A stretch of 64,000 bases of DNA from Nitrospirota bacterium (GTDB lineage Bacteria; Nitrospirota; UBA9217), in the NCBI GenBank assembly GCA_963737155.1, contig CAVTRN010000002.1, positions 1,184,001 through 1,248,000 on the forward strand, read 5' to 3'. This document shows positions 1-64,000 of this stretch, piece by piece. The translations under genes and the position numbers were made by a program. Position 1 is the first letter of the stretch. Each line of letters opens with the position of its first letter. The notes beneath the pieces were generated by a model, which worked only from the letters and a program-made list of their open reading frames with translations, was not told the origin of the DNA and did no database searches.

Positions 1-34
1 TGGGTACGTTGTTACACAGAGAGTGGCTATTTTG

Positions 35-208
35 TCAAAAACAACCCAGTTGGCATGAATCAATTCTGATGTTCACATCATTGCAGATTGCCCCAATTTC
101 CTGCAGCGAGACTTTAAGTAACTGGGACAACTCATGGGCTTTTTCGCATGAGAGCCGATTGTTTTCCGAGGCCCTCTGTATCGCGTCGATGACTTTATCC
201 CGATCCAT
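35..208 (-). CDS. Small Cys-containing conserved hypothetical protein (57 aa, ends CQLGCF)
   Basis: ATG at 208 with a strong GAGGAGG RBS. LSCEKAH...IGAICN...IDSCQLGCF pattern resembles small proteins of anaerobes. Confidence 0.75.
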   Translation of the reverse strand: MDRDKVIDAIQRASENNRLSCEKAHELSQLLKVSLQEIGAICNDVNIRIDSCQLGCF

Positions 209-458
209 CCTTCCTCCTCGATCTCTAGAATAACTTCCAACGTATTTGAATTTGCTCCGGACTTGATCCCTGCCGTGGCCCTCTCCCTGAGGTGAGAAGG
301 ATTGACGTCTTCTACGCACAATCACCGTTCCGGCTTGAACTCTGGTCCGCGCATTCCCCCTGCTAGGCGCGAAGCGCCAGGAGGCGGGTCAAGCGGACTG
401 GTGTTGGTTTAAATTCCCGCTTAGATTCCTGTGTTTGCAATATTGCGTTGTGTAGTTG

Positions 459-467
459 TGCTATAAT
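459..467 (+). promoter_or_regulatory. Extended -10 promoter (TGcTATAAT), probably giving a leaderless tnpB mRNA
   Basis: TGCTATAAT lies 7 nt upstream of ATG 475, and there is no SD sequence. Confidence 0.6.
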
Positions 468-474
468 ATCTCGC

Positions 475-1950
475 ATGGCACCAGTAACAAGCGGAGTTAA
501 ATTCAGGGCTTATCCGACGGAGAAACAGCAAGAGAAACTGTCTCAGTGGCTCGGCTGCCAGCGTCTAATATACAACAGTAAAGTTTCAGAATCGCTGTAT
601 TTCTACACCTTCAGGAAACACTCCCTTTCTTTAACCGGTATACAGCTGCCAAACGATCAACAATACTCGCAGTTTAAGGATAAAGAGCTCACCCCGTTTT
701 TGTACGAGCTGCCTTCACAAGTACTCCGTAATGGCGCCGTCCGATTTATGGGCGCTCAACAGCGGTTTATCAAAGGGCTTGCCGAGCGTCCAACGTTCAA
801 GAAGAAGTCTGGTCGCCAGACTGTTTGGCTTACCAATGAACTGTTTCGTTTCAAGCCCACCGGCAAACGCAAAAGCAGCCACAAAACCAAGCAGGGTAAA
901 ACAATCTACGAGCACAAGCTGATGATCGGCACAAAAACACACAACCTCGGAGAATTGCGTTTTAAAGCGGATACGGGATACGATTTACCGATGACTATTA
1001 CAATTGCGCGGGATGCCGGTAAGTGGTTTGTCTCCTTCTCCTATGCAGCGTCTGATGACCTCAGTTTATCGGAATCCGATCTTATCGCCCGTTACTCAGC
1101 GATGAACGCCCAAAATCTCGATAAAATCACGATGGGCGTAGACCGTGGTGTCGCTATCCCTGCTGTAACAAGCGCCGATGAAAATCACGACTACACTGAC
1201 AATCAAAAAAACAACCTCGTTAAAAAAGAAGCCCGCCGGAAACGTTACCAGCGAGTAATGGCCCGCAGACAAAAAGGGTCAGGTCGCTGGAAGCGCGCAA
1301 ATATTAAAGTCTCAAGCTGCCATGCACATGCAGCCCATGTCCGCTTAGACTTCGCCCACAAAACCAGCCGAAAACTGGTTGATTCCGATGCAGAAATCAT
1401 CGTATTCGAGGACCTTAAAGTCAAGAACATGACCAAAGCGCCGGAACCTAAACCAGCAGATAACGGTACGGGTGCATATCTTCCCAACGGAGCTGTCGCC
1501 AAGGCAGGACTCAATAAAGCGATCCTCGAGTCCGCCTGGGGCAAAGTAAAGCTGTTCACCACGTACAAGGCCAAAAGAGCAAACAAACTCGTCATAGCCG
1601 TACCGCCGCACTGCACGTCGCAGGAGTGTTCGAAGTGTTCGCACACTCACCCGGGTAATCGCCAGTCTCAGGCGATATTCGAATGCCAATGCTGCGGATT
1701 TACAGCAAACGCCGACTTTAATGCATCCGTCTCTGTCAAAAACAGGGGTATCCGGATGCTGGTCGTCGGCGAGATTGCCATAAAGCAAACAAAGCGTGCC
1801 ATGCGGTTAAAGAAAAAGCAGCAACTAGGGCCGGAACGGTCCGAAGTCACGCGCGGGGAGATGGAAGTAAGACGCTCTGAGGGCACATGCTTTCAGGTCG
1901 CATCCGTCGGGAACCGTGAAACCCCCACTACAACCGTTCTTACGATTTAG
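475..1950 (+). CDS. tnpB: RNA-guided endonuclease TnpB (IS605 OrfB type)
   Basis: N-terminal KFRAYPT HTH; RuvC-I GVDRG; RuvC-II FEDLKV; zinc finger CSKC/CQCC; RuvC-III NADFNAS. Confidence 0.95.
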   Translation: MAPVTSGVKFRAYPTEKQQEKLSQWLGCQRLIYNSKVSESLYFYTFRKHSLSLTGIQLPNDQQYSQFKDKELTPFLYELPSQVLRNGAVRFMGAQQRFIKGLAERPTFKKKSGRQTVWLTNELFRFKPTGKRKSSHKTKQGKTIYEHKLMIGTKTHNLGELRFKADTGYDLPMTITIARDAGKWFVSFSYAASDDLSLSESDLIARYSAMNAQNLDKITMGVDRGVAIPAVTSADENHDYTDNQKNNLVKKEARRKRYQRVMARRQKGSGRWKRANIKVSSCHAHAAHVRLDFAHKTSRKLVDSDAEIIVFEDLKVKNMTKAPEPKPADNGTGAYLPNGAVAKAGLNKAILESAWGKVKLFTTYKAKRANKLVIAVPPHCTSQECSKCSHTHPGNRQSQAIFECQCCGFTANADFNASVSVKNRGIRMLVVGEIAIKQTKRAMRLKKKQQLGPERSEVTRGEMEVRRSEGTCFQVASVGNRETPTTTVLTI

Positions 1951-2131
1951 TGGCGGGAGAGTTCATAATGTATTATTGAGCTTTAGCAATATACAGATAT
2001 ATAATAGGAAGCGCAGGGGAATGCAACCATGCAGTTGGAGCAGACCCTGCTTCATAAAGGTACGCTGCGGTAGTTAAAGATGGATTGTTGCTCCGTCGTC
2101 TTTGCGGAGCGTTCCTTTATTGTTTCCTTTG

Positions 2132-2160
2132 TTGACTTGTCTCCACCGCTTGGATAAAAT
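2132..2160 (+). promoter_or_regulatory. sigma70 promoter for trxB
   Basis: TTGACT-17 nt-TAAAAT upstream of an AGGAGG RBS and ATG 2192. Confidence 0.65.
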
Positions 2161-2191
2161 GGACTAGATTCCCATCAAGGAGGAGAGCTGT

Positions 2192-3124
2192 ATGGCACAA
2201 GTGTTCGATGCAATTATCATCGGTTCAGGTCCGGCAGGACTTACAGCTGCGCTTTATCTCGGCAGAGCAGGTCAGAAGTGCGTAGTGCTCGAAAAGGATT
2301 TTGTCGGCGGTTATACCGCAAAGATTGCCCATATTGAGAACTATCCCGGCTATGAGACCATTAACGGCTTGGATCTTACACAGATTATGGCCAAACAGGC
2401 GGAGAAGTTCGGCGCGACAATCGTATATCCTGTGGAAGTGGTGGACATGGAACTGCAGGGAGAGCTCAAACGGGTGCGCACGCGCGAGGAGGTATACGAA
2501 TCCCCCGCCGTGGTCATTGCGATTGGCGTCGCGAGAAAGAAGCTTGAGGTCCCCGGTGCAAAAGAATTTCTTGGGAAAGGAGTATCCTACTGTGCCACCT
2601 GCGACGGAAATTTTTTCAAAGGGAGAAAAGTAGCCGTTATCGGATCGGACAATGAGGCTGCTGAAGAGGCGCTTCATTTGGCCGACTTGGCTGAGAAAGT
2701 AACGATGATCCCGCATCGGGAACTCGACGTCGTGACCGCAGTCAAAAACCGTCTCAAGTCGAAGCCGCACGTGGAAATCCTTGCTCAATCGAAGGTCCAT
2801 TCTGTCATCGGCGACGAGATTGTTACGGGAATCATAATATCCCGGGACGGCGTGGAGGAGATTCTCCCTTTGGATGGCGTATTTATCGCCATGGGTTCTA
2901 CGCCGATCTCGCAGCTGATTCTGCGGGCAGGAGGGCTGACGGATGACCGCGGTTGTCTCATCGTGGACAAACACCAGCGCATGAATCTTGAAGGGGTGTT
3001 CGCCGCCGGAGACTGCACCTGCGGCGGAATGCAGATTGTAGCTGCTGCGGGTGAGGGTTCGGTTGCGGGTATGCGGGCGGCATCATATGTGCGCAAGGTC
3101 AAAGCCAAGGCGGCGGGCAAATAA
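2192..3124 (+). CDS. trxB: Thioredoxin-disulfide reductase family FAD oxidoreductase
   Basis: GSGPAG FAD motif, GVSYCATCDG redox motif, VFAAGD. Confidence 0.85.
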   Translation: MAQVFDAIIIGSGPAGLTAALYLGRAGQKCVVLEKDFVGGYTAKIAHIENYPGYETINGLDLTQIMAKQAEKFGATIVYPVEVVDMELQGELKRVRTREEVYESPAVVIAIGVARKKLEVPGAKEFLGKGVSYCATCDGNFFKGRKVAVIGSDNEAAEEALHLADLAEKVTMIPHRELDVVTAVKNRLKSKPHVEILAQSKVHSVIGDEIVTGIIISRDGVEEILPLDGVFIAMGSTPISQLILRAGGLTDDRGCLIVDKHQRMNLEGVFAAGDCTCGGMQIVAAAGEGSVAGMRAASYVRKVKAKAAGK

Positions 3125-3175
3125 AAAAGCTGATCTTTACCACCTCAATCTCCGCGAGAACACAAGGCGGCATGA

Positions 3176-3229
3176 GCGGAACTCCACGGCGGGCGGTGAT
3201 TGAAGACCGAGAGTTCCGTTTTTATTTTT
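3176..3229 (+). terminator. Possible intrinsic terminator/attenuator between trxB and moeA
   Basis: GCGGAACTC/GAGTTCCGT stem followed by a T-rich tract. Confidence 0.4.
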
Positions 3230-3269
3230 GGAGTTGTCCCCGGGATTTGATAGTCACCATGGAGAATGC

Positions 3270-4550
3270 ATGACTATAAAAGATATGCTCGGCAGGAGTG
3301 GTGTCGTATCAAGCGCAGATGCACTCAAAATCCTGTATGAGCACCTCGTTCTTCCTGATCTTCCTCAGGAAGAAATTTTTATCAGCGCTGCGCTTGGACG
3401 AATTCTTGCGGAGGCCATATTTTCTCCTGTTGATCTTCCCGAGTTCGATCGCTCGACTATGGACGGCTATGCGGTCAGAAGCGTCGACACCTTCGGCGCA
3501 GCGGAATCTAGGCCTGCACTCCTTGCTGTGGTCGGCGACATCCTCATGGGAACCCTGCCCGATCGAGCAATTACAAAAGGCGAAACTATGAAAATCGCCA
3601 CAGGCGGAGCTCTTCCGGACGGCGCGGACGCCGTGGTAATGTTCGAGCAGACCCAGCCGATAAATACGGCAAGTATAGAGGTTGTCAAACCCGTTGCGCC
3701 GTTTGAAAATGTGGTGCAGAGGGGCGATGATATCAGAAAGGGAGAAGTCATCCTGAGCCGCAGGCATCGGATACGGCCGCAGGATATGTCTGCCCTTGCC
3801 TCGGTGGGGATCACGCGCATCAACGTCCTGAAGCGGCCGCGAATAGCGATCATTTCCACGGGAAACGAGATCGTTCCCGCGGATAGCGTTCCCGGACCTG
3901 GACAGATACGCGACAGCAATTCCTATAATCTTGAGGGTTTGATCTATCAGGCTGGGGGCTTGCCCGTAAAGAAAGGCATCATCCGTGATGAGTATGCCCT
4001 CCTTAGGGAAACACTGGGCGCGGCAATAAGTGACAGCGAACTGGTTCTGATGACTGGTGGTAGTTCGGTCGGTACTGCCGATTTGACTGCCAGGGTAATC
4101 AATGATGCGGGACAACCGGGAGTCCTTGTCCACGGGGTTTCCCTCAAACCGGGCAAGCCGCTCGTAGTCGGTCTCGTCGGCTCTTTGCATGGGCATGTTC
4201 CGGTTTTCGGATTGCCGGGACATCCTGCTGCGGTCAGCATCTGCTTCGAAGTCTTCGTGAAACCCCTTCTCGCCCGTATGTCCGGCGAAATTCCAAATCC
4301 CGCCCTGGAGGAAGTGCCTGTTTTTCGTACGGTCAAGGCACGTCTCGCGCGTAGCATTGCTTCGAGCCCCGGCCGCGAAGACCACGTTCGGGTTACTCTT
4401 GAAAAGCGGGAAGATGGTCTCTGGGCGCGGCCTGTTTTCGGAGCCTCGGGGCTCATCAGCACCCTGGTAAAGGCCGTAGGCACCGTCGTGATCCCGATCA
4501 ACAAGATCGGGATCGAGACGGGTGAGGAAGTGGAAGTGAGGTTGTTCTAG
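3270..4550 (+). CDS. moeA: Molybdopterin molybdotransferase MoeA
   Basis: FDRSTMDGYAV, IATGGALPDGADAV, STGNE, TGGSSVG, KPGKP, GLPGHP motifs. Start chosen at ATG 3270. Confidence 0.92.
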   Translation: MTIKDMLGRSGVVSSADALKILYEHLVLPDLPQEEIFISAALGRILAEAIFSPVDLPEFDRSTMDGYAVRSVDTFGAAESRPALLAVVGDILMGTLPDRAITKGETMKIATGGALPDGADAVVMFEQTQPINTASIEVVKPVAPFENVVQRGDDIRKGEVILSRRHRIRPQDMSALASVGITRINVLKRPRIAIISTGNEIVPADSVPGPGQIRDSNSYNLEGLIYQAGGLPVKKGIIRDEYALLRETLGAAISDSELVLMTGGSSVGTADLTARVINDAGQPGVLVHGVSLKPGKPLVVGLVGSLHGHVPVFGLPGHPAAVSICFEVFVKPLLARMSGEIPNPALEEVPVFRTVKARLARSIASSPGREDHVRVTLEKREDGLWARPVFGASGLISTLVKAVGTVVIPINKIGIETGEEVEVRLF

Positions 4551-4665
4551 CGGCATTTCCCCCAAGGACAAGCAGAGGATCCACCCTAAAAAAATACGAT
4601 TCACGACAATCACGACAATAATGAAGTTGACAACACATAGCCGTACTTTTTGAAACCGTCAATCT

Positions 4666-6594
4666 ATGCACAAACAAAAAAAATATCTAGACAATCAGCC
4701 GCTTTCCAACGCAATCCAAGGGTTTCGCGAAGCATTGATCGCAGCGGACGTCGGCGGACCACTTGCCGGAGAGCGCATGCTAGTTGACGATTCGCTTGGT
4801 CGGGTCACCTCGGAAGCCGTTATCGCGAAGATATCATCGCCCTTTTATCATTCTGCTGCTATGGATGGCGTCGCTGTCCGCTTCATCGATACCTTTGGCG
4901 CGTCCGAGATCAGGCCGAAGCGGCTTACTATGCCCGAACAGGCCATGTTTGTGGATACCGGTGACCCGATGCCCAACGGATATGATGCTGTGATCATGAT
5001 CGAGGATGTGGAAAAAATATCGGAGTCGGAGCTCGAGATCTTGAAACCGGCAACCCCCTGGCAGCACGTGCGTTTGGTCGGCGAAGATATCGTTGCCACC
5101 GAGCTTATTATCCCGGAAAACACCATCGTCCGTCCCGTTGATATGGCGGCGATGATCGCGTCCGGCCATACGTCCGTTATGGTCCGCCGCCGGCCCGTAG
5201 TCTCGATTATCCCCACGGGGACAGAGCTCGTTGAGCCAGGCAGCGCACTGAAAAAGGGTTGCATCATTGACTTTAATTCGGTGATGCTTTCAGCCATGGC
5301 TGTGGAGTGCGGTGCCAATGGGGTGCGAAAAAAAATCGTCAAGGATGATGTCGCACTGCTCGGGAAAACGATCATTGAAGCCCATGCTGAATCGGATATT
5401 GTCGTGATCAACGCCGGTTCATCGGCTGGCAGGGAAGACTTTACCGCCGATGTGATCGCCGGACTTGGTGACGTCGTTGTGCACGGAGTCAACATCAAAC
5501 CAGGCAAGCCTGTAATCCTTGGAATTGTACGAGGAAAGCCGGTTATTGGTATACCCGGCTATCCCGTGTCGGCGGCGCTCACCTTCAATCTATTTGTGAA
5601 ACCGCTCATATACTCCCTCCTTGGCATCACGCCCTCTAGTCTGGGAACGATAACGGCAAAACTCAGCAGGCAGGTAGCTTCTTCACTCGGCCAGGAGGAG
5701 TTCATCCGCGTGAAACTCGGTCGCGTTGGCGATAGCCTGGTCGTTACGCCCGTGAGTCGGGGAGCGGGCGCACTCATGTCACTTGTCCGTGCCGATGGCA
5801 TCATTCGCGTTCCTGCGGCGAACGAAGGGATCGCCGCGGGCCACGAGGTCATGGTGGAGCTTCTCCGGCCGAGTCGTGATATTGAGAAGACCATTGTTTG
5901 CATCGGCTCCCACGACAACGCACTGGACGTGCTCGGTAATTTTCTCAAGAAGAAACATGCGGAGTTTACGCTCTCATCGGCGCATGTGGGGAGCATGGGC
6001 GGACTATTGGCACTCAAACGTGGAGAAGCCCATCTGGCGGGAACGCATTTGCTCGACGAACAAACTGGTGAATACAATGTCGGTTATATTACAAAAATGC
6101 TTCCTGATGCCGGAACCATGCTCGTGAACCTGGTTTACCGCACCCAGGGTTTCATCGTGCCCAAAGGCAACCCAAAAAGCGTGAAAGGTTTTGAGGATCT
6201 TACACGCAGTGACGTATCGTTCGTGAATCGACAGGCGGGCGCGGGAACGCGACTCTTGACGGATCTCCACCTCAGGCGATTAAATATTGACCCGAGGAAT
6301 GTAAAAGGGTATGATCACGTGGAATACACTCATATGGCTGTGGCTGCTGCAGTTCTTTCCGGTGCGGCCGACACCGGGGTCGGCGTGCTCTCGGCGGCCC
6401 AGGCACTGGACCTGGATTTTATTCCGGTGGCGAGGGAGCGATATGATCTTGCGATCCCAAAACAGTTTTACGATACACCCATGCTGAAGGCGTTACTCTC
6501 CATTATCCGGGACGACAAAGCATTTCGCGATCAAATCGTAAGCATGGGCGGGTATGATGTTTCAGACATGGGGAAAATAATGGCCGTGCTTTAA
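4666..6594 (+). CDS. MoeA fused to a C-terminal periplasmic-binding-protein-like (molybdate/tungstate-binding) domain
   Basis: SAAMDG, KPGKP, PGYPVS MoeA motifs, then GSHD, GSMGGL, NRQAGAGTR, ERYDL PBP-domain motifs. Confidence 0.92.
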   Translation: MHKQKKYLDNQPLSNAIQGFREALIAADVGGPLAGERMLVDDSLGRVTSEAVIAKISSPFYHSAAMDGVAVRFIDTFGASEIRPKRLTMPEQAMFVDTGDPMPNGYDAVIMIEDVEKISESELEILKPATPWQHVRLVGEDIVATELIIPENTIVRPVDMAAMIASGHTSVMVRRRPVVSIIPTGTELVEPGSALKKGCIIDFNSVMLSAMAVECGANGVRKKIVKDDVALLGKTIIEAHAESDIVVINAGSSAGREDFTADVIAGLGDVVVHGVNIKPGKPVILGIVRGKPVIGIPGYPVSAALTFNLFVKPLIYSLLGITPSSLGTITAKLSRQVASSLGQEEFIRVKLGRVGDSLVVTPVSRGAGALMSLVRADGIIRVPAANEGIAAGHEVMVELLRPSRDIEKTIVCIGSHDNALDVLGNFLKKKHAEFTLSSAHVGSMGGLLALKRGEAHLAGTHLLDEQTGEYNVGYITKMLPDAGTMLVNLVYRTQGFIVPKGNPKSVKGFEDLTRSDVSFVNRQAGAGTRLLTDLHLRRLNIDPRNVKGYDHVEYTHMAVAAAVLSGAADTGVGVLSAAQALDLDFIPVARERYDLAIPKQFYDTPMLKALLSIIRDDKAFRDQIVSMGGYDVSDMGKIMAVL

Positions 6595-6609
6595 GCCTAC
6601 AAGCTTTCT

Positions 6610-6765
6610 GGCTGCGGAGGACGCAGAGGGAAAATAAAAAAATATAATTGACAACGCACATACGTTCGAACCTATATCGGCAAAAAAACAATGGTCGTAA
6701 GGTTTAAAAACCCCCATGGTATTTATTTAGTAAAGCATGTTTCTCTGCGACTTATGCGGTAAAAA
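6610..6765. repeat. Short intergenic CGCAGAG/CTCTGCG-type inverted repeat pair
   Basis: GCGGAGGACGCAGAG near 6614 and CTCTGCGACTTATGCGG near 6743. Related CACAGAG..CACAGAG units occur near 11191-11217. Confidence 0.4.
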
Positions 6766-6782
6766 AACAATCGGAGGTTTCA

Positions 6783-7499
6783 ATGTTAGCAATCAGCGCG
6801 GTGCCCGGACTGGGCACGGGAGTGCTCGGTCTCTTCGGCGAGACCGGCTGGGTCGGAAAGGGGATCGTTTTCATCCTGATGGGTTTCTCGGTTGTGTCCT
6901 GGGCCATGATCCTGCTCAAATATCAATTTTTGAGGAGAGCGGAAAAGGAGTCCCACGACTTTCTCCGTGAATTCCGGAAAACCAAGAATATCGATGCACT
7001 TACGCTGCACGCGGAAACGAAGAAATTCAGCCCACTCTCGACACTATTCCTCGAGGGCTACCGCGAAGCGGAGTCCATTCTCAAAACCCTGCCGGATGGA
7101 AAGGTGACGGATGAGGAGCGGCCGCTCATTTCCCAGGAGATCGAACGTTCTCTCAGGATCACGACGCAGGACGAGATCGTGTACATGGAACGCTATCTCG
7201 CCTTTCTCGGGACGACGGGAACTGTCGGTCCGCTCCTGGGGCTGTTTGGGACGGTATGGGGTATTATGGACGCCTTTTATGGCATCGGCCTCAAGGGGGC
7301 GGGCGACATCGGATCGTTGGCTCCGGGTCTTGCCGCAGCACTCATCAACACCGTTTCAGGCCTCTTTGTGGCGATTCCCGCCGTGATTGCTTATAACTAT
7401 TTTGCTGACAAGATCCGCGACATTGCCATACGGTGCGATTCGTTCTCTATGGAATTCCTGAGCTATCTTGAGCGAAACCTGCTTCGGAGGAAGCCATGA
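6783..7499 (+). CDS. tolQ: TolQ (MotA/TolQ/ExbB proton channel)
   Basis: FLGTTGTVGPLLGLFGTVWGIM and VAIPAVIAYNYF; first gene of a tolQRA cluster. Confidence 0.9.
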   Translation: MLAISAVPGLGTGVLGLFGETGWVGKGIVFILMGFSVVSWAMILLKYQFLRRAEKESHDFLREFRKTKNIDALTLHAETKKFSPLSTLFLEGYREAESILKTLPDGKVTDEERPLISQEIERSLRITTQDEIVYMERYLAFLGTTGTVGPLLGLFGTVWGIMDAFYGIGLKGAGDIGSLAPGLAAALINTVSGLFVAIPAVIAYNYFADKIRDIAIRCDSFSMEFLSYLERNLLRRKP

Positions 7500-7915
7500 G
7501 CTTTGAGCGACGGGAACGGCATATTATCCGTGAGCTGAACCTTGTCCCGCTCATCGACGTTCTGCTCACGATTCTTTTCTTTTACATGATTGTCTCGCCC
7601 ATGATGAGCAGGGGGTTGGATGTCAACCTGCCGAAATCCGCCGCCAACAGCATCAAACCCGAAGACCGCATTGTGCTTACGGTAACGCGGGGGCAGGAAC
7701 TTTTCGTCGAAAATGAACGGGTTGATATTTCCCGTCTTAAAAACGTGCTTGATGAGATCCGCAAATCCAAACCTTTGGTCAACGTCTATCTTCGCGCGGA
7801 CAAGAATGCACCCTACGGCGCTGTGGTACAGGTGATGGACGTGGTGAAACGCGCCGGTATTGACCGGCTCGGTATGGTGACAGAAGCTGCGCCGGGTGTC
7901 GAGACAGGCAAATGA
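7496..7915 (+). CDS. tolR: TolR (ExbD/TolR family)
   Basis: LNLVPLIDVLL, LRADKNAPYG; overlaps tolQ. Confidence 0.9.
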   Translation: MSFERRERHIIRELNLVPLIDVLLTILFFYMIVSPMMSRGLDVNLPKSAANSIKPEDRIVLTVTRGQELFVENERVDISRLKNVLDEIRKSKPLVNVYLRADKNAPYGAVVQVMDVVKRAGIDRLGMVTEAAPGVETGK

Positions 7916-8697
7916 GGCCTCCCCTTGGCAGGAAGTTCGACCAATCCGAGAACGAGCTGGTGCTTGCCATCTTTTTTTCTTTTTTTCTGCATGCCGCTCT
8001 TCTTGCGCTCGCGCTTTTCATCATATTTGCTATAAATCCGAAGATATATGTTCCGCCTGTTTATGAGGTCAGGCTAGTGGGACCGCCCTCCCATGCATCG
8101 CCAGCCACCTCATCGGTGGCAGCGGCCGCGCCGACTCCGCCAAAGCCGGAAGCTGCACCGGTAGGGGAGAAGCCTGTGCAGCTGACGAAAAAGGCTCCGG
8201 CGCAGCCTGAAAAGGTATTGCCGAAGAAAGAAGCATTGCCGGCCTTCTCGCCGATGAAGCCGAAGGTTCCCCCAAAAACAGCGGCAAAGACGACAGAAAA
8301 ACCGACAGCGAAACCTGTAGCACCTACAGCCCCTGCAGCACCGGTTGCCTCTGCGTCTTCGCCTATGGGAACGTCGGGGGGAAAGACTGAGGCGGTCGCG
8401 GTGAGTTCCTCGTCGGAGGGACTCAAATTATCGCCCTACCTCGGCCTCGTCCGCGACAAAATTCAGCAGTACTGGAATCCGCCTCCGGGACTTTCGGGGA
8501 AGAAGGCAAAAGTCGAATTTACCGTTCTGCGATCGGGTAGAGTGGGCGAAACGAATCTCATGGCATCGAGTGGCAATTTTTATTTCGACCAGGCGGCGAC
8601 GCGCGCCATCCTGATGTCGAGCCCCTTTCCGCCCATGCCGGAAGACTTTTACAAGGAATATGCTGTGTTCACCGTCGATTTGCAGGAAAGCGAGTAG
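7912..8697 (+). CDS. tolA: TolA/TonB-like energy transducer
   Basis: N-terminal TM with SxxxH, Pro/Ala/Lys-rich linker, TonB_2-type C-terminus (SSGNFYFDQAATRAI). Confidence 0.8.
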   Translation: MRPPLGRKFDQSENELVLAIFFSFFLHAALLALALFIIFAINPKIYVPPVYEVRLVGPPSHASPATSSVAAAAPTPPKPEAAPVGEKPVQLTKKAPAQPEKVLPKKEALPAFSPMKPKVPPKTAAKTTEKPTAKPVAPTAPAAPVASASSPMGTSGGKTEAVAVSSSSEGLKLSPYLGLVRDKIQQYWNPPPGLSGKKAKVEFTVLRSGRVGETNLMASSGNFYFDQAATRAILMSSPFPPMPEDFYKEYAVFTVDLQESE

Positions 8698-8739
8698 GGT
8701 TGATGGTCAAGGGGGAACGGGTACAGAGGGTTGGATTTG

Positions 8740-9570
8740 ATCATTTTTTTATTTTAAAAGATAGCTTAGTATGATAATTTGATGTGTCGAAGGGCTAGTC
8801 GGCTTCAAAAACAGTTACTGAGATTGATTCTGGTCTTAACGGTCACAGGTCGAAACTTATGAAGCTGCTCGCCGACCTCAGTGTTGGTGTTATTGTTGTG
8901 GAACATCTGACAGGCTTATGCGCTTTGAGTCTGTGTACGTGGAAGCGGCACGAAGGCCCAAGGATGGTAGCTTGTTATTGTGGGCCAGTCGAAGTCCAAG
9001 GATGATCTCGTGTAAGACAGAAGAGAAGTATTGAGTCATACTGCACAAGACTCTGTGACCGCAGGGCAGAAACGAATAAGGCGAAGAAAGAGATCGAGGC
9101 GATGGAACATGGCAAATTGTAAGAAGAACAAAAAGGTCGGTAAAGGTTATGGGCAATCGTTCACCTCTCATGCTTTTTTGAGGTTTTGCTCGTTTTTTGA
9201 TGCGCAGGGCACTTTCTACGATGCGCTTAACGATATCGGGGACCTGTATGGTCTCATTAAACGTTTCCTTCTCAAGGATGTTGTTAGCTCTGTACAGGGA
9301 AACGGAACTTGTCATCACGAACTCTATAGAAAACGATCCGAACAGGATTTCCCAAGCTACACTGAATTGCAGAAGAAGTCATCATCAGCGCAATTTTCAT
9401 GGCCACCAACCAAAACACCGACAAGGCGCCGGGAGAGTCATCATTACCAAGAAACCTTAAATATGGAGCTTGGGCGAATTAGGGTGCGAATCTATGACGT
9501 TACTCGGCAGCAGCACTGTTCGGCTGCCGCCATAGCTTGTAGCAATAAAATGCCATGTTATCAGGAACAT
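8740..9570 (+). mobile_element. Decayed, internally deleted IS607-family element between tolA and tolB
   Basis: Frameshifted tnpA C-terminus (SGLNGHRSKLMKLLAD...DRLMRF...NKAKKEIEAMEHGK). tnpB N-terminus (LNDIGDLYGLIKRFLLKD) is joined directly to the tnpB tail. Right end matches the copy at 21838-21960. Confidence 0.85.
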
Positions 9571-9629
9571 TCCTATTTTGAGCCGATATCCCTCATATTC
9601 CCTATCCGAAGTAGCCAGGTTATCATACG

Positions 9630-10916
9630 ATGAAACGCATATTCTCAATCGTAATGTTTTGTATTCTCGCCGCTATTCCTGCGGTAGTTCATTCCCAATA
9701 CTATCTGGGGGTGCTCAACGGAGAAACCAAAAAAATCCCGATCACCGTGCTCGATATCCGCGACCAGACAGGCACTCCCGCGCAGCGCGCGCTGGCGATT
9801 GAGGTCCTGCAGGACGATCTTCGGCGTTCCCAAATATTTGATGTTGTCGATCCGAAGAAGCTGGATCTTCAGATTAAGGATAATTCCGAACCAACAGAAG
9901 AGGTCGTAAGGCGGGGAGGCACGTTCGGACTGACCGGAGTGGTCTGGGGCCAGATCGGGAAAAGCGGCAGCGATATGGTGTTGTCCGGCAAGCTCTACGA
10001 TGCATCATCGGGAATGCAGATCGCGAACAAGGAGTATTTCGGAAACACGGCAACATTCCGGCGCATGGTACACGCCTTTGCTGATGAGATCGTTTTTCGC
10101 TACACCGGAGAAAAAGGTATTGCGCATACGCGCATAGCCTATGTGTCCGACAAGACAAGATTCAAGGAACTGTATGTCATGGACTATGACGGACAGAATC
10201 CACAGCGGGTCACGATAGACCGTTCCATCTGTCTGTCGCCGGCGTGGAGCCCGGACGGCAAGGTTCTCGCCTATGTTTCCTACCGAGACAGGAATCCCGA
10301 TCTATTCGCGCTGAATATGGAAACCGGCAAACGCTGGAAGCTGTCAGGCAGCGAAGGCCTTAATATCTCTCCCGCCTGGTCGCCGGACGGCAAGCGCATT
10401 GCGCTGGCCCTCAGCAAGGACAGTGGCGCCGAGATTTATACTATGAGCAGAAACGGCGACGATCTGGAACGGCTGACCTACGGGGTATCGGACAATGTTT
10501 CTCCTTCTTGGGCGCCGAACGGCAGAGAAATCGTTTTTACCTCGGGTAGGGCAGGCTCACCGCAGCTGTTTGTCATGGGTTCCGACGGAACCGATATTCG
10601 CAGAATATCTTTTCAGGGGAACTATAACGCTTCCCCAGACTGGTCATCGCGGGGTGACCGCATTGTGTTTGCAACACAGGTAGGTAGTGTATTCAAGATC
10701 GCGACTATGAATCCCGATGGATCGGACTTTCGCATACTCACGAGCGGACGGGGAAGCGATGAAAACCCGTCGTGGTCGCCTTCGGGCAGGCAGATCGTTT
10801 TCAGTTCGAACCGCGAGGGAAAATTTAATATTTATACCATGAACGCTAACGGAACAGACCTTGAGCGCCTCACGCCGAACGATGCGAATTATACCTCGCC
10901 GGCCTGGTCGCCATAA
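9630..10916 (+). CDS. tolB: Tol-Pal system beta-propeller protein TolB
   Basis: Signal peptide, HAFADEIV, TRIAYV and multiple SPAWSPDG PD40 repeats. Confidence 0.95.
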   Translation: MKRIFSIVMFCILAAIPAVVHSQYYLGVLNGETKKIPITVLDIRDQTGTPAQRALAIEVLQDDLRRSQIFDVVDPKKLDLQIKDNSEPTEEVVRRGGTFGLTGVVWGQIGKSGSDMVLSGKLYDASSGMQIANKEYFGNTATFRRMVHAFADEIVFRYTGEKGIAHTRIAYVSDKTRFKELYVMDYDGQNPQRVTIDRSICLSPAWSPDGKVLAYVSYRDRNPDLFALNMETGKRWKLSGSEGLNISPAWSPDGKRIALALSKDSGAEIYTMSRNGDDLERLTYGVSDNVSPSWAPNGREIVFTSGRAGSPQLFVMGSDGTDIRRISFQGNYNASPDWSSRGDRIVFATQVGSVFKIATMNPDGSDFRILTSGRGSDENPSWSPSGRQIVFSSNREGKFNIYTMNANGTDLERLTPNDANYTSPAWSP

Positions 10917-11365
10917 GACTGCAGGGTGAGAATACATTCCTTCGGTATATTATGGATGGGGGAGGCAGCGAAGGCAGGGTTGGCCGTCTCGCTGCCGCTG
11001 CCAAGAGTCAACTTTACATTCCGATACCTGACCGGAATCCTGTATCCTCGGATCAACGCTACCGCGCCTGTGCCCTCTCTCTCCTACCTCTCAAGCTTTA
11101 TACCGCTCAAAAGCGCATATGCTATACTCTTAAAAAGGACTTTTTTTCTCATGCCTGACCAAGAGCAGTGAGAATAGGTAAGACTTTTTGCCACAGAGGC
11201 CGAAGAGATCACAGAGCATAACGAAGCAAAGAAAAAATCGCAATCTTTCAATAAACTTCTTTATCCGCGAGCTCTGCTCTGCTAGCGTTATGGTAAATTT
11301 ACTTCCTATTTCGCGCAGATGGCACAGAGTATGTTTTTTATTGTGTGCAGAATAAAGAGAACGAG

Positions 11366-11812
11366 ATGCCGCATTTCGGGTTGATGAATGAAAGAAACAT
11401 GGGCCCTGTTGAAGGCCCTTTCCTGCGTGCACGTCTTCATATTCGCGGAGGGAAGCGCAGACTGCGGGAGGGTAAAATCGCAGCGGGCATTGTGACACTC
11501 TACGATGCGCTCGATGCCGCGATGATGGCTTACGTCGCCGATGAAGAGCATAAGAAGCGCTTGACGGTCAAGGCAGGCGAGGATTTGTATAATGACAGGA
11601 CACTGTTCGAAGTGCTCGTCCGTTCACAGGTGCTCGACGGAACCTTTGATTTTGACGGTTTTGACCATCTGACGGAACGGGCCTTGCACGAAGAGATGCC
11701 AGGTTATGATTATCGCGATGTCCTCACAGGCTTGGAATCCGTCATGCAACAGCTTGGAGTCATGCCCTTTGACGAGAACACTCTCCCGCCGGAAGATCCG
11801 ACGACGTTTTGA
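11366..11812 (+). CDS. Conserved hypothetical protein
   Basis: Long clean ORF starting MPHFGLM, with RARLHIRGGKRRL; no function recognised. Confidence 0.7.
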   Translation: MPHFGLMNERNMGPVEGPFLRARLHIRGGKRRLREGKIAAGIVTLYDALDAAMMAYVADEEHKKRLTVKAGEDLYNDRTLFEVLVRSQVLDGTFDFDGFDHLTERALHEEMPGYDYRDVLTGLESVMQQLGVMPFDENTLPPEDPTTF

Positions 11813-11910
11813 AGACAGAAAAAAAGTGATTGAGACGGGATGAAAGGGAAAAACGATTGGCATTCCCGGTCCTTACCGGGTGTCTTCGCTTCAAGGGTGG
11901 ACGCAGATTT

Positions 11911-13875
11911 ATGAACAGACTTGTGAATGAACAATCAGCTTATCTTAAACACGCGTCGCAGCAAAAGATCGACTGGTATCCATGGACGGAGGATGCTTTC
12001 GATATTGCAAGACGGGAAGATAAACCTGTTTTTCTGAGCACTGGAGCAGTATGGTGCCATTGGTGCCATGTTATGGCGCAAGAAACTTTTGAAGACGAAG
12101 AGACGGTGCGGCTCATGAACAAGCTCTTTATCAATGTCAAGCTTGATCGCGACGAACGTCCCGAAATTGATCGCAGATATCAGCAAGTTGTTGCGGCCCT
12201 CGGCGGAGGCAGCGGCTGGCCTCTCTCGGTATTCCTGACGCCGGACAAGCAGGCATTTTACGGTGGCACCTATTTTCCGCCTGAAGACCGGCAGGGGAGA
12301 CCGGGTTTTAAAAAAGTACTCATATCGGTTGCCGATTATTACAGGACAAAGCGGGGAGATGCTCTCGTCTATGCCCAGCGCGTCATGGGCGTACTCAAGA
12401 CTGAGCCGCTGCCCGCTGAAGAGCTCAACGAATCACTGGTTCGGGAAGCAGAGGAGGCCATGCTTGGAGTTTTCGACCTGCAAAACGGGGGATTCGGCAC
12501 TGCGCCCAAGTTTCCCATGCCTGGCGCGCTGGAATTTCTGATCCGGCGTTCTCCGGTAAGCTCAAATCCCTTGGTGGGCAAAGCCGCCCACAGAATGCTG
12601 GATGCTATGTCCGATGGCGGTGTTCATGACCATCTTGGCGGCGGGTTTCACCGCTATTCCGTCGATGAGGCGTGGATTGTGCCACACTTCGAAAAAATGG
12701 CTGATGACAATGCGGGACTCCTCAAAAATTACATCGATGGTTACTCGGTATTCGGTGATGAGCGGTTCCGCATTGTTGCAAGAGGCATCATTGATTTCAC
12801 CCGTAGCGTACTGTCCGATCCTGGAGGAGGATTCTATGCGAGCCAGGACGCAGATGTAACGCCTGATGATGAGGGCGGCTACTTTACCTGGACTGAGGAA
12901 GATTTCAGGCAGGCTCTCAACCCCGATGAATATGCCGTGCTGTCATCCTATTATCTGCACGAACGGGGGAACATGCATCATGATCCAGGGAAACGGGTGC
13001 TTTATGTTACGCGATCCTTGCAGGAGATTGCTCAACAGCTGGGGAAAGATCCGGACGAGGCGGAACGTATTCTCGAGCAGGGAAGGTCAAAATTGCTATC
13101 AAAGCGCATCTATCGAGATACGCCTTTTATCGACCAGGCGCTGTATCCGTCATTGAACGGCATGCTGATTGCGTCGTATCTCCATGCCTTCATGGTGTTT
13201 GGCGATGAGGAGGTAAAGTCTTTCGGTGTGAAGAGCCTTGATCGTATTCTTCGAGATTGTATCGTCGATGGCGTGTTGATGCATGCGGACAGTGTCCCTG
13301 CCGTGCTTGACGATTACGTCAACCTTATTGACGCACTGATCGTGGGTTACGAGGCAACGGCCTGGAGACGGTATCTCTCTCAGGCGGACGAACTTATGTC
13401 GATGTGCATCGATAAGTATTCCGACAAGCAGGAAGGCGGCTTTTTTGATACGGAGCAGGAGGTTCTTGGCGCGAGGCTTAAACGCATGGAGGATGTTCCT
13501 CATCCCTCGGCTAATGCACTAGCTATTATGCTTCTCCTGAAGCTTTCGCTTATGACAGGAAAGAATGAATATCGCAAGGTGGCGGAACAGTCGCTCAAAA
13601 TCTTTTCAGCGCTGGCACGAGAGATGGGTGTGCATGCAGGAGCTTATTTCTGTGGTATTGACGCGTCATTTCGCATGATCAAACTGACTGTCGAAGCTCA
13701 TCCAGAGAGCGAACTTGCCCGCGCTGCCCGTGCTTTTGCCGGGAAGCAGTATGCTGCGATCGTTTATGGTGAAGACCGGGGAAGGGTAATCCCCTGTCTG
13801 CGGGATATCTGCCTCGAACCAATCAGCGAGCCTGATATTCTTCGCGACCTGCACGCTCGGCTTCCGAGACTATAA
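11911..13875 (+). CDS. Thioredoxin-domain protein of the YyaL/SSP411 (DUF255) family
   Basis: MNRL..EQSAYL, WCHWCHVM, GGWPL, PKFP, GGGFHRYSVD, VPHFEKM. Confidence 0.92.
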   Translation: MNRLVNEQSAYLKHASQQKIDWYPWTEDAFDIARREDKPVFLSTGAVWCHWCHVMAQETFEDEETVRLMNKLFINVKLDRDERPEIDRRYQQVVAALGGGSGWPLSVFLTPDKQAFYGGTYFPPEDRQGRPGFKKVLISVADYYRTKRGDALVYAQRVMGVLKTEPLPAEELNESLVREAEEAMLGVFDLQNGGFGTAPKFPMPGALEFLIRRSPVSSNPLVGKAAHRMLDAMSDGGVHDHLGGGFHRYSVDEAWIVPHFEKMADDNAGLLKNYIDGYSVFGDERFRIVARGIIDFTRSVLSDPGGGFYASQDADVTPDDEGGYFTWTEEDFRQALNPDEYAVLSSYYLHERGNMHHDPGKRVLYVTRSLQEIAQQLGKDPDEAERILEQGRSKLLSKRIYRDTPFIDQALYPSLNGMLIASYLHAFMVFGDEEVKSFGVKSLDRILRDCIVDGVLMHADSVPAVLDDYVNLIDALIVGYEATAWRRYLSQADELMSMCIDKYSDKQEGGFFDTEQEVLGARLKRMEDVPHPSANALAIMLLLKLSLMTGKNEYRKVAEQSLKIFSALAREMGVHAGAYFCGIDASFRMIKLTVEAHPESELARAARAFAGKQYAAIVYGEDRGRVIPCLRDICLEPISEPDILRDLHARLPRL

Positions 13876-13929
13876 GGGTCCCATTGGGAAATTGAATTCA
13901 TGACGATCCTTGGCGGTTGAATCCGGGGA

Positions 13930-14022
13930 GGGTAATAATACTATAATATACTATTTACATGAAATTAAACTTATGCGCAAATAAGCAGGGTATAACCTAC
14001 CAAACGGCTTGGAAATGGTGGA
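13930..14022 (+). pseudogene. Fragment of an IS607 left end plus the first ~21 codons of tnpA
   Basis: MKLNLCANKQGITYQTAWKWW matches MKLSVWAKQQGITYQAAWKWW of the tnpA at 24079. AT-rich TATAAT segment lies upstream. Confidence 0.75.
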
Positions 14023-14179
14023 TAATCGCATTTATCGAGGAAGACATTTTCTATGATTCTAAACTACGCAGGAACACGAAGACGTACTCTGACTGCCAAT
14101 CTTTGATTCCCACCGAGGAGCATTGCCGGGGTACTCCTCTTTTTTCTCTTTCTTTCCCGCAGAATATATAAATTTCGGC

Positions 14180-14209
14180 TTGACAGTAGTGTGTAATCGG
14201 GTGTATTGT
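14180..14209 (+). promoter_or_regulatory. sigma70-like promoter
   Basis: TTGACA-18 nt-TATTGT. Confidence 0.5.
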
Positions 14210-14237
14210 ACCGTGTCTTTGTTGCTGATGCAGATCG

Positions 14238-14265
14238 AAAAAGCCCCTAATGAGGGGCTTTTTTT
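14238..14265. terminator. Bidirectional intrinsic terminator
   Basis: AAAAAGCCCCT-AATG-AGGGGCTTTTTTT. Confidence 0.75.
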
Positions 14266-14446
14266 ACCACTGGCGCAAAAACATGCTGGATCGTTTTTAG
14301 CAACGTTTAGTTGGTTACCCGCCGGCAAAAAAGCGATACATCAAATACAGCAAGGTGTATAGGGCACAGCAAACGCGGCAGCGATTGGGCAGTATGCCGC
14401 CATGTTTCATGCGCTATGCGCTATGCGGGTTTTTTGAGGAGTCACC

Positions 14447-15556
14447 ATGTGCCGTTTAAGTGCAATCACCTCGCGCGATTATATCTCCCCCATGGAAAAC
14501 ATCCATGCGCTTGAGACCATGAAAGAAGGCCACGATGGATCGGGCCTCGGGCTTATGCTGAAGGACATGGGCGGGCCTTTCGTTGATTTCAAACAGTATC
14601 CGACGCTATCCGCTATCTGCTCGAACAAAGGGCTTCAACTTCTCGATGGATACATGAAGGCTCAAGGGTTCCTAGAAATATTTTTCTGGGAGCCGCCGAT
14701 CGAAAATGTGGCCGGTGTTGAGCGTCGCGAACATTACCTCGCCAAGGTGTACGATTATCCTTCGTTGTACAAGGACAAGACACAGCGCGAGAAGGAAGAT
14801 CTTCTCATGCAGACCAGGCTTGCTCTCCGGATGATGGGCGAGCCTGACGGCTCGCTCTTTGTTTTCTCTTTTTACCCCGATGTGCTGACGCTCAAGGAAG
14901 TGGGAGATCCCCTGCAACTCGGTGAGTTCTTCGGCATCGAGAAGTCGGGCATTCGGTCAAAGATCGTCCTGGCTCAAGGTCGGCAGAACACGAATTACGC
15001 CATCTACCTTTACGCCTGTCATCCTTTTTTCATTCAGGGCTACGCCACCATGACGAATGGCGAGAATACGGCCTTTGTGCCGATCCGCGAGTTCCTCACG
15101 GGCCGCGGTAACCCGGGGTATATTGGCTACAATTCCGATTCTGAGGTGTTCACCCACATCTTGCATTATTTGAACAGGACACTCGGTTACCCGCTTCATT
15201 ATTATAAGGACATTATCACGCCGCTGAAGGACGCTGAGATCGGACAGAGATCGGACGCCGCAGCGTTGCGGCTACTGAAAAAATCGCTCCGGCCCCTCTG
15301 CATCGACGGCCCGAACTGCGTTATCGGGTTCACGCCCGACGGCTCTGTCTTCATGGTGCATGATTCGAAAAAGCTGCGGCCCGGCGCGGTCGGCGGCAAG
15401 CCCGGCAAGTACGTGCTCATGTCCGAGGTCTGCGGAATGGACAGTGTGATCCCTGACCGGGATAAATCAAAAGACATCTTCCCTATGAAGTACGATATGG
15501 TGGTGATCGCGCCCGAAGCGCGGGAGGTCAAGGTATGGAATCAGCTTCACGATTAG
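14447..15556 (+). CDS. Glutamate synthase, glutamine amidotransferase subunit (GltB1-like, class II GATase)
   Basis: N-terminal nucleophile Cys (MCR), GRQNTN, CHPFF, NGEN, SDSE. Confidence 0.88.
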   Translation: MCRLSAITSRDYISPMENIHALETMKEGHDGSGLGLMLKDMGGPFVDFKQYPTLSAICSNKGLQLLDGYMKAQGFLEIFFWEPPIENVAGVERREHYLAKVYDYPSLYKDKTQREKEDLLMQTRLALRMMGEPDGSLFVFSFYPDVLTLKEVGDPLQLGEFFGIEKSGIRSKIVLAQGRQNTNYAIYLYACHPFFIQGYATMTNGENTAFVPIREFLTGRGNPGYIGYNSDSEVFTHILHYLNRTLGYPLHYYKDIITPLKDAEIGQRSDAAALRLLKKSLRPLCIDGPNCVIGFTPDGSVFMVHDSKKLRPGAVGGKPGKYVLMSEVCGMDSVIPDRDKSKDIFPMKYDMVVIAPEAREVKVWNQLHD

Positions 15557-17190
15557 ACAAAAACCATCAGCTCTCATTAAAAGAGCTTCCCTATATAATC
15601 CAGTGGCGTGAGGATCGCTGCACTCGCTGTGGCCGCTGTACGGCAGTCTGCCCCATGAAATCCATCGAGGCCACGGTTTACACCCAGCGCGTTGTTTCAT
15701 CTGCGGGTGCGAACCCGGAGCCCCAGGTCACACGCAGGCTCACCCAGGTGGTGCGCCAGGTTACGGAAATCGACCGTTATTGCATCGGGTGCGGCACCTG
15801 CTCCCTCGTATGCCCGACGGACGCAATTTTCCCGGAATACAACTTTCAGCATAAGCTCTACCATTACAAGAACAAGGGCGGCGTCCCCTTTATGCGCGGC
15901 GGCAGGCGGAACGATCCGTCCATCTCGACGCTCGATAAGCTGAAATTCACCCGCATATCGATGTTGACTGATCCGGCCCTCGATGCAGGCAGGCATGAAT
16001 TCCGCATTCGGACGCTCCTGGGCAGGAACCTTCCGGCGGAGCAGCTTCCACTTAAGGCCGAGGGTGATCAACTTCTGGTTAGCGATTACATCTTTATCCC
16101 GCCGGTGCGCGAGATATTTCCTATCAGGATTGGATCCATGTCCATTGGCGCGCTATCTCCTCATATGTGGGAAGGTCTTGCTATGGGCATCACCTACCTC
16201 AATGAGGTCGAAGGCATTCCTGTGGTGATGTGCTCGGGTGAGGGTGGCATGCCGCCGAGCATTTTAAAATCACGCTATATAAAGTATTTCATTCTCCAGA
16301 TCGCATCGGGGTATTTTGGCTGGGATGAAATTATCCGCTCCCTACCTGATATGATTGAAGATCCTGCGGCCATCGAGATCAAGTACGGCCAGGGCGCCAA
16401 ACCCGGCGATGGCGGGTTGCTTCAGGCCTACAAGGTTCTCGGTCTCATTGCGAAAATCCGCGGCGTGCCGCAATTCGTCGACCTGGCATCACCGCCCACA
16501 CACCAGACCAAGTACTCAATCGAAGAGGCTGTAGCGAAGATGATCCAGTCAATGTCCATGGCCTGGGGCTTCCGCGTGCCGGTCTATCCCAAGATCTCCG
16601 GTACAAAGACGGCCCGGGCCGTGCTGAATAACCTTGCCCGGAACCCGTACGCGGCGGCGCTCTGCATCGACGGCGAGGACGGTGGAACAGGCGCAGCGTA
16701 CAATGTATCGATGGACAAGATGGGCCATCCCATTGCATCTAATATCCGCGACTGCTACCTCGATCTCGTGAAACAGGGTAAGCAGAACGAGCTTCCGCTT
16801 ATCGCCGCAGGCGGCGTGGGCAAGGGTGGCAACTTAGCAGCCAACGCAGCAGGGCTTATCATGCTCGGCGCTTCCGCGGTCGATACCGGTAAGTATATCA
16901 TGCAGGCTGCGGCAGGCTGCTTCGGCGATGAATACAACCGCTGCAACGTTTGCAATCTGGGCAAATGCCCGCGCGGCATCACGACCCAGGATCCGAAGCT
17001 CTACCGTAGGCTTGACCCCGACAAGGTGGCTGAGCGCGTGGTGGAAGTATTCAAGGCTGCGGATGTGGAGCTCAAGAAAATATTCGCGCCGCTGGGCCGG
17101 AGCACCGAACTGCCGATCGGCATGTCCGATGCTTTGGGCGTGGCGGATAAGGAAATCGCGGAACGGCTGCAGATTTCCTATGTTTGCTAA
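15535..17190 (+). CDS. Glutamate synthase FMN-binding subunit with N-terminal 4Fe-4S ferredoxin (GltB2-like)
   Basis: Two CxxCxxCxxxCP motifs, SGEGG, EIKYGQGAKPGDGG, GGTGAA, CNLGKCPRGITTQDP. Confidence 0.9.
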   Translation: MESASRLDKNHQLSLKELPYIIQWREDRCTRCGRCTAVCPMKSIEATVYTQRVVSSAGANPEPQVTRRLTQVVRQVTEIDRYCIGCGTCSLVCPTDAIFPEYNFQHKLYHYKNKGGVPFMRGGRRNDPSISTLDKLKFTRISMLTDPALDAGRHEFRIRTLLGRNLPAEQLPLKAEGDQLLVSDYIFIPPVREIFPIRIGSMSIGALSPHMWEGLAMGITYLNEVEGIPVVMCSGEGGMPPSILKSRYIKYFILQIASGYFGWDEIIRSLPDMIEDPAAIEIKYGQGAKPGDGGLLQAYKVLGLIAKIRGVPQFVDLASPPTHQTKYSIEEAVAKMIQSMSMAWGFRVPVYPKISGTKTARAVLNNLARNPYAAALCIDGEDGGTGAAYNVSMDKMGHPIASNIRDCYLDLVKQGKQNELPLIAAGGVGKGGNLAANAAGLIMLGASAVDTGKYIMQAAAGCFGDEYNRCNVCNLGKCPRGITTQDPKLYRRLDPDKVAERVVEVFKAADVELKKIFAPLGRSTELPIGMSDALGVADKEIAERLQISYVC

Positions 17191-17264
17191 TTAACCACAG
17201 GTGACATGGTGTAAACCGTGTGCGAAGCCAGTGGCATATATTGGACTGTTTAAGGTAAAAAAAC

Positions 17265-19592
17265 ATGATCATACAAGGTAATGTGAGCGGAAAACGTGTC
17301 TCTTCGAAAAACCTCGAAGAACAGATTCAGAAGGCCATCAGGGATGGAGCCAAAGATCTGGCCATCGTCGCCGATGGCCAGCACGGTATTGGCGGACGTA
17401 TATGGTCGCGCGGAGAGAAGGTCCGGGTGACCATCGAAGGTACCTCGGGGCAGCGCGTCGGTAGCATGGGCATGGAAGGCACGGAAATCCTCGTTAAAGG
17501 TTCGTCGTCCGATGACGTCGGATGGCTCAATTGCGGCGCAATCATCACAGTCCTTGGCGACGTGTCGAACGGCGCGCACAACGCAGGCGCCCAGGGCAAG
17601 CTCTATGTCCAAGGCGGCGGTGGTGCGCGGTGTGATACCATGACCAAGAAGAACCCGCGCTTCCCCGATCTTGAATCTTGGTATTTCCGGAGCGTGGGCG
17701 ATTCCTTTGCTGAGTTCAAGGCGGGCGGTATCGCCGTGGTCTGCGGTGTGGAGCCCCGGGACTCAGAAAGCATTCTTGGATACCGTCCCTGCGTAGGCAT
17801 GGTCGGCGGCACGATCTATTTTCGCGGCGCCATCAAGGAATACAGCAAGGCGGACGTTAAACTTTCAGATCTGACGGAGCAGGACTGGGAGTGGCTGACG
17901 CAGAACATGATGCCCTATCTCACCGCCATTGACCGCATGTCCTATTACCAGGAACTCACGAAGGAAATGAATTCCTGGAAGAAACTAATTGCATACACCC
18001 CTGCCGAGAGGACGAAAGCCAAAGGCAAACTCAAGATGGGACTCACCGAGTTTCGTACGAATGTGTGGGAGAAGGAAGTGGGCAGGGGCGGCATGTTCGG
18101 CGCATATCTCACCCATGACCGTTCTGTGCTTCCCTACATCACCACCGGCGAGGAGCGGCGTTGGAAGCCGCTGTGGACGAACGACAAATATCTTCCTCCC
18201 TGCGCTTTTGCATGCCCGTCGCGCATCCCGTCGCACAAGCGCGCGAGCCTGATCAGGCAAGGACGGACCGCCGAGGCTCTTGCCCTCGTGCTCCAGTACA
18301 GTCCTCTCCCTGCCACAGTCTGCGGCACGATCTGCCCTAATCTCTGTATGGACGATTGCACGCGCGGAAGGGTTGACGAACCGCTCAACATCAAGGAATA
18401 CGGTTCAGCGGCGTTAAACCTCAAAGCTCCGAAAAAGGCGAAAGCAACAGGCCATTCCATCGCAATTATCGGAGGTGGCCCCGGCGGCCTTTCAACGGCT
18501 TGGCAACTCGGTCTCAAAGGACATACCGTTGACCTCTTTGAAGCATCGGACAGAATCGGCGGCAAGATCGAAATGTGTATTCCCCGCGAGCGCCTGCCCA
18601 AGAAGATTCTGGATAAGGAACTGGCGCGGTTTGCCGAAATCGGCGTGAACGTCTGTACTAAAACTCTGGTTGACAAGAAGAAGTTCGAGAACATCTACAA
18701 GAACCACGATGTGGTGGTTATCGCTGTCGGCGCCCATGAAGGACGGGTAATTCCGTTCCCAGGCCACGAAGATGTGGTGAAGGGCATCGATTATCTGAAG
18801 GAAATAAACTTTGGCAAGCCGAAGAACCTGAAAGGCAAAAAAATCGTCGTGATCGGCGCGGGCAACGTAGGCATGGACATCGCCTGTCAAGCATGGGACC
18901 ACAATGCAGAGAGCGTCATCTGCGTTGACATCCAGAAGCCGGCGGCCTTCGGCAAGGAGATGGAACTGGCCGCATCCAGGGGGACCAAGGTGCTGTTCCC
19001 GAAAGTGACCGCGAAGTACGATGCTAAGGCCAAAAAGATATTTTTCAAGGATGGAACTGATCTCGACGTGGACATGGTGATCGTCTCCATTGGAGACAAG
19101 CCGGTGCTCGATTTTCTACCCCCCTCCATCAACTCGGAGCGCGGCTATATAGCTGTGAACGACCTGGGCCAGACATCTGACGTCAAGGTCTTCGCTATCG
19201 GAGATGCTACCAATCCGGGCCTCGTGACCCATGCCATCGGCCAGGGCAAGGTAGCCGCAGACAAGATTCATTCGCTGCTCATGAATACGGACTATGCGGC
19301 TGAAGAGCGCCGCATGATCCCTTACGAGAGAATCAAGACCGAATACTACGAGGTCTGCCGGCTTGAAGACATAAAGTTCTCGCCAAAGAAGGAAGCGAAC
19401 CGTTGCATGTCCTGCGGGTCCTGCCGGGACTGCGGCATGTGCGAGCAGTCCTGCTATTACGGCGCTATCACACGGAAGAAACTGACAAATAAATCGTTCG
19501 AGTACGTGGTTGATGAGGACAGGTGCATTGGATGCGGTTTCTGCGCAGGCATATGCCCGTGCGGCGTTTGGGAGATGGTGGAGAACGTTTAA
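17265..19592 (+). CDS. Glutamate synthase GXGXG domain fused to a GltD-like FAD/NAD(P)H oxidoreductase and ferredoxin
   Basis: GQHGIGG beta-helix region, PPCAFACP, CGTICPNLC, GGGPGG, GAGNVG, two C-terminal 4Fe-4S motifs. Confidence 0.9.
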   Translation: MIIQGNVSGKRVSSKNLEEQIQKAIRDGAKDLAIVADGQHGIGGRIWSRGEKVRVTIEGTSGQRVGSMGMEGTEILVKGSSSDDVGWLNCGAIITVLGDVSNGAHNAGAQGKLYVQGGGGARCDTMTKKNPRFPDLESWYFRSVGDSFAEFKAGGIAVVCGVEPRDSESILGYRPCVGMVGGTIYFRGAIKEYSKADVKLSDLTEQDWEWLTQNMMPYLTAIDRMSYYQELTKEMNSWKKLIAYTPAERTKAKGKLKMGLTEFRTNVWEKEVGRGGMFGAYLTHDRSVLPYITTGEERRWKPLWTNDKYLPPCAFACPSRIPSHKRASLIRQGRTAEALALVLQYSPLPATVCGTICPNLCMDDCTRGRVDEPLNIKEYGSAALNLKAPKKAKATGHSIAIIGGGPGGLSTAWQLGLKGHTVDLFEASDRIGGKIEMCIPRERLPKKILDKELARFAEIGVNVCTKTLVDKKKFENIYKNHDVVVIAVGAHEGRVIPFPGHEDVVKGIDYLKEINFGKPKNLKGKKIVVIGAGNVGMDIACQAWDHNAESVICVDIQKPAAFGKEMELAASRGTKVLFPKVTAKYDAKAKKIFFKDGTDLDVDMVIVSIGDKPVLDFLPPSINSERGYIAVNDLGQTSDVKVFAIGDATNPGLVTHAIGQGKVAADKIHSLLMNTDYAAEERRMIPYERIKTEYYEVCRLEDIKFSPKKEANRCMSCGSCRDCGMCEQSCYYGAITRKKLTNKSFEYVVDEDRCIGCGFCAGICPCGVWEMVENV

Positions 19593-19725
19593 AAATGACT
19601 TCGCCTTTCGGGGAGAAGGGTGTGTTAGGGGAGACCATTTCTGAACATAGCATTTTATCACAAACAGCTATGAGCAGAATGATAACCTCCTTGTCATATT
19701 CGAATAGAATTGATTCGGATTGTAG

Positions 19726-20139
19726 CTACTTCAGCAGCAGCATCGAGAACAAGGCTAGGATAATGCCGATACCCTGCTTCATCGTTATTGTTTCGTTCAG
19801 CAGAATGAACGAAAGGATGATCGAAACAGCAGGATAAAGAGCGGTAAAGGTAATGACAATCGCAGCCTCTCCTCTGCTCATGGCTTGGAGAAAAAGCAGT
19901 CCGCCGAGAGAACTGCATACGCCGGCAACTAGGGCAAAGAACCCTCCTTCAAAATTCAGGGAAAGCGGAAATTGACTCGTTGACAGAATGACGAGAACAA
20001 CCGACAGGGCGCCAAGCGAGGAAATGAAATAGACGCTTCGCGGCAGCATCTGGTTCGTGGCCAGCTTTTGAAACACTCCCCAAAATCCCCACAAAATCAA
20101 GGCAAGCGCTGCGGGTACGAGCCATGGCGTTCTTGTCAT
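19726..20139 (-). CDS. EamA/DMT family small transporter
   Basis: About five TM helices, LWGFWG, ALYPAV, LNETIT..QGIGI. Confidence 0.85.
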   Translation of the reverse strand: MTRTPWLVPAALALILWGFWGVFQKLATNQMLPRSVYFISSLGALSVVLVILSTSQFPLSLNFEGGFFALVAGVCSSLGGLLFLQAMSRGEAAIVITFTALYPAVSIILSFILLNETITMKQGIGIILALFSMLLLK

Positions 20140-20601
20140 CGCCTTTGTCCTCCTCTGATATCATAATGGTTCGATGGAGAAAAAAGCTCCGCCAGAAGCC
20201 GGTATCAAACACCGTGAATGTATGTAGGCTTCACTTGGCGGTGCTTTGCTTAAATGTCACGGCAAAGTAATTTATTCGTCGCAGAAAAGCCAAGCAGGTT
20301 AAGCAAAAGATCAGTACTGTCATCAGATACTAATGCTTTGCCGCCGGCGGGCATTGTTTGAAAATCAGACTCTTTAGCAGGACCAACTATTCTTTGTTAA
20401 AAATATGACAGAAGTGAACATGCAACCACTTTGAGTTAAAGCAATACTTGACTATTTGCTTGCGCCCAGCGCCTTATATCCCTGCTCTGAAGATACTCGG
20501 TCTCACGGCGCGGGTGACAATCTAAAGAACTCTACCCGCCAAGGAAAGGTTACGCTGGCATTATCCAGAAGGGAAGTATTCCCAGGCCCTGTGCATTGAT
20601 T

Positions 20602-21795
20602 TCATAAGCCTGTCCGTTCGCGAGCCTCATATCCCTGCGCTTCCAGGTCCCTGGCTATTTGGTCGAGGTGCTGCTTTCCTCGGATCTCGAGTGTCACGAT
20701 CACCCTGGCCTTTCCGTAAGGAAGTCCACCTGCGAGACGATCATGGATGATATCTAGGACGTTTGCCCTGCGCGCAGCGACAATACCTGTCAATTTGTGC
20801 AGGCTCCCTGCGATATCATCGATCGTCACTTCAATGATGCCAACCCGACCACTTGTTCCCAGACCTTTGCGGATGATCCTGTCCATAATGGTGAAATCAA
20901 CATTTCCGCCGCTCACTATAAGGACCACTCGCTTGTTCCGGTAGCGCTCCTTCATTTCCAGAAATGCTGCAAGCGGGGCCGCCCCCGCGCCTTCGACAAC
21001 CAGCTTCTTCCGCTCGAGGAACAGGAGTATCGACATTGCGATCTTTTCTTCCGAAGCCAGAACCATATCGTCGACGTAGCGCAAAATCAATTCGAAGGTT
21101 TTCTCGCCAAGTCTATTGACCGAAATTCCGTCCGCGATTGAAGGAAGTGGAACCCGGTCCACGATTATTTTGTCCTTGAACGAGAGTGCGGCAGCGGGAG
21201 CGGATTCGGTCTGGACGCCGATTACCGCCGTTCCGGGAGACACGGTTTTGAGTGCCGTTGCGATGCCGGCGATTAGCCCCCCACCTCCGACAGGAACGAA
21301 CACCGCATTAATTTCGCCGAGATCCTCATGAATCTCGATGCCGATAGTCCCCTGTCCTGCTATGACGAGGTCGTCATCAAAGGGGTGGATGAAGATGCTG
21401 TCCTTTTGAGACAGCGCATACTCAAGCGTCTCGCTGAACCGCTCTCCGACGAGATTGACTTCGGCGCCGTAACCCCTAGTGGCTTCTTCCTTGATGATCG
21501 GCACCGTAAGAGGCATGATGATCCGCGCGCGTTTCCCGAGTTTTTGTGCCGCAAAAGCAACGGCTTGGGCATGGTTGCCCATAGACGCCGCGATCACCCG
21601 CTTCTCGCTTACACGGCTCATTTTATTGAATGCGCCGCGCACCTTGAAGGATCCGGTTTTCTGAAGGTTTTCGAGCTTAAGATAAACCTCTGCCCCCGAC
21701 AGTTTGCTGAGTGAGCTCGAATAAAACAACGGGGTCTTATGAATGAACGGCGCCAGGTTCATACGAGCATCTTGTATGTCCTTCAGGGTAATCAT
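20602..21795 (-). CDS. ilvA: Threonine ammonia-lyase with C-terminal ACT domain
   Basis: ENLQKTGSFKVRGA PLP-lysine motif, ASMGNHAQ, PVGGGGL, VSGGNVD, ACT tail. Confidence 0.9.
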   Translation of the reverse strand: MITLKDIQDARMNLAPFIHKTPLFYSSSLSKLSGAEVYLKLENLQKTGSFKVRGAFNKMSRVSEKRVIAASMGNHAQAVAFAAQKLGKRARIIMPLTVPIIKEEATRGYGAEVNLVGERFSETLEYALSQKDSIFIHPFDDDLVIAGQGTIGIEIHEDLGEINAVFVPVGGGGLIAGIATALKTVSPGTAVIGVQTESAPAAALSFKDKIIVDRVPLPSIADGISVNRLGEKTFELILRYVDDMVLASEEKIAMSILLFLERKKLVVEGAGAAPLAAFLEMKERYRNKRVVLIVSGGNVDFTIMDRIIRKGLGTSGRVGIIEVTIDDIAGSLHKLTGIVAARRANVLDIIHDRLAGGLPYGKARVIVTLEIRGKQHLDQIARDLEAQGYEARERTGL

Positions 21796-21910
21796 GGGAT
21801 GCCTTTCCGAGGATGCAATTGAACCGGGTGAGAATAACCGTTCCTAAAAACATAGTATTTTATTTCTCATAACTATGACGGCAGCCGAACAGTGCTGCTG
21901 CCGGTTAACG

Positions 21911-23523
21911 TCAGGGATTCCCGCTCTGATTCGCCCAAGTCCCGTTGTTTGTTGATCGGGATTGCTTCCGGCGCCTTTTCAGTAAGACTGCTGCTGGCAG
22001 GTGGCCCGGAGAATTGCGCTGTCGACGGGGTGATGGCTTCTTCTGCAATTCAGCGCAGCCTGGGGAGTCCTGTAAGGACCGTCGTTGGTAGAGACTGTGA
22101 TGATTTCCACAACCTCCCCGAGTCTTCATCTTGCTCCAAAACTTCCAGATGTGCTCCTCTCGATTCCTTACAGGTAGAGGGGAGGCGGTTCTGCCTGGTA
22201 TGGGAGACTCGGGATATCCTTGAACTCTTCTCGCGATAGCAAGCGCCGCTGCTTCATGCGGCGAGATGCCATGAAAAGACATGGGTCAAGCATGTTTAAA
22301 AAGGTGGAATAGGCGAACCCGGACAGCATCCGCGCATACGTTACTCCCTGTTCCTTAAGAGATGCTTTCTTCTTTTCGAAGTCAAGAGTTTCATGAGCGA
22401 CGGGTTTCCCGGTTTTAATTGACCGGTCGATAATGCCGACGCAGATATCACCGTAAGTTGCCTTGGTCTGTTCCGTGGTTCTGTCTTTTATACATGCAGG
22501 ATACGTTGTGTGCCAGACAAGATTGCCGAACCGGTCAGTCTCGGAAACAGCAATCTCTTTTTCGTTTGCATCTACGCCAATACATCCGATTTCTTGCGGT
22601 TTCCCGGTAATTGTTTCTCTTTGGGGGATATCAACTGAAGAATACAGATACCAACCCTTCTCGCCACGGACAAACCGGTGGGTGATTGCCTGGCTGCGCA
22701 GGAGTGCCTGCTCAATATATTCCTGCCCGTAAGGATATGTTACGGTAGGCACCATGATGTGTTTACCGTATTTTTTGGCAAGATAGTTTGGGACCCGTAT
22801 CCTGAGCGACCCGTCGATGCCAAGCGTGCAGGTCTGGTTGCCGGCCGTTTCATCCTTCGATCCCAGACAAAACGATGAAGAGCTTCGGGCAGCCTTCCAG
22901 GCAGACAGCCAGTTATTGTGGGATTTATAACCGTTTTCAGAAAGGTTAAACTGCTTGTGGAAAAGTTTCTTTGTCCCAAAGCAAATCCTGATTCGGCCTT
23001 TGTCCAAATCGTATTTCAGCTTTTCCAGTTTCTGCTCCGATGAATGGAGCTTCCGTTTTTTGTTATGGACCGCAAACCGGAGAGACTTCACGCTGGTCGT
23101 TTTCTCATATTCGGACAATTCCGTGTCTTTGCGTATGTCAATGATACTGTTCTCTCTGGTTTTAATCCATTTTCTCGCAGATTTTATTTTGTGCTCGAGC
23201 TTTTCAATCCGTAGTTTTAATACCTCAACCGCGGAGCTGATATTGCCGTCAAGATCGTAGCGGATAGCGTTAAACTGCCGGGCGGTGATACCATACCTGA
23301 CAAGATACTCATTTTTGAATGAAATGGGTTTGTTGCCGGAACGAACGCTGTCTTTAAAGAGAGAGCGTTTGATGTGCCCGTATGAGTCGCCGATATCGTC
23401 AAGAACATGATAAAGAGACTTCTTTGTGTCCAGGTAAGACATGTCAATCAGCAAAGTTTGAGCGGTAAAAGAAAGTGCTTCACTTTTGCCGCTCTTGCCC
23501 ATTTTATCCTTATTACTTGCCAT
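21911..23523 (-). pseudogene. tnpB: IS607-associated TnpB-related protein, broken by a deletion/frameshift at ~22283
   Basis: RuvC-I CIGVDAN and RuvC-II AHETLDF are present. After FLNMLD the frame shifts to MSFHGISPHEAAALAIARR, and the usual VNPAYTS-type segment is missing. Confidence 0.8.
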
Positions 23524-24079
23524 TTTCCATGGCCTCCAGAGCTTTTTTTGCTTTATTGGCCGCTGACCGGCGTCCGTAGAGCCTTGCGCAAAACGATGTC
23601 AATACTTCAATCATGTCCAGCACCAGATCGTCCTTACGTTCGGTCTGGTCTACAATAATAAGTTGACGACCTTGAGCTCGAAGTGCCGATTCTACATACT
23701 CAGATCCAAACCGCATAAGCCGGTCACAATGCTCGATGACAATAATACTGACGTTGGAGTCGGCAAGCAGCTTCATGAGTTTTGGCCTGTGCCCATTAAG
23801 ACCAGATCCAACCTCAGATACCGCTTTTGAAACTGACAACCCTTTGGAAGCGGCATATACGGAAAGCCGCCCGAGCTGCCCGTCCAGGTCTTTCTTTTGG
23901 TCATGACTGGATACCCGGGCATAAAGAGCAACAGAACCTTGGGCAGTTTTCTGCTCTTTTATAATGATGGTTCCGGTAGGCATCTGCTCAGCCTCAACCG
24001 GCAGCTTGCCAGCCTTCCACCATTTCCATGCCGCTTGATAGGTTATACCTTGTTGCTTTGCCCATACGCTTAGCTTCAT
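23513..24079 (-). CDS. tnpA: IS607-family transposase (serine recombinase with N-terminal HTH)
   Basis: MKLSVWAK..GITY HTH, YARVSS catalytic Ser, EVGSGLN, DRLMRFG, FCARLYG; ORF intact. Confidence 0.95.
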   Translation of the reverse strand: MKLSVWAKQQGITYQAAWKWWKAGKLPVEAEQMPTGTIIIKEQKTAQGSVALYARVSSHDQKKDLDGQLGRLSVYAASKGLSVSKAVSEVGSGLNGHRPKLMKLLADSNVSIIVIEHCDRLMRFGSEYVESALRAQGRQLIIVDQTERKDDLVLDMIEVLTSFCARLYGRRSAANKAKKALEAMENGK

Positions 24080-25329
24080 AAATACATTATATCATATAAA
24101 ATTATATTATACAATATAAATATTAACAGTATTCCACCCTCATACAGAACCAAAGTACGTGTTCATGGGCCATTGAAACATTGATGAAAATCCCGTTGCG
24201 CCCAGGCCGATAGTTTCTGGCCTCGCTCCGCAGTGAACGCAAGAACCTTTTATTAAAAAATATAGAACTTATTTACCGTATTATTGCTGAACTTGAAACC
24301 ATTAAAAGCGATTCTGATGCCCCGCAATGCTTTAGTCTTTAATGCGTTTAATTTATGTTCATCTTATACTGCACGTTATGGCTTGTCAAGGTTAGTGGAT
24401 AAATCCTCTGCGATTTGGAGAAAAAACCGGGAAAAGTACTGATGATGTTGCCATGCTAAGACCTAGTGCGGAAAAACCACGAAAACATCTTCTCCAATCA
24501 TAGCTGGTTCGAATAAATGCTTTGATTTAGGAAAGGTACGAGAATGTTGTAAAGGTCGATGAGATGAAATAAATTTGTTACTACAAAAGCTTCAATCTGT
24601 CAAAAGGATGATCATGCGGACAGGATGGGGTGCAAAAAACGTCGGTTGCTTCGATTGCGGCGGAGATTGTCAATGTCTCAGGAGGTGGCCATTTTTGCAC
24701 ACATTATGAAAATTGTCGTGCCCTGGACGTAGACGTACTAGCGCAATACGATGAGTGCAGCAGGGGAGCTGCCATCAAATATAGGATAAACTCCTCACAC
24801 ACGGCAAGATTGTTTGCGTGCGCTGGATGAACAGCTCGCAAAAGGGCGGGAGGCGCTAAGGAAGTTCAGCTATGCTGAAAGGCAGGAGAACACACGGGCT
24901 ATGCTATTGTAAAGGTGAAGGACCATAGGGAGGCGGCCCGTGGCCTTGTTACCGGAATCATTCTGAATATAACGAGGATCATTGACGTTGCCATTTTAGC
25001 TCCTGAAGCAGTCAAATCGCTGCACACAAAAACTGTTTGGCAAAGATCGCCAAGACGAAAGGACGGTCCTGTACGGATGAGATTCTTAATCATCGGGACT
25101 TTATTGTTTCAATGCGGCAGGCGTGAAGCAGTATTCGGGGGGGCATCCTTGACATGTTGCCAATGTGGTGATAGGTATTAAAAAAATGGGATGATTCGTT
25201 CAAGCCTAGCTTTTATCAAGACGGGGCGGAAAGAAGCGGAACCTTACTCTCCGGCAATCTGCATTGCAGCTAGGCGGACGGATGATATGAGACTTCGCAT
25301 GTCTATTTTAATTCTGAGAGGAGAAAACA

Positions 25330-26304
25330 ATGGCTACTGTCGAAGAAAAAAGAAAACTGTGAAACCATCGCCCGACTTCCCCTTCGAGAGAAGATACGTC
25401 TCTGTTGGAGGATATCGGATCGGTTACGTAGAATCGGGGGAAGGAGACCCTGTCCTTTTTATCCATGGAAATCCTACCTCATCCTACCTGTGGAGAAATA
25501 TCCTTCCTAAGGTAGCCAGCGACACCGGCTGCCGGGGGATTGCCCTCGACTTGTTGGGGTTCGGCGGATCGAATAAGCCCGTTGAGGTGGACTACAGCAT
25601 CCGGCTTCATGCCGATATCGTCAAAGGTTCCATCGAACAACTAGATATAAAGAAGCTTGTCCTTGTGCTTCATGGTTGGGGTGGTCCGCTAGGTGCTGCT
25701 TACGCAATAAACCATCCCGAAAATATTCGAGGTATTGCATTTATGGAGACTTTCCTTTGGCCTCTCGTGTGGAAAGATTTCGGCAACCATGCGGCGGGGG
25801 TCAAGTTGTTCCGCTCACCGTTAGGGCGCCTGCTGATCCAGGTTATGAACATATTCGTGAATTATGTGATGCATGCGGTGGTCATGCGAAAGGACAATAT
25901 GACGGAGGAAGTTATGCATCATTACCGCGAACCGTTCACGACCATCGGTTCACGCAAAGCTATCAGGGCTTTTTCAAAACTCCTTCCCATTGAAGGCAAA
26001 CCGATGGATAGCGATGCATTCCTCGAGGATATTCAGCAAAGACTTCAGATCATTAAGGCCCGGTTCTCTGGATTAAGGCAATTCCGGGTTACCTGCTCTC
26101 GAACGACGCAGAATACCATCTGCATCTTCTCTAGGGCCAGCTTCCTCAACTTACCATCAAGGACTTTGGCCCAAGCCTCCATTATCTTCAGGAGGAGAAG
26201 CCGGAAAGGTTGCTGATCTGATCACGGAATGGCTGCGCCAGAGCAAGATGGACGGCGAGGAATGGAAATATGTGAAGCCGAAAATCTTCAGACATGCGGC
26301 ATGA
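25330..26304 (+). pseudogene. Haloalkane dehalogenase-like alpha/beta hydrolase pseudogene
   Basis: FIHGNPTSSYLWRN and DLLGFG motifs. Nucleophile motif reads HGWGG instead of HDWGG. Frameshifts near 25345, 26058 and 26207 plus an in-frame TAG; HYLQEE lies in a shifted frame. Confidence 0.8.
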
Positions 26305-26518
26305 TAGTCTACAGTGACTGTCGGGAAAGCATCTGTTGCAGTTCCGTAAGCATGTCTCTCTTTCCTTGAGATGCGATTGAACGCTGTCACTTAGGCCTTA
26401 TTTTCAAATTCCATTGAATATAATATGTCGTAAATGTTGCTATTACACAATTAAATATTGAATAGTTGAGAAGCCTGAGAATGTCTGTTCATCCATAAAA
26501 ACGTGCAGTGCAAACGGC

Positions 26519-27055
26519 CTATTTGCCATGGCCAGAGTGACCTCCTCCGGAAGCATCGAGGTTCAGCTCGACGTTTCTGTCCAGTGTTATGTATGTTATC
26601 ACCTTCCCGTTCTTCAGGGAGTAGGAGATGTTCAGTACATCGGCTTGGCCGAGTTCATAAGGAATATACAACGGCCGTATTTCATAGCCGATGGTACCGC
26701 CGCTGTCATCGGGAATCCTGCGAAGAGGGGTTTGCCAGACATCATAGGTACTGCATCTCAGGAAGGACTTGGCTTTTGCGAGCGCCTGCTCGGCACTTAG
26801 TCCTTTTATCGTCTTATAGGAGGCGTCAAGATCGAATATTTCTAGCGGGTATTTGCTTCCCTCTTCAACGGCAAAGGCTGCGTTTTTAACATCAGAGGGA
26901 TAGAAGCAGCCATAGAGGAGGAGAGTATAGGTCCCTCTCATTTCAGCGGGGATCGCTGCCTCGGGAATCAAGCGCTTCCCGGGAACACAAGCGCCCACCG
27001 CTATAGTTAGCAACAAGACTACTGATACTGAAACAAATGGGCTGATCTTTATCAT
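26519..27055 (-). CDS. Putative lipoprotein
   Basis: Hydrophobic signal ending VGA-C; GAGGTG RBS. Confidence 0.7.
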   Translation of the reverse strand: MIKISPFVSVSVVLLLTIAVGACVPGKRLIPEAAIPAEMRGTYTLLLYGCFYPSDVKNAAFAVEEGSKYPLEIFDLDASYKTIKGLSAEQALAKAKSFLRCSTYDVWQTPLRRIPDDSGGTIGYEIRPLYIPYELGQADVLNISYSLKNGKVITYITLDRNVELNLDASGGGHSGHGK

Positions 27056-27853
27056 GCTCATCCACCTCATTACCGATTTCGAAAATGTGTTTGTAGGCCA
27101 TCTCGACTCAAATATATTATACCTCTTCGATTTACTGGAGTACATGAACGTTCAACGTCAAAGAAGTTATCATACTTTAGATCGAAATAGATCACTTCCC
27201 ATAATGATTATTGACCTTGGGCTCGATTTCCGTCTGATGATATACACTACCTTGGTAGGTCAGGCTCTTGTCCGGGAAATCAAGTCTGTCAGGGAGCTGT
27301 TGACTCACTGACCCGCTAAAAGGCTCGTTAAAAAATATTTAACAGAGATATCGTAAAATAGAATGACGCTGTAAACCGACAAGCGGGTGCTTGTAACAGA
27401 CGATTCCCGGACGAAAAAAATGCTTCCTATTTACCATCAGGTCAAATGGGCGCCGCGGACGGAAGATAACCGAGGCGGTGGACAACGCATACGCTCTGGA
27501 ACGGGGTGGAAGATGCAGCAGGTAAATTTGATACTTGCGGTTGTCTATATGTCCGAAGTGGACTGCGTCGGGCAGAATGGGCGGAACATAAGACATTGAC
27601 GCGGGAAATGCCGAACATCGGCATCACCACACGGGCAGCGCGATAGGATATTGGAGCAAACGATACTTTTACGGAGCCGGTTGATATTCGCAGTTCCGGT
27701 GGGCAGAGGAACGCGACTGTATGACGGGAATTATGTCTCCCAAAGTCAATTCAAAGTGAATTTGCAAAAAATGATAAACTAATAATATATAGCCAGTAAG
27801 GTTCAAAGTGAATCTTAATGACGTGCAATCGTTCGGAAAGGGGATTTGCCGAT

Positions 27854-28270
27854 ATGTCAAAAAATCGATTAGTGAAGCTGATTCTGCTTCTGGTCTTGTC
27901 AGCCCTGGTTACAACAAGTTGTTATCGTACGCCTGAACAGCGGGCGGAATATATTGTCAAGCGCATGTCGACGGATTTGAAGTTGAACAATGCTCAGACG
28001 GCTCAGTTGGAGAAGATCAAAGACGAGTTTATGGCCAGGCGGCCTGGAATGGTAAAAATGCGTGAAGAGACAGTGGAAGAATCGAACGATCTGATGAGAA
28101 GTCCAGAAATAGACAAGGCTAAACTGGACGCTCTGACTGAGAAAAACATTGCGCAGGCTGCTGATATGATCCGGTTTATCTCCGCGAAATTTTTAGAGAT
28201 TCACGACATGCTTACCCCGGAACAGAGAGAGAAACTGGTATCTAATATCGAGAAATACACGAATCACTGA
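27854..28270 (+). CDS. Spy/CpxP-family periplasmic protein (lipoprotein-like)
   Basis: Signal peptide with TTS-C; LNNAQ and LTPEQR (LTXXQ) motifs. Confidence 0.8.
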   Translation: MSKNRLVKLILLLVLSALVTTSCYRTPEQRAEYIVKRMSTDLKLNNAQTAQLEKIKDEFMARRPGMVKMREETVEESNDLMRSPEIDKAKLDALTEKNIAQAADMIRFISAKFLEIHDMLTPEQREKLVSNIEKYTNH

Positions 28271-28949
28271 CGGGGGGAAAGTCGGACCGGGGAAGTGAGC
28301 TAATGAAGATCGTCTAGTAAAGAACACTCATCATTAATTCTATTGTTCCTCAATAGAATCTGTGGTTGAAAAGTAGGCATTTTAGGAAAAATCCCGCATT
28401 CCAACATAGCTATTATGCTGATTGAGCGTTGCCTTGACAGTGCATTAACCATTGCAGTATTCATTACTGTTTGCAATGTAGATTAATTCTGACTGTGACA
28501 TTTGTTGGCCTATTCTACCGTGATAAAATATGCAAAGCATCCATAAATACAGAATAAACACAGATTCGATGAAATAAATATTGGTGTACTCACCGGAGGA
28601 GGCATTACTATTACTTGGCTGAACTTCAGTATTAGTGACAACGGGCAAAATAGCGGATGGGCTTCTCCAGTCATATTCTTACGCTGTGTAACAACAGAAG
28701 GTAGTTGTCTTTGGCATCGAGTTTATTTAGTTGCCTAACTAGTGTACATAATGCATTGCCATCAGCATATTGGAAAAATGATTCGTTTGCTCAGGACGAT
28801 CCGATGCCTTAAGTATGGGAATAACTCATTCTGAGCGCGTGTAAAAGGTGAAGTAGGGGGAGCTGCAGAACGCAGTTGATGGAAAACGCAAAAAGCGTTA
28901 CAATGCCTTCGTGGTTGATATTGCCGTAGGCTCTAAAGTGGAGGTAACA

Positions 28950-29498
28950 ATGCCGAGAGTGGCAGTTATTCTCGCCGATGGTTTCGAGGAAGTAGAAGCA
29001 GTAGCTATCATTGATGTACTGCGTCGAGCCGAGATAGATACGGTAATAGCAGGCCTGCATGATGGCAATGTTACGAGCGCGCGTAAGGTGAGGGTCATTC
29101 CGGACACGGTGATCGACACGGTGCTGGCCGACGATTTCGATATGATCATTTTGCCGGGCGGTCAACCGGGTTCGGACAATCTGAATACGGACACACGGGT
29201 GAAGGAACTGGTCAGGCAGTTCTCACTGAAGGGCAAAGTCACAGCCGCAATATGCGCGGCACCCTATGTGCTGGCAAACGCGGGTGTGCTTGCGGGAAAG
29301 CATGTAACTTCCTACCCTACGTATAAGGACCGCCTTGGTGGCGGTATCTATGAGGATACTCCCGTGGTCATTGACGGGAATGTATTGACCAGCAGGGGCG
29401 CGGGCACAGCGCTCGCATTCGGGATAGCAATCGTCGAAAAACTAGTCGGCCTTGAAAAGGCAATGAGGATTAAGGATGACATGCTGATTGCCCCGTGA
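28950..29498 (+). CDS. DJ-1/PfpI family protein (YajL/ThiJ-like)
   Basis: LADGFEEVEA, ILPGG, AAICAAP catalytic Cys, TSRGAGT. Confidence 0.92.
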   Translation: MPRVAVILADGFEEVEAVAIIDVLRRAEIDTVIAGLHDGNVTSARKVRVIPDTVIDTVLADDFDMIILPGGQPGSDNLNTDTRVKELVRQFSLKGKVTAAICAAPYVLANAGVLAGKHVTSYPTYKDRLGGGIYEDTPVVIDGNVLTSRGAGTALAFGIAIVEKLVGLEKAMRIKDDMLIAP

Positions 29499-29505
29499 TT
29501 GCTGT

Positions 29506-30189
29506 TTACTGCGTGGCCCCTTCCAGATGTAATCCTGTTTCGAAAGAATTGTTTCCGAGCGGTTTGGTCCAGCGCACGGACGCAGGGCGTGAGGGATGTG
29601 TTTTATCGGAATGAATTATGGTGACGGTCTGATGTAACCATAAGGGCGTAGAGACTTTTAAGCCGAGACCGGAAGGGCTGCAATTCATGGCAACACCGGT
29701 TTCGATGTCGGAGGTTGGGGCCGTTTGGAATGAAATCTTGAGATTGCAGGGTTGACGTTTTTCATTTCTGGCGAGACCCAGAGGTTTCGAAAGGTCCATG
29801 CGCTGTTCGCACTGGTCAAACCACATCGCAAGCCGAGAAAAGTTGATGGGCTTCTCGAAAATCGTATAGCCCAGTTGCTTCAGGTTGGACCGGTTGAGTC
29901 CGTCGAAAGAGCCGATAATGAGCGCTATATTCATCGGTGTGAATTTGCAGTGTTGCGCTGTTAGCATTTTGATCAGTTCGGTGCCGGCCATTTTGGTTAT
30001 GCTGAAGTCAATGAGCATGATGTCGGCACAAGGATATTTAATGTTGCACTCTGCATTGTCCATGTACACCGGGCAAATTAAAGGTTCTCGGTATGCAAAG
30101 AAGTCATAACCGCGCAGACCGAGAAACATTTTTAGAAGACCCGTAATGACTACATCGTCTCCAAAAATAATAGCTCGTTTTCTTCTCAT
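29506..30189 (-). CDS. Receiver-like domain plus PilZ domain protein
   Basis: REC-like N-terminus (FGDD, MLID, FEKP) with a Cys-rich insert; PilZ motifs RNEKR and NCSPSG. Confidence 0.75.
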   Translation of the reverse strand: MRRKRAIIFGDDVVITGLLKMFLGLRGYDFFAYREPLICPVYMDNAECNIKYPCADIMLIDFSITKMAGTELIKMLTAQHCKFTPMNIALIIGSFDGLNRSNLKQLGYTIFEKPINFSRLAMWFDQCEQRMDLSKPLGLARNEKRQPCNLKISFQTAPTSDIETGVAMNCSPSGLGLKVSTPLWLHQTVTIIHSDKTHPSRPASVRWTKPLGNNSFETGLHLEGATQ

Positions 30190-30419
30190 AATTCACTCCC
30201 GCGCCAGGACGAAAACCCGGTTCACTATGTCTGGTGCGAAATGGTAATTATTTTTCAAGTATTTACCCTATAGGGATTCCAAATGTTTGAACGAATATAA
30301 GTCACGGCTAAATTAAGTATAGATATCGGCTTTTGGCCTGTCAAGGCAATGCCGTTTATTACTTATCTCGATCTAATAGCCCGTAATCTACATAATACTG
30401 GGCACGGAAAATACTTTCT

Positions 30420-31508
30420 ATGATTATAGCTCGAAGGGTTGCTCTGTTCTTATTATCTGTAAATGCTTTTGTCCTTCTCGGTTGTGCGCATTTTACCGTG
30501 CCGCCTCCCGAAGCGCATGTTAAACCGGTTGCGGAGTTTGTTGTTGAGGACTCCACAATTAACGTGCCAGTCAGTCTGTCACTGAATTCTCTTCCAAATA
30601 TTATCAGCGGAATACTTCCGCCGAGCAAGGAAAGTGATGACAATAAAAGTGAAAACACTTCGATTAGCGGGATTCGGAGATTTCTGAACAGGCAAATTGC
30701 GAAAATTGACGACAGGGTTGCGAACAGCAATTTTATACAGGAGCGGGCATCTGAAACCTGGGACGCACTGCAAAATCCGATTCCGCTTACCGACAATCTA
30801 GAGCTTTTGCTGAACCCTCAATCGGTGCATGTTTCTTCCCCCTCCGTGCAAGGTAAGCAGGGAGATACACTTGCCGTAGTCATCGGTCTTGTTGCCAGAC
30901 CGAAAATTATTGCCAACAATATGCCGCACCCACCAACTCGGCCAGTTCCTCATTTATCCACTGCTCCGTCAGGGAACGGTTTTCACATTGAATTGGAGAG
31001 CGATCTTTCCTATGATATTGTAAGCAGCGAACTTGCTAAAAGACTGGAGGGCCGGGTCTTTACCAAAGACGGCAGCAGAATAAGAATTGGAAGTGTAAAG
31101 GTCTATGGCTCTGGTGAATCGGCTGTCTTGCAAGTAAGAATCACTGGAACCATGAACGGTACAATTTATCTGAAAGGCACGCCGGCGTATGATGAGCTGT
31201 CCAGGCGCTTGTACATCCGGGACCTGGATTACACGATGGAGACAAGACAGGTTCTCGTTAAGGCTGGCGATTGGATGTTTCATACCCGACTTCGAGAGAG
31301 CCTGGAAAATGAAGCAAAATGGTCGATCGGTGAAAGACTAGACGGGCTCAGCGGCCTTCTTACAAAAGCGATGAATCGCAAGTTGACTCAACATGTTGCA
31401 ATCAGCGGTACAATTTGTTCTATCCGACCCGTTGCCGTCGGCTTAACCGATACCGCCCTAAAGGCCGTTCTTGTTCTTGATGGGACCGCGGAGTTGAACG
31501 TATTTTAA
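30420..31508 (+). CDS. DUF4403-like lipoprotein
   Basis: Lipobox LLG-C; STINVPVS, W..LQNPI, GTIYLKGTPAYD pattern. Confidence 0.7.
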   Translation: MIIARRVALFLLSVNAFVLLGCAHFTVPPPEAHVKPVAEFVVEDSTINVPVSLSLNSLPNIISGILPPSKESDDNKSENTSISGIRRFLNRQIAKIDDRVANSNFIQERASETWDALQNPIPLTDNLELLLNPQSVHVSSPSVQGKQGDTLAVVIGLVARPKIIANNMPHPPTRPVPHLSTAPSGNGFHIELESDLSYDIVSSELAKRLEGRVFTKDGSRIRIGSVKVYGSGESAVLQVRITGTMNGTIYLKGTPAYDELSRRLYIRDLDYTMETRQVLVKAGDWMFHTRLRESLENEAKWSIGERLDGLSGLLTKAMNRKLTQHVAISGTICSIRPVAVGLTDTALKAVLVLDGTAELNVF

Positions 31509-31790
31509 CCGGATGGAACGCGAAACCCCTTGGGGATTGAGTGGAATGTTGAGATCTTGACTGTAATTATACAAGTTTCCGAAGTCGGATGCCGTTGATG
31601 GCTCCTGTGCTGCAGGTCATTTGGCCCTATATTGCCCCGGGAGAAAGGAGCTGGTCCACACGAACCGGCGCTGTAAAGACAAAGTAATAAACAGATGACT
31701 TGTCATCTCCCTCTGTGCCATTACCCCTCCTGCGACATCTGCTACAATTAAGACAGGTTGGCTTACAAAACAAGCGTGAGCAAGAAGTCT

Positions 31791-32528
31791 ATGCGAACAG
31801 CGGTAATTTCGGATATTCATTCAAATCTCGAAGCACTGACCGCAGTGTTCGATCGGATCAGGACGCTGCGGGTGGATGAGACGGTCTGTCTGGGAGACAT
31901 TGTAGGGTATAATGCCAATCCGAACGAGTGTATCGACATCCTGCGCAACAATAATGTCCTGTGCGTGCTCGGCAACCACGATGCCGCAGCATCAGGACTG
32001 GAAGAGCCAGATCGCTTCCATCCGCACGCGCGTACGGCCGTTCTTTGGACTCGGGAACAGCTCACTGGAGAAAACAGGCAGTATCTGATTGCATTGCAGC
32101 GTGAACGACCTGTTCGTGATTTCTACCTCTTTCATGGCTCTATCCATGATACTAACCGCTATATTCTATACCGAAACGACGTTGTCGAAAATTTTCGCGA
32201 GCTTGCACATCTGCGCCAATCACCTGACCTTGGTCTTTTCGGTCATACTCACATCGTAACCGTTATCAGCGAACAGTATGGCATCTACGCGACGTCGCTC
32301 AATCACGAGGACCTGATCCTGCAGCCAGGCGTGCGATATCTGATCAACCCAGGGAGCGTAGGGCAGCCGCGCGACAGCGATCCCCGTGCTGCGTTCCTTG
32401 TTTATGATGACAGCAGCCGGAAAATCAGCTTTCATCGCGTAAAATATGACTTGCAGCGTTGTCAGGATAAAATCATCAACGTGGGCCTGCCTCCTCAGCT
32501 TGCGGAACGACTCGCCTGGGGAAGGTGA
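31791..32528 (+). CDS. Metallophosphoesterase (calcineurin-like)
   Basis: SDIHSN, LGDIVGY, GNHD, HGS, GHTH, NPGSVGQPRD. Confidence 0.92.
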   Translation: MRTAVISDIHSNLEALTAVFDRIRTLRVDETVCLGDIVGYNANPNECIDILRNNNVLCVLGNHDAAASGLEEPDRFHPHARTAVLWTREQLTGENRQYLIALQRERPVRDFYLFHGSIHDTNRYILYRNDVVENFRELAHLRQSPDLGLFGHTHIVTVISEQYGIYATSLNHEDLILQPGVRYLINPGSVGQPRDSDPRAAFLVYDDSSRKISFHRVKYDLQRCQDKIINVGLPPQLAERLAWGR

Positions 32529-32949
32529 CTGAAGGGAAAAAACACAATGGTCAGTGGAAACAGGATAGATAAGGCAGGCTATCACAGCTTCGCGATGACA
32601 ATATTTGAGACCGATGTCGTTGAACCGATTATTTTGTACTACACGAATCTCTGCGTGGTTAAAGCTGACAGCGTTCGGTGTCCAGAGGGAGGGGCTATGG
32701 CGAAGACTGCGATGGGAACCTTACAGCCGACCTTTAAAATACTGAATCCAAAAGTCAGATATGCTGAGGAGACTACGTGGAAGTGATAGCCCTGGAACAG
32801 GAGTATTTATAATCCCTTTTTCTCAGGAACAAGGTGAATGCTTAATTTGGCGGAAATGACCCCACTCGGGTAGGGGTGCTTGTAGTGAAAAGCGCCAAAA
32901 CTGATTGTGGAATTCGGGTTGAGGAAAGCACTTCCTCAATATCCCACTG

Positions 32950-33435
32950 TCCTAGTGCAGCAAGACAGATTATGCTTCGGAGAAGCGCAGTTGTTCCCAA
33001 ACCTCTTTGCAATCGGGGCATACCACCTCGTCTATCTCTGAGTCGAGCTTATTTTTTATAACCTTCGGAATACAGCCCTATTTTAGTGGATAGAGTATTC
33101 AAAAGCAACTGGAATCCTGAAGGCGGTGTTCCAGCGCGATCCAGAGGACAGTCCCGCAAATTTTGTCATTCCGGCCAGCGCCAGTCTGGACCATTCTCAC
33201 CGGTGGCTCCTGGTTATACCGGCGTCCGATGCTATTCATGCGCGACGCATGCCGAGCCTATTGGCCTTCTCGCCGATGGGTGCAACGAGATTGTCGCTGT
33301 CCAGGACTTTTAAAAAAAAGATTGGAGCATGACGACCGATGCTGATTTCGGAGAACTTGCCGCAGGGATCTTGAAATCGATCGAGCTATATGAAAGTCTG
33401 ACTATTTGGGCTTCAGCTATTTCGTATCCTCAGTG
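32950..33435 (+). pseudogene. Heavily decayed gene, probably the C-terminus of a class I SAM methyltransferase
   Basis: Fragments across frames (FVIPASA, YRRPM, IELYE, SDYLGFSYFV) resemble methyltransferase tails; many frameshifts. Confidence 0.35.
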
Positions 33436-33591
33436 AGACGACCTCTTTTGGGGGAGGAAAATTGGTGGCGGCAAATATCAAAGTTCACCATAAGTGGGGA
33501 ATGCCGTTCTCCTGTCATACTCCTGATTTTCTATGCGCATTATATCCGTCATGTTCTCAAAAATGAGCGGACGAATGTATTCACGGTACTG

Positions 33592-35766
33592 TCAAATAGT
33601 AAGAGAGGTTCTTGTTTTTGCATCAAGAATCCGACGAACCACAGAGAGCAAGTAGGGAGATTCAAAAGGCTTCTTCATGAAACCGTCAATTTCCCGAATA
33701 CCGTCCTTATCCGCTATATACTTTGCGTGACCAGACATAGCGATAATTTTTATTTCGGGCTTTATTTCTTTGATCTGTCTGATGAGCTCCATGCCGTCCA
33801 TGTGCGGCATGGCGATGTCAGTAATAACGAGCGCTATCTCCTGAGGAATTTTTTTGAAAATGCTGAGCGCGCTGGGGGAATCGCTTATGGCGAATGTTTT
33901 GTAGCCATGGCTTGCTAGTGTCTCCTGGACTGTGTTGAGTGTCGTCTTTTCATCATCGACAATGAGCAACGTCTCATTTCCGCCCACGGAATTAAGCGAT
34001 TCCTGCTTCTGCACGAGGGCTGCCGTATGCGAAGCGGGCAGGTAGATGCTAAAGAGCGTGCCAGCACCAGGTTCGCTCGCGACCGTGATATACCCCTTAT
34101 GCTCTTTGACCGCTCCATACACCATGGAAAGGCCCAAGCCGGTGCCCTTTCCCCGCTCTTTCGTAGTGAAAAATGGTTCGAAGATTTTATTTATGGTATC
34201 CTTAGGGATTCCCAACCCAGTATCTGAGAGACTGAGCATGACATACTCCCCCGGCAGTATGTAGGCCGGGATGTTCGGCATTCCCTGCCCGACGTCCACA
34301 GCGGAGGTTTTGATTACGATTCTCCCTCCTTTCGGCATGGCATCCCGGGCATTGATGATAAGGTTCATAACGATCTGCTCTATTTGGTTGGTATCACCCA
34401 GAATGGGCGCAATATGGCTGTCGAGCTCCACAGTCAGTTCTATGTTTTTGTCGATGACCCGCTCGAGGAGCTTGAGCGTATCGTACACCACGTCGTTGAG
34501 TTGGAGTGGCACGAACTCATACTTGCTCTTGCGCGCAAAGCCCAGCAGTCTTGAGATCATTCTCCCCGCCCTTCGCGAGGCGTCTTCGATCACGCCGAGG
34601 CTGTTTGTCGACTTTACATCTAATACGGAATTTCTGCGAATGATTTCCGCATGGCCGAGGATGGCCGTCAGAATATTATTGAAATCATGGGCGATACCGC
34701 CTGCGAGCACGCCTATGGACTCCATCTTCTGTGACTGGGACAGGTGCTCCTGAAGTTTTTTCCTCTCCGTAATGTCACGGTAAAAGGACTGAATGAACGT
34801 TTCATTGTCGATAGTAATCGATTTTGCGCTGACCTCAAGATCGATGGCGGCGCCATCCTTTTTATTATGTCTGGTTTCGTACACAAGGGTTTCTCCGGCT
34901 AAAATCCGGCGCATCCTCTCCACCATCTTTTCCTTATTGCTGCCTGTGTCCTCTAACAGTTTTATGTGTGTACCTACCAATGTCTCGCTGTTGAAACCAT
35001 GCATCTCACATGCCTTCTCATTTGTTTTGACAATGACACCGTTCTTATCGAGAATGACGATGCCATCCGTCGCATTCTCAAAAAGCGACCGATGCCACTG
35101 CTCGGATTTGTTTAAATCTTGTGTCCTCACCGCGACCAGATCTTCAAGGTGTAGTGAATACTTTTCAAGCTGCTCTTTGTCTTTTGAAAGATCATATTCG
35201 AGAGAAAGGTTTTTCTGTACAAGGCTATCATTATAATATCGCCAGAATATTCCGATGCTGGCTGTGGCGAGTAAAAAGACGTTGTTATTGATAAAAACTT
35301 TTAAGTTTGTAATATTGTCAAGGACTAAGATGGGTAGTAAATAGGTGAGATATGTTATGGCGGCCAGCGCTACGGTGGTTTTAATAGAAAAAAGCGGCAG
35401 AAATCCGAGGCAAAATATTAGAGTAATAATTATTCCTGCGTAATAAATGGATTGATGAGCGCCAAAAGAAAGGACCATCAGTTCCACCGTAATTGACGCA
35501 ATGAGAGTCCCTACGATAAAAATGCTTATTTGATAAAGTTTATTTGTTTTCTGTTTGTTCAGGTAATAAATGCAGATGAACAAAAAAGCTGCGCCCAATC
35601 TGTAAGTGAGAAATCTTAGGAAGTTCTCTGGCGTCACAAAATAATCTAAGAGGCTCAAAAGAAGAAAAACGGCAGCTCCGCCGATAAGAGCGATCCCTCC
35701 CCAGTGTTGGAGTATTTTCAAAATTTCTTGTTCTACGTATATTTCTTTATCCGTTTTCTTTTTCAT
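33592..35766 (-). CDS. Membrane-bound hybrid histidine kinase (multi-TM sensor, PAS, HisKA, HATPase, REC)
   Basis: About six N-terminal TM helices; PAS (LFENATDGI); H-box LAGGIAHDFNN; NARDAM; FEPFFTTK; GTGLGL; REC VDDE/ITDIAMP/KKPF. Confidence 0.93.
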   Translation of the reverse strand: MKKKTDKEIYVEQEILKILQHWGGIALIGGAAVFLLLSLLDYFVTPENFLRFLTYRLGAAFLFICIYYLNKQKTNKLYQISIFIVGTLIASITVELMVLSFGAHQSIYYAGIIITLIFCLGFLPLFSIKTTVALAAITYLTYLLPILVLDNITNLKVFINNNVFLLATASIGIFWRYYNDSLVQKNLSLEYDLSKDKEQLEKYSLHLEDLVAVRTQDLNKSEQWHRSLFENATDGIVILDKNGVIVKTNEKACEMHGFNSETLVGTHIKLLEDTGSNKEKMVERMRRILAGETLVYETRHNKKDGAAIDLEVSAKSITIDNETFIQSFYRDITERKKLQEHLSQSQKMESIGVLAGGIAHDFNNILTAILGHAEIIRRNSVLDVKSTNSLGVIEDASRRAGRMISRLLGFARKSKYEFVPLQLNDVVYDTLKLLERVIDKNIELTVELDSHIAPILGDTNQIEQIVMNLIINARDAMPKGGRIVIKTSAVDVGQGMPNIPAYILPGEYVMLSLSDTGLGIPKDTINKIFEPFFTTKERGKGTGLGLSMVYGAVKEHKGYITVASEPGAGTLFSIYLPASHTAALVQKQESLNSVGGNETLLIVDDEKTTLNTVQETLASHGYKTFAISDSPSALSIFKKIPQEIALVITDIAMPHMDGMELIRQIKEIKPEIKIIAMSGHAKYIADKDGIREIDGFMKKPFESPYLLSVVRRILDAKTRTSLTI

Positions 35767-35812
35767 GCAATAACTCGTTCTAACATGTAAGTTGCATTAT
35801 ACCATGTTTTCC

Positions 35813-37225
35813 CTAGACTTGATGGTTCTTTATTATTGATTTTGCGAGGTCATAACCCAAGTAAACTACCCCAGCAAGACCTTGTGCATATGTCGTCCAA
35901 TGACCCGTCAAATAAAGTCCATGAAGAAAAGACGGCTTTCTGAAATCAGGGTCTAAAAATTGTTGCTGAATACTCTCCCACCCGTAGGCGGCTCCTTGAT
36001 CATTTAAGGTATATCTGTATAAGGTGTAAGGTGTTGCCGCTTCTTTATAGATGATGTGTTTTGATAATCCCGAAATTGTAGTCTGCTCAATGCTTGTTAT
36101 GAATGTTTCCAACAATGTTTTCTTATTTTTATTCCAATACCGTTTATCCTTAAATGATGTATTTGCCATTGCTAAAATACTTTTCCCATCTGGTGAAACG
36201 CGAAAGAGGTACTTTGTCAAGTCGGTTTCATTGTTTTTATTTGCTGTTACATACATTTTATCTAAATCATAGTGAGGCAAGAACCAAAGCGTAGACCCAG
36301 GTCTGGGTAAGGAATCGAAATAATTATCAACACCTAAATATGCAATAAACATCGAGAGAGTCGGGGTCATCATATTTAGCTTATCAATAAGTCGTCTACT
36401 TATTTTATTTATTCCTATAAGTTTGAAAAAAGTTTGTTTTGCATCACAGTTTGAAATTACAACACTTGATCGTATCACCATGCCAGTTTGGAGAACCACC
36501 CCCGATACTGCATTATTCTCTATTTCAATTTGCGTCACGGGGGAGGATAACAACATGACGCCACTAAACTCTTTAAATCGTTCCGCAAAGGTGTCCGGCA
36601 ATGTCTGCATACCGCCTTCTGGATAATAACCACCATCAACGACAAATTCAGTGAAAATTTTAGACCCAGTAAAGGCGGACATTAACGACGGCGGCAAACC
36701 CCCGTTTACGAATAATTGGAAAGACAGGATAGCTTTTAATGTTTTATCTGTAAAATACTGGTCTAAGAAATCCTCAAATGTTTTATTGCGCAATGCCGCC
36801 ATGTCCACAGGTTTTAGGTTAGCTATGAAGGTAATAAAGTCTCTGATCCTTGGTTCAAAAGGAAAGACCTTTTGAAGCTCTTGAATGGTTTTATCTAGGT
36901 CGGCCCAGAAGGTAATCTTATAGTCGGGCGTAATGATAATATCTGATGGATCATATCTCTTAATTTTTATTCTTGCATCTAAACCCAGTTCTTTAATCAC
37001 GGTATTGAAATTACCACCTTCACGATAACTGCCAAAAGAGTGCGCGGCAGCATCGAAAGTAAACCCTTTCCGCTTGAAAGAGGTACAATATCCTCCGGGC
37101 TTATGATGTTGTTCTGCAATGAGCACCTTCAACCCTGCCTTTGCAAGGTAGCATCCGCACACAAGGCCGCTCATACCCGCACCAATTATCACGATATCAT
37201 AAATATCTTTATTATCCTTTAACAT
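35813..37225 (-). CDS. Phytoene desaturase (CrtI)/retinol saturase-like FAD oxidoreductase
   Basis: IGAGMSGL, EQHHKPGGYC.SF.RKGFTFD, YYPEGG, ATPYTLYRYT, GAAYGW, GLYLTGHW. Confidence 0.88.
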   Translation of the reverse strand: MLKDNKDIYDIVIIGAGMSGLVCGCYLAKAGLKVLIAEQHHKPGGYCTSFKRKGFTFDAAAHSFGSYREGGNFNTVIKELGLDARIKIKRYDPSDIIITPDYKITFWADLDKTIQELQKVFPFEPRIRDFITFIANLKPVDMAALRNKTFEDFLDQYFTDKTLKAILSFQLFVNGGLPPSLMSAFTGSKIFTEFVVDGGYYPEGGMQTLPDTFAERFKEFSGVMLLSSPVTQIEIENNAVSGVVLQTGMVIRSSVVISNCDAKQTFFKLIGINKISRRLIDKLNMMTPTLSMFIAYLGVDNYFDSLPRPGSTLWFLPHYDLDKMYVTANKNNETDLTKYLFRVSPDGKSILAMANTSFKDKRYWNKNKKTLLETFITSIEQTTISGLSKHIIYKEAATPYTLYRYTLNDQGAAYGWESIQQQFLDPDFRKPSFLHGLYLTGHWTTYAQGLAGVVYLGYDLAKSIIKNHQV

Positions 37226-37478
37226 TTACTGGATTGACCTGGTTTATTAATCTATTTACCAGTTCCACGGCTTCTTTCACTGTAGTAATTTTGGGGACAT
37301 CTTCATCTCTTATAGATATTTTAAATTTTTTCTCAATTGCCACTGTGATCTCGATAGCTTTAATAGAATCGACTTCCAGGTCTTTAAAAAAATTATTCTC
37401 TGGAGTTATCTCATCCTCATCAAATCCTGAAATATCAGAGATAATTGAGACTATTTCTTTTTCAACATTTGCGGCCAT
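37212..37478 (-). CDS. Acyl carrier protein
   Basis: Acidic 88-aa protein with a DLEVDSI phosphopantetheine Ser motif. Confidence 0.92.
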   Translation of the reverse strand: MAANVEKEIVSIISDISGFDEDEITPENNFFKDLEVDSIKAIEITVAIEKKFKISIRDEDVPKITTVKEAVELVNRLINQVNPVNVKG

Positions 37479-37497
37479 TGTTATCTCCTCGTCATCC

Positions 37498-38706
37498 TTA
37501 ATAGAAAAATTTTTTTAAGACCAGGCAGGCATTATTGCCGCCAAATGCATACGAGTTATTTAGGGCTATTGTGACAGGATGTCTTCTCGACTGGTTTGGT
37601 ACACAGTCAAGATCGCATTCCGGATCGGGCGTTTCGTAATTAATGGTTGGAGGAATAATATCATTTTTTACAGCAAGTGTGCAAGCGATTGCCTCGATGG
37701 CTGATGCAGCGCCCATTGTGTGGCCGAGCATGGATTTGATGGAACTGACCGGTATCTTTTGATAACGCGAGCCGAATATTTCTTTAATCGCGGCGCACTC
37801 GTTTCTATCATTTGTTAGTGTACCTGTTCCGTGCGCACTTATATAGTTAACTTCCTCAATTGCGATGTTTGCTTCTCGCATTGCTTTCTTCATACATGCT
37901 GCTATACCCTCAATAGATGAAGAAGTCATGTGAAAAGCATCGCAACTGAGTCCATAGCCCAAAACCTCGGCATAGATAGGCGCATTCCGTATTATCGTAT
38001 TCTCCAGAGACTCCAGAATAAGGATTCCTGCTCCTTCAGCCACCATCATGCCTTTTCTATTCTTATCAAAGGGCTGACATTTATCAGGAGCAACGGCAGA
38101 AAACTGATTGAAACCAGTGAAGGCGATTCTTGAAAAAGAGTCTGACGCGCCGGCAATCACCATGTCTGCTCTGTTTAAACGAATTAAATCATAACCATAA
38201 CCTAAGGCATAATTGCCTGCTGCACAGGCAGTAGAAAAAAGAACGTTCGGGCCATCAAGGCCCAATTCTTTGGATATTATCGCGGATGCGCTGTTAACGG
38301 GAAGTTGACATATGAGATCTCTTGTTAATTCTTCATTCTTGATTAGTTTGTCATTAATATGTTCGATAACTTGAATCGGCCCTGATGTTATGCCGATGCA
38401 GGTGCCGGTCTTCGCACGAGAAAAGTCTTTTTCAGATAAACTGGCATCCTTAATGGCAAGTTTTGCTCCTGCAAGCGCCATTTGTGATGACCTGCTTAAA
38501 GTATTAAGGCTATCTTTTGGAATAAAGTCTTGAGGTCTGAAGTTTTTAACTTCACCGCCATTGTGGGTGAAATGGTTGGTGGTATCAAAGGACGTTACAG
38601 GGCTTATCCCTGTTTTTCCGTTCAAGAGATTTCCCCAGAATTCTTCCCAGCCGATACCGATTGAGGAAATAACGCCAAGTCCTGTTATGACAACCCTCTT
38701 ATTCAT
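37498..38706 (-). CDS. Beta-ketoacyl-ACP synthase (FabF-type, catalytic)
   Basis: Cys-His-His triad intact: STACAAG, SAHGTGT, LGHTMGA; NSYAFGGNN. Confidence 0.93.
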   Translation of the reverse strand: MNKRVVITGLGVISSIGIGWEEFWGNLLNGKTGISPVTSFDTTNHFTHNGGEVKNFRPQDFIPKDSLNTLSRSSQMALAGAKLAIKDASLSEKDFSRAKTGTCIGITSGPIQVIEHINDKLIKNEELTRDLICQLPVNSASAIISKELGLDGPNVLFSTACAAGNYALGYGYDLIRLNRADMVIAGASDSFSRIAFTGFNQFSAVAPDKCQPFDKNRKGMMVAEGAGILILESLENTIIRNAPIYAEVLGYGLSCDAFHMTSSSIEGIAACMKKAMREANIAIEEVNYISAHGTGTLTNDRNECAAIKEIFGSRYQKIPVSSIKSMLGHTMGAASAIEAIACTLAVKNDIIPPTINYETPDPECDLDCVPNQSRRHPVTIALNNSYAFGGNNACLVLKKFFY

Positions 38707-39139
38707 TTTTTACGCTGAATACCAGCTCCGCCTCTGTTATCTTTTTGTCGTCGACAAATGCTTCGCCCGACACATAAGCGCCGGTTGGTAGAGATTTGAC
38801 GTTTTCAACCCTAATTTTCAATTGGTCGCCCGGAACAGCGGGGTGAAGAAATCGTGCCTTGGCAGAACCGAAGTAATATATAGGTTTTTTCCCCGCTTCC
38901 TGTATTTCTTTACCCGTGGCAAAAAGGATAATTGCTGCTTGCGCCATTGCTTCGAGAATGAGGGCGCCGGGCATGATGGCCTTGTCGGGGAAATGGCCAA
39001 GAAAAACCATATCATTGCCTGAGATATTTTTCACGGCAATGACACGTTTTCCGGGTTCGATTTCCAGTACCCGGTCGATCATGAGGAAAGGAAACCGCTG
39101 GGGCAAAATTTTTTTTATCTCTTCGAAGTCAAGTTGCAT
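38699..39139 (-). CDS. 3-hydroxyacyl-ACP dehydratase (FabZ-like)
   Basis: LPQRFPFLMID and FLGHFP..AIMPGALILEAMAQ (His/Glu dyad). Confidence 0.92.
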   Translation of the reverse strand: MQLDFEEIKKILPQRFPFLMIDRVLEIEPGKRVIAVKNISGNDMVFLGHFPDKAIMPGALILEAMAQAAIILFATGKEIQEAGKKPIYYFGSAKARFLHPAVPGDQLKIRVENVKSLPTGAYVSGEAFVDDKKITEAELVFSVKNE

Positions 39140-39142
39140 CGA

Positions 39143-40378
39143 TCATCCTTCGTAACTACCTAGTACAACGGCGGAGTTCTGTCCGTATGGATCAGCGGAG
39201 GTCACGAGCACGTTCTTTATGCATTTCTTTCTCGCTTCGTTCGGGACATAATCAAGATCGCACTCGGGATCTTTTTCCTTATAGTTTACGGTAGGGAATA
39301 TCATACCATTATGTATAGCGCCCACACCAGCTGAAAGGGATAGAGCACCGGAAGCAGAAAAAGACTCCCCCACCATGGATTTTACTGAGCTTACAGGGAT
39401 CGTGTATGCATGTTGCCCAAAAACTTCTTTTATTACCATTGTTTCCATCCTGTCAAGACCCCTAGTTGAATTGGAACAAGCACTTATAAAGTCAACGGCT
39501 TCAGGCTTGAGGGAAGCATCCCTTAAAGCAGATATAATGGCATTCTTTAAACCTTTTCCCGCATGATTGAAGTTGCTATGTGTTGCAGGATCAAAGGCAT
39601 TTCCGTAGCCCAAGATTCTTGCAAGGATGTTGGTGCCCCTTTTAATTGCGTGTTCTTCATCTTCAAGCACCAGCACCCCCGCACCTTCAGAAAGCAATAC
39701 TCCGTTCCTTCTCTGATCAAAAGGACAGCAGAGAGGCTCTGAGCCGTCTGTCCCAGATAAACAGCCGAGCTCATGGAAGCCCAGAAAAGTCTCTTGGCAC
39801 AGCTCTTCAACCCCGCCTGCAAGTATGACATTCGCCCTATTTAATTTTATAAAATCTGCGGCATAGGCGATAGTATCGAGGCTTGCGCAAAAGCCGGTGG
39901 ATATTGTGGTGTTGAACCCTTTAATTTTAAAACGAATGGAAACCTGGCTGGCAGGGGAATTTATGACGGTGTTCGGAAAATGCGAGGGATTTACAAAGCG
40001 CGGCCCATCGATGAGACTGGTCCGATCAAACTGGGAGATGCTGTGGAGACTGCCGAAGGTTGTGCCGATAGAAACGCCTATGGCAAGAGTATTGTTCTCC
40101 GTAATCTCAAGCTTGCTATCGTCTATGGCCATTTTAGCTGCAGAGCATATTAGCCTAGTACTCCTGTCGAGATCCCGCAACCCTTTCTTGCCGAGAAGAG
40201 AAAGAGGATCAAAGTCGGCTAGTTCACCGGCACAGTGGACTTGAAAGGGTTCTGTATCGAATAGCGTTATTTCCTGGAACCCTGTTTTCCCCTGGAACAG
40301 CCCTTCCCAGTAGTTATCCCGGCCTATACCGATGGGTGATAAGACTCCTATGCCTGAGATTACGACAGTTCTTTTCAT
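39143..40378 (-). CDS. Non-catalytic ketosynthase homolog (chain-length-factor-like)
   Basis: Full KS fold, but triad positions read STGFCAS, SACSNST and VGESFSA. Confidence 0.85.
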   Translation of the reverse strand: MKRTVVISGIGVLSPIGIGRDNYWEGLFQGKTGFQEITLFDTEPFQVHCAGELADFDPLSLLGKKGLRDLDRSTRLICSAAKMAIDDSKLEITENNTLAIGVSIGTTFGSLHSISQFDRTSLIDGPRFVNPSHFPNTVINSPASQVSIRFKIKGFNTTISTGFCASLDTIAYAADFIKLNRANVILAGGVEELCQETFLGFHELGCLSGTDGSEPLCCPFDQRRNGVLLSEGAGVLVLEDEEHAIKRGTNILARILGYGNAFDPATHSNFNHAGKGLKNAIISALRDASLKPEAVDFISACSNSTRGLDRMETMVIKEVFGQHAYTIPVSSVKSMVGESFSASGALSLSAGVGAIHNGMIFPTVNYKEKDPECDLDYVPNEARKKCIKNVLVTSADPYGQNSAVVLGSYEG

Positions 40379-40384
40379 CCTGTT

Positions 40385-41152
40385 TTAAATCCCCAATCCT
40401 CCGTCTACTTGTATTACTTGCCCGGTGATATACTGAGATGCATCGCTCACTAGGAATACTACAGCCTGCGCCACCGCCTCCGGCGTGCCGAATTTACCCA
40501 ATGGGATCATCTTCGTGACCTTCTCTTTGTATTTTTCAGTAAATGCCGCTGTCATGTCTGTAGCCACAAAACCCGGAGCAACGGCATTAACCCTGATATT
40601 ATACGGCGCCACCTCTACTGCCAACGATTTAGTAAAGCCGATCACTCCTGCCTTTGCAGTCGCGTAATTGACCTGGCCCGGAAGTGGATGAATACCGCTG
40701 ACGGACGAGATATTCACGATGTTTCCGCTTTTTTGCTTCAGAAATGTAATAATGCAGGCGCGGGACGTATTAAAAACGCCTGTAACGTCTGTGTCTATTA
40801 CCTCGGACCAATCCTCTTTATTCATCATCATTAGAGATTTGTCGCGTGTTATGCCTGCGTTATTGACAAGGATGTCGATCCTTCCGAATTTCTTTTTTAC
40901 CTCTTCTACAAACGTTTTTGCACCTTCAAAATCCCTCACGTCCAATTGAAAAGGCGTTGCCCTCCTGCCCATGTCCTGAACTTCTTGTGCCAATGATTCT
41001 GCTGCAATTGTATTTTTTGTATACGTGAATGCGCAATCAGCACCTTCACGGCATAGTGAAAGTACGATAGAGCGGCCTATGCCCCTTGTCCCTCCCGTTA
41101 CGATAGCTACCTTATTGAGAACTAAATTCTTTTCCATGCCGCGCATGCTCAA
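40385..41152 (-). CDS. 3-oxoacyl-ACP reductase (FabG-like SDR)
   Basis: TGGTRGIG, NNAGITRD, NISS, YATAK, VDGG. Confidence 0.92.
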   Translation of the reverse strand: MSMRGMEKNLVLNKVAIVTGGTRGIGRSIVLSLCREGADCAFTYTKNTIAAESLAQEVQDMGRRATPFQLDVRDFEGAKTFVEEVKKKFGRIDILVNNAGITRDKSLMMMNKEDWSEVIDTDVTGVFNTSRACIITFLKQKSGNIVNISSVSGIHPLPGQVNYATAKAGVIGFTKSLAVEVAPYNIRVNAVAPGFVATDMTAAFTEKYKEKVTKMIPLGKFGTPEAVAQAVVFLVSDASQYITGQVIQVDGGLGI

Positions 41153-41707
41153 TGTAACATAACTTTAAACCGTAATCAATAGCAATAACTGGGCCGTGAG
41201 AGCGGCATTTCCAATGTGCACTACGGCTTTTGACATTGCTTCCTTTTTCTGAAATATGAATCTGCTCAGGAGGCAATAGAAGAGGTAATTAACGGTTATC
41301 TAAAAGACTCTCAGGTGGAGAAAATATCGTTGCGGTATTGCTGACCGGGTGGGGGATGATAATACAGTACTGAAAATAAAACTTGTCTTTCACCGGATTG
41401 TGGGACAAAGCGCTCCCTTCGCTGTAGGACATCATTACTGAAAAAATGCCAGTAGTTGGCGCAGAATAGTATTCGTACTCTTCAGTCGTTTCGTTGACAA
41501 GTCGATTAACCCGACGTGTATGTTTTTGGGTGAGGATAAGGCCTGTGCAGTGCGGCCTTGATCGAGGTGGGTATTTTGATCATAAGCTGCTTGTTTGCTT
41601 AGGTTCGGTCTGTTTTTAAACTATCGACACGCTTTGCCTGGAAGAGAAGGATTGTACCTCTTCCTTTTCGCTACAAGGATACCTTCCCCGCAATACGTGC
41701 AGAACAT

Positions 41708-42760
41708 TTAATACTGAGTAGCAGTATAAAAGATTATTGAACCCGATTTTATGCGGGTCATAGATAATGCACTGCCGGGGATTTTTGCTTGACGGAACAA
41801 CCTGTCAAAATCCTCCTGTGTACGCTGCAAAAAGCCATCCCAGTCAGCGAGCCAATGGTAGCCTTGCGACCGGTAACGGGTTGCATCCTTAAAAGCCGCG
41901 ATAAGCTTTCCCCCTGGGTTTAGCATCAGATAGAGAGTATTGAGCAGTTTCGCAAGAAAATCATCGGCCAGGTAATCGAAATATCCAACGCTGTAAATGA
42001 TATCTTGCATGCCGAATGCAGACACCGCGGTCTCGTAGTCGAACATTCTGAGGGCATTATATTGGATAAATTCAGCCCGATCTGACGAGAGGCCTGCATA
42101 GGATAAACGATTGAGGGCGAAATCGAGGGCTTCAGAATCTAAATCGATACATTTAATGTGGGCACCGGATTTTTCAATTTCCGGAACTATTTCATGCACC
42201 TCACGGCATGAGCCACAGGCGATATCGAGGATCTTCGGATGTTGTCTGCTCAGAAGCTCTGTTTTCAATAACTCAGCCAGCTTTTGCATTCTTTCTCGCA
42301 CCCCTACTGCAAGGGTTGTAGAAAGCATATATTTATCGAGATAGTATCCTATCCCTTCCGACGTCGGTGTATTCCTGTATAAGAATTCTATTGTTTTGTA
42401 GTCTCCCTGGTATCCTTGAGGCCATGTTCGGGCCCGATTTACACCGTAGCTTTTTGACATTATTGCGTCTGTCTTATCGCGGAAAGCAACCTGTGCAGCG
42501 CTGATTGCAGCTTTAATCCCGACGACCTTCTCGAATTGTTCACAAACCTGAAGCATTGACTCATTGAGCGTTGTAAGGTCCTGCATGATACTATCAGGGT
42601 CTTCTTCTGGCTTATTGCATCTCCGTTCGATGTCACGAAGTGCATCCATATACTGGTCCGTCGTCGCTTCTAGATAAGCGATATGTTTTTCGCTTTCCTC
42701 TCCGACAAGCAAAGTGTTTTCTTTAATGTCTGCGTTTCCAAAACTCCATGAATCGACCAT
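41708..42760 (-). CDS. Class I SAM-dependent methyltransferase, PhcB-like
   Basis: RARTWPQGYQGDYKTIEFLY segment, SAM motif ILDIACGSCRE, CIDLD, DIIYSVGYFDYL, LNPGG, W....RT. PhcB similarity is from recalled family motifs. Confidence 0.8.
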   Translation of the reverse strand: MVDSWSFGNADIKENTLLVGEESEKHIAYLEATTDQYMDALRDIERRCNKPEEDPDSIMQDLTTLNESMLQVCEQFEKVVGIKAAISAAQVAFRDKTDAIMSKSYGVNRARTWPQGYQGDYKTIEFLYRNTPTSEGIGYYLDKYMLSTTLAVGVRERMQKLAELLKTELLSRQHPKILDIACGSCREVHEIVPEIEKSGAHIKCIDLDSEALDFALNRLSYAGLSSDRAEFIQYNALRMFDYETAVSAFGMQDIIYSVGYFDYLADDFLAKLLNTLYLMLNPGGKLIAAFKDATRYRSQGYHWLADWDGFLQRTQEDFDRLFRQAKIPGSALSMTRIKSGSIIFYTATQY

Positions 42761-42813
42761 CGCATCCTCCTGGCAGCAAAATAGGAATGGATAAACAGAA
42801 CACGGTTACCGCA

Positions 42814-42840
42814 AAATAATGCATGAAATCATGCTTATTT
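42814..42840. promoter_or_regulatory. Palindromic operator-like site upstream of the methyltransferase
   Basis: AAATAA-T-GCATGA-AA-TCATGC-TTATTT. Confidence 0.4.
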
Positions 42841-43021
42841 GTGAAATCTAGTTCGGGATAATCATTTTTTTACTATAAATATTTCCAAATCGCTTCAGTG
42901 ACTAGAGAAATATGAAATGTTTTATAGATATCCGAACATCACGGAACGTCAAGATTGCAAGATTCAATTGTTTGTGAGAATAAAGCGGAAACTTTACCTT
43001 ACATCCTGCTACGTTTCGCAT

Positions 43022-43050
43022 AGATTAATATAAACTCATATTCATGTCAA
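43022..43050 (-). promoter_or_regulatory. sigma70 promoter candidate for the methyltransferase
   Basis: Minus strand reads TTGACA-17 nt-TAATCT within an AT-rich intergenic region. Confidence 0.45.
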
Positions 43051-43366
43051 GAAACAAAATGAATAACTTCTATAACATGATACTTAGGTAGTAAATTATA
43101 ACATTAATTGTGATTTATTAACATTAGCATATCGACTTACCGTTTTGAAAACGTGAAAAAACACTACCAGGGATAAAATGTAATTTATTTCAGGCAAATC
43201 TTCCTTCTATTCCATCAAGTAACGGTTCGAATAAAGAATAATATAATTTCCACTTAAGGCAATGCAATGCCAGTAACATTGCACGCTATGGAGTTTAATC
43301 CAGCTGTCGCAAAGCCGATGGTCATGACTTATGGCTCGAATGATAACGGATCGTCTCCAACATCAT

Positions 43367-45562
43367 TTACTCGGAAAAGCGGCCTAGGCTGGTGAGTGGT
43401 TCACGCGGGGAGAGCTTGCCCATTTCGACTTTCCGCAGCATACCATTTTCCCCATGAAAAAAAACGGTCAGGGAAGACGCTCCAACGGGCCAGCGGCCTT
43501 TCGCCACGTTTACTGGTTCTGATCCTTCAAAGGCAAGGTAACTGTACTTGTGATAATGAGCGAGCTTGTTCGCAAGGCCGATCAGCGAGAGGGGATTGTC
43601 TGAGGCGATCAGGCTCAGCGGCATGTTACGATTTCCCGGGAATCGCGCCGTGAACACAAAAGAGTGGTTACTGTTCGGGATCGACGTTTTGCCGATTCGT
43701 ACTTGATTCGTGCTTAAGGTGACATCATACTCCGATACCGCCTGGATGGCATGTGCCGCGAAGCGGTTCTCCCATCCGATAACCGTTATAGCGCGGTCCG
43801 TCGGCAGTTCGATGAGATCGGTGTCTAGTTTCACCGTTGCCTCGTCTGGTCCCGATTGGGCCAGTGATTGCGCGAAAATCCGGTACGCACTGAGGAGGTC
43901 TCGATCAGCCTCCGTAGGAAGAATGATTAACATCTTTTTTGAGCCCAGAGCCTGTGATATGGCTGGGGGGATTTCTTCACGGCTGAGCCTCCTGAATAGA
44001 TCGAATTCGGGGTCAATGTCGAGTCTAAGCGGCTGTGCCGGAAGGGAGAGTTTCAGTTGCGCTATTTTACCGTCCATGCTGATCGTTGTCTGGAAAGCCT
44101 GCACCTGTCCCTTGAGCGTCACAGCAACAGGAATCCGCAGGTGATATGCGGCACCGGCCTGGACCTGTTCAATGGTAGCGGAGAGAGAGAATCCACTCCC
44201 TTCTGCAATTTCGGAAGTCTTGCCCAGTTTCAACTGCGGCGCTCCTGTCCAGTTCACCCACTGATTGAATTCCGGTTTCAGGTCTTTCCCGGAAACGGCT
44301 TCGAACGTTGACCTGATGTCCTCGAAGGCGGCGTAATGAAATTTGTACTTCCTGTAAAATTCTTGGAGCCCCTTCTTAAATACGGGATCTCCTAGTTTAC
44401 TACGTAGCATGTGGAAAAACATGAGCGCCTTGCCATAGCCGATCGCTTCGGTGGATGGATCGTGTCTGAATCGGAATTGCGTAAGGGCGAAGTCCTTGCC
44501 GCCGCGCACATAATCGGCATATTTCTGCAGCGTATCAATGCGGAATTCGGTCCCACCGCCCTGCTGCTCACGCATGAGATGATCGGCAAGGTAGGCCGTG
44601 ATCCCCTCGGACCAGTTACCTTTTTCGTAGACAGGATACACGCTGTTGCCCCACCAATTGTGCAGGATCTCGTGGGGATAGGAAGTGTTGATGATAAAGG
44701 GCAAGCGGATGACTGTGGGACCCAATAGCGTGAACGAGGGCATGCCGAAGCCGGTTTCCCAGAAATTTTCGACAAGAGCGAATTTCTTATAAGGGTAGGG
44801 GCCTATGAAACCGCTATACATCGAGATATAGCGTTCCGTTGCATTGAGGTACTTGTTTGCCAGGTCTTTGTCGGGTGAACGCAGAAAGACCATGGCCTGG
44901 AGCGGGCCAAACGACCTTGTATACTGGGTAAATATCGCAGCAGCCAGGTAGATGGATTCCTGCGGTTCCGGCGATTTCCAGCGCACGAGGGTGGAGAGCG
45001 TGCCCCGGTCATGATGGGTGCACTCGCCCTGACTGACGGCATCCCACGACCCCGGCAGCTTGACGTCAAGATCGAATGTCAACAGCGTTGATCCGAAGTC
45101 AGGGTACCAGCCCGAGGCGCCCGATAGGTAAACGCCCGAATCGGATATCGTGCCAGGTGTGTCCTGAAATCCCTGCGCCTGTATCCCGCTTTGTATCTCC
45201 AGGGGATGGTTTATGACCCCTGCATAGGAAATCGTAAACGAATGGAGTCCAGGAGGTAGTATGACCCGATAGGACTCGAGCGGCACAGCCTCATCTCTGT
45301 TTCCCTCCTTCACGATGCGAACAAGGGGTGAAGAGGAGGTCGGGTTCAAACCGCTGTGCAGAAGGAAGACGGCCTCCTGGGGGAAATCTCCGGGAAAGGT
45401 AACGGAGTCCACGACCGTGATCCGATGTGCGGTAGGGGCAAGAATGATGCTCAGGTCATGGTGGATCAATTCAGATGCGCCGAGAGAATGAGGCAAAAAT
45501 GTAAGGAGAAAAAACAACGCAAGTATAATATATTTTATAATCATTGTTAATTGTCTCCTCAA
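43367..45562 (-). CDS. Secreted M1-family zinc aminopeptidase
   Basis: Signal peptide; PYPYKKF; GFGMP; HEILH...WSEG zinc motif; YGKALMFFHML. Confidence 0.88.
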   Translation of the reverse strand: MRRQLTMIIKYIILALFFLLTFLPHSLGASELIHHDLSIILAPTAHRITVVDSVTFPGDFPQEAVFLLHSGLNPTSSSPLVRIVKEGNRDEAVPLESYRVILPPGLHSFTISYAGVINHPLEIQSGIQAQGFQDTPGTISDSGVYLSGASGWYPDFGSTLLTFDLDVKLPGSWDAVSQGECTHHDRGTLSTLVRWKSPEPQESIYLAAAIFTQYTRSFGPLQAMVFLRSPDKDLANKYLNATERYISMYSGFIGPYPYKKFALVENFWETGFGMPSFTLLGPTVIRLPFIINTSYPHEILHNWWGNSVYPVYEKGNWSEGITAYLADHLMREQQGGGTEFRIDTLQKYADYVRGGKDFALTQFRFRHDPSTEAIGYGKALMFFHMLRSKLGDPVFKKGLQEFYRKYKFHYAAFEDIRSTFEAVSGKDLKPEFNQWVNWTGAPQLKLGKTSEIAEGSGFSLSATIEQVQAGAAYHLRIPVAVTLKGQVQAFQTTISMDGKIAQLKLSLPAQPLRLDIDPEFDLFRRLSREEIPPAISQALGSKKMLIILPTEADRDLLSAYRIFAQSLAQSGPDEATVKLDTDLIELPTDRAITVIGWENRFAAHAIQAVSEYDVTLSTNQVRIGKTSIPNSNHSFVFTARFPGNRNMPLSLIASDNPLSLIGLANKLAHYHKYSYLAFEGSEPVNVAKGRWPVGASSLTVFFHGENGMLRKVEMGKLSPREPLTSLGRFSE

Positions 45563-45605
45563 TGCGCAACTGCAGGCTTAGCCTGCGATCATAATAGTGA
45601 ACATG

Positions 45606-45960
45606 TCATAGCGATACAGAGGTGAGAGGGAGCGCGCCCCTCGACATTTCTGGCTTCAGTGGACTGGTGTCGAGCTGGAGGGTGGTAGAGGCAAAGATGA
45701 ACATATTTTTGGAGAAGAAAAACGAGTCAATGTGCGCCCGATGGTCTGTGCTGACCATGCGCTTGTCCGAACCGTCAACATTCATGTCCCGGATTTTGCC
45801 GGAGGTATATGCATTACGACGCGAATGGATAATGACCCTTTCCCCGTTCCATGAGAAAGAGGCTTTATCATGGTTGCTGTCAACGGTAAGCTGGATAACG
45901 TTCTTCATATAATGGTCGGTAATAGCGGGTTAAACCTGCCATGTGTCTTTCTTTTTGCGC
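45606..45960 (-). pseudogene. Truncated, decayed PD40/TolB-like beta-propeller gene
   Basis: KNVIQLT...ASFSWNG...MNVDGSDKRMVST resembles the N-terminus of PD40 proteins; ORF ends after ~100 aa. Confidence 0.55.
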
Positions 45961-46491
45961 TTGCGAAGCCCATTAGTAGGGCGATGCACGATATCGGGAC
46001 CAAGTCCTTCATATTCGCTCCTTTGCTCTCAGGATGGTTTAATTATAATCACTGAACTGGGCGAAGTAAAGCATAATGACAGATAACGGTTTCAATGTTC
46101 ATGTTCGACATGTTTGCCGAAAAAGTCGCGTTCCTGTTCTCCCGTCCGGATTTCCCTTTTTCCTGTGCCTCTTGGCGGAGAACACTTTGCAAGCCAATTA
46201 ACAGCGGACAAGATTAAGATTCTGGGTGTTTCTTTGGGGCTGCGAAATCGCACGCGGCGCACCACTTGCATTTCCCGACCCTAAGGGCCCGTCTAAACGT
46301 CTTGGCTTCGCAGTCGACATGACGGAGGAACTGGAAAGACCGTGAAGCTGTGAGGCTGATTCGTCTTGGTGTGGCTATGGTGTTTAGCAGTCAGTTTAAC
46401 TTGCAATTCTCTGTAGCTACAGGGTCACCGCATAGAGGGAAAAGTTTGAGAAACTGCAGGTTTCTCATGAGATAATCGTCTTCCTTTTTAT

Positions 46492-46523
46492 AAATACTTC
46501 GCAGCTTGCTGCGGGGAGGTTTA
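46492..46523 (+). repeat. IS200/IS605-type palindrome (single hairpin)
   Basis: AAATACTTCGCAGC-TT-GCTGCGGGGAGGTTTA after TTTTAT; similar to the hairpins at 55249 and 55347. Confidence 0.6.
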
Positions 46524-46950
46524 TTCCGCACATGACCGTTCCGGGCGAAAATGCCAATGAAGCGCCGATGAGAGTCCTAGGTATGGACCACCTGCAGGCC
46601 GAGAAGGAAGCCCTCATGTTCCTGGCCAGGATCGGTATCCTGAACAAGGAGGATGTTATTCAGCGATGCTTTCCGTGGGAGATCAGCTGTGTACCGCCAT
46701 TGATCGTTCTTGTTCTAACGCGGCAGGCCATGCCGTTTGACGAACCCACAGCTTTGCCCCGGAGACTGCAGGAGAGAGCTTGTCGGCTAAACGGGAATGG
46801 GTTTTGTGAGAGGAAATGACTGCAATCATTTCGACACTCGCGATGAGCTGCGCTCGCAAGGTTGCCAATCGGGTCATCGTTCTTGCCGATTGAACGATTC
46901 TCGAATCGGGCCCGCCAGAAGAGCTTTTTACAAACCCCATGCAGGAACAT
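46522..46950 (+). pseudogene. Polar amino-acid ABC transporter ATPase (GlnQ-like) pseudogene
   Basis: Fragments HMTV..EN..EAPMRVLG, FDEPT, ARKVANRVIVLAD*TILESGPPEELFTNP with stops and frameshifts. Confidence 0.75.
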
Positions 46951-47109
46951 AGATGATTATTCTGACCAGGGTGTTGAACCGGATATAAGAATCATTGGCG
47001 TTCATTTCGCACCATTATATTGGATATGCGTGATTTCTGACGATATGATATACTATTAAAATTGTTGGTGCCCGCGGCTTGAATACAGCGCTGCCGAAGA
47101 GGTTGATAA

Positions 47110-47796
47110 GTGAAAAAGATTCTCGTTTCCAATACGTTTAAATCGATGCTCAGGGAAATAAATTTCATGCAACGGACTGGCGTGAAGTTGTATAGTGCGA
47201 CGAGCAACGATGAGTTTCTCTCGGTCCACCGGTCTGAAAAAGTGGATATTATCATTTACTCCCTTGATGCATCGGGGGCAAAACCAGAGGACCTTTTTGC
47301 AGAGATCAGGAAGGATGTGGAGCTTCGCAAGGTCTCCCTGATAATGACTTGTCATGATAAAACAGCTGATAAGGCTCGCGCGGAAAGGTGCAGTCCTAAC
47401 GCGATTCTGACTCTGCCAGTGGATGTCCGGCGTCTAGTCGAAAAATTACAGCATTTTTTGAATATTCCCACCCGGGAATCGTATCGCGTTCTTCTGAGCG
47501 TGAGCATCAACGGTTACAGCAAGGACCAGGCTTTTTTCTGTCGCTCCGAGAACATCAGCGCAACGGGGCTTCTTCTAGAAACGGATCGAAGCCTGCAGGA
47601 AGGCGACCGGTTGACCTGCTCGTTCTTCCTTCCCAGATCTCAACAGATCACCGTTCCAGCTGAAGTAGTTAGGAAAATAGTTCAAGCCGACAAACCCGGA
47701 CCGAAGCGGTACGGCGTTAGGTTTGGAAAAATGAATATCGAGACCAGAAATGCGATAGAATCTTTCGTTCAGAAGAAGTCACGGAAGTCTGCCTAA
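47110..47796 (+). CDS. Degenerate receiver plus PilZ domain protein
   Basis: REC-like fold lacking the phospho-Asp pocket; PilZ motifs RESYR and NISATG; YGVRF. Confidence 0.8.
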   Translation: MKKILVSNTFKSMLREINFMQRTGVKLYSATSNDEFLSVHRSEKVDIIIYSLDASGAKPEDLFAEIRKDVELRKVSLIMTCHDKTADKARAERCSPNAILTLPVDVRRLVEKLQHFLNIPTRESYRVLLSVSINGYSKDQAFFCRSENISATGLLLETDRSLQEGDRLTCSFFLPRSQQITVPAEVVRKIVQADKPGPKRYGVRFGKMNIETRNAIESFVQKKSRKSA

Positions 47797-47901
47797 ACAA
47801 TTCAAATTTCCTCAATTCCCACTTTATCCACTCACAGGTAATTGGCGTTCTAATGCATCCTACATTGGTGCTGTGAATGGATGAAGGTTATACCCCTTTT
47901 C

Positions 47902-47930
47902 TTGACAGTCTGAAATGGCCGTGTTATAGT
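47902..47930 (+). promoter_or_regulatory. Near-consensus sigma70 promoter driving the riboswitch leader
   Basis: TTGACA-17 nt-TATAGT with an extended TG. Confidence 0.8.
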
Positions 47931-47949
47931 TAATACAGGATATAAATTA

Positions 47950-48037
47950 TCCCGATAATGCCAAACTCTCCGCAAGGCGAGGGCGGAAAGTTACGGGTCT
48001 TCTTTGTGGATTAGGAAGATGGCTGAACTGCCGAAGG
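47950..48037 (+). ncRNA. Cyclic di-GMP-I (GEMM-I) riboswitch aptamer
   Basis: CGAUAAUGCCAAAC, P2 with GCAA tetraloop, GGCGGAAAG, P3 (GGUCUUC/GAAGAU), CUGCCGAA. Confidence 0.85.
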
Positions 48038-48070
48038 ATTTAGAACGATTAAGGCAGTTCGGCCTTTTTT
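48021..48070 (+). terminator. Riboswitch expression-platform terminator
   Basis: GGCTGAACTGCC/GGCAGTTCGGCC stem plus T-tract; the 5' arm overlaps the aptamer. Confidence 0.85.
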
Positions 48071-48235
48071 GTTAGACTGACCGGAGGAGGGGTATGAAAA
48101 GGCTCGGCTTACCGGTGGGTAGGTTTATTGTGTTGTGAGAGCAGTGAGCGGAATGCTGGGCCGAAGAGGTTTTGGGTGTGCAACTAGGGAGGAAGAACCG
48201 GCTGAAGAATAGAGGACGCGGAGGAACGGCTCCAT

Positions 48236-48272
48236 ACCGGCTTTCGCTCCTAATCCGATGCCGGTTTTTTTA
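48236..48272 (+). terminator. Intrinsic terminator candidate
   Basis: ACCGGC...GCCGGT stem followed by TTTTTT. Confidence 0.55.
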
Positions 48273-48332
48273 TTATTGGCGAGTGAAGTGCCTTTCAGCA
48301 CACTAAAAGAAGAGGGGGAGGAGGCGATTGCC

Positions 48333-48767
48333 ATGAATGATACGAGAAAAACGGGTATATCGAGCATTACTGGTAAAATCGTTGTGATCAGGCATGCAAC
48401 TGACCGGGACCGGCTCATTATCGGTGATTATCTCATAAGCAATAATCCTGATACACGCACCGATGGTTCCGAAATCGCAGTTGCCTTGGAAAACGAGCGT
48501 ATCATCGGGTTCGGTATTCTGAAAAAAGAACGCGAAGGAGGATGTATCTCTCTATTCGAGGACAGCAGGCGAAAGGGCATTGGTTCTCCGATCGCAAAGC
48601 ACTTGATAAAATATTCAGGGCTGAAAAAAATGTATGCGGCTCGCAATGCCACCTATTTTACCCGGTCGAAACTCGCCCGAGGAAAACAGGCAAACATTTC
48701 ACGTCCGAGCAAAAAGGGTTTCCTGTGCAGAGTACCTTTGATGGAACCATTGTCCATGGCGGTCTGA
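48333..48767 (+). CDS. GNAT-like fold protein
   Basis: GGAGGAGG RBS; VIRHAT, VALENERIIGFG, RRKGIGS acetyl-CoA-loop-like motif. Confidence 0.6.
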   Translation: MNDTRKTGISSITGKIVVIRHATDRDRLIIGDYLISNNPDTRTDGSEIAVALENERIIGFGILKKEREGGCISLFEDSRRKGIGSPIAKHLIKYSGLKKMYAARNATYFTRSKLARGKQANISRPSKKGFLCRVPLMEPLSMAV

Positions 48768-48798
48768 TCAGCGTCGCGGCAAGATAAGGTGAGGGCAG

Positions 48799-49734
48799 AT
48801 GATGGGCCGCGTATATGATTGTATTATTATCGGGGCGGGGCCAGGCGGGTTGCAAGCCTCAATTTACCTGGGCCGGTACAACCGCGATGTGCTGATTCTT
48901 GACCGCAGCGGTGGAAGAACATGGCATGCACGGCATATCGAAAACGTCCTGACGCATAGTGAAATATCAGGGAGTGAAATAATCGAAAGGGGCTTGGAAC
49001 AGGCTCGGAGATTCAACGTACGTATCGAACGGAAACGCGTAATTTCGGTGCGGAAGGATGTTTTGTTCAACGTTACAACGGACAATGCCGAATCGTATGT
49101 CTCGCGCTATATCATTGTCTCATCAGGTGTTTATGACATTTTACCCCCAATTGAAAATATATTTCACTTCCTTGGCGTCAATTATTTTACCTGTGTTGAC
49201 TGTGATGGCTATAAGACCACGAATAAGAAGATCGTGGTCATGGGGGACCATATCCAGTCAGTAAACATCGCGCTTGCCATGAAGCAGATGTTTACCAGGG
49301 ATATTACCTTCATTCCTTATCGGCTGAGCCTTCCGGACGCGGCTGAGGTAGTGCTGAAGGAAGAAGGCATCAGGCTTGTTACGGACGAACCTGTGCGGAT
49401 TATCGGAGAGGTGAATATGGAGGCTCTCGAACTGATGAGCGGCGAGCGGATATCCTGTGAAGCGATCATGGCTTCCTTTGGCATTAAACTGAACGATGAA
49501 TTCCTCAGCCAGATAGCGTTGAAAAAGGATGCTGAGGGTTTTAAATACGTGGTCAACGCCTCCTACGAGTCATCCTTGCACGGACTCTATATCATAGGAC
49601 CTCTCAATACCGGCGAAGACCAGGTCATTATCGCGGCAGGTGAGGGGGCGGTGGCTGCCATTAATATCAATAAAGGGCTTCTAGAGGAAAATTACATTAA
49701 AGAAGAAGCCTCTTCGAGAGGGGGAAACACCTGA
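48799..49734 (+). CDS. NAD(P)/FAD-dependent oxidoreductase (TrxB-like)
   Basis: GAGPGG and FTCVDCDG CxxC; AAGEGAVAA. Confidence 0.85.
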   Translation: MMGRVYDCIIIGAGPGGLQASIYLGRYNRDVLILDRSGGRTWHARHIENVLTHSEISGSEIIERGLEQARRFNVRIERKRVISVRKDVLFNVTTDNAESYVSRYIIVSSGVYDILPPIENIFHFLGVNYFTCVDCDGYKTTNKKIVVMGDHIQSVNIALAMKQMFTRDITFIPYRLSLPDAAEVVLKEEGIRLVTDEPVRIIGEVNMEALELMSGERISCEAIMASFGIKLNDEFLSQIALKKDAEGFKYVVNASYESSLHGLYIIGPLNTGEDQVIIAAGEGAVAAININKGLLEENYIKEEASSRGGNT

Positions 49735-50049
49735 AGGAAGGGGTACATCATCTTTCACGCTGGGGAGGTTCCACTTGGATTTATTGAGTCGGCAAACACA
49801 AAGGCAGGGAATGTTATACATCGTGATTATGGCTATCGGAATAATGACTATTTGGATTTGAAAATCATTCATGCACTCCCTGGCTGAATCGTTGCCATAC
49901 ATGGTCAAATTGACCATACTAACTCACCACCTTTGGAGAGCAAACACCATAGTACTGCAGCATCTGATACTCTTGTTGTTGCTGCTCCACGCCGTCTTGG
50001 CTCCCGCGTGCTATAATTTTAACAAATACTGCAAGCATGGGAGGAGACC

Positions 50050-50505
50050 ATGCGTCGGAGCTTATATGAGAGCATTAACAATGAAGTCGAGCTGTACCGG
50101 CGTGCCCTTGTTTTTTTCGCAAAAGCCCGGGAATGGGAAGCATTCGAAAAGAAAGCAGGCATCCTGTTCGATTATCTGGAATCGACAGAACTGACGGTAT
50201 TGGAACGAAAATTTTATTCCATGTTCTTCTTGATCCTCGCTGTTCTTGTCGCCATTGTTATCGTAGCTCTAAAAGCGGATGAACGCTTTCTTCCCATGAT
50301 CATGCAGTATAAGGAATATGTTGCCTCGCTTGTTGCTTTTACAGGCTGTTACGAACTTTACTTCTACCTTAATTACCGCTTGTATGTTGAAGGCAAAATG
50401 TCGCGATACAAAAAGAGAAAGGAACAGTTTATCAGGAACATTGAAAACGACTTCAGGGAATTTACTATGGGATCCGGGAAAAAGGGGGAGAAGAATGGCC
50501 AATAG
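50050..50505 (+). CDS. Hypothetical two-TM membrane protein
   Basis: GGAGG RBS, two hydrophobic segments; overlaps the next gene start. Confidence 0.7.
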   Translation: MRRSLYESINNEVELYRRALVFFAKAREWEAFEKKAGILFDYLESTELTVLERKFYSMFFLILAVLVAIVIVALKADERFLPMIMQYKEYVASLVAFTGCYELYFYLNYRLYVEGKMSRYKKRKEQFIRNIENDFREFTMGSGKKGEKNGQ

Positions 50506-51292
50506 AATGCCTGTACTCTTCATCGGGCACGGCTCGCCAATGAACATCATTTTGGACAATAGCTACACGCGGAGTCTTTCGAGGTTGGCCGCGATACTGC
50601 CCAAGCCGAAGGCAATTATGGTGATCTCCGCGCACTGGCTTACGAAAGAGACGTCGGTAACCTGCATGGATAAGCCGAAAACCATCCATGATTTTTACGG
50701 CTTTCCCGATGAATTGTATGCGCAGCGCTATCCGAGTCCCGGAGCGCCGGATGAGGCGCGAGAGACCGTGGATCTTGTGAAAAAGATCAAGATCGCTTGC
50801 AGCAGCGAGTGGGGGCTGGATCACGCGTCCTGGGCTGTGCTCAAACATATCTATCCCAAAGCCGATGTCCCCGTATATGAGATGAGTCTTGCCTACTCTT
50901 ACAATGAATGGCATCCTCAACCGCTTCGGGACCATTATGATCTCGCAAGAGAGCTCACCGAACTGCGGCATCGTGGCGTGCTAATCATCGGTAGCGGAAA
51001 CATTGTTCACAATCTCGGCATGCTGGATGTTGAAAACATCGATGCCTTGACCTTCGACTGGGCGGGCGAATTTGACGAAATGATAAAAGAAAGCCTCATC
51101 AAGGGCAACCATGATGCCCTGTTGCGCTACCATGAGTTCGGACGATCGTCCTTCATGGCCGTGCCGACTCTTGACCATTATTTGCCCATGATTTATGCTG
51201 TCGCGCTCCAGGGGAAAAAAGAACCCCTCACGTTTATTCATGAGGGGTTTCAGTATGGGTCTATTTCGATGCGGTGTTTTAAGATTGGATGA
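50495..51292 (+). CDS. ygiD: 4,5-DOPA dioxygenase extradiol (LigB-family, YgiD-like)
   Basis: FIGHGSPM, ISAHW, HDFYGFP, GLDHASW, GSGNIVHNL, PTLDHYLP. Confidence 0.88.
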   Translation: MANRMPVLFIGHGSPMNIILDNSYTRSLSRLAAILPKPKAIMVISAHWLTKETSVTCMDKPKTIHDFYGFPDELYAQRYPSPGAPDEARETVDLVKKIKIACSSEWGLDHASWAVLKHIYPKADVPVYEMSLAYSYNEWHPQPLRDHYDLARELTELRHRGVLIIGSGNIVHNLGMLDVENIDALTFDWAGEFDEMIKESLIKGNHDALLRYHEFGRSSFMAVPTLDHYLPMIYAVALQGKKEPLTFIHEGFQYGSISMRCFKIG

Positions 51293-51555
51293 ACACGTAT
51301 TATTATCTGCTTCTTCCCCTCGCAATCTTTTCTCGCATCGGCTGTATTTTCTAGCAGAGGACGGCGGTTGCTATAGATGATACAACGCAGGAATATCGGT
51401 AAATCCCTCGATCACGTCCTGCAAAAAATCCTCGGTGCTCCCTGACTGTCCTTCATCAGTCCTGCCGCCATTCTAACTTCATAAGAGCCATATTTTATTC
51501 CTCTCCTAACCTCTAATATGTTATACTCTTTTTATTATTCGGAGGGACACACTCC

Positions 51556-53490
51556 ATGAAAACCATGCGAACAAAAAAGAACGACAACGTGCTCTACGGC
51601 TTAAGCCTGCTGACGGACCACGACATTTATCTATTTAAGGAAGGGAACCATTTCAAGCTTTACGAGAAGCTCGGCTCACACCTGTTGACTGTCGATGGAG
51701 TCGAAGGAGTTCTCTTCGCGGTCTGGGCGCCAAATGCGGCTAAGGTCTCGGTCATCGGCGATTTTAACGGATGGAACAAAGACAGTCACCTGCTGAGCAT
51801 TCGTCATGATGGTTCGGGAATCTGGGAGGGGTTTATCCCTGGAATTGGGCAAGGGACGATCTATAAATATTTTATTCTCTCACGACAGCAGCACCACCAG
51901 GGAGAGAAAGGCGATCCATTTGCATTTTACTGGGAGGCGCCGCCGAGAACCGCGTCCGTAGTATGGGGACTGTCTTATGAGTGGAGCGACGGAGAGTGGA
52001 TGAAGGGTCGTCAAGCTCGCAATTCGTTGCAATCCCCTTATTCAGTATACGAGCTTCATTTCGGCTCATGGCGTAGGATCCCCGAACAGGACAACCGATC
52101 GCTCTCCTATCGCGAAATGGCGGCATATCTTCCCGAATATATCAAGGACTCGGGTTTTACCCATGTGGAATTTATGCCTGTCATGGAACATCCCTTTTAC
52201 GGTTCATGGGGCTATCAGATTACCGGTTTTTTTGCACCCTCGAGTAGATACGGAACACCACAGGATTTCATGCACCTAATCGAACGTCTACATCAGGAGG
52301 GTATCGGCGTGATCCTCGACTGGGTGCCATCTCACTTCCCCGGTGACGCGCACGGACTGGTATATTTCGACGGCACGCACCTCTACGAACACGAAGACCC
52401 GAAGCAGGGTTTTCAACCAGAATGGACGAGCCATATTTTCAATTACGGACGGTATGAGGTGCGCAATTTCCTGACCAGCAGCGCGCTCTTCTGGCTTGAT
52501 CGGTATCATGCCGACGGGCTCCGGCTCGACGCGGTGGCATCCATGCTCTACCTCGACTACGCGCGAAAAGAAGGGGAGTGGATCCCGAACAAGTACGGCG
52601 GAAGGGAGAACCTCGATGCCATTGCATTTCTCCAGAGTCTGAACCGCGAGGTTTACCGTGCTTTCCCAGACGTGCAGACTATTGCGGAAGAGTCCACGGC
52701 CTGGCCTCTTGTATCGCGGCCCAGCCATGTGGGTGGGCTCGGCTTCGGCATGAAGTGGAACATGGGATGGATGCACGATACCCTCGATTATTTCACCAAG
52801 GACCCGATATTCCGCAAATATCATCACAACGACATCACCTTCAGCATCTGGTACGCGTTTTTCGAGAATTTTATGCTACCCTTGTCCCACGACGAGGTGG
52901 TCTACGGCAAAGGTTCACTCGCTGGCAAGATGCCAGGGAACGGCCTCCAGAAAATGGCGAACCTGCGGCTCTTGTTCGGCTACCAGTATACCCATCCTGG
53001 CAAGAAGCTTCTCTTTATGGGCGACGAGATCGGTCAGTGGGCCGAGTGGAACCATGAGCAGAGCGTAGAATGGCACCTGTTACAATACCAGTCGCATTAC
53101 GGTCTCTGGCTATGGGTGCGAGACTTGAACAGACTTTACCGCAGCGATCCGGCGCTGTATGAACTTGACTTTGACAATGCGGGTTTCGAGTGGGTGGATT
53201 TCAGCGACCAAGAAGCGAGCGTTATCAGCTATCTCAGAAAGGGGCACTCGGGTCGCGATCCGGTGCTCGTAGTTTTCAATTTCACGCCAGTGGCGCGCAT
53301 GAATTATCGCGTGGGAGCCCCGGAAGGCGGCTTCTGGAGAGAGTTATTGAACAGTGACGCCCGGGAATACGGTGGTGATGGGCTCGGAAACTTTGGTGGT
53401 CTCGAAGCGACGAACGTTCCATGTCATAACAGAAAATATTCTCTGATGATCACTATCCCGCCACTCGGAATGGTTGTGTTTAAGAGGTGA
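51556..53490 (+). CDS. glgB: 1,4-alpha-glucan branching enzyme
   Basis: FAVWAPNA, YELHFGSW, SWGYQ, DWVPSHF, GLRLDAVASM, IAEEST, LSHDEVV. Confidence 0.96.
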   Translation: MKTMRTKKNDNVLYGLSLLTDHDIYLFKEGNHFKLYEKLGSHLLTVDGVEGVLFAVWAPNAAKVSVIGDFNGWNKDSHLLSIRHDGSGIWEGFIPGIGQGTIYKYFILSRQQHHQGEKGDPFAFYWEAPPRTASVVWGLSYEWSDGEWMKGRQARNSLQSPYSVYELHFGSWRRIPEQDNRSLSYREMAAYLPEYIKDSGFTHVEFMPVMEHPFYGSWGYQITGFFAPSSRYGTPQDFMHLIERLHQEGIGVILDWVPSHFPGDAHGLVYFDGTHLYEHEDPKQGFQPEWTSHIFNYGRYEVRNFLTSSALFWLDRYHADGLRLDAVASMLYLDYARKEGEWIPNKYGGRENLDAIAFLQSLNREVYRAFPDVQTIAEESTAWPLVSRPSHVGGLGFGMKWNMGWMHDTLDYFTKDPIFRKYHHNDITFSIWYAFFENFMLPLSHDEVVYGKGSLAGKMPGNGLQKMANLRLLFGYQYTHPGKKLLFMGDEIGQWAEWNHEQSVEWHLLQYQSHYGLWLWVRDLNRLYRSDPALYELDFDNAGFEWVDFSDQEASVISYLRKGHSGRDPVLVVFNFTPVARMNYRVGAPEGGFWRELLNSDAREYGGDGLGNFGGLEATNVPCHNRKYSLMITIPPLGMVVFKR

Positions 53491-53672
53491 ATCTGGTCAG
53501 TTCTTTTTGTGGGGACCGTATTTCTCTCATTGCTTCAAAAAAAGTCATTGTCTATTTCCTGATTTTCACTGCTCGCAACCGCACCCAAAGTCTTTTGTTA
53601 ATGGCAGGAGAATTCCATCGACTTTCCCATGCGCTGATCAGAATCTGCTAAATATGTGCGCCAGTTATTATC

Positions 53673-54926
53673 CTACTTTGTCACCACAACAATCCCTGAG
53701 TCTGTGACGATGCATCCCCGCATTCGGTCGTTTTCAGGATCGAAACCGATGCTTATACCTTCGGGGATGAAGATATCTTCGTCGATTATTGCTTTTCTTA
53801 TTTTGGCGTGACGGCCGATTTGTACGTTCTCAAAGAGAATGGAGTCCTCGACCACGGCGTAGCTGTGAACCTTGCAGGACGGCCCAAGAATCGACCGCCG
53901 CACGATCGAGCCGCTGGTGATGCAGCCGCCGCAGACGAGGGAATCTATGTTTTGACCGCGCCGCCCATCGTCGTCGAATACCGTTTTTGCTGGAGGGAGG
54001 TTGCCCTGGTTCGTCAGGATCGGCCAACTATAGTTATAAAGGTTCAGCTGCGGGCTGACACTGATGAGATCCATGTTCGCCTCATAATAGGAGTCAATGG
54101 TTCCGACATCTTTCCAGTAGCCCCGTTCGTTAGATTCCATGCCGGCTGGGCAATTGTCGAAAAAGCTGTACGCGAACACTTTGTTCTTCTCAGCCAGCAT
54201 CATGGGTATCACGTGCTTGCCGAAATCGAGGTCCTCATGACTACGCTTGCCTTCCTTCAGGATGTCGATGAGTTTCTTCGCCGAGAAGATATAGTTGCCC
54301 GTTGAGGCAAAGCAGGTGTTCCTACCTGGTATGCGGGGAGGATTCTTGGGCTTTTCAACGAACGAGGTGACTCTCAGGTCTTCGTCCACACTTAGGACGC
54401 CGAAGCGCGTAGCATCGTCCGAGGAAACCTCAAGTGCGGCGATGGTGATGTCTGCCTTGCTCATCCTGTGGTATTCCATCATCTGTGATATGTCCATCTT
54501 GTATATATGGTCGCCCCCGAAGATGACTACGAAATCCGCGTCGGACGATTCAATGAATCTCAGGTTGTGATAGATGGCGTCAGCAGTGCCCGTGTACCAC
54601 TGCTCGCCGATATTGTTCGTTTCCGGCGATATGGTATCGTAAAACTCGCCTAGCCCTACCCACCGGCCCCAGGATTCCTTGATGTGTTTGTTGAGTGAGT
54701 AGGCACGGTACTGGGTCAGGATATAGGCCCTCCGTATGCCAGAATTGAAGAGGTTACTCAGCACGAAGTCGACAATTTTGTATTTGCCTCCGAACGGGAC
54801 CGACGGTTTGGGCCTGCCGATGGTAATCGGGCTGAGGCGCTCCCCTTTACCGCCGGCAAGGACCATGGCGATGGTATTCCGGGAGATGTTGGCTGTATTG
54901 TACATGCTATTAGTCCCTCCTAGCAT
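53673..54926 (-). CDS. glgC: Glucose-1-phosphate adenylyltransferase
   Basis: LAGGKGERL, KPSVPFGGKY, GTADA, GDHIYKMD, FVEKP, YWKDVGT. Confidence 0.96.
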   Translation of the reverse strand: MLGGTNSMYNTANISRNTIAMVLAGGKGERLSPITIGRPKPSVPFGGKYKIVDFVLSNLFNSGIRRAYILTQYRAYSLNKHIKESWGRWVGLGEFYDTISPETNNIGEQWYTGTADAIYHNLRFIESSDADFVVIFGGDHIYKMDISQMMEYHRMSKADITIAALEVSSDDATRFGVLSVDEDLRVTSFVEKPKNPPRIPGRNTCFASTGNYIFSAKKLIDILKEGKRSHEDLDFGKHVIPMMLAEKNKVFAYSFFDNCPAGMESNERGYWKDVGTIDSYYEANMDLISVSPQLNLYNYSWPILTNQGNLPPAKTVFDDDGRRGQNIDSLVCGGCITSGSIVRRSILGPSCKVHSYAVVEDSILFENVQIGRHAKIRKAIIDEDIFIPEGISIGFDPENDRMRGCIVTDSGIVVVTK

Positions 54927-55231
54927 TCGGTATGAATATCCATCGTATGGTGGAATGATAACAAGTGCGATGCTAACATTTATATTTTAACAAATTCTAC
55001 TTGTTTTTGCTGAAGAACCGGGAGAACGGTGCTTTGGCCGGAAATACGTCAAGGCCGAAAACGCTCTTAAAAAAGGCCGGCTCGAATCTGCATGCCTGGG
55101 CGAGAGAGACGCACTATACAACAATCGATTGACAGGATTCACTTGATTGTGTTATCCTCCGCGCCGTAAAACTCCGTCCCTGACATGGATATAAGGCAAT
55201 GAGTACGATACAACCAGATAAATATTTTTAT

Positions 55232-55375
55232 AAAACAGTCCCGAAATACCTAGCAGCTCTGCTGCTGGGATGAAAAGGACATCCTGGCGAAACCAGGATA
55301 AGTCTCCGGCCTCTTTGTTGTGCTTTTCTAAGGTTTCAAGTTTCGAGCCCCGCAGCTCCTCTGCGGGGCAATTCA
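55232..55375 (+). mobile_element. Non-autonomous IS200/IS605-derived palindromic mini-element (PATE-like)
   Basis: Two related hairpins, CCTAGCAGC/GCTGCTGGG (55249-55269) and GCCCCGCAG/CTGCGGGGC (55347-55369), ending in TTCA and preceded by TTTTAT. Confidence 0.6.
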
Positions 55376-55539
55376 CTCATCGGTGGCCACATGGACCGGA
55401 TGTGCGAAGGCATGCTGGACGGTCTGTATCTGCCGCAGCTGCAGGGTTTGGATGCCGCCGTGGATGTGTATGTTGCGTTTAAACGATAACTGTATTCTCA
55501 GGTTCGTAAATTTTATCATGGAGGTCATACCCGTAGCTC

Positions 55540-55548
55540 TGCTATAGT
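55540..55548 (+). promoter_or_regulatory. Extended -10 promoter for the ncRNA candidate
   Basis: TGCTATAGT lies 7 nt before the first paired base at 55556. Confidence 0.6.
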
Positions 55549-55555
55549 GACCATA

Positions 55556-55747
55556 AAGCTTGGGATTCCAAGGGGGCGCTAAGCATCGCCTTGGTCACCT
55601 GTGAAGTTCAATGGGCTGCGGGTGAAAACGAAGGAAGCAAGTTTACTCCTAAGCTCTACGCCATTCTGCCCAGGGGCCATGATTGCCACGGAGTCAAGTG
55701 TGGGTGAAGACCACCTTCAGGCAGGGGCCGATGTAAATCTTAAGTTT
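55556..55747 (+). ncRNA. Structured ncRNA candidate (~190 nt), raiA-motif-like
   Basis: 12-bp terminal helix (55556-55567 with 55736-55747) and nested helices; segments AAAACGA, GAAGCAAG, AGUGUGGG and AAGACCA; upstream promoter and downstream U-tracts. Confidence 0.6.
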
Positions 55748-55774
55748 TTGCCTTTTTGTATGCCCAAGGAGACC

Positions 55775-57247
55775 ATGGCGTCATGGATTAGAAAAATAAG
55801 CGTTTTTTTGACTGAGCCATCGGATGGTGACCGTCGGGCGTATGATCAGAGATTAAAAGATTCACTCGATCTTGTCGGTCTGGAAATTCCCCTGACGGTC
55901 CTCAAGCGTCTGCCCGCCTTGGTCCGGCGCACCTCGCAGTTTTCGTGCATTGTGGGCAGCAGCGCAACAGGGTATCGCGTTATTGATATGGGCAGCGAGC
56001 GCTCTTATGCTATTGCTCTGGATCTGGGCACAACCAATCTTGTTGCCTTACTCTATGACAACATTGCCAACCGCGACATTTTGACCCGAAGTATTGAAAA
56101 TCCGCAAATTGTCTTAGGCAACGACATACTGACACGAATGCAGCATGCCATGTCCAATCGCGGCGAGGAATTGTATCGGTTGCTCATCGATGGCGTCAAT
56201 AGCCTGATCAAAACAGTCTGCAATGAGGCGGACATAAAATACAACGAAATACATGCCCTGTCCGTGGCAGGAAACACCGTCATGACTCATTTCTTCCTCG
56301 GCCTCGATATCAGTACCATTCCCGTTGACCCCTTTGTTCCCGTAGTGCGGACCCCGGGGTTTCTCAAGGCGGCAGAACTTTCTCTCGGCGTCAATCCGGA
56401 AGCCCTGGTCTATATATTTCCAAATGCCGGAAGCTATGTGGGTGGCGATATTACCTCCGGCATCGTGGCCTCGGGTATGCACCTGTCCGACGAGCCATCG
56501 ATTCTTATTGACGTAGGCACAAACGTGGAAATTGTTATCGGAAACCGGGAGTGGATGATCGTCGGGGCGGGGGCTGCAGGTCCTGCTCTTGAAGAAGGAA
56601 TCTCCCGGATCGGCAGACGGGCGCGGAAGGGAATTGTCTATGATGTCGAAATTAGCAATGGGAAAATCGCCTGCAAGACCTTCGACGAACAGGAGCCGGA
56701 AGGGATTTGTGGATCCGGCATGGTGAGCCTCCTCTATGAGTTGTACCGCGCTGGAATTGTCGACCAAAGCGGCACTCTTGTTGAGGGAACGCTGGTTCGG
56801 GAGATTGACGGACAACGGGTGTTCTCCCTAGCTAGCGGGAGAGGCGACGGGCTTGTCATAACCCAGGCCGAAATTCAGAACTTTATGATGTCCAAAGCGG
56901 CTATGTTCACCCTGCTACTAGTCTTAACACGGTCCGTCGGCATTTCATTCGGCGATATCAAGCAGGTCTTTATTGCAGGTGCTTTGGGGACTGGTATTAA
57001 TCCGGTAAAGGCTGTGGGCATTGGCATGCTTCCAGCCTGGCCTCCGGAAATCGTCAAGCCCCTCGGAAACTCTTCTCTTCTTGGCGCAAGAATGCTCCTT
57101 GCCGACGTAGACATGGTGAAAACGAACGATGCTCTTGTTGACAAAATCACCTACAAGCACATGCACGATGATCCTGAATTCATGAAGGAGTTCCTCGGTG
57201 CGGTATTCATCCCCCACACTGATCCGAAACTCCTGAAGGCGGGATAA
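55775..57247 (+). CDS. ASKHA-type ATPase, corrinoid reductive activator (RACo/DUF4445) family, lacking the N-terminal 2Fe-2S domain
   Basis: AGGAG RBS before ATG 55775; DLGTTN, NPQ, AGNTVM, YVGGDI, DVGTN, AGPALE, GICGSG, GNSSLLGA. Confidence 0.87.
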   Translation: MASWIRKISVFLTEPSDGDRRAYDQRLKDSLDLVGLEIPLTVLKRLPALVRRTSQFSCIVGSSATGYRVIDMGSERSYAIALDLGTTNLVALLYDNIANRDILTRSIENPQIVLGNDILTRMQHAMSNRGEELYRLLIDGVNSLIKTVCNEADIKYNEIHALSVAGNTVMTHFFLGLDISTIPVDPFVPVVRTPGFLKAAELSLGVNPEALVYIFPNAGSYVGGDITSGIVASGMHLSDEPSILIDVGTNVEIVIGNREWMIVGAGAAGPALEEGISRIGRRARKGIVYDVEISNGKIACKTFDEQEPEGICGSGMVSLLYELYRAGIVDQSGTLVEGTLVREIDGQRVFSLASGRGDGLVITQAEIQNFMMSKAAMFTLLLVLTRSVGISFGDIKQVFIAGALGTGINPVKAVGIGMLPAWPPEIVKPLGNSSLLGARMLLADVDMVKTNDALVDKITYKHMHDDPEFMKEFLGAVFIPHTDPKLLKAG

Positions 57248-57319
57248 TCGACTCAGCCACGATTCCCACGGACAAAATTCAAGCGCTCCCCCGACTGCTG
57301 AATGCGCTTTATATGTCAC

Positions 57320-57607
57320 TTATGCTGAATGGCGAATCTTATCGCGCTCCTCTATGTATGCTGTTTTCCCCGCATCGATGGCGGTTTTGACCGCCCCTTT
57401 GCTCTTATCATACAGATCTTTGCTCTTCTCGATCGTGGATGTAATCTTTTCACGGGAATCTGTGGCTATATCCCTTATATCTTTTCGTAATTCCTTCCCC
57501 GATTTTGGCGCCAGTAAGAGTGCAACACCAGCCCCGATCACTCCCCCTACTAAAAACGGAACCAGCACGGAACCTTCTTTTTTTTCATTTACGATGTCTT
57601 CTTTCAT
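57320..57607 (-). CDS. YtxH-domain protein
   Basis: FLVGGVIGAGVALLLAPKSGKELR. Confidence 0.9.
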   Translation of the reverse strand: MKEDIVNEKKEGSVLVPFLVGGVIGAGVALLLAPKSGKELRKDIRDIATDSREKITSTIEKSKDLYDKSKGAVKTAIDAGKTAYIEERDKIRHSA

Positions 57608-58002
57608 GGTGATCCCTCCTTTGATGACTGCAGATTTTTAACCAATGTTACAACCCCTGTCTTGATGCCGGCTTTTAATCCGGCAAAATTCGCTTCGGCT
57701 GCGGGGCCGAATTCTTCCTGGAGATATCCGTATAGTCCCCGTACGCCTTTGTCCAGGCTGGCAACTATATGCGAGATATGCCTCACCTCTTCCGTTATCG
57801 TGCCGACGTCGTCCGTTATCTTACGGGCATTTTCGAGCGTTCCTCTGAGCTCTATCAGCGTGCTATTTATATTGTTTTCCGTGCGCTTGATGAATTCTTC
57901 CAAGGTCATGCTCATCCGTTTCAGGCTCACCGAGGAAACTATTGAGAATGACGCATAAACAATGAACGATACGACGCCGATGCCTAAAATTATTTCTAAC
58001 AT
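57604..58002 (-). CDS. DUF948 (YoxC-like) membrane-anchored coiled-coil protein
   Basis: AGGAG RBS, N-terminal TM then coiled coil; coupled to the ytxH-like gene. Confidence 0.75.
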   Translation of the reverse strand: MLEIILGIGVVSFIVYASFSIVSSVSLKRMSMTLEEFIKRTENNINSTLIELRGTLENARKITDDVGTITEEVRHISHIVASLDKGVRGLYGYLQEEFGPAAEANFAGLKAGIKTGVVTLVKNLQSSKEGSP

Positions 58003-58332
58003 GATCGCGCTCCTTGCACTAAGTATAGCACAGGCTTTTTTTAATTTAAGGATATATTGATTTCGTAAATATAGGTTCGACACGCTGTATGTAGTAATCA
58101 CTGCGCCGAAATTGTCCTTAGATAAATTGTTGATTGCAGATGCAACTTTAGTCGTATTATCATTTTTCCCCAACGAGTTCGTGGCACACGAGCATACTTG
58201 GCGTGGAGCAGCATGAAATCATTCATTCTCCCCGAACGCCAAGGTGGTCGGGCATGTTGTTTTTTCCTGTGTGCTATGGTATGGTGCAGAACATTTGACG
58301 GCAATCATCAAGTACGATAGAAAGTATTCGAC

Positions 58333-58983
58333 GTGAAAAAAGCCGATATAAAAAAAACTGGCGGACTCTCGAGGCGTTTGCATTTTCCGGAAGATGAGAA
58401 AAGACTGATCTGGCTGCCTATGCTTCTCGACGCCTATGCTATAGCGGACACTGGAATATCAGTCGCCATCAGGGACGAGGAAAAAAAACATAAGAAAAAA
58501 TTAGCATGCGGAAAAGGATGCGGGAATTGCTGTGTTCATCAGAAAGATCTGCCGCTTTATCCCCACGAACTGGTGGGCATCTACTGGTATGTATCCGAAA
58601 AGATGACGTCGCCGGAAAGGAACATTTTAAGGGACCGGATGGATAAGCACAAAGCCGGGTCGGATTGCCCTTTTCTAATAGACGAATCCTGCTCGATTCA
58701 TCCTGTCCGTCCAGTCGGCTGCAGGCAGTTCAACGTTTTCGTCACTCCCTGCTATCCGGGTGAAGATCCCTATTATACGCGGCGGAACGATGTTCTCGAT
58801 CCGATCACAGATTATACAGAGCGTGTTTTTACCGCGGTGATACCTTTCTATAATTTGAAAAAGGAAAGGGATCTCTCGGCAACAATCAGGCTTATCCGAA
58901 GTCAGATCATGAATATCCAAACATTTAATTGGAAAAAACTGGTTTCGATAATGGACGATACAAGTTTGAGCAAGTCAAGATAA
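58333..58983 (+). CDS. YkgJ-family cysteine cluster protein
   Basis: CGKGCGNCC, CPFL...CSIHPVRPVGCR. Confidence 0.88.
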   Translation: MKKADIKKTGGLSRRLHFPEDEKRLIWLPMLLDAYAIADTGISVAIRDEEKKHKKKLACGKGCGNCCVHQKDLPLYPHELVGIYWYVSEKMTSPERNILRDRMDKHKAGSDCPFLIDESCSIHPVRPVGCRQFNVFVTPCYPGEDPYYTRRNDVLDPITDYTERVFTAVIPFYNLKKERDLSATIRLIRSQIMNIQTFNWKKLVSIMDDTSLSKSR

Positions 58984-59019
58984 AAAGGGCTCATCCCGGA
59001 TCGGTGTTTAAGGTTGCTC

Positions 59020-60429
59020 TTATTTTTTGCGCACCCGCGCTGGTTTCGGAATTACCTTATCCCGGAAGAGGGGCAGCTGTTTTGCTATCAGCAAAACTGT
59101 CAGAAGGACGGCAACTGGGTAAAAGGTAAGCAGATTTCGATAGAAAACAGTTCCGAGGGTAAAGTGATAGTTGTAAAAGCTCGTGAACATGTAGAGCATG
59201 ATGAAGAACATTTCATAGCACACCACAACTACGAAGAGGTGCAGGATCTCATTGCTGGGTTTTCCTCCGAGCACGACAAGGATCGGGAGCAGGGCAAAAA
59301 AGAGATTGAAATTTTGGAGGGAAAATACCTTCATGATGACGGACCCAATGATCTCAGGATGGAACACCAGTTCTAGTTTGATGAATTCCGCGCCCAGCCC
59401 GAGTGCATGGGAAAATTTAAACGCGTACCAGGGTGCAACCAGGAGCAGGGGAGCGAACAGGGATGCCAGGTGCCGCCACTTCTGGGAACGCATTTCGTAA
59501 GAACGCCATATCCAGACAGCAGCGGAAAGCAGCAGTGGTGCGACGAAAAACAGCGATTCGTCCTTGGTGAAAAGGGCTTCGGCGGAGAAGAGCGCGACGA
59601 GGGGCAAGTAAACCCACTTTCCCCGCATTGTATACAGGAAGCATGCCGATGCGAGAAAAAGATAAACGCTTAGGGGCATATCACTGTAGACTTCCACAGA
59701 GTGATAGGACAGGAGTGGAGAACTGAGAAACATAACAAGAAGTCCCAAGGCCGCTAGCCGATTGAGCTCCCTAGCTGCGATGACATATAGATAGCCAGCC
59801 AGAGCAAGAAGGTAGACGGGGCTCCAGAATTTGGCCAGCACCTCGTCAAAGCCTCCTGTCCACATGCTCAGCCATACCTGCATCAACGGGTTATGGAGAG
59901 GATAGGACGTGATTCGCAAGACCGCTCCTCGCGCGAAAAAATCCTGCGCTGGTCCGTCAAGCAGCAGGCTTTTCATGGAGTAGAAAAGTTTTGCCCCCAC
60001 TGACCAGTTTGCCCAGGCATCCCATCCATAGATTGGACGAAATCCCGTTTCAAAAAAAATGGAAAGGAGTTTAATCCCTGCCCACAGCGCCAGCAGAACC
60101 ATCGCGGTTTTCTTGGTTCGCGACAGGTCTCGTGATGCCAACTCGTCCCAGAGTCCGAAGCGGAGCGGCGGAGCGAGCGGTATTTTTTTCCAGACGACCG
60201 AGGCGCATAGCAGCACGATCTCCAACGCGAGAGGAGGCAGAGTATAACGCATCGTCAGGGGAACGCGGAGCAGCCCGAGAATGAACATCTGCATGGTGAG
60301 CATGCCCGCACCGAGGGGATAGGCAAGGCACATACGTTCGAACAGGCCGGCATCGCGATCATTGCGGAGCATCAAGGAGAGAACAAAGTACCCGAGCATC
60401 GACGGAAGCAGAAGGGCCAATAAGATCAT
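59020..60429 (-). CDS. Polytopic membrane protein, GT-C (PMT/ArnT-like) glycosyltransferase candidate
   Basis: More than 10 TM helices; luminal GWDAWANW, SYPL, YSDMP and TKDE motifs. Confidence 0.65.
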   Translation of the reverse strand: MILLALLLPSMLGYFVLSLMLRNDRDAGLFERMCLAYPLGAGMLTMQMFILGLLRVPLTMRYTLPPLALEIVLLCASVVWKKIPLAPPLRFGLWDELASRDLSRTKKTAMVLLALWAGIKLLSIFFETGFRPIYGWDAWANWSVGAKLFYSMKSLLLDGPAQDFFARGAVLRITSYPLHNPLMQVWLSMWTGGFDEVLAKFWSPVYLLALAGYLYVIAARELNRLAALGLLVMFLSSPLLSYHSVEVYSDMPLSVYLFLASACFLYTMRGKWVYLPLVALFSAEALFTKDESLFFVAPLLLSAAVWIWRSYEMRSQKWRHLASLFAPLLLVAPWYAFKFSHALGLGAEFIKLELVFHPEIIGSVIMKVFSLQNFNLFFALLPILVVLGGKPSNEILHLFVVVVCYEMFFIMLYMFTSFYNYHFTLGTVFYRNLLTFYPVAVLLTVLLIAKQLPLFRDKVIPKPARVRKK

Positions 60430-61019
60430 GACTGCTTCCTCTTGAGAATGTAAGCATTGCTCGCAGGCACGAACACCGGCTCGACAGGCGAGATTTTGAC
60501 GCTGCCTCTCGAGAACGTGCGGGTGACCTCGTCATAATGGGCTTCCGGGTCCGCAAGAACGACGATATAGTCTGATTTCTCACGTTTGCGCAAAGGGAGC
60601 AGAAAATACTCCTCCCGCAATCCTACATACTGATTTGCTGAAAAAAGCATGTAATCGCTGGGGATTATTTTCCGGGCTTCCAACGCAAAAGCGTAGATCC
60701 CGTCTTCCATTTTTAAGAGCTTTTCATCCGTATCAAGCCCGGCATAAGTTTGCCCATCGTTCATGAGCCACCCGCTCCAGCCGATATCGGCATGGATGGC
60801 GTAAACGATGCCTGCGGAAAAAAATGTGACTATGAACGCTTTGTTCAGCGCTGAGACAAGACTGGATTTTTTCATCAGGAAAACACCAGCAGCAATAAGC
60901 AGAATGACGGCCATCAGTATGTAGATTAGCAAGATGAAAGATGGCGGGAGATTGACCGAATTGATGGTGCTTCCGGTGATGGGCTGGGTTGTGAAGATGT
61001 CCTGAAAATCAAAATTCAT
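60426..61019 (-). CDS. Hypothetical membrane protein
   Basis: Two TM helices; YFLLPLR; overlaps the downstream gene. Confidence 0.7.
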   Translation of the reverse strand: MNFDFQDIFTTQPITGSTINSVNLPPSFILLIYILMAVILLIAAGVFLMKKSSLVSALNKAFIVTFFSAGIVYAIHADIGWSGWLMNDGQTYAGLDTDEKLLKMEDGIYAFALEARKIIPSDYMLFSANQYVGLREEYFLLPLRKREKSDYIVVLADPEAHYDEVTRTFSRGSVKISPVEPVFVPASNAYILKRKQS

Positions 61020-61080
61020 GGTCACGATAGTACCACAAATAGGCGCAGAATAAAAGATTTTTGTCCATATGTGTAGAGCA

Positions 61081-62145
61081 TTACTTATTCGTCCCAGCAA
61101 TTTTCTTGAAAAACCCCTGTATGGTGTGGATAAAATCTTCCCTTGTAAGATCGCTGTGGTAAGACCTTACGATGCTATCTCGTTGGTAGCGGAACCTTTC
61201 GTAGCCGGTCTGCCTGGCCTGCTCTATAACTACCCAGTCTTCACTTCTGGAAAATGAAGCGTAGGCCTCCTTAAGTTCGGGAAAGAGAATCCTTCGGAAG
61301 CCCTCCGTGAGCGCGAAGGACAGGCCTAGTGCACCGCGGTCGCGGTTCTCGATGATCTTTTTGAATGGTCCGTGGTCGGACGTATCGGCGATAAGATCCT
61401 TCACCGCCCGTAGGTAATGTTCCAACTGCCGGTCTCCTGATGAAAGGGCGATGATTTCTTTCCATTCCGGGATTGCTTCTGCGGCCTCTCCGATCTCGTG
61501 TGCAAGTAGTATTTCGGAGTATCTGTCCGCCATTTGCTCCAGGCGTTGTTCAAATGTTATGTCAATAATCTGGCGGTTCGTAAAACCGTATTCCAGAAAC
61601 GCGTCTTTCAGAATCGTTGCGTGCCGCGTGTTTAACTCTGAATGCTTGTAGAGGAGAAGGATTGTTAGCGGTTCGAGGCGGAGAAAAACGGTTTTTTCTT
61701 GGAGCATGCCAGGAGCACTGAAGAGGTCCCTAACGAGTTCCCGCCCCGAGGTATAAACCGTCAGACCGGAGACTTCCCGCAGAGCACGCAGTTCCGCCAG
61801 AAAAAAGGTGGGCTTGAGATACATGCCGTAGCCCGCACCATAGACGAGCCCTTCTCGGGCGAGTTTCTCATTGATTGCCGCGACATCGAAAGGATCATGA
61901 TTAGTCCCATTAATGGTCAGACTTCGGAATCCCTCTTTTTCCAGTTCAGGCCACTTCGACTCTTTTGCCTCAATCCACAGTCCGATTTTTTCATGCGAGA
62001 TTTCAGACCATGGTTTTAATCCCATCTCGGAGCGATACAGGTCGCGGTACCGCATGAGTAGGCCGCAGACCGAAAAATATCCCCAAAATTGCGAGTCGGA
62101 AACGTCACAGTTGAACTTTATATTAGCAAGAAGTTCAGAATCCAT
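61081..62145 (-). CDS. Conserved hypothetical protein (Sfum_1244-like)
   Basis: NCDVSD..WGYFSVCGLLMRYRDLY, YGAGYG, KPTFF, HEIGE. Confidence 0.75.
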   Translation of the reverse strand: MDSELLANIKFNCDVSDSQFWGYFSVCGLLMRYRDLYRSEMGLKPWSEISHEKIGLWIEAKESKWPELEKEGFRSLTINGTNHDPFDVAAINEKLAREGLVYGAGYGMYLKPTFFLAELRALREVSGLTVYTSGRELVRDLFSAPGMLQEKTVFLRLEPLTILLLYKHSELNTRHATILKDAFLEYGFTNRQIIDITFEQRLEQMADRYSEILLAHEIGEAAEAIPEWKEIIALSSGDRQLEHYLRAVKDLIADTSDHGPFKKIIENRDRGALGLSFALTEGFRRILFPELKEAYASFSRSEDWVVIEQARQTGYERFRYQRDSIVRSYHSDLTREDFIHTIQGFFKKIAGTNK

Positions 62146-62475
62146 ATGACATATTACCATCTCAGGATTGTTAAGTCCACCTCTGCGAGTGCTGCTTCAC
62201 TGTACGGGAGCGCCTTTTCAGAACTCACGGTTTTCGCCAGAATCCAGCCATGTCGTCGTCCAAGCTTCGTGACGAAGTACAATATTTGATCAACTGTTGG
62301 ATGCTATGAGCAGCCTAAACATGGGAACAGTAACGCTTGATCCAAAGTAAGGCAAATTTGTCATGGCTCAATCCGTCAAGCTGAGCTTTTTTGGGGGGTA
62401 TTGTGCTAATGCCCACGTTCCCTGCAGAAGGCTCTTTCGGCTTTTTCTGTTTCACTGGTCCCGGCCAAAAAGTCC

Positions 62476-62504
62476 TTGCAACTGCTGAAAAAATAAACTA
62501 TAAT
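62476..62504 (+). promoter_or_regulatory. sigma70 promoter for pheA
   Basis: TTGCAA-17 nt-TATAAT. Confidence 0.7.
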
Positions 62505-62539
62505 TCTCAAATCTCCTTTCAGGCAGGTTTTTAACCGAG

Positions 62540-63622
62540 ATGCCCAACCAGAAAATTAAGGAATTTCGTAAAAAGATTGATGAGATTGATAATAAGCTGG
62601 TCGATTTACTCAATGAACGTGCTCGCATTGTAATAGAAGTCGGCAACGTCAAGAAAATCGCGAAGCTGGATTTTCATTCTCCGTCCAGGGAACAGGAAAT
62701 ACTTGAGCGCCTTACTGCGTTGAACACCGGCCCGTTCCCGCAGGATACACTCAGGGCCGTTTATCATGAGATACTCTCCTCATCGCTTTCCTTGGAACGA
62801 CCGATTAAAGTTGCTTATCTCGGCCCGCGTGCAACCTTTACGCACCAGGCTGGCATGCAGCAGTTCGGTTATGCGGCCCAGTACGTGCCCACGGAGAGTA
62901 TTAGGGACATTTTTCGCGAGGTGGAACGGGGCCGTGCCGATTTCGGTGTTGTTCCCATAGAAAACTCGACCGAAGGCGTAGTCAACTATACCCTCGACAT
63001 GTTCATAGATTCGGATCTCAAAATTTACGCTGAGATAATGCTTGAAGTGTCGCAGAATCTAATGAACAAATCAGGTCGGAGCGAGGACATTAAAAAAATT
63101 TACACCCATCCCCAGGTACCTGGCCAGTGCCGTCAGTGGATCGAAAAAAACCTGTCGGGCATACCCATCATGGACGCGCCCAGCACGGCGAGGGCCGCCG
63201 AAATGGCAGTAGATGATCCCATGATCGGGGCCATCGCGAGCGAAATGGCCTCCATGCTTTATGGGCTTCAGATAGTGGCTCGCCGGATTGAGGATAACCA
63301 GAATAATTTCACCCGTTTTCTGGTCATTGCCCTGAAGTCGCCGGGGAAAACAGGGCGTGACAAAACCTCGATCATGTTCTCCATCAAGGACCGCGTCGGC
63401 GCGTTATACAATATGCTTGCTCCTTTCGCGAAAAAAGGTATCAACTTGAACCGCCTTGATGCGCGGCCATCGGGCAGGAAGGTCTGGGATTACGTGTTCT
63501 TTCTCGACATGGAAGGTCATATCGAGGACGAGAATGTTGAAGCCGCGATCGAGAAGCTCAGAATCGATTGCATGTTCCTGAAGGTTCTCGGTTCCTATCC
63601 CCGGTGCCAAGTAAAGCATTAG
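62540..63622 (+). CDS. pheA: Chorismate mutase/prephenate dehydratase (P-protein)
   Basis: RKKIDEID..LLNER CM domain, YLGPRATF, VPIENSTEG, NFTRF, ACT with LGSYP. Confidence 0.96.
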   Translation: MPNQKIKEFRKKIDEIDNKLVDLLNERARIVIEVGNVKKIAKLDFHSPSREQEILERLTALNTGPFPQDTLRAVYHEILSSSLSLERPIKVAYLGPRATFTHQAGMQQFGYAAQYVPTESIRDIFREVERGRADFGVVPIENSTEGVVNYTLDMFIDSDLKIYAEIMLEVSQNLMNKSGRSEDIKKIYTHPQVPGQCRQWIEKNLSGIPIMDAPSTARAAEMAVDDPMIGAIASEMASMLYGLQIVARRIEDNQNNFTRFLVIALKSPGKTGRDKTSIMFSIKDRVGALYNMLAPFAKKGINLNRLDARPSGRKVWDYVFFLDMEGHIEDENVEAAIEKLRIDCMFLKVLGSYPRCQVKH

Positions 63623-63707
63623 GCAGCAAGTAAACAAGATATTGGGAATACTGGAGGGGTCCGGAGAATCCGCTTTGCTTCATTAATTTTGCTTGAGAGG
63701 TTTTATC

Positions 63708-64000
63708 ATGGTCAGTGTATCAGACAACATTAAGAATATCATCCCTTATGTTCCGGGAAAGCCGATTGAGGAGCTTGAGCGTGAACTCGGCATTAGCGGA
63801 AGCATCAAGCTGGCTTCGAATGAGAACCCCCTCGGTCCATCGCCCAAGGCAACGGCGGCGATCAAGAAAATTGTCGAAAAACTGAACCGGTATCCTGATG
63901 GCAGCGGTTTCTATCTGTCGCAGTCCCTTGCGGCGAAATACAACGTTGAACTGTCCCAGGTCATTCTCGGAAACGGCTCAAATGAGCTGATCGAGCTGGT
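63708..64000 (+). CDS. hisC: Histidinol-phosphate aminotransferase (partial, runs off the window)
   Basis: PYVPGKPIEEL, IKLASNENPLGPSP, RYPD, GNGSNELI; not in the ORF track because it has no stop. Confidence 0.93.
   Translation, partial: MVSVSDNIKNIIPYVPGKPIEELERELGISGSIKLASNENPLGPSPKATAAIKKIVEKLNRYPDGSGFYLSQSLAAKYNVELSQVILGNGSNELIEL

Follow-up and report, generated by a model that had tools for sequence, protein, structure and literature searches.

The closest described signalling system is the Phc system of Ralstonia (phcBSRQ, PhcA), with the signals 3-OH MAME and 3-OH PAME. The literature treats Phc signalling as special to Ralstonia and notes homologues in Cupriavidus and Paraburkholderia. 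Of its proteins, PhcB and PhcS are the two that group by signal type in their sequences, and a review states that PhcB works "from the cognate fatty acids". A second related system is Cluster I of anammox bacteria (kustE3603-3608), which encodes amxACP, amxFabZ, amxFabF2, amxFabFmut, a phytoene-dehydrogenase-like protein and a B12 radical SAM enzyme. That Cluster I leads to ladderane lipids is a proposal, unproven even for anammox bacteria; the cluster has been said to be unique to ladderane producers, although other phyla are reported to have ladderane-like clusters, whose function is unknown. In vitro, the anammox pair of ketosynthase (KS) with chain length factor (CLF) decarboxylates malonyl-ACP for self-priming and yields only acetoacetyl-ACP. 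The anammox CrtI homologue made no lycopene. A Gly-to-Ile tunnel change is a feature of amxFabZ (PMC10139942).

Relatives of Phc signalling genes and of Cluster I enzymes meet in one operon that is found across many Nitrospirota families. In the window, the whole 64,000-nucleotide stretch of Nitrospirota DNA that was analysed, the operon is a minus-strand run of eight intact ORFs, seven of them tightly coupled:

41708-42760, minus strand: PhcB-family class I SAM methyltransferase (MT), 350 aa (Pfam Methyltransf_20/12/25; HHalign to PhcB-type protein)
40385-41152, minus strand: FabG-type ketoreductase (TIGR01830 over cut-off); an alternative start at ATG 41146 or 41137 is possible
39143-40378, minus strand: CLF, amxFabFmut type; catalytic triad lost; Brocadia clade
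38699-39139, minus strand: FabZ dehydratase, amxFabZ type; Ile at tunnel position; best PDB matches 7qv0/8ay*
37498-38706, minus strand: active KS, amxFabF2 type; C161/H292/H329 kept; Brocadia clade
37212-37478, minus strand: dedicated acyl carrier protein (ACP), DSI motif (PF00550)
35813-37225, minus strand: CrtI-like flavoenzyme, variable tailoring slot (PF01593; TIGR02734 below cut-off)
33592-35766, minus strand: hybrid kinase, whole ORF (Pfam)
35197-35766, minus strand: six-helix membrane sensor domain of the kinase, PhcS type, hypervariable (HHalign to PhcS-type protein)
33592-35196, minus strand: remainder of the hybrid kinase, with PAS, HisKA, HATPase and receiver domains (Pfam)
43045-43050, minus strand: TTGACA hexamer, candidate promoter element about 285 bp upstream of MT, invariant in 7/7 aligned upstream regions

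The ORFs and spacings bear out the initial annotation, which had described eight co-oriented genes with a tight fabG-to-kinase block. Intergenic gaps measure 6 bp (fabG-CLF), 3 bp (CLF-fabZ), 19 bp (KS-ACP) and 46 bp (crtI-kinase), with overlaps of 8 bp (fabZ-KS) and 14 bp (ACP-crtI). The start of fabG lies 555 bp downstream of MT, and this spacer is poorly conserved. The annotation was also right that the eight genes include no thioesterase, ligase, enoyl reductase, FabD or FabH (Pfam and NCBIfam). This layout is not a product of chance: other genomes show it again in 34 full-length loci. An Rfam scan of 32400-43500 gave no riboswitch or ncRNA match at E<=0.5, and a promoter scan gave a result at chance level.

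The methyltransferase had been called PhcB-like, and profile comparisons agree: HHalign to a PhcB-type protein of Ralstonia-type phcBSRQ loci gave 99.5% (E 4.4e-23), and in an HMM comparison of the PhcB-type MT domain 11 full-length copies scored between E 1e-32 and 1e-36. Residue numbers in the Ralstonia-type reference loci agree with the published R22, L161 and H230 (L192). When the window's own genome was searched with PhcB, the window MT was the only significant match and the reciprocal best one. Identity to PhcB is only about 25%, and the PhcB N-terminal extension (~130 aa) is missing; the homology spans the whole catalytic domain, with shared P-x-GY-x-GDY and G-x-FDY motifs, W307 and R313. 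No close solved structure was found for MT. The nearest solved folds, only 16-17% identical, are level in score: 3ocj, an uncharacterised protein, has Z 22.0, and SgvM, a C-methyltransferase, has Z 21.8.

The PhcS-like nature of the kinase's sensor domain likewise stands. The six-helix domain aligns to a PhcS-type protein (HHalign 98.4%, E 4.6e-15; PhcS-type sensor HMM, E 1e-27 to 1e-31), and a PhcS search returned the window sensor kinase as the reciprocal best match in its genome. Window and PhcS sensors have G30, D41-Y42, R56, G103, S106, Y108, G111, P124 and Y139 in common. The predicted structure has six helices (pLDDT 95) and matches 8wcn, 8sl3 and 6r3q (Z 15.7-16.6, rmsd 3.0-3.5 over ~200 residues, 11-17% identity); the modelled fold is that of the 6TM anchors of ImcA and adenylyl cyclases, a likeness that points to no ligand. 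For 6TM adenylyl-cyclase anchors a design shared with the Vibrio quorum-sensing receptor has been described, and CqsS is likened to the window sensor through this anchor design rather than by direct comparison.

As in Ralstonia-type loci, a hypervariable sensor is decoupled from the kinase to which it belongs. Between the window and its nearest relative (L131), identity is 85-91% in MT, fabG, CLF, fabZ, ACP and the kinase core and drops to 57% in CrtI and 54% in the sensor; identity in Ralstonia-type loci dips in the same way, at the C-terminus of PhcB and in the sensor of PhcS. Each of the ten well-supported splits in the sensor is contradicted by the MT tree and by that of its own kinase; five of the ten recur in the CrtI tree and three conflict with it. 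The sensor tracks CrtI with a partial rho of 0.46, a value confounded by gene adjacency. In eight loci that lack crtI, the sensor follows the ACP, which is its neighbour there (rho 0.49, p 0.03), and the sensor-CrtI link may therefore be hitchhiking. In the window itself the two do not match: CrtI groups with L071 and the sensor with the crtI-less L136. Covariation of the sensor with MT, KS, CLF or PAS was not significant in the cassette loci.

The window thus shares with Ralstonia a homologous MT and sensor, an MT upstream of the kinase and a hypervariable sensor block. It differs in that a six-gene acyl synthase stands between MT and kinase, which interrupts the phcB-then-phcS adjacency that is seen in 20 related loci with a PhcS-type sensor. 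In place of a non-hybrid PhcS and separate regulators, a PAS-REC hybrid kinase is the last gene, with no phcR/phcQ-like regulator in the operon. The host is a member of the Nitrospirota, and the MT does without the N-terminal extension. Plasmid searches returned no PhcB or PhcS record.

The synthase genes resemble those of Cluster I. The catalytic residues Cys161/His292/His329 are kept in the KS and all lost in the CLF. Both proteins group with their Brocadia copies in trees (KS, SH-aLRT 95, 53% identity; CLF, SH-aLRT 100), and FabZ groups with anammox Cluster I along with them. The tunnel residues F135/T138/V139 of CLF and A164/F203/M337/F394 of KS are each present in 43/43, and the amxFabZ-type Ile occurs in the window FabZ and in 33/35, the remaining two not being scored. 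The CrtI-like protein is 36% identical to the Brocadia Cluster I copy, a likeness by identity rather than by tree, and the ACP is only 36% identical to amxACP and by eye looks shorter in the region of the long 3-10 helix of amxACP. In contrast to Cluster I, the window operon lacks the B12 radical SAM gene, adds FabG, MT and kinase, follows another gene order and belongs to a host that is not an anammox bacterium; an MT search of two Brocadia genomes gave no match. This close kinship with anammox Cluster I was missed in the initial annotation. A further likeness is to the highly reducing type II PKS of ishigamide (Iga11/Iga12), whose structure 6kxd is the second-best PDB match for the KS (E 1.3e-104) and which likewise combines KS/CLF with KR, DH and ACP and no enoyl reductase. 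Ishigamide biosynthesis reportedly uses a starter ligase and NRPS-type offloading, both absent from the window operon, which is instead coupled to a sensor. For an enoyl reductase in trans, no FabK was found over cut-off. Across the 34 full loci, KS and CLF are present in 34, ACP in 32, crtI in 28, fabG in 26 and fabZ in 25; with fabG missing from 8/34 and fabZ from 9/34, a polyene would be one possible product among others.

MT, cassette and kinase are conserved together, the point on which the annotated reading hinged. Of 77 MT loci examined, 68 were informative; directly downstream of MT lies a sensor kinase in 22 of these and the synthase cassette in the other 46. From the CLF side, the Nitrospirota-type cassette has an MT upstream in 40/45 and the kinase downstream in 28, the rest ending at contig edges. 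In the MT tree, a single clade (SH-aLRT 98) holds the 43 MTs of cassette type and lies among those of 20 MT-kinase pairs, which gives the cassette layout a single origin and indicates that the cassette was likely inserted once. The cassette has uses outside Phc signalling, as 21/21 Omnitrophota/Planctomycetota-type loci carry it without any MT.

Taken together, these homologies make it probable that the operon serves Phc-type signalling between cells and builds the acyl chain for it with its own enzymes, the signal being likely a short-to-medium modified fatty-acid methyl ester. The initial annotation had proposed a new quorum-sensing system; the PhcB-like MT, PhcS-like sensor and co-conservation lend this partial support, and the system is better described as a variant of Phc signalling than as a new kind. 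The signalling reading also draws on MT-family domains, noted incidentally at the C-terminus of type I PKSs (L048, L049), and on an independent KS-ACP-MT-kinase locus (L184). We infer its chemistry, diffusion and sensing as follows. By analogy with the anammox pair, the KS/CLF likely self-primes by malonyl-ACP decarboxylation, which would explain the missing FabH, with malonyl loaded by housekeeping FabD. FabG and FabZ would act in the early cycles. Since a tunnel of the amxFabZ type favours chains no longer than ~C8, a partly unsaturated chain of ~C8-C12 is predicted, on which the 3-hydroxyl may remain. Changes to double bonds or rings would fall to the CrtI-like flavoenzyme or, in some loci, to a radical SAM enzyme. 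Release of the chain and methylation of its carboxyl by the MT, acting on acyl-ACP or on free acid from a trans thioesterase, would give a neutral, membrane-permeant ester. The six-helix sensor would bind this ester and signal via the hybrid kinase to an unlinked regulator. Counting against the signalling reading are the cognate fatty acids named as the starting point of PhcB in the review, an operon that has neither a thioesterase nor a phcR/phcQ-like gene, the low identity of MT to PhcB, the confounded sensor-CrtI link with the mismatch in the window and the three sensor splits at odds with the CrtI tree, the cassettes that occur without an MT, and acetoacetyl-ACP as the sole in vitro product of the anammox pair.

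One alternative, which we consider unlikely, is that the product of the cassette is a specialised lipid that stays with the cell, similar to whatever Cluster I produces, which the MT caps while the kinase gauges its amount in the membrane of the same cell, with no cell-cell signal. The closest studied relatives are indeed proposed lipid (ladderane) enzymes, the cassette occurs elsewhere without an MT, and one related locus (L153), the only one to do so, also carries a B12 radical SAM enzyme, 27% identical to that of Brocadia. However, the operon has no acyltransferase or lipid-attachment gene (Pfam), a methyl ester cannot be acylated into phospholipid, and a sensor that is hypervariable and exchanged suits kin discrimination more than it does homeostasis. 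It is also quite improbable that MT and kinase are an ordinary Phc pair working on housekeeping 3-hydroxy fatty acids, with the cassette as co-transcribed cargo or output that supplies no signal. The 22 loci with MT and kinase alone, the 555 bp before fabG, the adjacency confound in the sensor-CrtI link and the splitting of the operon in two in two genomes would fit such a pair. However, a return to the bare layout is seen for none of the 43 MTs in the cassette clade, these MTs have their own fixed residues (F240, D241, F268, F318, Y345), two genomes (G001, G007) carry both layouts, and the KS is kept in both split genomes, one with KS-crtI-kinase and the other with KS-ACP-crtI up to the contig end. 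That a small acyl molecule is made and sensed while the MT methylates the ACP-bound chain at a carbon or hydroxyl and an unlinked hydrolase releases it is very unlikely, for the tie between 3ocj and SgvM and the four 4HBT thioesterases in the genome are set against low fold-neighbour identity and PhcB homology with shared motifs over the whole catalytic domain.

If the preferred signalling reading is true, a mostly uncultured phylum would have a new signal class with a readable sensor, and these compact Cluster I relatives, their product trappable as a volatile ester, would offer a direct route into unsolved ladderane-cluster chemistry. A more speculative extension, which we hold to be doubtful, is that Nitrospirota use a family of lipid-ester signal dialects made by the anammox "ladderane" core, in which the sensor is exchanged together with the tailoring enzyme that it matches (CrtI-like, HemN-like or B12 radical SAM), much like agr/comQXP pherotypes, and PhcB-family MTs offload from ACP. 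On this view, anammox Cluster I would be a single branch within a larger family of signal/lipid cassettes, with a chemistry solvable outside anammox bacteria. A literature search, mostly of sources other than subscription journals, found no paper on this operon.

Other identities were rejected. A carotenoid pigment does not fit a CrtI-like gene below all carotenoid-family cut-offs, an operon with no prenyl genes and an anammox homologue that yielded no lycopene. Housekeeping fatty acid synthesis is served by a separate fabH-fabD-fabG-acp-fabF cluster and fabZ. An aryl polyene would call for a ligase and an acyl- or glycosyltransferase, none of which occurs among the eight genes (Pfam).

All eight genes of the operon (33592..42760, minus strand) are intact, and the order and spacing described in the initial annotation are indeed tight, the sole larger gap being 555 bp after the methyltransferase (MT) gene; its family labels also agree with the domain family assignments. 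The MT, which it had called PhcB-like, aligns with the C-terminal domain of PhcB (99.5%, E 4e-23), and the membrane domain of the kinase (the sensor) aligns with the PhcS sensor (98.4%, E 5e-15). Starting from a primer given in PMC11960443, 15 metagenome loci were recovered, and 11 of these have the full MT-kinase pair. Because residues of the Ralstonia-type locus L192 agree with published R22 of PhcB and L161 and H230 of PhcS, the retrieved loci were treated as phcBSRQ from these residues rather than from species names. The Ralstonia-type metagenome locus listed in full carries two receiver-domain genes behind the pair. Both the MT family and the PhcS-like sensor domain occur once in the window's own genome, where PhcB and the PhcS sensor of a second Ralstonia-type locus, L195, found the operon MT and kinase as their only significant matches, and the L192 sensor found the kinase weakly (E 0.14). 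Several homologues are annotated by JGI as 3-OH PAME biosynthesis protein, and the source names of close homologues place the host in the Nitrospirota. The sensor model (pLDDT 95) matches the 6TM anchors of ImcA and of membrane adenylyl cyclases in fold (Z 15.7-16.6; next match 9.8). In contrast to phcBSRQ, the kinase of the window is a hybrid, phcR and phcQ are missing from the operon, and the MT and kinase genes are not adjacent. Judged by sequence, the system is one that would work like Phc and is distinct from phcBSRQ.

A match to the MT profile (E<=1e-10) was present in 82 of the 301 Nitrospirota genomes, and DNA was taken around 89 MT places, leaving out a few weak or fragmentary matches. 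In the 77 closest loci (11 distant homologues and one PKS fusion excluded), whose counts are not independent because the genomes are kin, a sensor kinase directly follows the MT in 22 (layout A; 20 PhcS-type, 2 7TM-type), and the full cassette of ketosynthase (KS), chain length factor (CLF) and partner genes, with the kinase, is present in 34 (layout B). In twelve more the cassette is present but a kinase is not visible (10 reach a contig end and 2 are split operons, whose genomes keep the KS part elsewhere), nine end within 700 bp, and an unrelated gene directly after the MT was found in none of the 77. Gene presence in the 34 full loci is KS 34, CLF 34, ACP 32, crtI 28, fabG 26 and fabZ 25. 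The search from the CLF side gave 80 loci, of which 14 more distant ones were set aside; 45 by hand count carry the Nitrospirota-type cassette, with the MT upstream in 40 and the kinase downstream in 28, the others being cut by contig ends, and the MT was found in 0 of 21 Omnitrophota/Planctomycetota-type loci. MT, cassette and kinase thus recur together, as the 34 full loci and the 40 of 45 cassettes with an upstream MT attest, and the cluster conservation on which the proposal depended is upheld. A quick tree was built from 71 MT domains (43 layout B, 20 layout A and 8 distant rows outside). In it, all 43 layout-B rows lie on one side of a branch with SH-aLRT 98; the simplest reading is that the cassette would have been inserted once between the members of an older MT-kinase pair. 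In three loci (L047, L177 and L215) a PhcB-family MT is directly followed by a 7TM-type rather than a PhcS-type kinase. Four Omnitrophota-type loci (L093, L108, L112 and L115) have copies of this KS/CLF cassette that lack the MT and adjoin HisKA_7TM proteins; some of these also encode NAD-binding proteins that we take to resemble acyl-ACP reductases.

The cassette shares several features with anammox Cluster I. KS and CLF group in clades that contain their Brocadia counterparts (SH-aLRT 95 and 100) and leave out housekeeping FabF; F135/T138/V139 in the CLF tunnel, like A164/F203/M337/F394 of KS, do not vary (43/43 each), KS positions 110 and 112, both of uncertain numbering, are variable, and the FabZ of the window has the Ile of amxFabZ. 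The best PDB matches for cassette proteins, 9s5h and 7qv0, are presumably anammox proteins, 9S5H not being named in the preprint text. The anammox KS/CLF pair is reported to decarboxylate malonyl-ACP and to make acetoacetyl-ACP; it showed no elongation beyond this, and its crosslinking was best with C8. amxFabZ prefers chains up to C8 (PMC10139942). By analogy with this biochemistry, the cassette product is predicted to be a self-primed, short-to-medium chain. At L153:2257-3639 (G242:C24), a B12 radical SAM gene lies between ACP and crtI within an MT-kinase operon, and its product shares 27% identity with that of Brocadia Cluster I; at L099:5282-6607 a radical SAM gene, HemN-like by eye, replaces crtI ahead of a PhcS-type kinase; and exosortase and DUF3485 genes (L102:5431-6911) precede Brocadia Cluster I.

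The literature searches found no description of the eight-gene operon; papers do mention ladderane-like clusters in bacteria other than anammox bacteria, but assign them no function (sources, in part: bioRxiv 10.64898/2026.05.19.726425, 10.1101/2022.12.20.521206, PMC10139942, PMC4790861, PMC2649909, PMC11960443, PMC6989110, PMC7912708, PMC13220807, PMC9102662, PMC4821796). Taken together, the operon is real and conserved, a new form of Phc-type signalling equipped with its own anammox-type acyl synthase, and we consider this mechanism rather probable.

SAM can methylate only a free nucleophile, which means that hydrolysis has to precede methylation or be coupled to it; four 4HBT thioesterases are encoded in the window's own genome. 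One review has PhcB making the esters "from the cognate fatty acids". Two type I PKS lines terminate in an MT-family domain, and such a domain also occurs in an independent KS-ACP-MT-kinase locus, which argues in favour of the MT acting at the ACP. The first of these domains forms the C-terminus of a 2514-aa KS-AT-KR-DH type I PKS (L048:9316-16860, G007:C266), and the second ends the last KS-ACP module of a type I PKS assembly line on an Enterobacter plasmid (L049:9841-12978, NZ_CP134637.1), in the place usual for a thioesterase. The independent locus (L184:6805-11502, G179:C40) has a HisKA_7TM kinase and a KS outside the anammox-type clade.

The sensor is hypervariable. In cassette loci with full-length genes, to which the covariation tests were confined, its identity is hardly correlated with that of the PAS or the kinase core of the protein to which it belongs (rho 0.16-0.17). 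Once the kinase core is controlled for, the sensor follows CrtI (0.46, p 0.001, n 27), the values for MT, FabG, CLF, FabZ, KS, ACP and PAS being at most 0.14; after three near relatives were dropped, CrtI still gave 0.43, with ACP then at 0.19 (p 0.04). Cross-family groups such as L135/L156/L157/L161 are common to the sensor and CrtI trees. The sensor follows the MT in layout A (0.40, p 0.007, n 16); the variable block of Ralstonia-type loci takes in the PhcB C-terminus and the PhcS sensor. A pattern of sensor exchange is well supported. CrtI is a plausible candidate for the specificity gene. Several observations count against a functional CrtI-sensor match: the covarying partner is in every case the immediate upstream neighbour (ACP in the 8 crtI-less loci, 0.49, p 0.03), the strongest CrtI segment is that nearest the sensor, and in the window CrtI is close to L071 and the sensor to the crtI-less L136.

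Many MT relatives carry an N-terminal extension, absent from the MT of the window; it contains PilZ in both cases checked (L053:8370-9668 and L088:7818-9230), hinting at possible c-di-GMP control. A distant homologue on Rhizobium plasmids (L050:3691-6906, NC_008378.1) is divergent to a GGDEF-EAL gene in one record. Two proteins near the operon (47110-47796 and 29506-30189) appear to be receiver-PilZ fusions, Pfam giving PilZ in the former and no family in the latter; neither was seen as a conserved operon neighbour. Housekeeping fab genes are present separately in the genome, with no FabK over the cut-off, and in their cluster (L212, G000:C2:1406000-1417000) fabH and fabD are separated by ORFs that by eye resemble acyl-CoA dehydrogenase and ETF genes and possibly provide alternative enoyl reduction. 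A second small cluster (L211, G000:C2:672900-677000) holds ACP, KS and, by eye, radical SAM-like and type III PKS-like ORFs.
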